A DNA stretch of 32,000 nucleotides from the NCBI GenBank assembly GCA_048882505.1, contig JBHLRO010000020.1, positions 1 through 32,000 of the forward strand, read 5' to 3'. A program made the position numbers and the translations under genes. Of the stretch, positions 1 through 32,000 are shown one piece after another. Position 1 is the first letter of the stretch, and the number at the start of each line of letters is the position of its first letter. The notes under the pieces are model-generated. The model did not search any database, had not been told where the DNA came from, and was given only the letters and a program-made list of their open reading frames with translations. Source of the stretch: Candidatus Thorarchaeota archaeon (lineage in GTDB: Archaea > Asgardarchaeota > Heimdallarchaeia > Hodarchaeales > Hodarchaeaceae).

Positions 1-157
1 TTATTGCAGTTTTCACTGGACAGGCTTTAATGACAGCCATTCTTCAGCATAGACTCCAATATCAATATTTTCAACGTGCTTTTTTTGAGGCTATCGGTAT
101 TAAGTTAAGAAAAGCCGCCATTAAACGAGTATTTCTCCCTTCTCCTAAGTTTAAAAC

Positions 158-511
158 CTATGTCCGCGCATGCAAACCTAATTCATTTCCAAAAATATCC
201 TGAAACTGTGCTGCGTACCCGACCTCTTCAGAGATCAAATATTTCTCACGGATGATTTTTCCGCCAGCCTCTTCGATATCCAGCAGTTTTTGCTCGATAT
301 TGGCCACTTCGAATACGACATTAATCCCTTTCTCAGGAATTCTATCAACCTTAAAGAATCCAATGCTGGTTTTATAGTCCTCAAAGTATGTTAACCCATA
401 ATCGGGAAACGAATCGATGTCAATTTTCCATTTAAAAATGGAATAATACCAGGATTTAGCTTTTTCTAAATTTAATACTGGAATTTCAACATGACTAACA
501 TAGTCGACCAA
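158..511 (-). CDS. VOC (glyoxalase/bleomycin resistance) family protein
   Basis: 117 aa; HVEIPVLNLEKAKSWYYSIFKW at the N-terminus and VVFEVANIE...EEAGGKI...AAQFQDIFGNELGLH at the C-terminus match the paired beta-alpha-beta-beta-beta VOC pattern. Confidence 0.88.
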   Translation of the reverse strand: MVDYVSHVEIPVLNLEKAKSWYYSIFKWKIDIDSFPDYGLTYFEDYKTSIGFFKVDRIPEKGINVVFEVANIEQKLLDIEEAGGKIIREKYLISEEVGYAAQFQDIFGNELGLHART

Positions 512-860
512 GATAATTTCACCAGATTCATCCCCGTAATAACGAATAAAAACAAACAGTTACTAAATGGTAAGTGCCTTTGCTGGAAGTGGGTATTTGG
601 AGCGCTTTTTTCTTACGGATTTGATAACCCTGGATTATAGCTGCTATTCCTAAGATTATTTAATCCATTTCCTTTAGAAATGACTATGATTTCTCCTTAA
701 CATTATCTAAGCGAAATTCGGTGTTATTTTTTTGTCTTCAGCCTGCGTAACGACCAACGAATATTAGGATGGTCAGCAATTTGAGGGTGGAACATTTCTC
801 TTTTTCCCAATAATCGCCTCTAAGTCTCTCCATGCCTAATCTGAAGAAATCCTGAAGATT

Positions 861-1379
861 CTATCTATTTCTTCCTTCAAGTATCCTGAAGATTTTTGTT
901 AAGGTAGTGTCCTTGAAATCCTCATCCGCTCCTAGGTTAAGTGACTTGCTGATCTCACTGATAATATATTCCCCCTTACCAATAACATACAGAGAACTTA
1001 AGAAAAAAACCACGAAGAAGGTCCAAAAAGGCAATAAGAAAAACCAAAAAACATCAATTAATCCAGGAACACTGAGGTATAAATAGATCGAGAGAAGAAC
1101 CAAACCCAACAAGAATAAGTCAATGAAAAATAATAAATTCTTAAAAATGTTATTTTTGTACTCTCTCACTTCAAACTGTAATTCAAATAACGCCTGTTCA
1201 CGTAGGTGTTTTACATGTTCGTTATTTGGAGTAGGTTCATGTTGGCTGACTTTCCATTTACTCTCAAGTTTGTAGACACTTTGAAGCCAATTTCCCATAC
1301 GTATATAAAAAAAGGCTCCAATAATACTTGTCATCGACACAAAAAACTGAATTACTAAAATAACAAAATCCTGGTTCAT
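861..1379 (-). CDS. Hypothetical membrane protein (about 3 TM with a charged loop)
   Basis: 172 aa; hydrophobic segments at about aa 5-26, 82-103 and 108-133; starts 6 bp after the SBP-NosD stop, so probably co-transcribed. Confidence 0.72.
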   Translation of the reverse strand: MNQDFVILVIQFFVSMTSIIGAFFYIRMGNWLQSVYKLESKWKVSQHEPTPNNEHVKHLREQALFELQFEVREYKNNIFKNLLFFIDLFLLGLVLLSIYLYLSVPGLIDVFWFFLLPFWTFFVVFFLSSLYVIGKGEYIISEISKSLNLGADEDFKDTTLTKIFRILEGRNR

Positions 1380-1385
1380 ATGTGT

Positions 1386-4259
1386 TCATCGCCCGTATTT
1401 TAGGTAAATTGCTGATCCAATAATTAACAGAACTACTAGGACAGCTAAAACTCCCAATGGGCCTGGATCAGGGGTAATAGGCCCAGGCTCAGTAGTACTG
1501 TTGGAATCCTTTTCATTGTCGATTTCAAAGGTGCGATCAGAGGTATCTTCTTCTTCCAGGGCATAGGAGTAGGCAGTGACCTTGATAAGATATTGCATTC
1601 CGTCCTTAACGGTTGTAGTATCCCAATCCAGCTGATTCGCGGAAATATCTCCACTCAAGTGATACCAACGTTCACCGTCGTTATCTGAATATTCAACAGC
1701 ATAAACAATTCTATATTCGTATGAATCTCGTGCATGATGCCACTGAATCGTTTGAGTACCATCTAAGGGGTCTTTCACTATATCAGGATGAGTAACTTTA
1801 GGTGGGTAAAGGAGGTGAACTGGATTTTCATTGTTTGGAAAACTAACTGGAGTCCCATCAGAATTTTGAGTAACCCGAGTTGTTTTTTCAATCTGATAGG
1901 AAATATCTACGATTCCATCCGAATTGGAATCTGGGGTTTGCCAATCATCCCAATAATTGTGAGAAAACATATTGTTTATGCCATCATCGTAAGCCTGAGG
2001 CATGGTACCGGGATTATTTGTAATGAAATCATTGTGAGTTATATTATTATGACTGGAGGAAGAGCTTAGAGAAATGCCATGACCTTGATTTTTATAAAGG
2101 ATATTGTTTAGAATAAGGTTACCATTTGATGAAAGAAAGGTCATGCCATTTCCAGTATTATTCATTATTACAGAGAATGATATTCTTCCACCTATAACAT
2201 TATTAAGAAGGATTCCAGTCTTTCCTCCATTTAAGATGCAATTAGTAATTACAAAACGAACTGTGGAATTTACTACTTCGATCAACGTATCAGAGCCATT
2301 CCCCATTATTATGTAGTTTTCAATAATATAAGGATTCGTAGCTGTTCCATTTCCAGGCCATCCTTCCGCCTTTGCTTGCGCATGAAAACCTGTGTCTCCA
2401 TTAATACTGATAGAAGAGTGGTCAAGGAAAGTTATTCTTCTTTTTACTCCCCAAATTGGTGAGTTTAAATTATATCCGATTTCCTGGTAGAGAGATTGGA
2501 GAAAAGCAAGTGGTTTCGCAGTAGAAGAGCTATTGAGGGTTTCAAGATTTGTGTAGGGTAGAGTATTTTTATCTACCACGTCAATTTCGCCACTATACAA
2601 AGAAAGAAGTGCGCTTGCTGCATTTGAGATTAGTTTTATACTAATATTGTTGAGGGAAGGCGCAACCGTTCCCATTAACGTGTGATTAAATCCATTCCAC
2701 TTTTCCAGCTTCCATAATTCATTTTGCGTATCGAGGGATTTGATTTTATAGGGCCCGTATCCCACGGGTCCGTGGGTCGTATTTCCTTTGTTGAAGACAT
2801 GGGTATCCCATGTTGTATAAGCAGGACCGCCCATTGCAGGATCTAAAAGGTGTGCAGGGATAATTGGTAAGGTTAAGAGCACTTCCTTAAAGAACGGCTC
2901 GAATTTAGTGAGTTCGATTTTCACTGCTGTTTCATTAAGGACGGTGACACTATTGTTGTTTATGATATCGGCATAGGAATAGTAGAGGGAATCAATGGCC
3001 GGTTTAAGAATAGCCTGGTAAGTGAATCTTATATCACTGGCATTTAAGGGCTCATTATCATGCCATTTCAGACCAGAATGAAGATTAATAAAATATGTGA
3101 GACCATCAGCGGAGACATTCCATCTATTTGCCAAATAGGGCCTAACAAACCAATTCATGAAACTAGAATCATTCGAGGGAGTATCAATAGCGAACAATCC
3201 TCCTGGAAAGACGCTTTGGGTTACATAATTATCGTAGTAGCTAGAAATTCTCAGGATAGGATTAAAATCACCTAAATTTTGGGGAACGGAAATCGTAACT
3301 TTTGATTGGTTCCCTATTGTCCAATTTTCATAATTCCAAATAAGAAATGGATTAAACCCTTCAAAATACTTATCCAAACCCCACAGTTCGAGATTTTGGT
3401 GTAGAATAGACTTGGGAACATATTCTACAAACCATTCTTGAAAATCATGGAAAGCTTGGACACGTTTGGTTTTGTTAGGATTTTTTTCCATTGTATCTAT
3501 GAGGTTATCTGCTACGGACGAATTTAGGCCGATATAATCCCAAGAACCAGCAAGTACCGGCCTAGTAGGTGACACGTTCCACCCAATATAAACTACATCA
3601 AATCCTCCCTCATCATAGCTCTCCCCATTGGTCATGTTTTGGTTAAAAATTCGATTCGCTAGATCAATCCAACTGGTAACTATATTAGTAACATTAATTC
3701 CTATCTTCCCCCACTCTACTGAAGTTCTGTTTGCCCATTGGATACGAAGGGGATTGTTATTAGGGACAAGGGCTGTGAGAGCGAAATATGGTTTGCTTTC
3801 GTCAACAAACGTAGTAGTAGGATTATCTGTAGCATTAAAACGATATCCAAATACTGATTCCATCAAATCTAACGCTTTAGTCGTGTTAAATGAACGCGCG
3901 GATAAACTGGAATTGAAATACATCCCGTTTTGAGGTATAACAGGCGTAGCTAGCGATTGAGCTGAACCACCTAATATTGTATCAATAATTTGTTGTCTTG
4001 GTATCGCGTAATCCATTGCCTGACGAATCAAAGTCCGTTCTGTCTCGTTTAAATTATTTGAAAACCAAAGAGGGTTGTTGAAATTGGCTTGCAAATCTTG
4101 GATCCATGTTTCCGTCCTGGGATGAGCTTTTTGTGATGTTTTGGTGATTCCTCCTCGTAAGGGATAGATTAAGAATAAAAAGCTGATGACAATAAAAATG
4201 AGTAGTAAGGATTCGAGTCGTGTTAACATCGTTTCATTAAATTTTCTCCTTCTTTCCAC
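1386..4259 (-). CDS. Family-5 (DppA/OppA-like) solute-binding protein, circularly permuted, fused to NosD/right-handed beta-helix, Ig/FnIII-like domain and C-terminal membrane anchor
   Basis: N-terminal signal/TM. SBP motifs IRQAMDYAIPRQQII, FDVVYIGW, PYLANRWNVSADGLTYFINLHSGLKWHDNEPLNASDIRFT, GYGPYKI, LYSGEIDV. Then GWPGNGTATNPYIIEN and beta-helix repeats (GILLNN, NNTGNG, YKNQGHGISL), VEYSDNDGERW...LDWDTTTVKDGMQYLIKVTA, and a C-terminal TM plus KYGR. Many N-x-S/T sequons. Confidence 0.88.
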   Translation of the reverse strand: MERRRKFNETMLTRLESLLLIFIVISFLFLIYPLRGGITKTSQKAHPRTETWIQDLQANFNNPLWFSNNLNETERTLIRQAMDYAIPRQQIIDTILGGSAQSLATPVIPQNGMYFNSSLSARSFNTTKALDLMESVFGYRFNATDNPTTTFVDESKPYFALTALVPNNNPLRIQWANRTSVEWGKIGINVTNIVTSWIDLANRIFNQNMTNGESYDEGGFDVVYIGWNVSPTRPVLAGSWDYIGLNSSVADNLIDTMEKNPNKTKRVQAFHDFQEWFVEYVPKSILHQNLELWGLDKYFEGFNPFLIWNYENWTIGNQSKVTISVPQNLGDFNPILRISSYYDNYVTQSVFPGGLFAIDTPSNDSSFMNWFVRPYLANRWNVSADGLTYFINLHSGLKWHDNEPLNASDIRFTYQAILKPAIDSLYYSYADIINNNSVTVLNETAVKIELTKFEPFFKEVLLTLPIIPAHLLDPAMGGPAYTTWDTHVFNKGNTTHGPVGYGPYKIKSLDTQNELWKLEKWNGFNHTLMGTVAPSLNNISIKLISNAASALLSLYSGEIDVVDKNTLPYTNLETLNSSSTAKPLAFLQSLYQEIGYNLNSPIWGVKRRITFLDHSSISINGDTGFHAQAKAEGWPGNGTATNPYIIENYIIMGNGSDTLIEVVNSTVRFVITNCILNGGKTGILLNNVIGGRISFSVIMNNTGNGMTFLSSNGNLILNNILYKNQGHGISLSSSSSHNNITHNDFITNNPGTMPQAYDDGINNMFSHNYWDDWQTPDSNSDGIVDISYQIEKTTRVTQNSDGTPVSFPNNENPVHLLYPPKVTHPDIVKDPLDGTQTIQWHHARDSYEYRIVYAVEYSDNDGERWYHLSGDISANQLDWDTTTVKDGMQYLIKVTAYSYALEEEDTSDRTFEIDNEKDSNSTTEPGPITPDPGPLGVLAVLVVLLIIGSAIYLKYGR

Positions 4260-4507
4260 CTAATCCGCTCCAAGAATGTCCCTGCTAAACTTTTTCCGTA
4301 AGATCAAGTACCCTTATAAAGCTAGAAGGCCAATAAAGTCACTGTTTTTCTTGAAATCCTAGTGAAAAAGTTGTCCTAGACTGTATTTAAACAAGCATGC
4401 AAAGGGTGAAGAGAGTTCAGCCAAAACACAAATCTGTATCAAAGAGGGTGAACTGAGAGCCAATTTCACGAGCGCCGGTTTAGAGCAGAGGGTTTGAGGA
4501 ATGAAAG

Positions 4508-5689
4508 ATGAGTGAGGATGTCAAGAAACCACCACGATTGAATTATGTGTTCTACGGTCTAGTTTGTATTTTTCTTAGTGTTATCCTATTACTTATTGCA
4601 TCACGGTCAATTAATCCCCCTGAAGGGATAATTACTTTGACTGAAGAACCACCAGTCTTAACGGAAGATATGACGGCATTACAGACCTTACGGCTTTTAG
4701 GATTTATTGGTGTAATCATATCCATTGCATTTTTTGTTTGTGGAGGGATTTTTTTTGCGATTGGGTTAAGGGCGCAACGAGCGGAATTTGATACAAGTTT
4801 ATTGGAGGGAATGAGAGCTCAATGGTCAAAAAGTCGTGGATTCCAAATCTTTCTTTTTCTGACATTGGTGTGGACTGGCATCTGGATATTTAATACAGCT
4901 ACGGCGCCAAAGATCGGGGACATTACCTTTCCCCTCTATTCGATACGAGAAGCTTTTCTTCAACGTGCATTGCCAACCACCCCTATTGAGGATCTACCTC
5001 CGAATTCCAGTTACCACATTCAAGGGATAACACTTGATTTCTTTGTCCTTCTCTTATTTTGGTATATGATTTTTGTCCGAATTCGACCTGGAGAACAGTA
5101 TTTGGAAGGCTTTGTTGACTTTACCATGAGGCGGCCGCTATTTTTCGTAATATTCTGGATTGCTGCATTTTATCATATCGTTGGACATCTACCGATGGAA
5201 TTCTATGGGATTGGTCTGTGGGGAGGTGGTCTGGAACAGGATTTACTTGGAACGCCGTTTCCATATACGTCGGATACTCAGAAATTATATCTAGAGGGCT
5301 GGTTTGCTTTTGATAAGTTTGCCCATATGGCGACCTCGGTGGTTATAAGTATGGCCCTCGTAGGGGTCGTAACGCGACAAATCCGAAAGATGGGTGCTAC
5401 TAGTGATCAGGGAACAAAATTTATTTTTCTTACAGCCGGACTTGTAACCATTGCAATCGGGGTATTGTGGGAGTTTGCCGAATTATTGATATTTTTTGGC
5501 GAACTTCAACTAGATATAGTTACGATTGAATATTTCGCCAAGGAATTTAATGGCTCAATGAAAGATCTGGTGTGGAATAGCAATGGAGCCGCCGTTGGAA
5601 TTATACTTTCGGTTTTAGATCAAAAGCTAGTGGATCATAACGGTCTTAATGATATTCGTAGAAGGGATGATATTGAAAAAGAAATCTAA
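4508..5689 (+). CDS. Polytopic membrane protein with C-terminal DUF2238/VanZ-like motif set
   Basis: 393 aa, about 8 TM segments; FDKFAH...IGVLWEFAE...KDLVWNSNGA resembles the D-K-x-x-H / W-E-x-x-E / D-x-x-x-N signature of YjdF(DUF2238)/VanZ-like proteins. Confidence 0.7.
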   Translation: MSEDVKKPPRLNYVFYGLVCIFLSVILLLIASRSINPPEGIITLTEEPPVLTEDMTALQTLRLLGFIGVIISIAFFVCGGIFFAIGLRAQRAEFDTSLLEGMRAQWSKSRGFQIFLFLTLVWTGIWIFNTATAPKIGDITFPLYSIREAFLQRALPTTPIEDLPPNSSYHIQGITLDFFVLLLFWYMIFVRIRPGEQYLEGFVDFTMRRPLFFVIFWIAAFYHIVGHLPMEFYGIGLWGGGLEQDLLGTPFPYTSDTQKLYLEGWFAFDKFAHMATSVVISMALVGVVTRQIRKMGATSDQGTKFIFLTAGLVTIAIGVLWEFAELLIFFGELQLDIVTIEYFAKEFNGSMKDLVWNSNGAAVGIILSVLDQKLVDHNGLNDIRRRDDIEKEI

Positions 5690-5720
5690 TATAAATGCTA
5701 TTTCAAGTGAAGAACAGTAT

Positions 5721-7247
5721 ATGAAGGCTGTTTTTTGTATTTTAGATGGATGTAGCACAGAAGGATTTGAATGGGCGCTGAGAAATGAAATCGAAAAACA
5801 GCTCATCAAGGCAGATTGGTTCTATAGACAGCTAAATTACGCCTTCTATAGCCATTCAATAACAAGTTTTCCCACAATAACACCAACAGAACATGCTTCT
5901 TTATTGACAGGAACCTATCCCGATAATCATGGAATTCCAGGGATGAAATGGTATGATCGAAAAAAGCAGGATATGGAGAATTACTTCTTTATAGGTGAAT
6001 TAGAAGGGAAACCAGGCCTTATTCCAGCATTAAAGAGATTCCTCAGGTGGATGCCTAGGATTGGAGATGGAATTGATGACCTTGTGGACATAATATCTAA
6101 CACACACCTGTCCCAAAATGTTTTAACCATATTTGAAGCAATAGATCCCGATAATACTTTTTGCTTCAAAGAATTCATCCGGAGAGGAGCAAATAATTAT
6201 GATGTGGATCTTATCGCACATCTATTAGATAAGGTTAATCTTCAGACTCTCAAACAATTTCTAAACCATAAATACCAAGATAAATCTTCTCCTGACCTCA
6301 TTGTATATTGGAAAATCTACACCGATCAGAAGGCGCATCGCAGCGGCCCCCAAAGCAGGCAATTAAGAAAAGAAGTAATTAATGGATTAAAACGAGCCAA
6401 AGATATCATCAGTTTTTATCTTGATCGAAAGGAACCTGTCTTACTAGTTGTCACAGCCGATCATGGCCAAAGTAAAATTACGGAAAAGGATCCGGTGGGT
6501 TTTGAGAACAGTGTAAAACGATTCAAAAAGACTCAAACTCAAAATATTAAGGTTCAAATAGCTGATAATGGACGATTTGTTTATTTCTATTTGGATCCAG
6601 ATTCGCCTGCTATTCGCCACGCATTGGTTTCAGAATTAGCGAATGAAAGACCAATTGATCTTATTTTTTATAAGGATACAAATAATCAGATTCAAGTGAT
6701 ACACTGCCTTCAAACAGAGATCATCCGACAACCTCTAGCATCTATTTCACTAAGCAATGACATGTATCCAAATGCGGTGGAAAGGATTACAAGGATAATG
6801 GATAGTAAGAGGGCAGGAGATATCCTTATATCTTTAAAAGAAGGGTATTCAACTCATGAGAAAAAAAAGGGGGATCACGGTTCTCTTATTAGCGGTGATT
6901 CATTAGTTCCCCTCTTAATTCACCCATTTAAAGGAAAAGACGAGAGATTACCTTTAGTGTCCAATCGTTTCCGAAGAGGATTTCAAATCTACCAAACAGC
7001 TATTCAGCAATCACGTATCATTCGACGAAGGCCAATTGAACGATTTGAGCTAGATCCTGAAGAATTCCAATCATATATTGATATTGTACCAACAATTTTG
7101 TCATATTTGAATCCTGCGTGTTATTCGGCCAAGTATCAAGAGAATCCAAGGATTTTTCCTGGCGATTCAATAAGAGAGAGAATTGAGGATTATTATCAAT
7201 CACCTAGATATAAAGTTCTACCGCCATCACTTCATCTCGGGATCTAA
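5721..7247 (+). CDS. Alkaline phosphatase superfamily, nucleotide pyrophosphatase/phosphodiesterase-like
   Basis: ILDG, SFPTITPTEHASLLTGTYPDNHGI (Thr nucleophile), YTDQKAH, TADHG and GDHGS metal-ligand motifs. The ORF opens at 5649; ATG 5721 (MKAVFCILDG) is the likelier start and ATG 5667 is an alternative. No signal peptide. Confidence 0.85.
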   Translation: MKAVFCILDGCSTEGFEWALRNEIEKQLIKADWFYRQLNYAFYSHSITSFPTITPTEHASLLTGTYPDNHGIPGMKWYDRKKQDMENYFFIGELEGKPGLIPALKRFLRWMPRIGDGIDDLVDIISNTHLSQNVLTIFEAIDPDNTFCFKEFIRRGANNYDVDLIAHLLDKVNLQTLKQFLNHKYQDKSSPDLIVYWKIYTDQKAHRSGPQSRQLRKEVINGLKRAKDIISFYLDRKEPVLLVVTADHGQSKITEKDPVGFENSVKRFKKTQTQNIKVQIADNGRFVYFYLDPDSPAIRHALVSELANERPIDLIFYKDTNNQIQVIHCLQTEIIRQPLASISLSNDMYPNAVERITRIMDSKRAGDILISLKEGYSTHEKKKGDHGSLISGDSLVPLLIHPFKGKDERLPLVSNRFRRGFQIYQTAIQQSRIIRRRPIERFELDPEEFQSYIDIVPTILSYLNPACYSAKYQENPRIFPGDSIRERIEDYYQSPRYKVLPPSLHLGI

Positions 7248-7516
7248 TTGGAATTTCGAAAGAATGGAAAGTGGAACCCCTAATCACAAGGATAGTCCAG
7301 CAGCGGCTGAAAAATATTCCCATCGAAGCAATGCGGGCTACAGGATATAAAAGATTCGGGCTTCATTACCTCCGATTACCAGATCATCGATGTTATCATT
7401 ATTCAGATCCCCTGTGGGACTATGAGCAGAATACGCGCTAAGCCATTCAGTTCTATCTGTACTGAAAGCAATATTTACCCTGTGACAACACATCAGAGAT
7501 CGAAGGATAATTTGGA

Positions 7517-7621
7517 CTATTTTTTCTTGGGGCGCCTGTTAATGTATAGAATGATGCCCATAAAAATACAGAAACAACAGAGTACACCTATCCTAGTAAA
7601 CTGACTGCTGGCTATGTTCAT
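7517..7621 (-). CDS. Small single-TM peptide or orphan C-terminal anchor remnant (34 aa)
   Basis: My translation: MNIASSQFTRIGVLCCFCIFMGIILYINRRPKKK*; a hydrophobic helix plus basic tail like the anchors of neighbouring surface proteins; begins 15 bp after the 7637 stop. Confidence 0.3.
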   Translation of the reverse strand: MNIASSQFTRIGVLCCFCIFMGIILYINRRPKKK

Positions 7622-7636
7622 CCTTCCATAATCATT

Positions 7637-9004
7637 TCATTTCTTCTCTGATCTAATCCCTGCTGCCCGCGAGTTTTTTCTCTTTCTACGGAATGCAAGG
7701 ATGAGGAGCATCACACAGAACACAGGGCCTGTCACAAATGATGAGGCTCCGGTGGTTGGGGGCATCCAATCTTCATCAAGTTCTAGTTTGAATAACCATG
7801 CATCTACTCCCCCTGCTCCTTTAGACACTGTCCTTCCAGCTAGAACAAAGTTACCATCAGAACTTTGAATCATATCCCAAGCGAACTCGTCATCGCTTTC
7901 ATAACCATGTGTTTGGTTCCAGAGAACGTTGCCATCATTGTCGATTTTTAGGAGCCAATTATCACCATTGCCTGGTCCATATGACTTTGTATGAGCCATG
8001 AGAAGATAGCCATCATCGACTTCAAGTATAAGATTCGCCCAGTCATTGAAATTTCCGCTAAAGTATTTATCCCATTCTTTTGTTCCATTTTCAAATATTT
8101 TGATGAGCCACAGTTCATTATCGTACCCCGAAACAAACGAATTTCCCCATAGAAAAAAACCTCCATCGGAGGTTTCGATAAGATCATAGCCAAGATCCAT
8201 ATCTGATGTACCGTACGTTTGATTCCATAATTCAGTTCCATTAGCATCAGTTCTATAGATAATTAGATCATGACCATATGGATCAGAGGGTGAATTACCC
8301 GTCCGTCCGATTGCAAGGTATCCCCCAGAGGAGACTTCTATCACAGAGAATGTTCTATCAAAACGGATGCCCCCATAAGTGGCATTCCATTCCTCTGTTC
8401 CCGTACTATCCAATTTTAGTAACCAGGCATCAGGGGAAGCATCTGGGGATGGGATATACCGACCTGTCAAAATATATCCTCCATCAGAAGTCTGGATTCC
8501 CCGATCAAAGTCATCACTACCTGAGCCGCCAAAGGTTTTGTTCCATTCGGGGTCTCCATTGTTATCCGTTTTAACTATCCAAAAATCATTAGCCCCATTT
8601 CCAAACGATTGAGTAGCCCCGGCTAAGAGATATCCTGTATCTGGTGTTTGGAAAATTGCGGAGAAGGAATCTGATGAAACACCACCGTACGTCTTGTTGA
8701 ACTCTATGATTCCATTCGTGTCCGTCTTGATTAACCAGCCATCAGAATCTCCCGCACCATATGAGGTTGTATGTCCTACGATCGCAAACCCTCCATCAGA
8801 TGATTGGATTATACCACGCGCTGCATCATCGCCAGTCCCTCCATAGAAAAATTCCCATAGAGTAACCATCGGGCCTTGACTGGATAACCTGTAATTCTGA
8901 TCCCTCTCTTGCGGGGATCCGGTCACGATAGTATATGAAATTGATAGAAGTAGACAGAAGACCAAGATTTCAGCTCTTCTAAGGCTTTTCCTTTTACTAG
9001 TCAT
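7637..9004 (-). CDS. Secreted, membrane-anchored 7-bladed beta-propeller surface protein
   Basis: Signal peptide; seven ~52-aa repeats of type D-x-IQTSDGGYxLxGxTxSxGxGxxDxWLxKxDxxGxxxWNxTYGG; C-terminal TM plus RRKRK; SD-like AGGAGG upstream (9012-9017 on minus). Confidence 0.88.
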   Translation of the reverse strand: MTSKRKSLRRAEILVFCLLLSISYTIVTGSPQERDQNYRLSSQGPMVTLWEFFYGGTGDDAARGIIQSSDGGFAIVGHTTSYGAGDSDGWLIKTDTNGIIEFNKTYGGVSSDSFSAIFQTPDTGYLLAGATQSFGNGANDFWIVKTDNNGDPEWNKTFGGSGSDDFDRGIQTSDGGYILTGRYIPSPDASPDAWLLKLDSTGTEEWNATYGGIRFDRTFSVIEVSSGGYLAIGRTGNSPSDPYGHDLIIYRTDANGTELWNQTYGTSDMDLGYDLIETSDGGFFLWGNSFVSGYDNELWLIKIFENGTKEWDKYFSGNFNDWANLILEVDDGYLLMAHTKSYGPGNGDNWLLKIDNDGNVLWNQTHGYESDDEFAWDMIQSSDGNFVLAGRTVSKGAGGVDAWLFKLELDEDWMPPTTGASSFVTGPVFCVMLLILAFRRKRKNSRAAGIRSEKK

Positions 9005-9131
9005 GTTATAACCTCCTGCTAGTGGCTTTTCATCTTTTATTTCGAAAATCTACTTTTTTAATACTGAAATTTTCCGGTACGGCTTTTTATTATTCAATCG
9101 AGCATTCTGGGATCAATTATTGGGGAATAGA

Positions 9132-9716
9132 TCACCTTTCAGGTTTATTTCGAGGTTTCAAATCCCAAACCTTAATCGATTCATAGATAAACGCAACTGT
9201 TCCAATTATTAATGCGAATAAAAATAAATTTGCTCCTAGGCTCATAACGAAGTCATCTCCCAAGATAAGAAATGAAACTAGGTAAATTAGAAATCCAATC
9301 AGAAAAATAACCAGGTAAACTGAGAAACGGGGAATCATCATATTCCCGACTGTCACATAGAAACTTAGGAGCCCTGATTTGACTTTTCCATTCACAACAT
9401 ATTTCTCACCTGTTTCATCCTTTGAAACTCGACCAGTCTCGATCAGCTTTTTTATTTGATAATACGCGAGTCCAGGGGAAGAAAAGTTAAGAGCTTGATG
9501 AATTTCACGTATACTTGCAGGGCCTTTTTCCAAAAGGTACCAGTATACCTGTAATGTTTTTCCTTGGAGGAGCTCATCAGGAAAAGATGAATTAGTGGTT
9601 GTGGTTATTTTTTCAACCTTTTTAATTGTCATACTTCTTGTTTCTTCTGTTGAAATTTCTATGATCCCCTGTTCCTCTTTTATCTTCTCTTTTTGGTGCT
9701 CTTTTGATGATTTCAT
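9132..9716 (-). CDS. Winged HTH transcription regulator with two C-terminal TM helices
   Basis: LQGKTLQVYWYLLEKGPASIREIHQALNFSSPGLAYYQIKKLIETGRVSKD is an ArsR/TrmB-like wHTH; followed by PRFSVYLVIFLIGFLIYLVSFLIL and LFLFALIIGTVAFIYE TM segments; ATGA overlap with the upstream SBP stop. Confidence 0.85.
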   Translation of the reverse strand: MKSSKEHQKEKIKEEQGIIEISTEETRSMTIKKVEKITTTTNSSFPDELLQGKTLQVYWYLLEKGPASIREIHQALNFSSPGLAYYQIKKLIETGRVSKDETGEKYVVNGKVKSGLLSFYVTVGNMMIPRFSVYLVIFLIGFLIYLVSFLILGDDFVMSLGANLFLFALIIGTVAFIYESIKVWDLKPRNKPER

Positions 9717-11899
9717 TGGTCTTTGTCCCCTTTCCTTATATATTTTGTGACTTTTTGGTTGCGTACGATCGTGAAACTGATGCTCAATATCATAACCAAG
9801 GAGATTCCCAATACAACCGGAAAAAAGTTAAAGGATAGTTCCTTAACAAAGTCTCCTAACCGTAATAAATTTTCTCCTCCTTGTAATTGCACTTCAATAA
9901 ATCTGAGGGATGAGTTCAGATTTACTGTTTCTAGCTCAATCCAAGTACCTTCAATATTGTCATATTTATACAAAACTAATGTTTCCCCCTTCCTATTACC
10001 GATCTCCTCAGGATCATAATAGGAACGAAAAGAATAAGTACGCTCTTGATCAGCAACTTTAATCTGATAAAACTTGCCTTGGCCAGCGTATTGAGGAAGA
10101 AACGTTTCTAACTTACGATCCATTTGAACAGAGTTGACCATAAGTGGATTATTATCTTCATTCGTTATTATTGCATCAATATAGGGAAAATAGAGCGATT
10201 CAGTTTGCATCAAAACATTAGAAACTGTCTTTGATGGAAATACCCGAAAATCAGAAATCTTAAAGTTAATTGTAGCATTATTCTGTGGATGGGTATAATC
10301 AAACTGAAAACGCAGATTTGAATCGAACGTGTAGTATGAGGCTGAATCACTAGATTGGTAAAACGTGAAAATCTCTTTCTGAATGAGAAGAAAAGGACAT
10401 TCTTCTTGAGCTAGTTGTAAAACCTTTTGATAATAAAATTCCCGTTCTTGATGCACTGGGGTGGTTTGCCCCTCTATGATTAGAGTATCCATTAGAGGAT
10501 TTGAATATCCCCCATAATTTCTTTCCCCTTCAGTATGCATCATTTGCTGTGTTATGTAAGGATCAGTTAGGACATACGGCATGATTCCGATATCAAACTC
10601 ACCAGTTTCCAACATTTCCGTATAAGAAGGATCCTCAACGATTTCGCATTCAATCCCCACTTGTTCAAGGGATTCCTGGATAAAGGATGCATGAAATCCA
10701 GCCGCAGGTACTCTTACCAATTTCAACGAGAAACGAGTACCATCAGTTCCTCTGACATACCCCTCTTGATCTAATAGACTATTGGCCCTTTTTAAATCGA
10801 AGGGGTACCCTTCGACAGTTGAGTCATAACCAAAAGCCCCCTCTGGTAATAAGGAACGCAGAGGTTTGCGATTATCCTCTAAAAACATTTGTGTTAATCT
10901 TACATTGTTTACTGCGTAGTTGATTGCTTTACGGACATTTTTATTTGCCAATTCAGGACGATCAAAGTTGAAAACGCCAACATAGGCATATGGTGAATCA
11001 AGAAGTTCTATTTTCTTCCAAGAGGGATCATTGACAGTATCAATATACGATCCAAAGCCTACAAAGTCGAGTTCGTGCTGATTGATGGCTTCTATGTACT
11101 CCGCGCTAAAGGCTTCATAGAAATAATAATGAATTTCTTTAAAGGGAGCAAGGCCCTCATGATACTGGTTAAACCGATAGAATTGCAAAAAGGATGAAGT
11201 AGACTCATCTAAGTTAACGTAATAGGGGCCTGTTCCTATTGGAGAAACAAAGTCTGTTCCATTGAAACTATTAAGGGATGCAATTTTGAGATATGGAAGT
11301 AAGTTTTGAAATGGCGCAAACGGTTCGGAAAAATGAACTTTGACCTCAAACTCACTCACTATCTCAACAGAAGGATTTACCCATGATGTATTTAAAGAGT
11401 TTAAAAACGCATTATTGAGGTCCAAAAAGCCTCTTTCCATATTTAATGCTACCGCCGAGGCATTGAATCTAGAACCATCATGAAAAAAGATATCATCTCG
11501 AAGATCAAACGTCCAATGTTTACTGTCGTTCGTTACGAAGAATTGAGTGGCGAGAGTGGGTAAAATCTCGGCTTTATCCTCATCATATTCTACAAGTGAT
11601 TCATAAATTAACGACATTGGCATAAATTTGTAATAATTGAGAGGATCAAGGTTAAGTACAGAGCCCTCCAGTAGGATATCTTCACCCATACGTAGGATTT
11701 CAGGCGGCTCAGATTGATCTATTTTTGAAGGAATTGAATGGAGATTTAGCTGGTTTTGATTTGTTAAAACCGGAGATCTGGACGAAATCTCTCCTGAAAT
11801 TGTCTCGTGAATTACCACAAGCAATATGACAAGGATTATGAGCTGCCTTCTGTCCATTACTTTGATCCTGCCTTGGTTCCTTTTTTCAAATTCTCCCAC
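9713..11899 (-). CDS. Family-5 solute-binding protein (canonical order) with extra C-terminal domain and C-terminal TM anchor
   Basis: LNLDP...YESLVEY...PTLA...WTFDLRDDIFFHDGSRFNASAV, IGTGPY, NKNVRKAINYAVN, ANSLLDQEGY, LEQVGIEC, REFYYQKVLQLAQEECPFL; then a ~150-aa beta-rich domain (LYKYDNIEGTWIEL), a TM and a basic tail. Confidence 0.9.
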   Translation of the reverse strand: MGEFEKRNQGRIKVMDRRQLIILVILLVVIHETISGEISSRSPVLTNQNQLNLHSIPSKIDQSEPPEILRMGEDILLEGSVLNLDPLNYYKFMPMSLIYESLVEYDEDKAEILPTLATQFFVTNDSKHWTFDLRDDIFFHDGSRFNASAVALNMERGFLDLNNAFLNSLNTSWVNPSVEIVSEFEVKVHFSEPFAPFQNLLPYLKIASLNSFNGTDFVSPIGTGPYYVNLDESTSSFLQFYRFNQYHEGLAPFKEIHYYFYEAFSAEYIEAINQHELDFVGFGSYIDTVNDPSWKKIELLDSPYAYVGVFNFDRPELANKNVRKAINYAVNNVRLTQMFLEDNRKPLRSLLPEGAFGYDSTVEGYPFDLKRANSLLDQEGYVRGTDGTRFSLKLVRVPAAGFHASFIQESLEQVGIECEIVEDPSYTEMLETGEFDIGIMPYVLTDPYITQQMMHTEGERNYGGYSNPLMDTLIIEGQTTPVHQEREFYYQKVLQLAQEECPFLLIQKEIFTFYQSSDSASYYTFDSNLRFQFDYTHPQNNATINFKISDFRVFPSKTVSNVLMQTESLYFPYIDAIITNEDNNPLMVNSVQMDRKLETFLPQYAGQGKFYQIKVADQERTYSFRSYYDPEEIGNRKGETLVLYKYDNIEGTWIELETVNLNSSLRFIEVQLQGGENLLRLGDFVKELSFNFFPVVLGISLVMILSISFTIVRNQKVTKYIRKGDKDQ

Positions 11900-13202
11900 T
11901 AGTTTGCTTTATCTTTTCGGATGGTCGTAGACGTCGAAGACGAATTATTAGAACTAATGCACCCACAACGAAGAAGAAAATCTCTCCAATTTGAAAGCCA
12001 GAAGCAGAAACAGAAGTTTCCATGGCTTTGATCAGCCAAAAATCGTCATTTCCTGCACCTTTTGATGCTGTTCCACCTACTACCATAAAGGTACCATCAG
12101 TATTCAGAAGAATGGCCAATCCCGTATCATCACTTGAGCCTCCTAGTGCTTTATGCCATAATTCATTCCCTGAGGCATTTGTTTTAACTACCCATGCGTC
12201 AGATTGTCCTGCTCCAAAAGAATTGGTTTCTCCAGTCAAAAGAAAATCCCCATTCGCGGTTTCAACTAAAGCTTTATCGCAGCAAGAATTATCCCAGCCA
12301 AAGCCACCGTAAGTTTTAATCCAGTCAACCGTGCCATTTTCAAGCACTTTAACTAAAATAAAGTCATTACTTCCCGCAGCACCATGTAAATCGGATCCTC
12401 CCGATAACAGATACGCCCCATTAGAAGTTTGAATGATATTGTTGAAAAAATCATGACCTGCTGTACCAAACGGATTCTTCCATTCCAGGTGTCCGGTACT
12501 ATTAGTTTTATGGATTCCGTGACCGCCACTAAGGGCAAAGCCGCCATCTGTAGTTTGAATTACAGACAGTCCCCGTCCAGCTCCTAACGTCCGATTCCAC
12601 GCTACTTGTCCCGTGCTATTCACTTTCAATAACCAGATATTCTGACCACCCGTGCCATAAGACCACGTTGCACCGGTCAGAATAAAGTCTCCATCTGAGG
12701 TAGAGACCGCTGACCGAAAAATTTCATCCGCAGGCCCTCCATATGAGTTATTCCATAGATGATTGCCCTGGGGGTCAACTCGGACTATCCAAAAATCTTT
12801 CCCCCCTTTACCAAAGGATTCAGTATGGCCAAGCATGGCAAATCCATGATCTGCGGTCTGTAAGACGACAAAACCATGATCGTTGTCTGACCCACCATAG
12901 GTGTTATTCCACAATACAGCGCCATTCGCATCCGTTTTTATTAACCAAAAATCTTGCCCCCCTTCTCCAAATGAGTTTGTCGTGCCGAAAACAGCAAACC
13001 CACCATCCGAGGTATGAATAACGGTTGAACCCCAATCATCTGCACTGCCCCCATAGGTTTTCTCCCACACAACTCCTAAAGTTTCTGCTTCTACCCTTGT
13101 TATTGTGTTTGTAATTGCAACTACTCCAGCGGTTCCAGTCAAAATACTAATCACGAGGCCACTGACGAGTAATTGTGTTTTCAAATTAAATTTCTCGTTC
13201 AT
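11886..13202 (-). CDS. Secreted, membrane-anchored 7-bladed beta-propeller surface protein (paralog of 7637-9004)
   Basis: Signal peptide, seven repeats (WEKTYGGSADD...DFWLIKTDANG), and C-terminal ASGFQIGEIFFFVVGALVLIIRLRR resembling a PGF-type CTERM anchor; 14-nt overlap with the SBP start. Confidence 0.88.
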   Translation of the reverse strand: MNEKFNLKTQLLVSGLVISILTGTAGVVAITNTITRVEAETLGVVWEKTYGGSADDWGSTVIHTSDGGFAVFGTTNSFGEGGQDFWLIKTDANGAVLWNNTYGGSDNDHGFVVLQTADHGFAMLGHTESFGKGGKDFWIVRVDPQGNHLWNNSYGGPADEIFRSAVSTSDGDFILTGATWSYGTGGQNIWLLKVNSTGQVAWNRTLGAGRGLSVIQTTDGGFALSGGHGIHKTNSTGHLEWKNPFGTAGHDFFNNIIQTSNGAYLLSGGSDLHGAAGSNDFILVKVLENGTVDWIKTYGGFGWDNSCCDKALVETANGDFLLTGETNSFGAGQSDAWVVKTNASGNELWHKALGGSSDDTGLAILLNTDGTFMVVGGTASKGAGNDDFWLIKAMETSVSASGFQIGEIFFFVVGALVLIIRLRRLRPSEKIKQTSGRI

Positions 13203-13288
13203 AGCTCGTATCTTCCTTCAATTGGATCGAATTCTATCAGAAATTAATATTTTTATCATAAGAATGAACTAATTGGCTTTTTTCGGTC

Positions 13289-13303
13289 TATTTAAACTTT
13301 TCC
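13289..13303 (-). promoter_or_regulatory. Candidate archaeal BRE+TATA promoter of the 13202-9132 operon
   Basis: Minus strand reads GGAAAAG-TTTAAATA (purine-rich BRE-like element then TATA-like box), about 90 bp upstream of ATG 13202. Confidence 0.55.
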
Positions 13304-13316
13304 ACGGTTGTTTAAA

Positions 13317-13373
13317 GTACTAACGTTAGTACATGGTTATACATTCATCTTTGTTCTGTACTAACGTTAGTAC
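13317..13373. promoter_or_regulatory. Two identical perfect 16-bp palindromes GTACTAACGTTAGTAC (putative tandem operators)
   Basis: Copies at 13317-13332 and 13358-13373, 41 bp apart start to start, just upstream of the candidate BRE/TATA. Confidence 0.8.
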
Positions 13374-13584
13374 TCAAAAAAGTAGGAATTCCTCAAACTG
13401 CCCATACGAAGATGATACCTGAAATTACAAGCCAGACTCATGGAAGATGAAGCTGTATTGTCAATTTAAAATCATTCTAGTCTCGTGTTACCGGGCGGGG
13501 GCGGCTTTTGGCAGAGGAGCAAAAAATATTTAGGAAGTATGTTGGGATGAAAACCAAACCTACTAAGGAAGATGAGGTGGTAAG

Positions 13585-13710
13585 ATGGGCAAGAAAGCAA
13601 AGATGACCAGCAAGGCGGCACGACGTATTCAAAGCACGGCAGATCGGTCAGGCAAAAATCGAGATTTTAAGGCGCGTGCTATGAGAGCGGCCGCAAAAAG
13701 AAAGAAATGA
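13585..13710 (+). CDS. Small basic SMP/LEA-like protein (41 aa), not in the ORF track
   Basis: MGKKAKMTSKAARRIQSTADRSGKNRDFKARAMRAAAKRKK*; GAGGTG SD at 13574-13579; MT-x-x-AA-x-RIQS...F-x-ARA-x-x-AAA pattern of seed-maturation-protein-like repeats. Confidence 0.8.
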   Translation: MGKKAKMTSKAARRIQSTADRSGKNRDFKARAMRAAAKRKK

Positions 13711-13897
13711 CCCCCATTTTACAGTTAAATTTGCTTCAAGGGTCATTATGACACGAATTCAAAGAGATTGAATAAGAAAGAAAGCGCCAATCGTCAGATC
13801 GAATTAGGAGAAATTTCAAAAGTAAACGAAGAGGGGGAGAGGAAAACCACGGTACCATTTCGAGAGATATTCGAGATTAGCAATTTAGTTGCACTAA

Positions 13898-14374
13898 GAA
13901 AATCGTTGGGGGAAAAAGAAACCCAAAAGACCGTACTCCTGGTTCGGGCCGAAAGATTCGGTGGAGGAATCGGATTATCACCTCTTGTTACTCCCCATTG
14001 CTGCAGATAATCGGAGCTTCTTTGAGTCGTTATTTAATGCCACCGCTCTGTTAGAAAGTATGACCCGTGCCACCTTGCTGAATGCAACCATTTCGAACAC
14101 GACGGCCCTTGCCTGGTTCAAATATCAGCAGATTCTTGATGTGAAATATGAATGGAGTGCCCAAACGGGCATTCTAATCCGTAAAGAAATTACCGCACCT
14201 TCGGGGCGCCAATTGGTGGTTATTCCAGGTAAAGGTTTAGTTATGAAATGGGGACCGACCTTAGAAGACCTGGTAATACCTGTGGGCCTCCTGGGAGCGG
14301 CCCTTGCAGTTGTCGGCGCAACAACCCGATTATTTTGGTGGTTAAATAAGAGGAACAAAATAGGGAGGTGGTGA
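13898..14374 (+). pseudogene. 5'-truncated or frameshifted C-terminal part of a membrane-anchored surface protein
   Basis: Frame open from 13898 (track start GTG 13961). N-x-S/T sequons, YEWSAQTGILIRKE beta-hairpin, C-terminal TM plus basic tail, no signal peptide. The upstream 13768 ORF may join via a +1 shift at the G5A5 run 13908-13917. Confidence 0.45.
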
Positions 14375-14481
14375 ATTATGCGATGCCTCCTGAAGAGGGC
14401 GGTACAGGCCCATTTAAATGACGGAAATAACCGTAAACTGGTGAGAATGGAATTTTTGTTCTTAACTCCATTTTCTCTTTT

Positions 14482-16032
14482 TTAATCTCTTAAGACGTGT
14501 GGAGAAATCCACTGCAAAGTGTGTTTCTGAAACCAATCTATTTGGGGAGTAATTGGGGTATAGTAACTAGTAATAGGGAAGACATTCCAGCCTAGATCGT
14601 TTTTTATCCATTTATGAAGAGGAGCAGTTAAATGGGTAAGTACCAGGATAAAACGCGGTGTGAAGAATAAATCAGAAAAGGGGAGCAGCTCCAGAAATCG
14701 TTGTAATTGGAAGAGAGGAAGAGAAGGCAAAATTAAGCAGTAATAATCAAGTGAAAATTCCTGTACAAGGTACCAGGATACGAAGCCAACATTCATCACA
14801 CGATTGTAGTACAGTTGCTTGAGCAGACCAATTTCTGCAATAGTAAGTTGCTTTACAGACCTGTCGGGTCTTATTCGGGAAATTAAAGGAAGGACGGAAT
14901 AATCATAATTGGGAGGAATTTGGCAATAAAGTTCAATGATCTGTAGAGGGAGTGGATGTTGTGTAAAACTCCATCGGGAGTTAAAAGGAGGGGGATAGAA
15001 GAGGGAGGATGGCCCTTTCTGGACGCCTTGAAATGTCTGGGAAGTCAATTCGGGAGTTATACGTCGTAGCATTGTTATTGATGGTTTGGTCCAGCCTGTA
15101 TTTGCGCGATATAAACGTAAAGAAGCACTTTTTTGAGAAGTTTGTACCTTAGCCATTCCAGCGAGACTCAGGAGATCATTCTCTTCGCAGCGCTTAAAAT
15201 ATGACATTAACTGTTCGATGTTATGGTCAGGCACTAGAAAAATGCCTAGATAGCTGTGTGGTTGATCGCTTACACGATATACATTGCTTGTGCGAAGTGT
15301 GGTATTCCTTGCTTGATTGCAGTCAATGACTGATTCTATGGTGACTGAAGGATCGATTTCGAATCTTACAATTAAAACCTCTAATCCAAATGCTGGAGGA
15401 TACAAATGAAAGAACCAGCGAGCATCTATCAAAGCAAAAAGGCGTTTCAATTCAGGTGTGGAGTGGAGCTTGGAAATTATCGCCTGTTCATCCAAATAAA
15501 CCCGTAATCGGGTAGGATCCATGGCATAAATCCCCGATTCAGTTATAAATGAATAAACAGCTTCAAGGATTCGAATTTGTTCGTCAGTGAGCGATATTAG
15601 ACGCCTATTACTCTCATATTGTAATTCTTCCCAGGCAAAATCTCCAAACGATATACCACGTCGAGTTAATTGGTAAATTCCGCTCTTTGGAGTCGCTCCA
15701 CGAAGAATATGGATCATATAGGTATAAAATTCATTGGCATGATACTTGAAGGTGTTTAATAGAAGAAGATGGGCGTTTTTTAGAAAAGTTCCGATACACC
15801 AGTAGAATGGGGTCGTTAAATAAATTTCTGATCCCAAAATCTCCTGTCGAAGGTTCGTCATACGTTGGGCAAGTCGCTTTCGGTCGTAGTTTGCTTCCTT
15901 AAAGTGATTGAGAACTTGGAGAAGTTTGTTCAGAATCAACTGGTCTTCCGGTGGATATTGAGCAAAATTTTCGGGGAGGTGGTTCAAAATGGTTAGAAGC
16001 GACTGTTGTAGACTTTCCCGAACTCGTGCCAA
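14482..16032 (-). CDS. Large hypothetical protein, possibly tandem Lrp/AsnC-like (wHTH + RAM) modules
   Basis: 516 aa; LTDEQIRILEAV helix, PPAFGLEVLIVRF...YLGIFLVP...LMSYF ferredoxin-like pattern, and a second copy (AEIGLLKQLYYNRV...SLDYYCLILP) ending DWFQKHTLQW. Fold assignment is an inference. Confidence 0.55.
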   Translation of the reverse strand: MARVRESLQQSLLTILNHLPENFAQYPPEDQLILNKLLQVLNHFKEANYDRKRLAQRMTNLRQEILGSEIYLTTPFYWCIGTFLKNAHLLLLNTFKYHANEFYTYMIHILRGATPKSGIYQLTRRGISFGDFAWEELQYESNRRLISLTDEQIRILEAVYSFITESGIYAMDPTRLRVYLDEQAIISKLHSTPELKRLFALIDARWFFHLYPPAFGLEVLIVRFEIDPSVTIESVIDCNQARNTTLRTSNVYRVSDQPHSYLGIFLVPDHNIEQLMSYFKRCEENDLLSLAGMAKVQTSQKSASLRLYRANTGWTKPSITMLRRITPELTSQTFQGVQKGPSSLFYPPPFNSRWSFTQHPLPLQIIELYCQIPPNYDYSVLPLISRIRPDRSVKQLTIAEIGLLKQLYYNRVMNVGFVSWYLVQEFSLDYYCLILPSLPLFQLQRFLELLPFSDLFFTPRFILVLTHLTAPLHKWIKNDLGWNVFPITSYYTPITPQIDWFQKHTLQWISPHVLRD

Positions 16033-16319
16033 AGCCGGAGTCTCCGTTTAAACCGTTGAGAATAATACTTTAATAGCTCAAAACGCCTCGTTCTGTATCT
16101 TTAATCGATGGAAATGGGATCTACCCTTTTTCTTCCTCATAGTTGAAGTTAGATTTTCGCGATCCCAATTGTTCTAGAAATTAATAGATTCCAGGATTCT
16201 ATTAACTAGGATGTTTCTGATTTATGGTGTTTCGATTTACGGATAGCGGATACAAGGCCATCCTGAAATTGAGAATATAAAACTAGCAGGGTAATCTTTT
16301 CACCTTCTTTTTCAAAATC

Positions 16320-16626
16320 CTATTGAAGAAATGTTGATGATTGTAGAAAGAGAGGAAGAGTGAGTAGATCCACGAGGAGGAAGAACCCAAGGAAACCATA
16401 AAGGACGATATCATCCCTCATAAGAAGGTTGTGAGGGAGAATAATGGAGACGAAGATTACGAAGCTTAAAGAGAACAGGATACCGGAGAATGAAGCGTGC
16501 AGGATGATACCTTTTGGTCGTTCTAATTTGAGTCGCTAATGCCCCCAATGCCGTAAGCAGCATGAGAAGGGATATTCCAGATACAGGTCGAAACATATTC
16601 GGTTTGAGGAAGGTGATCTTCCCCAT
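16320..16626 (-). pseudogene. Frameshifted small membrane protein (about 101 aa when repaired)
   Basis: MGKITFLKPNMFRPVSGISLLMLLTALGALATQ continues, after removing one base in the A run at 16527-16529, as LERPKGIILHASFSGILFSLSFVIFVSIILPHNLLMRDDIVLYGFLGFFLLVDLLTLPLFLQSSTFLQ* (3 TM). Confidence 0.5.
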
Positions 16627-16845
16627 CCTAACACGCGTTCTTGTTTGTAAAGCTTGATTAATCTAGCCCACCTAAAATGGATCCGACGAGTCAATGAGAC
16701 CCGTCCGTACGAAAACATGTCCTCTGTACTGATAGAAAAAGAAGTAATATCTTACTGAACACCAAAGGAGAATATAGGAATTACGCAGGAGCTAAAAGCC
16801 ATTTTACTGGAATTAGAGCCAGGAGAGCCGATTGCTTTAAGCAAA

Positions 16846-18150
16846 TTGGCCGAACTGACGGGAGAGGAGGATCACATCTGTGAAGCCAAGTTAAAACAAT
16901 TATTAAAGAGTCAGCAGATCAGGGGGAACTATTCGGACTATCGAAAAGTCTTTATTTCCCAGGAAACAACCTTATTCTGTCAGGTCCATGGGGGGAAATT
17001 TGCTAGTCCGTTTCCCCACCATACTTGTCCTGCTTGTGGGCGAAATATTTGCTGGAGCTGTATCGGGCAATTGATGGATGTGGGATTGATTGCTTGTGTC
17101 TATTGTGATACGGAGTTTGACCCGAGGCCGCTGATCCGCGCCATGATTTCCTCAAACGATATGAAAGTAAAGAAATATGGGGAAGGGCTCAATTTGATGG
17201 ATACAGCGAATTTTAAGGGCGCCGTGGAAGCGTTTGGCGAGTACGTCCGGTCGACTGATGAAGATGTATCAGGATTATTCGAGCTCGCCTTTTCATTGAA
17301 CGAGTCGAAGCGATACCAAGAAGCGATTTCTTACTGGAAAAAGATCAATGGAATAAGTCCCAGGCATGTAAAGACGCTGATTCATTGGGGAAATGCCCTG
17401 CAGGAACTAGGTGATTATAAGGAGGCACTTCAGAAGTACCAGCAAGCTAACCGCATCCAACCAAGGAACACAATGATTCTAATGAATTGGGGAGTGGCAC
17501 TAAAACGGCTGGGGCGTTTTGAAGCGGCCATTCAAAAGTACCAACAAGCGAACAGGCTACAACCCAACAAGGTGGAACTTTTGGTCAATTGGGGAAATGC
17601 CCTATGGAATACCCATTATTATCAAGAAGCGCTACAAAAGTACCAGCAGGCCGACCAACTACGCCCAAATGATGCCAACACGCTGTATAATTGGGGTTTA
17701 GCCCTTTGGAATGCGAATCGTGCGGAAGAGGCGGTTCAGAAGTATGAACAAGCCAATGGCATTCGCCCCAACCATCCAGATACATTAATGGATTGGGGGA
17801 ATGCCCTCCAAGATTTAGGGTGTTATGAAGACGCACTACTGAAGTATCAACAGGCTAATAAAATTCGTCCTCACCATGCACATACTTTGATGAATTGGGG
17901 AGTGGCCCTGAAACGGTTAGGACGTTTCGACGAGGCCATTCAGAAGTATCAACAAGCTGACAAACTACATCCCGTAAATGCAAGCATTTTGGCCAATTGG
18001 GCGACGGCCTTGAAAGCAGCTGACCGGTTGCCAGAGGCGAAACAACTGTATCAACAGGCCGCTGCCGCGTTCCGAGAGACAGGGGATATTGGTAACGCTA
18101 AGAGCTTCGAAAAACGGGCCCGAGAAATGGATCTCGCCGAGGGAAGTTAG
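16846..18150 (+). CDS. PCI-like winged helix + FYVE-type/RING-like Zn finger + TPR repeat protein
   Basis: C-x2-H-x12-C-x2-C-x4-C-x2-C-x11-C-x2-C at 16978-17106; at least 7 clear 34-aa TPRs. The frame is open back to 16759 and the upstream part (ELKAILLELEPGEPIALSKLAELTG) belongs to the same wH-like domain, so the true start is uncertain. Confidence 0.85.
   Translation: MAELTGEEDHICEAKLKQLLKSQQIRGNYSDYRKVFISQETTLFCQVHGGKFASPFPHHTCPACGRNICWSCIGQLMDVGLIACVYCDTEFDPRPLIRAMISSNDMKVKKYGEGLNLMDTANFKGAVEAFGEYVRSTDEDVSGLFELAFSLNESKRYQEAISYWKKINGISPRHVKTLIHWGNALQELGDYKEALQKYQQANRIQPRNTMILMNWGVALKRLGRFEAAIQKYQQANRLQPNKVELLVNWGNALWNTHYYQEALQKYQQADQLRPNDANTLYNWGLALWNANRAEEAVQKYEQANGIRPNHPDTLMDWGNALQDLGCYEDALLKYQQANKIRPHHAHTLMNWGVALKRLGRFDEAIQKYQQADKLHPVNASILANWATALKAADRLPEAKQLYQQAAAAFRETGDIGNAKSFEKRAREMDLAEGS
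17359..18072 (+). repeat. Seven tandem 102-nt TPR-coding repeats
   Basis: Units start at 17359, 17461, 17563, 17665, 17767, 17869 and 17971 (P-x5-L-x2-WG-x-AL...A-x-QKYQQA); units 2 and 6 are near-identical in DNA (atgaattggggagtggc...aaacgg). Confidence 0.9.
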
Positions 18151-18242
18151 TCATGCTAGGCTTCTTATTTAGTCATCCCTTCTTTATTGGTTAAAAATTG
18201 GTCACGAATTTATAAAGGGAGACTTTGGACTCTTTTGAGTGA

Positions 18243-18887
18243 TTGAACATGATGGATTTCGGGTTTCAAAATGACACTGTAGAATACAGCAATTACCTCA
18301 AGAACTTGTTCAATAGATCCTGGGATATGATAGAAGGGTATTGCAATTTCAAGTACAGAGATACACATGGAAAAGCATCACAGTATGATGAGCTAGGGAG
18401 AGATCTCTGGAATCACGCCCCAGCGAAGAAGGCATTGGACGAAAACAGGGGAGAGATGTCTTTTATGCAACTCATTGAACTCGTATGTAAAGAGCCCATG
18501 ATCCCTGACCTACGATGGTTTTCCAAATTATGGGATCAATACCTGGATTGTCCGAGTGACCAGAAAGCCATCCCCATTAGCCTAAAGGTCTGGCACGCCT
18601 ATAGAGAGCTTTCGAAATTACGAGATTTCTCATTAGCAACGGGTTATTTGTTTGACACTCTGAATGCCAAGGGTAAAGTGGTGAAACCAGCCGATCGGAA
18701 GGGTAGAACCTCCTCCTTAACGGATCTCTCCCCTTTTGTCTATGCTATGCGCATATTATATCAAATGCGGTGCAATGTGATTCATCCGGTGCGGCCTGAC
18801 TTCTTTTTGCGGCCTCGCGAGTTAGTGTTGTTAAATATCGCATGTCTGGCGTTATTTGAACTGCTTACACTGTTAAATCAAATCTGA
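18243..18887 (+). CDS. Putative HEPN-domain protein (RNase candidate)
   Basis: 214 aa, all-helical; C-terminal ILYQMRCNVIH gives the R-x4-H HEPN motif; N-terminal LFNRSWDMIEGY helix. Start could be ATG 18249 or 18252. Confidence 0.6.
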   Translation: MNMMDFGFQNDTVEYSNYLKNLFNRSWDMIEGYCNFKYRDTHGKASQYDELGRDLWNHAPAKKALDENRGEMSFMQLIELVCKEPMIPDLRWFSKLWDQYLDCPSDQKAIPISLKVWHAYRELSKLRDFSLATGYLFDTLNAKGKVVKPADRKGRTSSLTDLSPFVYAMRILYQMRCNVIHPVRPDFFLRPRELVLLNIACLALFELLTLLNQI

Positions 18888-19186
18888 ATTGGAATGGCAA
18901 GTGTATGAGACTGAGTGCCTCTTTAAGGGAAATAAGAGTAGCTATTCAGCGTTTCAAATTGCACAAGGAGTTAAACCCAGTCAATAGTCCCGTATTTAAA
19001 CGAACGATTCAATGGTCGGATACGATTAGGATTCAAGAATAATGCATGGCAGATGAAAGGATGGAAGAGAGTCAGATCGATCTAATGCGTTGTGATAAAA
19101 CTAGGAAAATATTCTTTTTTGTAAATTCGCCTTCCTATTGATTGATTACAGATCTATCCCCCCAATCCCTCCTTCCATCACCTTCC

Positions 19187-19669
19187 TCAAGAATGTTTGG
19201 ATTTGGAATGTTGATCTAATCCAATTTTGGTTTGAAATTTTTTATTGCACAGCTGACATTCATAGGTTTTCGCTTGTATTAACTTTTGATCATGTTTTGA
19301 TTTATTATGCTGCATTAACGCAAGATCATTTTTGAAGGATCTGTTGCATGATTTGCAGATAAATTTGGTCTGGATTTTCAGATTTTTGTGTTTAGCAGCC
19401 TGATGCTGCTGGAGAGCTTGCTGGTTCGAGAATTTTCTCTTACTATGATCACAAGCATTGAGCTTTTTCGGAGCTGCTTCATGAACGTCCTTGCGATGCT
19501 GATTTAATGCTTGTTGAGAACCAAATTCTCCTTGACAGGACTCACATCTATGTATTTTCTGCTCAGTTTTTGCATCTACAACTAAAGTTTGGATATTGTC
19601 CGTGTTGATTACGGGATTGAGTCCACCTAGAAAAAGTACGAAGATTGGATAGTTAAATTTGAATAGCAA
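19187..19669 (-). CDS. Multi-C2H2 zinc-finger protein (3 canonical + 1 degenerate fingers)
   Basis: CESC-x3-F-x5-L-x2-H-x4-H; CDHS (degenerate); CKSC...F...L..H...KH; CQLC...F...L..H...KH. Start codon uncertain (TTG 19669). Confidence 0.85.
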   Translation of the reverse strand: MLFKFNYPIFVLFLGGLNPVINTDNIQTLVVDAKTEQKIHRCESCQGEFGSQQALNQHRKDVHEAAPKKLNACDHSKRKFSNQQALQQHQAAKHKNLKIQTKFICKSCNRSFKNDLALMQHNKSKHDQKLIQAKTYECQLCNKKFQTKIGLDQHSKSKHS

Positions 19670-19772
19670 GCGAATACATTGTACTAGAGTATCTTCTCTA
19701 AGATAATCTACTCGGTAGAGAATAACCGATTATGAACACAGAAGTTCGCTAGAACTAGGAACAACACTGATA

Positions 19773-20756
19773 ATGAAAGCAGCTGTGATTGAAAGATTTG
19801 GGCCCCCTGATGTTATTGAAATAAAGGAAATTGATCGACCCATATTGGCCGACGATGAGATGCTGGCCAAGGTATATGCATCCTCGGTGAACACCGCAGA
19901 TACCGCAGGGAGAAGTGGAATAAAGGTGCTGTTTGGACTCGCACGATTGGAAATGGGAATTAGAAGACCGAAAAAAAAGATCATGGGAAGTGATGTGGCA
20001 GGCGAAATCGTGAAAATTGGGAAGGATATCACGAAGTTCAATGTTGGGGATCAAGTTTATGGATTTGCAAGAACTGGAACCTGCGCGGAATATGCAAAGG
20101 TATCTGAACGAGGAGTTGTGACTAAGCCGACTACCATGAGCTATGCCGAAGCGGCCGCAGTGCCTTTGGCGGCGTTAACTGCATTGCAGTTTTTGCGAGA
20201 CCTCGGAAATATTCAGGATGGCCAAGACGTTCTGATTTACGGCGCATCGGGTGGTGTTGGTACCTATGCTCTTCAATATGCAAAAACCTTCGATGTAACA
20301 ATAACAGCGGTTTGCAGCGGGAAAAATAGAGGCCTAGTGGAAGATCTTGGGGCAGATAGAGTAATAGATTACACAAAAGAAGATTTCACCAAAATGCCAG
20401 AGAAGTATGATCTGATTTTTGATACTGTGGGAAAATCTCCTCAATGGAGATGGAAAAACGCGTTAAAAGAAGACGGAATTTTCCTCCAAGCGGGTAGTCC
20501 GAGAATGAGGATGGTACGGTTCTTTTTGCAGATTTTAGGGAACCGGTTTCGTAAGAAGAAAATGCGATTTCTGATAACCAAGACGAGTACTGAGGATCTT
20601 GAGTTTCTGGCCAAGCTCATCGATGAAGGGAAAATTAAATCGGTGATCGATAGATCGTTCTCGCTAGATGAAACTGCGGACGCACATAGATATTATGAAT
20701 TGGGCCATACCGCAGGAAAAGTAGTCATCAATGTAATTGAGGATGCAGCTGAATAA
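19773..20756 (+). CDS. NAD(P)-dependent medium-chain dehydrogenase/reductase (quinone oxidoreductase/RTN4IP-like)
   Basis: MKAAVIERFGPPDV, GSDVAGEIV, AAAVPLAALTALQ, VLIYGASGGVGTYALQ, GADRVIDY, DLIFDTVG, GKVVI; lacks the catalytic-Zn Cys/His motif. Confidence 0.93.
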   Translation: MKAAVIERFGPPDVIEIKEIDRPILADDEMLAKVYASSVNTADTAGRSGIKVLFGLARLEMGIRRPKKKIMGSDVAGEIVKIGKDITKFNVGDQVYGFARTGTCAEYAKVSERGVVTKPTTMSYAEAAAVPLAALTALQFLRDLGNIQDGQDVLIYGASGGVGTYALQYAKTFDVTITAVCSGKNRGLVEDLGADRVIDYTKEDFTKMPEKYDLIFDTVGKSPQWRWKNALKEDGIFLQAGSPRMRMVRFFLQILGNRFRKKKMRFLITKTSTEDLEFLAKLIDEGKIKSVIDRSFSLDETADAHRYYELGHTAGKVVINVIEDAAE

Positions 20757-20968
20757 AATCCTGCTGTTTGGAACGAGAAGAAGTCACGCACAATTGAAGG
20801 CGTGCGCGGGAAACAAGCCAGTCTGATGTCTGTTGATGTAGTATTTTTCCGATCTTTCCCTTGGATGTGATTTTGAACATATCAAATCAGGGGAACAATA
20901 AGTTTTTCAAAGACCTGTCGTGGTTAGAATGCACAAACTCTGTCCCTTGATGCTTATCCGGTGAGAAA

Positions 20969-21409
20969 ATGAATCACGAATTTCCCCGAATGCTTGATAA
21001 AACTGTCAAACCAGACTCTGAGGCAATAATATCTTTTATAGGTGACCCGTGTGCCGCAAAATGGTTAGAAATGGAGGAGTTTCTTAAAACTCGCTATGAT
21101 TTCAAACCAGAAACGGTCTTTTACGGGAATAAATATGGATGGACAGTTAGATATCGAAAAAGCGGTCGTACTTTATGTTCTCTATTTCCGGAAAAGGGAG
21201 CTTTTACCGTGCTAATAACACTGGGAAAACGGGAGGCGGAAATAGTATTATCAATGAAAGATGAACTAAGTTCTTCAACATTCAATGTAGTACAAGAAAG
21301 CCGACAATTACGTGATGGTCGATGGGTATGGATAAGGATTGTGAGACCTAACGATATGACTGATATTAAAAAGATATTGTCAGTGAAAAGAAAACCAAAA
21401 AACAAGTAG
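20969..21409 (+). CDS. DUF3788 family protein
   Basis: GNKYGWTVRYRKSGRTLCSLFPEKGAFTVLITLG...DGRWVWIRI...DIKKILSVKRKP matches DUF3788 as recalled. Confidence 0.85.
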   Translation: MNHEFPRMLDKTVKPDSEAIISFIGDPCAAKWLEMEEFLKTRYDFKPETVFYGNKYGWTVRYRKSGRTLCSLFPEKGAFTVLITLGKREAEIVLSMKDELSSSTFNVVQESRQLRDGRWVWIRIVRPNDMTDIKKILSVKRKPKNK

Positions 21410-21519
21410 GATTAGGAAAAATGAGAGGTAGGGATCCTCTAGTCTCGAAACGACCAGGCCATTCTTAAATATCTAAACGGATACTAACAAAAAAACGGCA
21501 GAGAGGCCGCTCTAGGATT

Positions 21520-22620
21520 ATGTTGGACGAAAACTGGGCAATATTCGTTGAGGAAAGCTCCATCAAATGGTCTTATGGGGTTTCTGATATAGAAAAGTTT
21601 CAGAAGCAAGTGTTCAGTTTTTTCATTGGCTTAGGAAAGTTGGGGAACGATTTATTTGGAGAAGGGGGCATTGCAAATATAACTTTTGATTTAAAAAGGC
21701 ATTCAGGATTTAAAGCCGCAGAAATATTTATTGTCTCGTTATATGACAAGTTTTTCTTTATTATCAGTGATCCGATCCAGACTCTTCGGCTTATAATGAT
21801 TGAAGCAGAAATTCCCAGCGATATTAAAGAAATTATGAATGCGGTTTTGGTGGGACAAGCTTCAATCCTATATGGCGCTGGGATTGATGCAGAAAATGTC
21901 ACATTAGAGGAAAAAGAACAAACCATCCAATTGTTCAGGGATATCATCTTAGATCTCAACGGGGACTATGGTAAAGATGGGTCAATTAATACAATTGCCA
22001 GCAGGTCAGGGTGCAATTTTTCGGCTTTAACGTTTGAAGAATGTTTGTTATTACATGTTTATCTGAGAAAACAAACAAACATCCAAAGTTATTATGCGCG
22101 ATCAAGTTGGTGTTTGATCTCGCATTTAGATGGGGGAGACCTCCCTTTTTCTTACAATATGGAAGATGAAGTGCTATTTGGGGGATATTTCTCAGCCATA
22201 ATCAGTCTGATCGAGGTTCTCTTTAAATCAAAACCAAAAAACATTACATTCGGATCTATTAGAATTCGGAGATTACGGTTTATTTATGGAGAATCGTATT
22301 TCATGGCTATCGATAGAGCTTTTATGATTGATCTGCTACTAAAACGCCATTTTCAGCAACAATTCTTCGATACACGGTATGAGGTCATGAAAGACCTTGC
22401 TCCTGGGATCAAAGAGTTGATTATAGAAGAAATTCTTCAATATAATGAGGAACAGCTGAACCAGTTATCCGGAGAAATCCTGTTGGATACGTATTTTAAG
22501 CAAGGCAGTGAAAATCTGGAGCTATTCATAGATAAAAATCTGGAAAATCTCAATCTTCTTCGGGATGAACATAAAAATCAAGTATTACGTGTGTGGGGAC
22601 GATATTTGAGCAATTTATAG
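21520..22620 (+). CDS. Hypothetical protein with two longin-like domains
   Basis: aa 1-90 (WAIFVEESSIKWSY...VFSFFIGLGKLGNDLFGEGGIANITF...IFIVSL.DKFFFII) and about aa 195-270 (CLISHLDGGDLPFSY...LFGGYFSAIISLIEVLFKSKPKNITFG...RLRFIYGESYFMAI) both show the beta-beta-alpha-beta-beta-beta longin pattern. Confidence 0.65.
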   Translation: MLDENWAIFVEESSIKWSYGVSDIEKFQKQVFSFFIGLGKLGNDLFGEGGIANITFDLKRHSGFKAAEIFIVSLYDKFFFIISDPIQTLRLIMIEAEIPSDIKEIMNAVLVGQASILYGAGIDAENVTLEEKEQTIQLFRDIILDLNGDYGKDGSINTIASRSGCNFSALTFEECLLLHVYLRKQTNIQSYYARSSWCLISHLDGGDLPFSYNMEDEVLFGGYFSAIISLIEVLFKSKPKNITFGSIRIRRLRFIYGESYFMAIDRAFMIDLLLKRHFQQQFFDTRYEVMKDLAPGIKELIIEEILQYNEEQLNQLSGEILLDTYFKQGSENLELFIDKNLENLNLLRDEHKNQVLRVWGRYLSNL

Positions 22621-22654
22621 TTAATCGTCGGATCGGATGAGGATATGCGAAGAA

Positions 22655-23059
22655 TCATACACGCTTAGATGAGTGGCGGTTAAACGGAACGGTTGTCTCG
22701 GCACTTTCATCTGCCGTGATCATTTTTACTTGATTATTTGTGAACTTACTCTTTATCAGTTGGAGTAAATGTCTTTTACTATTCCTAGGATTATTTGTTA
22801 CGTAAATACCCCTAGCAGATAGCGCTTTTTTACCGTGAGAATCGATAATTTTCGCTGGAACATCATAGATAATATCAACGGTTTCACCATTTCGTGTATA
22901 ATCGGTCGTGGTATTATCAATCATATTATCGCTTTTCCATGATTTCACCATTTCCAGAATTTTTGTACTAGCCACCCCAGTGACTGTTGCTCCATACACA
23001 CGTTTTGCCATTTGTATGGCAAAAGTTCCCATCCCACCTGAAGGACCAATAGAGCCCTT
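22655..23059 (-). pseudogene. Degraded fragment of an MDR/alcohol dehydrogenase-like gene (paralog family of 19773-20756)
   Basis: IGPSGGMGTFAIQMAKRVYGATVTGVAST...MIDNTTTDYTRNGETVDIIYDV is the Rossmann half only; in-frame stop at 23060-23062, GroES domain missing, C-terminus diverges. Confidence 0.8.
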
Positions 23060-23191
23060 TTAACGAAATCTTCATGAAGAGAGAAGTAAGGGTGCAAACC
23101 TTTTTAAGGAAATACGTCCATACATTCCTATTTTCAATAGGCTCCAAAATGCCGCTTAAATAAATCCCAATCTACTTACTTTCTCGCCAAT

Positions 23192-24235
23192 GTGAATAAT
23201 TTGCAGGATGTTAGTTTCTTAGAAGAACTAAAAGGTGTTAATAGAATAAAAACCATCCTTTATACGAAGCAAGAAAATATCCCGACAATTGACAGGCTAC
23301 TTCAGCAAGCGGCAGACTCTAAACCTTCAAATTTCCATGTGTGGTATGCATGGGGGGTTGTTAAGAAGTTACAGGATGATCTTCCAGCTGCAGAAAAATA
23401 CCTTAGAAAAGCGTTAGAAATTGAACCGCGCAATACTCCGGTTCTTCTAGAACTTGGAAGAGTGATGACCTTTAGGAAAAAGTATCCTGAAGCAGAAGAA
23501 ATATTCAGAGGGATTGTCGAATCAGAATCAGACATTGTAGCAATCCAAAAGATGGATATTCTTTTCTATATTACAGACAACTATATCGATTGGGCATCTG
23601 ATGGGTACCATAAAAAACACTATAGATTATGGAGAGAAAACGTGAATAAAGCCTTTGACTCTGTGTTACTAGCCATAGATCTAGGTGTTTATGGTAAACG
23701 AATTCACGGACTACATAAAAAACTTTGTTTAGACATTGGACTCAGGATGTTTCAAAGGGGGGATAAAAAGACTGGAGCCCGTTATTTACGGCGAGTTATC
23801 GCAGATATCAGAATTCATGGACAACTCTTCTCAACCAACAATGAAGCTCTAATGATTGCGTATTATAATTTGGCAGAATATGAACATGCAAAATCACGTC
23901 CAAATTGGATCTTAATAGACATATATGTCAGAAAAGGCCTAGCAGTTTCCAATGATGAGAAAATAACCGAATCACTACTGAAGCTTAGAAAGATCGTGAG
24001 AAATGAAAAGAAGAGGAAGATTGGCAAAATTAAGAAGTTTGATGCCAAAAGAAAGTTCGGGATCATTACAAGCGACGGTTTAAGTTGTATTTTCTTCCCC
24101 GAATGCCTCACATGGTATTGTAGGGATATTGCTGCGTTAATTAATAAGAAAGTTTCTTTCATTCCAGTTTCCTATTCCACCGCCAACAGATCAAATAATT
24201 TCAAGGCGACTCAGATTAAATTCGTGACCCCCTAG
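23192..24235 (+). CDS. TPR protein with C-terminal cold-shock (OB-fold) domain, probably 5'-truncated
   Basis: TPRs (VWYAWGVVKKLQDDLPAAEKYLRKALEIEPRN; VLLELGRVMTFRKKYPEAEEIF) and C-terminal IGKIKKFDAKRKFGIIT...IFF...KKVSF CSD motif; GTG start directly into repeats. Confidence 0.75.
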   Translation: MNNLQDVSFLEELKGVNRIKTILYTKQENIPTIDRLLQQAADSKPSNFHVWYAWGVVKKLQDDLPAAEKYLRKALEIEPRNTPVLLELGRVMTFRKKYPEAEEIFRGIVESESDIVAIQKMDILFYITDNYIDWASDGYHKKHYRLWRENVNKAFDSVLLAIDLGVYGKRIHGLHKKLCLDIGLRMFQRGDKKTGARYLRRVIADIRIHGQLFSTNNEALMIAYYNLAEYEHAKSRPNWILIDIYVRKGLAVSNDEKITESLLKLRKIVRNEKKRKIGKIKKFDAKRKFGIITSDGLSCIFFPECLTWYCRDIAALINKKVSFIPVSYSTANRSNNFKATQIKFVTP

Positions 24236-24387
24236 TCTCGAATGGCTAGGAACGGAAGGGCTCCTTACAGTTCACTATGATTTATACCACAACCCGTTTT
24301 TTACAGGATGAAATAAACGGTAAAAGACATAAATGTGATAGAACTAAAAAAAGTAGGAATGACCAAAATAAATGGAGTTTGTGCATC

Positions 24388-25149
24388 TTGAGTCCAGTAT
24401 GTAAGAAATGCCGGAATTATGTAATGGATTTCCCCTGTCCCCATTGTGGGAGTGAACAGGCACTCACGGATCGTGAAGAGGATGAAATAAAACCAATTAT
24501 TCCTTTAGATCTTCAGGAATCGTTTGGAGAGCCTCCACCGCCATCACATGAGTCAGGACAATCCTATACTCCTCCTTATCAGCCGCCTGAGTCTCCAACG
24601 AAAGCTCCACCAGTCTCCCCTCCTCCGCCGAGACCATCCTATGCCCCCCAATCCACCCCGACTCCAAAACCATTACAAACCAAACCTGCTCCTCCACAAC
24701 GACCACCACCAACTCCTCCTCTTCCTCGGGTCGACCAGAAAATAACACACGCGCCTCCACCCACTCCTTCCCCTCCTCGGGTAGAACAGGAAATAAAACG
24801 TGCCCCTCTGTCAGCTCCTGTAGCTCGCCCTGAACTGGTGATAGAACAAGTCCCTCCACCAATCCCGCCCAAGCTGTCTATTAAGGGATTAGCGCATAAT
24901 TCTGGAACGATGGTTCCTCTAGAGGAAATTAAGGAACAATTTAAACAAGTAGAGTCACACTTCAAAGACATTAACTCTCATCAAAAGAAATCTGATTCTG
25001 ATATAAAGCAACTGGAATCGAGTATTAATGAAATCAACAAAAAACTTGATAAAATAGAAAAAAGCTTCAAGGTACTTTATAACGCCAATAAAAAGCTGGA
25101 ATCACTTCATAAGGACACCGCGAAAGATCTTAAGAAATTTAAACCATAA
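24388..25149 (+). CDS. Zn-ribbon / proline-rich / coiled-coil protein
   Basis: Likely start TTG 24388 (GGAG 24374-24377 upstream; track start 24277). CKKC-x8-CPHC ribbon, about 120 aa of Pro-rich low complexity, and a C-terminal heptad coiled coil (IKQLESSINEINKKLDKIEKSFKVLYNANKKLE). Confidence 0.75.
   Translation: MSPVCKKCRNYVMDFPCPHCGSEQALTDREEDEIKPIIPLDLQESFGEPPPPSHESGQSYTPPYQPPESPTKAPPVSPPPPRPSYAPQSTPTPKPLQTKPAPPQRPPPTPPLPRVDQKITHAPPPTPSPPRVEQEIKRAPLSAPVARPELVIEQVPPPIPPKLSIKGLAHNSGTMVPLEEIKEQFKQVESHFKDINSHQKKSDSDIKQLESSINEINKKLDKIEKSFKVLYNANKKLESLHKDTAKDLKKFKP
24703..24804 (+). repeat. Imperfect 51-nt tandem duplication within the Pro-rich linker
   Basis: PPPTPPLPRVDQKITHA (24703-24753) and PPPTPSPPRVEQEIKRA (24754-24804); both contain cctcgggt at the DNA level. 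Confidence 0.8.
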
Positions 25150-25471
25150 GATCCTTCCCGTAGAATGAAATCCATTGAAGATTATAATCGATCGAATTTA
25201 GATTTTCTACTTTATTCAAATTTAACACCTTGGAGAACAGAACCGGCCAGCTATCAGATTGGAGGAAGATTGGAGACAATTCCAAGCAAGAATGAAATGA
25301 TATGGGAGGAAAGGGTCGATCTGATGTAATGGTAGATCTCCTTTGTAAGAGCGACAAGATAAAACCGACTAGATTTGAGATCGCATCAGATCCCGCCATA
25401 CCCGCGAATGTTTAATCGATTTCTCGACTGAAAATACCAATGAAAAATAAATCGCAGGGTGCTGAATTGAT

Positions 25472-25963
25472 ATGAATTTAAAATTGGCAGTTCTAATTGA
25501 TACGGGCGTTCTCTCAGCAGGCATCTTAAAGGATACCAGTTTTTTGCGGGAGACCTTTTGGTTTGAGACGATCTACGATCCGGAGGTCGTTTCTCCTCCA
25601 GTTTCGTGTTTGAATCGTATTCGACAACAGTACCAGGCAAATTGTCTGCTAGCGTATGTGAACCAGCATAGACGGCGGGGTCTGGCCTTATTGGTCGTTT
25701 CCCAGGATATGTTTAATCCTGGATTCAATTTTATCTTTGGCATAGGCGCCAAAGGGCAAGCAGCGGTAGTTTCGACTTTTCGGTTACAAAATGATCCTGA
25801 ATTCTTGAGGAAGGAAATCATCCATGAATTGGGCCACGTATTTGGCCTCAAACATTGCTCCCCTCCCTGTGTGATGACTTATTCGAATAGCGTGCAGGAA
25901 ACAAGGTTCAAAACCAGTGAATTTTGCGAGGCTTGCAAAAGGTTGTTGGTTGGCCAGGTGTAG
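25472..25963 (+). CDS. amzA: Archaemetzincin family Zn metalloprotease (M54)
   Basis: IRQQYQANCLL, FIFG, HELGHVFGLKHC...CVMTYSNS...K..EFCEAC: HExxHxxGxxH plus a Cys4 second Zn site and Met-turn. Confidence 0.9.
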   Translation: MNLKLAVLIDTGVLSAGILKDTSFLRETFWFETIYDPEVVSPPVSCLNRIRQQYQANCLLAYVNQHRRRGLALLVVSQDMFNPGFNFIFGIGAKGQAAVVSTFRLQNDPEFLRKEIIHELGHVFGLKHCSPPCVMTYSNSVQETRFKTSEFCEACKRLLVGQV

Positions 25964-26309
25964 AAGTGAATATCAAAAAACAACTTTCTACAAAGAGCAA
26001 TTATGCGGCCTGGAGAACCAGCTTCAAAGAAGGAATTGCAGCTATCGACTAATGGTGTATGGATTGGTACGTGAAGCAAATTCGCTTGAAGGCCTGAATA
26101 GGTATTCACTGGCTTTTTTTCCAAGAAATTCGTCTTAAACCTTGACATTTCGAATACTCAATGATGAACCTCGGAAACCTCTTATAATCGGTCTAAATCA
26201 ATCCAAAGTCACTTATCGATTAATCTAGCTCCCAATATGGGCAAAAATAAGGATTTACGAAGAATTTACTGAACCTCTTTTGATATTACGGTTATTTTAC
26301 TAATGATGA

Positions 26310-27218
26310 TTGTTTGATCGAATTAAGGATGTAATCAGAACCATGCAGGATGACAGAATGGGGACGGACCTTCTTCATCTAGTGGCGTTAGCCTCCAGAC
26401 TGGAAAGTAAAGGTCAGCTCAACATAGCAAAGGTATTACGTGCCAGCGTTACTGCAATTACAGGTCAGGCAGTGTTTCAACGTGGTCTGACCAAGAACGA
26501 CAATGAGCTGTACGAAGACCTCGAACGGGCGAAGCAAATCCTGGGCAAACACAAGGTTAACCCCCACTTAATTAATGCCTTGGAAACTGGAAAAAACGCA
26601 ATGAAAGAAAACCGATTAGCTTTTATCACCGAAATCCCTGACCCGTACATCTGTCGTAGATGTGGGCAGAGTACTCTCGGGGTACCGCCCAACAAATGTC
26701 CAGTCTGTGGGGCCTGGCCGTACACTTTCCAACACTTCCTACCCGTATATTATCTCAACGAGTTTGAACCCCTAGTGGCCATGGAAAACCTTCGTGAAAC
26801 CCCAAACCAGGTGAATATGCTCCTAACAGGTTTAAGCGAGGAAATTCTTACAAAAACACCAGCAGAGGGGGGCTGGTCTATCCAGCAAGTGGTAACGCAT
26901 CTTCGAGATGCCCAGGGTCTGCTGAGTACGCGTGTGAATCTCTTGTTAGAGCACGACAATCCGATCCTGACTGCCGAGGCGGTCTTTGATTGGGCTACGC
27001 GAGATGAAGGCAAACAGACCACCACACACGATATCTTTCAGCAATATCGAGACTCAAGAGAAGGAACCATTGCCACGTTGGAAGAAATCGCATGGAAGGA
27101 CTGGATGCGGAATGGGGAGCATGAGGAGTTTGGCCAGGTGACACTAAAACAGCAGGTGAGCTACTTTGCGGCACATGAGCTGACCCATCTCCGTCAGTTG
27201 GATAATCTGCGGCCTTAA
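26310..27218 (+). CDS. DinB family protein with N-terminal rubrerythrin-like helices and rubredoxin-like Zn/Fe ribbon
   Basis: YICRRCG-x9-KCPVCGA ribbon; then WSIQQVVTHLRD...HELTHLRQL DinB His triad; N-terminal ASRLESKGQLNIAKVLRA. Start may be ATG 26343 or 26358. Confidence 0.85.
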   Translation: MFDRIKDVIRTMQDDRMGTDLLHLVALASRLESKGQLNIAKVLRASVTAITGQAVFQRGLTKNDNELYEDLERAKQILGKHKVNPHLINALETGKNAMKENRLAFITEIPDPYICRRCGQSTLGVPPNKCPVCGAWPYTFQHFLPVYYLNEFEPLVAMENLRETPNQVNMLLTGLSEEILTKTPAEGGWSIQQVVTHLRDAQGLLSTRVNLLLEHDNPILTAEAVFDWATRDEGKQTTTHDIFQQYRDSREGTIATLEEIAWKDWMRNGEHEEFGQVTLKQQVSYFAAHELTHLRQLDNLRP

Positions 27219-27282
27219 AGCGCGTAGTCAAGTAACACCCTTTCGTTAAATATGATCAAAATTCAAGGTAAATAAAGCGTAG

Positions 27283-27855
27283 TTACCACTGACCGCTCGA
27301 TTGGCCTGAGAGTTTAGCGATTAGGTGGGTAATAACAACTCCTAAATCGTAGATGTTTAAAACCCCGTTCATGTCGAGGTCTGTCGAATCCAAGGTTCCT
27401 TGGGTTTCATGCAGGCAAAATGCCAGCTTGAGAAATTTAGACAACACCAATTGTGGGATCTCGTCAATTCCTTCCTCGCCATACCATTCAAAGATGTCAT
27501 GGGCGCCTTTGCTACTATTACAGGACTTGCAGGCCCAAACACAGTTATCTGCAGATTCCAGAAGACGCTTCACTCGTGGATCCACTCCTGCTCTTGATGA
27601 AGGGATGATATGATCATGCGTGAGTTTCGTTGTGGCTTCACAATAGGCACACACGCCCCCCATTTCCCATTCTTTTTGTTTATCTCGAATTGTTGATGAC
27701 CATTTCATTTCTCCCGATTTTAGTCTCTTATAGCGCGACATTACAAAGCCATAATTCCCCTCAAATCCTGCCGCTCGTGCAATCAGATTTGCATAATACC
27801 AATAGATCAGCTCTCGGATGGTTTTGACGTGCCTCGAAGGAGCCTTTAATACCAT
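27283..27855 (-). CDS. Stand-alone HNH endonuclease
   Basis: CAYC...LTHDHIIP...NCVWACKSCNSSKG (McrA-type HNH with Zn ribbon); AGGTGG SD upstream. Confidence 0.88.
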   Translation of the reverse strand: MVLKAPSRHVKTIRELIYWYYANLIARAAGFEGNYGFVMSRYKRLKSGEMKWSSTIRDKQKEWEMGGVCAYCEATTKLTHDHIIPSSRAGVDPRVKRLLESADNCVWACKSCNSSKGAHDIFEWYGEEGIDEIPQLVLSKFLKLAFCLHETQGTLDSTDLDMNGVLNIYDLGVVITHLIAKLSGQSSGQW

Positions 27856-28338
27856 TCTCTTCCACCTACGCTTTTATTGGTGAGTGTTTCCACCCGATCA
27901 TATAACTACGCGTATAATTTGATGATTCACGTTTTTTGTAATCTTCCTCTGTATTCTAATTACTCCTAGTATATAAGGTTTCTAAGATTTACTCGTTTAA
28001 TTTGACCTGAACCTTATCCGTGAAGCGTTGTCTGGTTCTAAATCGCTCAGATCTATGCCTTTGCCGGAATATTCACAACACTAGTAAACTCTGTTTCGTA
28101 GAATAAAACTAGAGGGGGTCGAAGCTTATCGTTTATCGTTAATACTCATCAGATTTAGGAATTACTACGAAAATTATTATAAAAGCTTTAACCCACAGAT
28201 CGTGATTGGTGGAAAATATGGATTTCTTCTTGCTGGGAACCAACGATTCGTCTGAAGTTGGCCAGGTAACTGCTACATTGGTTTTTAATACATTAATTTG
28301 GGTATATGAGGCAAATGGGAACCCGCATTCTATAGTAC

Positions 28339-29001
28339 CTATCCCAATGCTTCGATAATTTCATCTGCGGAGAGAACCCGGGCAAATCCAGCCCTCAAAA
28401 CTTTTAATTCTGCTTCATGCAATTCTGGGTCATTAGTGGAAGTTACATCACTTCCCAAAACAACTTTGAACCCTCTCTCGTACCCCTGCCGTGCCGTCAT
28501 ACCACAACAATAATTGCTTAAGGTTCCGCAAATGATGATAGTATCCTTGCCGAGATTTCGAAGAATGGTTTCTAAAGGAGTGTCATAGAATGCACCGTAG
28601 GAGGGTTTGTGGATGATGATATCCTCGGGCAATGGAGTCAGATCCGCCCAAATGTGACCATCTCTGAAGATGGCGGGATCCTCAATTCTCAGCTCAGGAA
28701 ACCGATTCGGCATCAAGTCGCCAGTACTTGGGCGATCCTTGCGGAAATACGTATATGCAGACGCAGTATAAACGATTGGAATGTCTTTTTCTCTGCAAAA
28801 CGTGATTAGCGCCTTAATTCTGTCGACCTGACGTGTTGCTTCTGGAATCCAAAACGGTGTCCAGTGGGGCTTGACGAACTCCTCCTGCATGTCCACGACA
28901 AGGAGAGCAGATTTATTCGAGATAATTGGAAACTGCGCATCCCCTTCCTCGTAAGCCTTGTTTGCTAAGGTTAGGATTTGAGATTCAGTGAATTCACCCA
29001 G
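28339..29001 (-). CDS. Isochorismatase-like cysteine hydrolase
   Basis: SALLVVDMQ (Asp), IIHKPSYGAFYDTPLETILR (Lys), GTLSNYCCGMTARQG (Cys). Frame extends upstream of track start 28896; the only near-cognate start is CTG at 29001, with GAGGTG 12 nt upstream. Confidence 0.88.
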   Translation of the reverse strand: MGEFTESQILTLANKAYEEGDAQFPIISNKSALLVVDMQEEFVKPHWTPFWIPEATRQVDRIKALITFCREKDIPIVYTASAYTYFRKDRPSTGDLMPNRFPELRIEDPAIFRDGHIWADLTPLPEDIIIHKPSYGAFYDTPLETILRNLGKDTIIICGTLSNYCCGMTARQGYERGFKVVLGSDVTSTNDPELHEAELKVLRAGFARVLSADEIIEALG

Positions 29002-29049
29002 TTTCGTTGGTTACACCTCAGAAATTTCTGTTCTGTCAATGATAAGATT

Positions 29050-29445
29050 TCATTTTACAAAACTTGGCTTAATTTGATCGATCGCTAGTCTGGCCATTTC
29101 CAGATTATCAACACCTAACACTAATCGATTACCAGTAGCTAGGTAAACTAAGTTGATATTGACTCCAGCTGTAGCTATATACCGAGTGATTCTTCCCAGT
29201 TCCCCTGGTTGATCCTTAATATCTAGCACAAGAACTTTTCGTTCCTCTATTACTTCTATATTAACTTCTTCTAATACACGCTTGGCTGCAGCTGTATCTT
29301 CGAGTAAAAGGTGGAGTTCGCGTCTTCCCTCGCAACGACAACCAGTAATTCCTTCTATATTAATATTAGCGCCGCCTAGGGCGTCTCCTGCATCAGCTAG
29401 CGTACCAGGCTGATCTTTACCTCTTATGGTTAAGTCTCTCATCAT
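29050..29445 (-). CDS. Tandem ACT-domain protein
   Basis: Two repeats, KDQPGTLADAGDALGGANINIEG and KDQPGELGRITRYIATAGVNINLVY; AGAGGT SD upstream. Confidence 0.9.
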   Translation of the reverse strand: MMRDLTIRGKDQPGTLADAGDALGGANINIEGITGCRCEGRRELHLLLEDTAAAKRVLEEVNIEVIEERKVLVLDIKDQPGELGRITRYIATAGVNINLVYLATGNRLVLGVDNLEMARLAIDQIKPSFVK

Positions 29446-29478
29446 GATATACCTCTTTTACGTAACCAAACATTTGAT

Positions 29479-29664
29479 TCTACGACCTACATCGGGTTTC
29501 TGCCCGAGGAAAAGCTTGGCGTAGTGATGATGGCGAACTATGGTACTACCCCTTTTGCTGTCCTCATCAAGAAATTAATACGTAAAAAACCTTTGATAGG
29601 AGAGCACTACACAGTTAGTGAGACGGGGTTACCTGGAGATAGTTCTAACGTCCAGCAGATGTAG
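29479..29664 (+). pseudogene. Remnant of the C-terminus of a beta-lactamase-family serine hydrolase
   Basis: My translation STTYIGFLPEEKLGVVMMANYG... resembles the terminal S-x-I-x-F-x-PE-x-x-LGVVVL-x-N strands; no start codon and no upstream catalytic motifs. Confidence 0.5.
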
Positions 29665-29707
29665 AAAGGAGAGATGTAGGTTATTTGAAAGGGAGATGGG
29701 CTTACGA

Positions 29708-31315
29708 TCATGCTTTGGACAGACGTGGGGAGAATAAGAGTATGTTTTCCAGTTGGCCCAGAATTTGAGTAAATCGATTAAGAATTTGATCAACTTTCCC
29801 AGTGATTTGTCCTATTTCACTAGCCTTGGGTAATTCTTGAGGGGAATCAGGATCTTGGAGTAAATCAATATCCTGAACCAGATTCCTTATCTGCATCCTG
29901 ATGGTTTGGTTTTCTGTAATGGATTTTATTAAATCTTCTGATTGTAACCAATTCAAAAGGTTTGTGAGGATTGTCATTATCTTGAGCGCCAAGGTAGAAG
30001 TGTGGTCTTTCGATGTAGTATCAGGAAGTTGTTGGATTGTTATCATTAACGTTTCAAATTCCGGTTTAAGATCGTTTTGCAGGCCAAGTTGTAGGTATAA
30101 ACGGAATAACGTGAGATAATGCGCGAATTGTTGATCGGGATTTTCCTTGATTAACACAAAAGGAGTAATTTCGCGGACATCTCCGTCTTTGCATTCTCCC
30201 GTTTCCACTGTTTCTCCTATGGGCGTCTTCCATCTGGACTTTACTGAAATTGGTGCACCCCGTGCATACCTAGGATCCACAGGCTCTAGAATTTTTTCTG
30301 ATAAACACTCCCAATATCTAAACTGACTTTTTTCCTCGTCTTTAACCAGCGACTCACTTCCAGAATGGCAGGATATGCAGGTGGAGACGGAATCGCCTTC
30401 TACTCGATTGGTGGTTCCGCACGCAAAACAATAGAAGTAATTAAACTCCGTTAAGAATTTTCCAAATGTTCCTGTCCCCGAGACGCCCGAATCATCTGCA
30501 ACTCTCCGCATCCGCGCAAAGAGAGACCCCGAATCTGCCAGCATTTCTGTTAAAGATGCCCCAAGTCCCTCTGTAGCCTTTGTTCTTTCCCGTTCTTCTT
30601 GCTTTTTTAGGAGATATGCCGTCCTCTCCTCCAAGCTCATTATACTCAACATTCTGAGTTCTTTCACCCGTTCTTGCAATCGATTCCGTTCACTAGTATT
30701 TAATGTCTCTAGAAAGCTCTGTGGGAGAGCCGTGATTTCCTCTAGGGTCATCTCCTCAAAATCACTGGGGAATTGGTGGTCGGGAAGAATCGCGGACGGT
30801 AAGGTAGATTTAGAAGGAGGGGATGGAGGAACAGATCGCCTCGAGGGAGGGATAGGGGGTGTAGGCCGAGTGGATCTATCAGGAATTTGGACTCTGGATG
30901 AGGCCATGATGTTTCGCTGGATCGCCTGGATCACTCGTTGTTCCAGCTGGTCTAGGAATCCTGCTGTTGTAGTAAACTTCTGATTCTGTTCCTTAGAAAT
31001 CTGTTCAATCTCGATCAACAGGTGCTGAGTTATCGCATCAAGGCGTGGAAAGAGTGCAGTAATGACGTCATACATTGTCCACTGTTCAACCTCAGTGAAT
31101 CGTGAATAAGGTTCGGTTGGAAACTTGGCCATTTTTGGATACAGATCGTGGGTCTCCATGTTCCGCCGTGCCCAACTCCAGATTGTGGATTTGTTTTTCG
31201 AACTACCAATCAAGGATTCCGCAATCATGGCAAAAGTTTCGCCATTTGATCTACGTTCTCGAACGACTTCTATTCGTTCTTCAAACGTCATGGATTTCCA
31301 CACAGAAGATGCCAC
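29708..31315 (-). CDS. Hypothetical multidomain protein: N-terminal HTH, Pro-rich linker, helical region, Zn ribbon, helical C-terminus
   Basis: TFEERIEVVRERRSNGETFAMIAESL...KSTIWSWARR (homeodomain/transposase-like HTH), PTPPIPPSRRSVPPSPPS, CFAC-x14-CISC. Confidence 0.75.
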   Translation of the reverse strand: MASSVWKSMTFEERIEVVRERRSNGETFAMIAESLIGSSKNKSTIWSWARRNMETHDLYPKMAKFPTEPYSRFTEVEQWTMYDVITALFPRLDAITQHLLIEIEQISKEQNQKFTTTAGFLDQLEQRVIQAIQRNIMASSRVQIPDRSTRPTPPIPPSRRSVPPSPPSKSTLPSAILPDHQFPSDFEEMTLEEITALPQSFLETLNTSERNRLQERVKELRMLSIMSLEERTAYLLKKQEERERTKATEGLGASLTEMLADSGSLFARMRRVADDSGVSGTGTFGKFLTEFNYFYCFACGTTNRVEGDSVSTCISCHSGSESLVKDEEKSQFRYWECLSEKILEPVDPRYARGAPISVKSRWKTPIGETVETGECKDGDVREITPFVLIKENPDQQFAHYLTLFRLYLQLGLQNDLKPEFETLMITIQQLPDTTSKDHTSTLALKIMTILTNLLNWLQSEDLIKSITENQTIRMQIRNLVQDIDLLQDPDSPQELPKASEIGQITGKVDQILNRFTQILGQLENILLFSPRLSKA

Positions 31316-31591
31316 TATTTTTCACCAGATGCAAATGTAAACTCTAGAGAAAGTTCATGTGAACTTCGGTTCATGTTCGTACAGATGACGTTCATATTTA
31401 ACAGTTATCAAATGCCTAAAGGGAGGAAAACCGCCAAGGATATTCTCAGGCGAAGACATAGCATGTCTCATTGGCGTTTTTTCATGGGGAGGCAGCTGAG
31501 ATAGCAATTTTCCTAAAGAAAAGTTGGGGTGAAAACTTGTTAAGGAAATAAATATACCTGCAGAGGGCGCAATGTGAACAACAGGAAAAGC

Positions 31592-32000
31592 TTACATTCC
31601 CAGATCGGTATCAATATCATATGCGCGGGAGATGGTAGCCAAAATGGTGATCATGGGATTGACGCCCAAAGCGGTGGGCAGAACACTTCCATCAGTAATG
31701 TACACTCCAGGATAATCATGCATTTGCATAGTGGAGTCCACGACGCTCGTTTGGGGGTCCATGCCCATTCGTGCGGTCCCTAAGGGATGCGCGCTGAACA
31801 AGGAAATATGGTTAGGCCCAGATTTTAAATTCCGAATTTTGGGGATATCCTGGGGTGATTTCAACGAAATGGATCGGGAATGAGTAGTAAACGTTTCCAC
31901 AGCGCCTGCGGCGAACAAAACTTCGAGGGCATTTTCTAGTCCTTTAAGTAAATGGGATTTATCCTCCCTACATAGTTTGTACGTGATCGACAAACGGTTT
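31592..32000 (-). CDS. GMC oxidoreductase, C-terminal part (long-chain alcohol oxidase-like); partial, begins beyond the window
   Basis: LFSAHPLGTARMG...SVVD...GVYITDGSVLPTALGVNPMITILA; frame open to the window edge. Confidence 0.9.
   Translation of the reverse strand, partial: NRLSITYKLCREDKSHLLKGLENALEVLFAAGAVETFTTHSRSISLKSPQDIPKIRNLKSGPNHISLFSAHPLGTARMGMDPQTSVVDSTMQMHDYPGVYITDGSVLPTALGVNPMITILATISRAYDIDTDLGM

Follow-up and report, generated by a model that had tools for sequence, protein, structure and literature searches.

A candidate two-protein transmembrane regulator of surface-protein genes in an Asgard archaeon

A surface-protein locus of a Candidatus Thorarchaeota archaeon (assembly GCA_048882505.1, contig JBHLRO010000020.1) appears, on balance, to encode a self-contained two-protein “co-component” transmembrane transcription regulator that autoregulates its own operon. 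The locus lies in a window of 32,000 nt, the whole stretch of DNA that was analysed. In the proposed mechanism, P0003, a winged helix-turn-helix (wHTH) protein with two transmembrane (TM) helices, would be inserted in the membrane as an N-in/C-in hairpin that leaves its winged helix in the cytoplasm. Probably as a dimer, it would bind twin GTACTAACGTTAGTAC boxes located immediately before a BRE/TATA-like box and most likely activate the genes of a beta-propeller protein, of the solute-binding protein (SBP) P0002 and of P0003 itself, and possibly that of a second propeller. The activity of P0003 would be set by contact with the dedicated anchor of P0002, within or beside the membrane. As P0003 carries no ectodomain, the co-translated P0002 would supply the extracellular ligand-binding domain.

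Organization of the locus

Four open reading frames (ORFs) were called, all on the minus strand and in the order given by the initial annotation (propeller, SBP, wHTH-2TM protein, second propeller):

13202 to 11886, minus strand: P0001 (438 aa), beta-propeller surface protein, SBBP/PQQ-like, first gene of the operon (NCBIfam, AF2, Foldseek)
11899 to 9713, minus strand, start perhaps at 11857: P0002 (728 aa from 11899), orphan family-5 SBP (Pfam, NCBIfam, alignment to solved chains)
9850 to 9716, minus strand: partner-type C-terminal anchor of P0002, residues 684-728 (SFNFFP, TM, Asn714, basic tail)
9716 to 9132, minus strand: P0003 (194 aa), wHTH-2TM protein, proposed membrane-tethered transcription regulator (ORF, weak Pfam matches, AF2, Foldseek)
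9578 to 9387, minus strand: wHTH of P0003, residues 47-110 (AF2 model)
9329 to 9165, minus strand: TM hairpin of P0003, residues 130-184 (AF2 model)
9004 to 7637, minus strand: P0004 (455 aa), second beta-propeller paralogue (C-terminal ASSF, TM and RRKRK tail)

The genes of P0002 and P0003 overlap by 4 nt (ATGA), with a GGGGA Shine-Dalgarno-like run in front, and this part of the gene coupling described earlier is read directly from the DNA. The 14-nt overlap between P0001 and P0002, described at the same time, is conditional, as it requires the GTG start of P0002. An alternative ATG at 11857 (MDRRQLIILVILLVV..., with AGGCAGGA in front) would leave a gap of 28 nt to P0001 and is no less plausible as a start. 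P0001 and P0002 are tightly packed whichever start holds. P0004 lies downstream of P0003 after a gap of 127 nt; no operator-type promoter was detected in this gap, so P0004 may be co-transcribed or may stand under a promoter of its own. A scan of the stretch for sigma-70 promoters and terminators, with a model ill-suited to an archaeon, remained at shuffle level. The sequencing runs that contain the stretch are DNA only and come from two metagenome studies, one of them on sediment; no RNA run is listed.

The wHTH-2TM protein P0003

In the AF2 model of P0003 (mean pLDDT 80), residues 47-110 form a winged helix and residues 120-129 a beta-hairpin; two TM helices follow, at 130-152 and 160-184, with a loop of ~7 residues between them. 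Residues 1-42 are disordered and K/E-rich. The stretch from the wHTH to the first TM helix comprises residues 111-129 only, modelled as one short helix and the beta-hairpin. Two motifs, IPRF and YES.K.W.LKP, are conserved. Pfam returned weak TrmB, HTH_20, HTH_27 and LexA matches, all under the curated cut-offs, and no Trans_reg_C match. With Foldseek, generic wHTH folds were obtained (ArsR/SmtB, LexA, IdeR and Z-alpha), at E-values of 0.02-0.1 only, and the structural neighbours are mostly winged helices that bind DNA or RNA. The TTR class, defined by Demey et al. 2023 (PMC10269533), unites proteins in which a single polypeptide carries both a DNA-binding domain and one or more TM segments; P0003 is predicted to combine a wHTH with two TM helices and would belong to this class.

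P0002, an orphan solute-binding protein

P0002 begins with a signal/anchor, followed by an SBP5 fold (residues ~80-520), by a further domain of ~170 aa and by the C-terminal anchor. SBP_bac_5 (PF00496) matches residues 112-443 with an E-value of 1.2e-49 and 169.8 bits, against a cut-off of 32.4, and the region ~80-520 aligns with nearly full-length solved chains of NikA, DppA and HbpA. Judged from these alignments, P0002 retains the complete two-lobe fold, like the SBPs of the Opp, Dpp and Nik systems. Unlike those, it has no adjacent permease or ATPase gene and carries the extra domain and the partner-type anchor. No ABC permease or ATPase gene was found in the window, as the initial annotation had stated for the locus; BPD_transp_1 genes sit on other contigs (C1, C5, C6, C10, C15 and C25), most of them next to an SBP5 gene other than that of P0002.

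The wHTH-2TM family and its partners

The wHTH-2TM family is present in 120 of the 201 sampled genomes of the phylum (36 of 59 genera), with up to 12 matches per genome, in one genome of the genus. The gene is found nearly always after that of an anchored extracytoplasmic protein, often with a 4-nt overlap. Among the 59 members with a same-strand upstream gene at most 200 nt away, the upstream product carries an N- and/or C-terminal TM in 57, compared with 184 of 1407 in the genome of P0003. This is a strong linkage to surface-protein genes, as would be expected from the regulatory system proposed in the initial annotation.

The upstream partners belong to several types: SBP5, SBP1 (SBP_bac_1), SBBP propeller, NosD beta-helix and DUF3160. 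In about 30 loci the gene directly upstream codes for an SBP5 of 700-780 aa, in most cases at a gap of -4 or -1 nt, and ~12 of these also have a propeller downstream. One subfamily, which includes a copy in the same genome (C21:2167-2667), is found without any secreted partner. The initial annotation had proposed the SBP as the extracellular receptor. It is one of at least five interchangeable ectodomain types, and the conserved element is thus the anchor and not the SBP.

The C-terminally anchored partners have a common tail, which reads [ST][FY]x-Phi-Phi-P, a TM, an invariant Asn and a basic stretch; Asn714 of P0002 is invariant in the SBP partners (23/23). The same tail is borne by SBP1, propeller and beta-helix partners, whose folds are unrelated, and its HMM matches 38 partners. 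When P0002 was left out of the build, the sole significant match among the 4071 called ORFs of its genome was P0002 (E-value of 1e-7, the next being 0.017). C-terminal TM anchoring is the normal fixation of surface proteins in this organism, and a C-terminal TM alone is ordinary here, because the transporter-linked SBPs of the same genome have one too. Theirs is of another type: transporter-linked SBPs and downstream propellers end in PGF-CTERM-like tails and not in the partner-type anchor. The proposed anchor mechanism cannot hold for the whole family, since the DUF3160 and ~240-aa partners of some subfamilies have no C-terminal anchor.

Three natural fusions were identified: P0075 (955 aa), P0076 (953 aa; from another assembly, with 76% identity in the wHTH part) and the fragment P0025. 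Their order is beta-helix ectodomain, TM, K-rich linker, wHTH and 2TM. They came from genome searches and a region query with P0075; a homologue search for proteins longer than P0003 returned no fused forms.

The pairwise identities of SBPs and regulators are correlated (r = 0.84, a value reached by 0 of 2000 Mantel permutations), although shared descent confounds both this correlation and the covariation of operators and recognition helices described below, as neighbouring genes are duplicated jointly. Complex prediction between residues 545-728 of the SBP and residues 44-194 of P0003 gave a score of 0.48, against 0.00 for the best of three controls, a comparison that TM helices win trivially if the controls are soluble. 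At least 74% of contacts are shared between runs, and the partner has a pLDDT of at least 73. Of 80 solved complexes, 58 reached the pass mark, as did 2 of 110 mismatched pairs; a pass at 0.60 or below was obtained by only 7 of the 80 solved complexes and by both of the passing mismatches. The multimer prediction is a pass, graded as weak. Together with the dedicated anchor, the fusions and the co-diversification, it points indirectly to coupling through the C-terminal TM of the SBP, as initially proposed; the anchor of P0002 would then touch the P0003 hairpin.

The partner ectodomains are very diverse; among them are beta-helices and propellers that resemble adhesins or lectins and are not classical sensors. 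This diversity, the conservation of the anchor rather than the ectodomain and the fact that the regulated genes are surface-protein genes throughout could reflect homeostasis or transertion: the regulator would sense the amount of partner anchor in the membrane, or hold the operon at the membrane, and the ectodomain would be cargo. Transertion has been put forward for the VtrA/VtrB system (PMC9977878). For the present locus, homeostasis or transertion is considered unlikely. Two independent classes of dedicated ligand-binding protein, SBP5 and SBP1, serve as partners with no transporter, which sensing fits better than cargo, and the complete SBP fold has been retained in P0002. In the two-protein regulator favoured here, the signal would be the binding of a ligand by the SBP.

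Orphan SBPs that share permeases are known among ABC importers. P0002 could likewise feed a distant Opp/Dpp-type permease as an ordinary receptor, next to an ordinary wHTH-2TM regulator with no physical link to it. The genome holds 4-5 permease sets of the matching type, on other contigs and mostly with an SBP5 of their own, which P0002 might still serve, and surface proteins of this organism commonly end in a TM. This explanation is nevertheless improbable, considering that the partner-type anchor occurs on non-SBP partners and is missing from transporter-linked SBPs, that ectodomain-TM-wHTH-2TM fusions exist in nature, that the 4-nt overlaps are conserved and that a permease-like gene was present inside the retrieved flanks of only 1 of 80 related loci.

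Promoter and operator boxes

The region upstream of P0001 contains a pair of palindromes and a candidate core promoter:

13358 to 13373, no strand assigned: predicted distal operator box, perfect 16-bp palindrome GTACTAACGTTAGTAC
13317 to 13332, no strand assigned: predicted proximal operator box, the same palindrome
13289 to 13305, minus strand: candidate BRE/TATA-like core promoter of the operon (GTGGAAAAG TTTAAATA), with the first ATG ~85 nt further on

The two boxes are spaced by 41 bp, start to start, and precede GTGGAAAAGTTTAAATA; 11 nt separate the end of the proximal box from the BRE-like run. The block at 13289-13305, which we take to be BRE and TATA by the general pattern of archaeal promoters, is a candidate promoter by its sequence. 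It is the most conserved part of an alignment of promoters from 11 loci, with the consensus GATGGAAAACCTTAAATAG. The 4.3-Mb genome contains two exact copies of the palindrome, both at this locus. A near-copy with one mismatch at C1:310750, located 2 nt before the ATG of a gene starting MPEGPEVE... (presumably Fpg/Nei-like, from its N-terminus), was taken as chance.

An identical or near-identical box is found at the same position in four related loci (L031, L032, L033 and L034), and variant palindromes occur there in other paralogue groups. The position relative to the BRE/TATA-like box is kept even in loci whose regulators are merely 49-54% identical. When the related loci were searched strictly for paired perfect 14-bp palindromes, 0 were found; the boxes described here, which are single, perfect or nearly perfect and fixed in position, came from a looser scan and an alignment. 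With the promoter model, further copies were obtained only before surface-protein genes of wHTH-2TM loci, and 0 elsewhere in the 4.3-Mb genome. The control of propeller genes suggested by the initial annotation is supported by the operator pair before P0001, and before a downstream propeller gene in L040; no operator-type promoter was detected before P0004.

The recognition helix AYYQIKK pairs with the operator GTACTAAYGTTAGTAC, VAYQINK with TTCTAACGTTAGAA and TVTYQLSK with TGTACAAAnnTTTGTACA; the class III box reads TGTACAAACTTTTGTACA. Across paralogue groups, operator class and recognition helix thus appear to vary together, under the confounding by shared descent mentioned above. We infer that the boxes are bound by P0003 itself, which would act as an activator rather than a repressor. 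Winged helices can be protein-protein modules and the Pfam wHTH matches of P0003 are all sub-threshold, but it is very improbable that P0003 docks proteins, tying surface proteins to some cytoplasmic component, while another factor binds the palindromes, given that the operator variants follow the recognition helix of the co-encoded paralogue, that no other DNA-binding gene is conserved across these loci, that the structural neighbours of P0003 mostly bind nucleic acids and that ArnR provides a precedent.

In another taxonomic family, GTAC-type boxes that abut a TATA-like box stand before partner genes of the SBP5, propeller and beta-helix types. They are weaker evidence because they were picked by eye in a palindrome scan, and the genus-level promoter HMM had no match in loci of other taxonomic families. 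No consistent perfect palindrome was found in the subfamilies with DUF3160 or ~240-aa partners. L068 and L106 both contain a TAGAACA-N3-TGTTCTA box, and L109 has a shorter one, AGAACA-N-TGTTCT.

Comparison with known systems

In the SBP-dependent receptors LuxP/LuxQ, TorT/TorS, ChvE/VirA, DppA/Tap and NikA/Tar, the SBP is the ligand input of a membrane transducer, in place of or alongside the supply of a transporter. These SBPs are soluble and dock on the periplasmic domain of a kinase or chemoreceptor. P0002, unlike them, is anchored in the membrane by a dedicated tail, and its proposed transducer is a transcription factor.

Regulators of the ToxR, CadC and TcpP type have an OmpR/PhoB-type wHTH, a single TM and a periplasmic domain of their own, through which they contact the partner on the outer side of the membrane. 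In P0003, the matches are weak and TrmB/ArsR/MarR-like, the TM region is a hairpin, the C-terminus is cytoplasmic in the AF2 model and an ectodomain is missing; any coupling would therefore pass via the membrane or the cytoplasmic tails. The parallel with ToxR and CadC drawn in the initial annotation holds for the regulatory logic, while the DNA-binding fold, the hairpin and the lack of an ectodomain set P0003 apart. The co-component regulators ToxR/ToxS, TcpP/TcpH and VtrA/VtrC, plus CadC/LysP (PMC9214523, PMC10269533), consist of a tethered DNA-binding protein that depends on a second membrane protein, with no phosphorelay, as P0003 would. Co-component cassettes encode this second protein beside the regulator, as is the case for P0002 and P0003.

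ArnR and ArnR1 of Sulfolobus acidocaldarius are membrane-bound activators of the archaellum operon. In the part of PMC6396743 used here, ArnR has its HTH at the N-terminus and two TMs at the C-terminus, and binds two inverted repeats directly upstream of BRE/TATA. P0003 resembles this described architecture, with its N-terminal HTH and two C-terminal TM helices, and two inverted-repeat boxes, to which P0003 is predicted to bind, lie directly upstream of the BRE/TATA-like element. According to the same part of that source, ArnR acts from the membrane on cell-surface structures; the predicted targets of P0003 are surface proteins. ArnR differs in having HAMP-like and sensing domains between HTH and TMs, where P0003 has ~20 residues, and in that part of PMC6396743 it is described with no mention of a dedicated partner protein. 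In the part of the 2023 census of membrane-tethered regulators considered here (PMC10269533), ArnR is the sole archaeal entry among the tabulated characterised examples. The word Asgard is absent from that paper.

Asgard archaea are the closest known relatives of eukaryotes, and how they sense their environment and control their elaborate surface is largely unknown. What the locus adds is a family that is spread across the phylum in multiple copies, with ectodomain partners that are interchangeable and bear a recognisable coupling motif, and with predicted operators before the regulated genes; the pairing probably links cell-surface events directly to the activation of surface-protein genes. 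Orphan SBPs and many “surface protein” genes could be re-annotated as the sensor halves of regulators, and each such locus would yield an assignment of regulator, operator and regulon. The inferred steps are all testable, as small protein fragments and short DNA probes would suffice.

A broader reading, which is tentative and somewhat short of an even chance, is that of modular one-step Asgard signalling. A universal “plug”, the C-terminal anchor (Phi-x-Phi-P, TM, Asn, basic tail), could be placed on any ectodomain, SBP5, SBP1, beta-propeller and beta-helix among them, and an ectodomain-less wHTH-2TM protein would read the state of the plug in the membrane and activate a paralogue-specific promoter. 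If true, insulated channels, up to a dozen per genome, would lead from a ligand at the surface to the expression of surface-protein genes, without kinases or second messengers.

The propeller proteins

P0001 has an N-terminal signal/anchor and, by our own count, about 7 blades. With Pfam, nothing was found for P0001 or P0004 at an E-value of 0.1 or below, SBBP included, so the propeller fold had to be modelled; Pfam SBBP does match the relatives L115 and L118. The NCBIfam SBBP-propeller family matches the propeller at 4.6e-9. The AF2 model (pLDDT 84) has about 28 strands, and its best Foldseek match is the CylK propeller (E-value of 2e-22), followed by YxaL, BamB, YncE and PLL/PHL lectins.

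The C-terminus of P0001, made of ASGF, a TM and a RLRRLR tail, looks PGF-CTERM-like. The tails of P0001 and P0004 read ASGF...RLRRLR and ASSF...RRKRK, not PGF, whereas related downstream propellers carry a clear (S/T)PGFE. PF09721 (Exosortase_EpsH) had no match in the genome, which says little because its control also missed Haloferax volcanii. TIGR04178, the broader archaeosortase model, does find Haloferax volcanii. Two genes of the exosortase/archaeosortase family are above cut-off in the genome of P0001.

Genes and proteins of the block

The window corresponds to C20:1-32000 of a genome that comprises 4.3 Mb in 83 contigs and is 94.6% complete; the nearest protein relatives of the window carry the submitter names Hodarchaeales or other Asgard archaea. 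The genes of interest lie in one block:

13202-7637, minus strand: four-gene block (P0001, P0002, P0003, P0004)
P0001, minus strand, first gene: beta-propeller protein, 438 aa
P0002, minus strand: orphan family-5 solute-binding protein (SBP5), 728 aa, overlapping P0003 by ATGA
P0003, minus strand: winged-helix protein with a two-helix transmembrane (TM) hairpin (wHTH-2TM), 194 aa, GGGGA run 5' of its ATG
P0004, minus strand: propeller paralogue of P0001, 455 aa

Of the overlaps given in the initial annotation, the 4-nt one of P0002 and P0003 holds. That between P0001 and P0002 depends on the start codon: the 14-nt overlap is valid only with a GTG start of P0002, and an equally plausible ATG at 11857, which opens a typical signal sequence, leaves a 28-nt gap.

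P0002 is a predicted complete family-5 SBP (Pfam E 1.2e-49), whose residues ~80-520 span the solved NikA, DppA and HbpA chains and are followed by ~170 extra residues and a C-terminal TM helix. The model of P0003, folded with 44 relatives (pLDDT 80), consists of disordered, K/E-rich residues 1-42, a winged helix (47-110), a short beta-hairpin (120-129) and a TM hairpin predicted with very high confidence, whose helices (130-152 and 160-184) are joined by ~7 residues. P0001 is modelled as a propeller of ~28 strands, with the CylK propeller as best structural match (E 2e-22) ahead of other propellers, lectins among them.

Candidate operators and promoter

The twin palindromes reported upstream of the operon were confirmed, and no other exact copies are found in the genome:

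13317-13332 and 13358-13373: palindrome GTACTAACGTTAGTAC, candidate operator pair

The end of the proximal box is followed after 11 nt by GTGGAAAAG-TTTAAATA, a BRE/TATA-like block lying ~85 nt upstream of the first ATG. The same box or a one-base variant occurs at the same distance in four related loci (L031, L032, L033, L034), the regulators of which are only ~50% identical. Other paralogue groups carry different palindromes at that position, namely (T)TCTAACGTTAGA(A), CTGTACAAAnnTTTGTACAG and GTACGAAATTTCGTAC, and a second box lies upstream of the first in most loci. A promoter profile recovered further copies outside its build set, all within the fetched loci and all but one (at a contig end) facing a downstream gene; the target genes checked encode TM-anchored products, one being a downstream propeller (L040). 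Over the 4.3-Mb genome the profile gave no other match.

Since this genus-level model matches nothing in the loci of another taxonomic family, the boxes there were read by eye. GTAC-N8-GAAC together with GTAC(A/G)AAAA, abutting a TATA-like box, is seen ahead of SBP5 and propeller partner genes; ahead of beta-helix partner genes the boxes are of the GTTC/GAAC type. A TAGAACA-N3-TGTTCTA palindrome was also seen before the partner gene at L068 and L106, 105 and 59 nt from the first gene, and a shorter AGAACA-N-TGTTCT box lies 52 nt before the first gene of L109. As these three loci span two taxonomic families, such boxes may act as operators in other wHTH-2TM subfamilies.

Distribution and genomic context of the wHTH-2TM family

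Of 21 further genomes in the genus, 20 contain the family, at up to 12 matches each; a profile search across the phylum detected it in 120 of the 201 genomes sampled (36 of 59 genera). For the neighbourhood survey, 100 loci were fetched, ORFs were called, and neighbours were labelled by Pfam and by profiles built from the window proteins. Linkage to SBP or surface-protein genes, set beforehand as a test, was present: where a same-strand gene lies within 200 nt upstream, its product bears an N- and/or C-terminal TM in 57 of 59 family members versus 184 of 1407 genome-wide, a descriptive figure rather than a test because the genomes are related and not independent.

In ~30 loci, the wHTH-2TM gene directly follows, mostly with a gap of -4 or -1 nt, the gene of an SBP5 that is 700-780 aa long and bears both a signal and a C-terminal TM, and in ~12 of these a propeller gene lies downstream; the SBP5-wHTH-2TM arrangement is also present on public contigs. 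In other subfamilies the upstream gene encodes a DUF3160 protein, an N-terminally anchored protein of ~240 aa, or an SBP_bac_1 protein that has a TM at its C-terminus and whose gene overlaps that of the regulator by 4 nt. In another taxonomic family SBBP propellers and NosD beta-helix proteins are encoded upstream, also with 4-nt overlaps. One subfamily, including C21:2167-2667 of the window's own genome, is without an anchored or secreted partner and is single-copy in the genomes where it was seen.

The DUF3160 partners (L062:3623-5827, L091:4375-6624, L128:3754-5955), conserved upstream of one subfamily, are ~735-750 aa long with an N-terminal anchor only, and provide a first genomic context for this domain of unknown function. 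Outside the window but on its contig, a run of N (C20:64469-64732; bases withheld or unassembled) lies beside the weakest P0003 paralogue of this genome (C20:66547-67017).

The partner anchor

The C-terminally anchored partners encoded directly upstream of wHTH-2TM genes end in [ST][FY]x[FLY][LVFI]P, ~19 hydrophobic residues, an Asn and a basic stretch, often with an acidic or aromatic end. All 23 SBP partners, which share only 27-41% overall identity, have this Asn (N714 in P0002). An HMM made from the C-terminal 46 residues, with the window protein left out, matches 38 partner proteins at E < 1e-3. Of the 4071 ORFs called for the P0002 genome, it matches P0002 only (E 1e-7), the next best E being 0.017. 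The SBP1, propeller and beta-helix partners have the same tail as the SBP5 partners, and this sharing among unrelated types indicates that the conserved element is the anchor rather than the ectodomain. The propellers encoded downstream, P0001 and P0004 among them, have T-rich linkers and tails of the (P/S)GF type instead.

Many surface proteins of these genomes end in (S/T)PGFE, a TM and an RK tail, and the window's own genome has two genes of the exosortase/archaeosortase family with scores over the curated cut-off (C18:53502-53786 and C13:96674-96952; L111, L112), so that archaeosortase-type processing of Asgard surface proteins seems likely.

Fusions and variant architectures

Natural fusions of ectodomain and wHTH-2TM come from three separate data sets:

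L113:9052-11919, minus strand: P0075, 955 aa, another family of the phylum; signal anchor, NosD/beta-helix ectodomain, TM, K-rich linker, wHTH, 2TM
P0076, other assembly: 953 aa, built like P0075, wHTH part 76% identical
P0025: third example, 5'-truncated

This architecture fixes the predicted topology, with the wHTH on the cytoplasmic side, and argues that ectodomain protein and regulator would function as one working unit.

Just upstream of the L113 fusion gene lies a 489-aa anchored Kelch-repeat propeller (12345-13814, minus strand; Kelch_KLHDC2_KLHL20_DRC7, E 5e-50), a further surface fold of eukaryote-like type at a locus of this kind. A 553-aa paralogue in the window's own genome (C52:1950-3611, L003:1453-3114) has the reverse order: the wHTH-2TM part comes first, then a third TM, an ectodomain unmatched in Pfam and a final TM at the C-terminus. 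Its orthologues occur in L107 and L108. In a further variant of 229-261 aa, two extra TM helices precede the wHTH, and no secreted partner gene lies directly upstream:

L117:5690-6463, L119:2728-3492, L121:6017-6706, L122:5756-6526, and P0036: four-TM variants

A proposed two-protein transmembrane regulator

The best-supported reading is that P0002 and P0003 form a two-protein transmembrane transcription regulator. The SBP would supply the outside domain, its special anchor would couple it to the ectodomain-less wHTH-2TM protein, and the latter would bind the box pair and, most likely, activate the operon, including the first propeller. Regulation of its own operon by P0003 through the predicted boxes is probable.

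The initial annotation had the SBP signalling through its C-terminal TM to the tethered wHTH, and functional coupling of anchor and hairpin is favoured here, with somewhat less assurance. Pairwise identities of SBPs and regulators are correlated (r = 0.84, 23 pairs; 0 of 2000 Mantel permutations as high), which shows duplication of the module as a unit, the correlation being no proof of contact. A complex prediction of SBP residues 545-728 with P0003 residues 44-194 lends weak support: it scored 0.48 against 0.00 for the best of three controls, a margin of little meaning if the control proteins have no TM helices. At least 74% of contacts agreed between runs, with partner pLDDT of at least 73. 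Of 80 solved complexes 58 reached the mark used, as did 2 of 110 mismatched pairs; scores of 0.60 or less at the mark came from only 7 of those 80, and from both passing mismatches.

The proposal that an SBP-bound ligand provides the signal is tentative, somewhat short of even; the rival to it is sensing of partner load, or transertion. Another rival is a regulator unconnected to the SBP, which would serve a transporter. C-terminal TM anchors are common in this organism, and most SBP5 proteins, transporter-linked ones included, carry one, with PGF-CTERM-like tails such as TPGFE...RSRRKH. The description of the SBP as permease-less is borne out in the 32,000-nt window, where neither a permease nor an ATPase gene is found; the BPD_transp_1 permease genes of the genome are on other contigs, mostly adjoining other SBP5 genes. 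A third rival is a winged helix that does not bind DNA. P0003 has only weak wHTH matches in Pfam. Its structural neighbours are generic winged helices (E 0.02-0.1 only). Operator class tracks the recognition helix (AYYQIKK, VAYQINK, TVTYQLSK), a correlation confounded by descent.

Transmembrane transcription regulators and co-component systems are known from bacteria (PMC10269533, PMC9214523). ArnR, the characterised archaeal case, acts as an activator from a pair of inverted repeats that it binds immediately upstream of BRE/TATA (PMC6396743). The arrangement of the predicted box pair and the BRE/TATA-like block matches the geometry reported for ArnR. Unlike OmpR-type regulators, the wHTH-2TM family has a TrmB/ArsR-like wHTH; it differs from known transmembrane regulators in its TM hairpin without ectodomain, its anchor-bearing partners with interchangeable ectodomains and its fusion forms. 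A full-text literature search found no description of the family.

Other features of the window and genome

A 957-aa surface protein (1386-4259, minus strand) has a circularly permuted SBP_bac_5 match, profile positions 215-353 preceding 2-209, followed by NosD/beta-helix repeats and a C-terminal TM. Two more SBP5 genes of this genome (C6:42668-44269, C5:139815-141428) share the permuted order. A 160-aa protein (19187-19669, minus strand) contains multiple zinc fingers of the C2H2 type (Pfam zf-C2H2_jaz, zf-C2H2_6 and others), an unusual feature in an archaeal protein.

Follow-up and report, generated by a model that had tools for sequence, protein, structure and literature searches.

Two identical, perfect 16-bp palindromes, GTACTAACGTTAGTAC, positioned 41 bp apart in front of a four-gene operon of an Asgard archaeon, probably form a paired upstream operator for the membrane-tethered wHTH protein that the operon itself encodes; this protein is the candidate binder, and it would act in positive autoregulation. 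A sequence-only reading of this DNA had proposed an operator in activator position for the wHTH-TM protein of the operon, a proposal now supported by a phylogenetic footprint, by 41-bp pairing of the sites in 3/5 species, by a 19-20-bp distance to the TATA box in 22 promoters, and by palindromes that are specific to regulator clades. The window, that is, the whole 32-kb stretch of DNA analyzed here, is C20:1-32000 of a 4.3-Mb, 83-contig genome, and the features in it that matter for the argument are the following.

13358-13373, no strand: operator site 2 (distal), perfect 16-bp palindrome GTACTAACGTTAGTAC, read from the sequence
13333-13357, no strand: spacer of 25 bp between sites 1 and 2, which cannot be aligned between species
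13317-13332, no strand: operator site 1 (promoter-proximal), perfect 16-bp palindrome GTACTAACGTTAGTAC, read from the sequence
13297-13307, minus: putative BRE-like, purine-rich GGAAAAG with CCGT 5' of it (block CCGTGGAAAAG), assigned by conservation
13289-13296, minus: putative TATA box TTTAAATA, a consensus archaeal TATA and part of a conserved 19-nt block
11886-13202, minus: first operon gene, encoding a secreted protein of 438 aa with beta-propeller repeats, a signal peptide, and a membrane anchor at the C terminus
9713-11899, minus: SBP_bac_5 solute-binding protein (SBP) of 728 aa, with a signal/TM segment at the N terminus and a TM anchor at the C terminus
9132-9716, minus: candidate palindrome binder, a winged-helix protein of 194 aa that ends in two TM helices
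7637-9004, minus: second surface protein with beta-propeller repeats (455 aa), encoded 127 nt downstream of the wHTH gene

Twin palindromes in front of a surface-protein operon

The claim that two exact copies lie 41 bp apart was verified at coordinates 13317-13332 and 13358-13373; the start-to-start distance of 41 bp corresponds to ~4 helical turns, which puts both sites on one helix face. The pair had been described as not due to chance, and the counts agree. No further match to GTACTAACGTTAGTAC with up to three mismatches was found in the 32-kb window and none in 100 shuffles. The 4.3-Mb genome contains 76 perfect 16-bp palindromes (66 expected), among which GTACTAACGTTAGTAC is the only one present twice and the only one that forms a pair within 100 bp. 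The genome-wide motif scan that the sequence-only reading had asked for, run at up to two mismatches, yielded one site besides the pair, GTACTAACGTCAGTAC at C1:310750, which matches at 15/16 positions. An assembly artefact, which that reading had named as a possible refutation, was ruled out by matching contigs from a second sample (spanning 13214-13581 with 0 differences) and from a different study (spanning 13220-13377 at ~96% identity with 7 differences), both of which carry the element.

The minus strand at 13289-13307 reads CCGTGGAAAAG-TTTAAATA, which by its sequence appears to comprise a BRE and a TATA box and is near consensus for a core promoter. A BRE/TATA element at 13289-13303 had been correctly placed in the sequence-only reading; its gap to the proximal palindrome measures ~13 bp. 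Site 1 ends exactly 20 bp 5' of the TATA box, a distance of 32 bp center to center, or ~3 turns, and both sites lie wholly 5' of the BRE without overlapping it. If the TATA box is centered near -27, transcription would start near position 13266 on the minus strand and the leader would be ~63 nt long, with the centers of sites 1 and 2 falling near -58 and -99, respectively. A genome-wide positional count of TATA-like words 5' of long ORFs showed no sharp peak and gave no calibration of the TATA-to-start distance.

The palindromes precede a minus-strand unit of four genes, encoding the 438-aa, SBP_bac_5, wHTH, and 455-aa proteins. The stop of the 438-aa gene and the start of the SBP gene overlap by 14 nt, and the stop of the SBP gene and the start of the wHTH gene overlap by 4 nt. 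No transporter genes are adjacent to the 728-aa SBP_bac_5 gene. The 455-aa protein has a homolog in the same position in two related species, G011 and G014. The only close ortholog of the 438-aa gene (71%, G019:C197, L029) stands alone, without an operator, SBP, or regulator, and in the window's genome the 438-aa gene seems to have been inserted downstream of the regulated promoter, ahead of the SBP gene. We also considered the 438-aa gene as a homolog of the 314- and 406-aa genes that stand behind a second operator pair in species G021; these are not homologous.

An AlphaFold2 model of the 194-aa protein contains a confident wHTH (residues ~53-108, pLDDT 82-88) and a TM helical hairpin formed by hydrophobic helices at 116-152 and 160-184, with ~10 residues between the wing and TM1. 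No Pfam match to a HAMP-like or sensor domain was found between the HTH and the TM helices. The protein scores 22.8 bits against the Pfam TrmB family PF01978, below the gathering score of 25.6, and several homologs that are 50-55% identical to it carry PF01978 in precomputed annotation. A Foldseek search against the PDB returned nothing at E <= 0.001, with weak generic wHTH matches (BigR/ArsR, MecI, AspA, and Z-beta), and a PDB sequence search returned nothing significant. Complex prediction with two copies of the wHTH protein gave a score of 0.07, which counts neither way. Homologs of the regulator are labeled Hodarchaeales, Hodarchaeota, Heimdallarchaeota, or Promethearchaeota, which places the genome among the Asgard archaea.

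The palindromes across species and paralogous modules

When the genus, represented by 22 species genomes, was searched for GTACTAACGTTAGTAC with up to one mismatch, five genomes had the motif: the window's own (G000) and those of G009, G011, G014, and G021. All four other species have it 103-115 bp 5' of the first start codon of a homologous SBP-wHTH operon, with 14-16 of its 16 positions kept (0-2 mismatches) and with the proximal core ending 20 bp before the TATA box, as in the window, while the encoded SBPs and wHTH proteins are ~40% and ~50% identical, respectively, to those of the window. The sequence-only reading had held that absence of conservation 5' of orthologous operons would count against it; conservation was found in each of these four species. 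G009 has a pair at 41 bp, with one and two mismatches, and G021 has two 41-bp pairs, of which one precedes its SBP gene and the other a set of two genes further upstream. The 41-bp pairing is thus present in three of the five species (G000, G009, and G021), with spacers that cannot be aligned. A single exact copy, without the distal site, is present in G011 and in G014, so pairing is not obligatory. Together, these comparisons show that the element is a conserved cis-element and constitute a clear phylogenetic footprint with kept helical phasing. A DNA search with the intergenic region in 40 relatives matched a microprotein gene and not the operator region; the operator homologs were found by pattern searches and protein-anchored searches.

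The family of which the 194-aa protein is a member has 1-12 paralogs per genome in the genus. At each of 25 wHTH-2TM loci (that of the window plus 24 from relatives), an SBP_bac_5 gene or a fragment of one comes immediately before the wHTH gene, often overlapping it. The 19-nt block nG(A/T)TAGAAA(A/G)n-TTTAAATA is recognizable in 24/28 upstream regions of SBP operons, and in 22/22 readable paralogous promoters, where the conserved BRE/TATA block takes the form GAAAAG-TTTAAATA or rGAAAr-TTTAAATA, a palindromic core of 16-17 bp stops 19-20 bp short of the TATA of the block. A second site lies a further 21 bp upstream in other clades, where it is often the stronger of the two, and is 41 bp upstream or missing in the GTACTAACGTTAGTAC clade; the distances of 21 bp, 41 bp, and 32 bp to the TATA center are all whole numbers of helical turns. 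The element has three traits of an archaeal upstream-activating operator: an inverted repeat of ~13-18 bp, a constrained distance to the BRE/TATA, and a phased extra site. In addition, a CGATAG, CCGTGG, or GAGTAG block (within 13297-13307 in the window) is kept across the paralogous promoters directly 5' of the GAAAA BRE-like stretch, and it may extend the BRE or provide another contact site.

The palindrome itself varies by module. Besides GTACTAACGTTAGTAC in the window's clade, we found GTTCTAACGTTAGAAC, GTTCTAAAGTTAGTAC, GTACAAACTTTTGTAC, GTACGAAATTTCGTAC, and GTTCTA-N5-TAGAAC. A maximum-likelihood tree built from 24 family members groups the five proteins with GTACTAACGTTAGTAC in one clade (support 98/96), which is sister to a clade with GTTC...GAAC palindromes, and the inner CTAACGTTAG is common to both. 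Residues of the recognition helix vary in parallel with the palindrome (G-L-A-Y-Y-Q-I-K-K versus G-L-V-A-Y-Q-I-N-K; that is, YYQIKK versus AYQINK). Sites with up to one mismatch to GTACTAACGTTAGTAC occur only in the 5/22 genus genomes that encode a wHTH protein of this clade. The window's genome has a single SBP-wHTH module, and GTACTAACGTTAGTAC is correspondingly unique in it apart from one site. Outside the genus, the frame GTWC-N8-GWAC is found 5' of 22/31 Asgard family operons, including members whose partner is not an SBP, compared with 1/34 Bathyarchaeia or Thorarchaeota family members; its background in the window's genome is 0.013 per 300 bp. Simple palindrome searches 5' of the distant Bathyarchaeia and Thorarchaeota members showed no enrichment.

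These data could fit a wider reading, which we hold tentatively: Hodarchaeales-type Asgard archaea might possess up to about a dozen orthogonal, kinase-free transmembrane modules per genome, each combining a binding protein at the surface with a small wHTH protein tethered to the membrane and with a palindromic upstream site of its own (GTWC-N8-GWAC, 19-20 bp from the TATA box), and with a simple code between recognition helix and operator that insulates the modules from each other. If this is true, the two palindromes represent the cis side of that code in readable form.

Further sites lie at other genes. The site at C1:310750-310765 (L003 1501-1516), a 15/16 copy, has a TATA-like box on one side and, on the other, the ATG of fpg, the gene for formamidopyrimidine-DNA glycosylase. 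The 18-mer at C1:310750, TGTACTAACGTCAGTACA, begins 7 bp after the TTTATAAA box and ends 2 bp before the fpg ATG, which, judging by its sequence context, would be a repressor-type position for a leaderless transcript. The fpg promoter is shared only with G016, where the corresponding sequence is GTACCGAGGGCAGTAC (11/16) and where this regulator clade is absent. Chance alone would give roughly 0.07 such sites in the genome, as estimated from base composition, and the site is a candidate for a recruited target that may also be a chance match. G009 has an unlinked copy with 20-bp spacing and the promoter block before a gene for a secreted WD40 plus beta-lactamase-fold protein, 2.9 Mb away (L170, G009:C1:4044000-4049000). 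In G021, a near-copy with the promoter block precedes a gene for an HGSNAT-type membrane acyltransferase (L171, G021:C173:1-2400). The regulon looks envelope-related. An HGSNAT-type gene is also located 3' of the regulator gene in the G009 operon.

Proposed mechanism and alternatives

In the mechanism that we propose, one wHTH dimer would occupy each 16-18-bp palindrome, such that two dimers sit on the same helix face. The proximal dimer, three turns 5' of the TATA center and immediately 5' of the BRE, would sit where archaeal activators recruit TBP/TFB, and the outcome would be positive autoregulation of the surface-protein operon, comprising the beta-propeller proteins, the transporter-less SBP, and the regulator. 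The signal would presumably come from the co-translated surface binding protein, through the membrane. The element, its conservation, its fixed geometry, and the way it varies with the regulator clades are observed, and from them we infer the identity of the binder, its dimeric and cooperative binding, the transcription start, and activation.

The sign of regulation is where a competing explanation fares best. The same protein at the same sites might instead exert negative or concentration-dependent autoregulation, in which contacts between dimers, wrapping, or looping hinder TBP/TFB. The BRE and TATA box are close enough to consensus that the promoter looks strong unaided, a feature less typical of promoters that depend on an activator; at its own control region, Ss-LrpB turns from an activator into a repressor by cooperative binding and wrapping (PMC2995911); and the fpg site demonstrates that the motif can occupy a repressor-type position. 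However, archaeal sites described 5' of the BRE/TATA, where both palindromes lie in full, go with activation, and the strict 19-20-bp distance suits protein-protein contact with the initiation factors. We therefore regard negative autoregulation as rather unlikely, although it deserves to be taken seriously.

Positive autoregulation by the wHTH protein also presupposes that this protein, and not another regulator, binds the palindromes. The operators have diverged between modules while their symmetry and position were kept, which requires module-specific binders, and the wHTH protein, as the only module-specific DNA-binding protein in the modules, is favored as the binder for that reason. Duplication of a module passes on gene and promoter together, so a match between operator class and protein tree alone does not prove the binder. 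The sequence-only reading had offered a second candidate, the Lrp-like protein encoded at 14482-16032, and binding by this neighbor, a 516-aa tandem Lrp/AsnC-like protein, or by an unlinked factor appears improbable. By Atlas structure the 516-aa protein resembles archaeal families with tandem Lrp/AsnC HTHs (TM ~0.6), and Lrp-type dimers bind inverted repeats of 13-17 bp. But the candidacy is not supported by comparison with the other motif-bearing genomes, in which homologs of the protein are never near the motif: in G009, G011, G014, and G021 they are on other contigs or megabases from it. The closest ortholog (56%) belongs to G016, a genome without the motif; the 516- and 487-aa neighbors of the G009 operon are unrelated to the window's 516-aa protein; and a shared factor would not account for each paralogous module having its own palindrome. 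The gene for the 516-aa protein is on the minus strand and the protein has no Pfam match; its family has up to ~10 paralogs per genome in the genus.

That the element acts through nucleic-acid structure or recombination, whether as a hairpin or terminator in RNA, as a cruciform in DNA, or as the end of an inversion or transposon, is very improbable: a strand through both copies does fold into a 19-bp stem (-26 kcal/mol, z = -6.3), and one contig from a different study has the spacer inverted between the two copies, but such a stem is the automatic result of two identical palindromes (a single copy folds weakly, at -5 kcal/mol), the sigma-70/terminator scan found no T-tract terminator, there is no Rfam family match, only one copy is present in G011 and G014, the G021 copies show no mutual compensation, the fixed TATA distance is left unexplained, and the element does not behave as a mobile or dispersed repeat, with three sites in 4.3 Mb and no transposase nearby. 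Rfam, tRNA, and sigma-70/terminator scans yielded nothing relevant.

In the contig with the inverted spacer, the reverse complement of 13334-13345 is joined directly to site 2 and its right flank; another contig of that same run has the spacer in the reference orientation. The inverted spacer would set the flank gttcT beside site 1, and this flank resembles the gctcT flank in G009, G014, and G021. Recombination between the copies could be the reason why both are perfect in this genome.

Known systems and neighboring features

Operator-bound, membrane-tethered wHTH regulation of the kind we propose is most closely paralleled by ArnR and ArnR1 of Sulfolobus acidocaldarius, membrane-bound HTH activators with two C-terminal TM helices that activate genes for surface structures. 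Their ArnR boxes in the flaB promoter are two 15-bp inverted repeats between -43 and -84, both of which are needed for binding (PMC6396743). The 194-aa protein resembles ArnR in its domain layout, an N-terminal HTH plus two C-terminal TM helices, and the two promoters are alike in having two inverted repeats of 15-16 bp 5' of the BRE/TATA, here at about -50 to -107 from the predicted start. ArnR differs in that a HAMP-like and a sensor domain separate its HTH from its TM helices, domains that the 194-aa protein lacks; in the window, the role of sensor apparently falls to a separate SBP_bac_5 protein. The ArnR boxes also differ from the GTACTAACGTTAGTAC pair in being adjacent and in their sequence, TCGAC-N5-GTCGA, and the lineages differ as well (Asgard here, Sulfolobales for ArnR).

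The geometry of the sites recalls that of Ptr2, LysM, and Ss-LrpB, which use a position-constrained dimer site just 5' of the BRE together with helically phased auxiliary sites (PMC2995911). Like those, the element has a constrained palindrome 5' of the BRE and further sites on the same face at whole turns. Unlike the Lrp-type activators, the candidate binder is membrane-anchored and has no RAM/Lrp domain; moreover, the spacing is two or four turns here versus two to three for those activators, and the gap to the BRE is ~13 bp versus a few bp.

OxsR, a TrmB-type protein with a single wHTH, activates from sites 5' of the BRE/TATA and represses from 3' sites (PMC9426492). The 194-aa protein may be similar in having a wHTH of the TrmB/ArsR/MarR type (given its weak PF01978 match and the presence of PF01978 in some homologs), and the position rule of OxsR matches the operon sites (5') and the fpg site (3') described here. 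OxsR is soluble and thiol-sensing with a CG-rich motif, whereas the protein considered here is membrane-tethered and its presumed target is an AT-rich palindrome of 16-18 bp.

Our literature searches for a paper on this SBP-wHTH-palindrome system found none. The GTACTAACGTTAGTAC element provides a defined DNA target for an expanded, uncharacterized family of membrane-tethered regulators. Because the promoter geometry is rigid and the operator variants track regulator clades, a few binding and swap experiments could establish the route from surface to promoter, the specificity code, and the contact of a membrane-bound factor with TBP/TFB. The same layout with other palindromes in related genomes makes a little-known surface-to-gene signaling system directly testable.

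In bacteria, ToxR, CadC, and TcpP provide a likeness to the candidate regulator, as each is a membrane-tethered DNA-binding domain that acts directly at promoters without a kinase. They differ in having an OmpR-type wHTH, a single TM helix, a periplasmic sensor of their own, and direct-repeat sites, and in working with bacterial RNA polymerase.

Two neighboring features deserve description. On the same contig, a gene pair whose last gene encodes a distant family member of 156 aa (C20:66547-67017) is preceded by repeats at C20:65830-65984, consisting of TGTTCA, TGTACG, and TGTTCA at 10-11-bp steps plus a TGAACA...TGTTCA inverted pair, an arrangement of sites for a distant paralog that is unlike the palindrome layout. 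Within the window, 13585-13710 on the plus strand encodes a 41-aa Lys/Arg/Ala-rich microprotein behind a GAGGTG ribosome-binding site. Its ORF is probably independent of the palindromes; the DNA of the microprotein is 77-87% conserved in G002, G007, and G008, and it has an apparent AT-rich promoter-like stretch of its own near 13521-13533.
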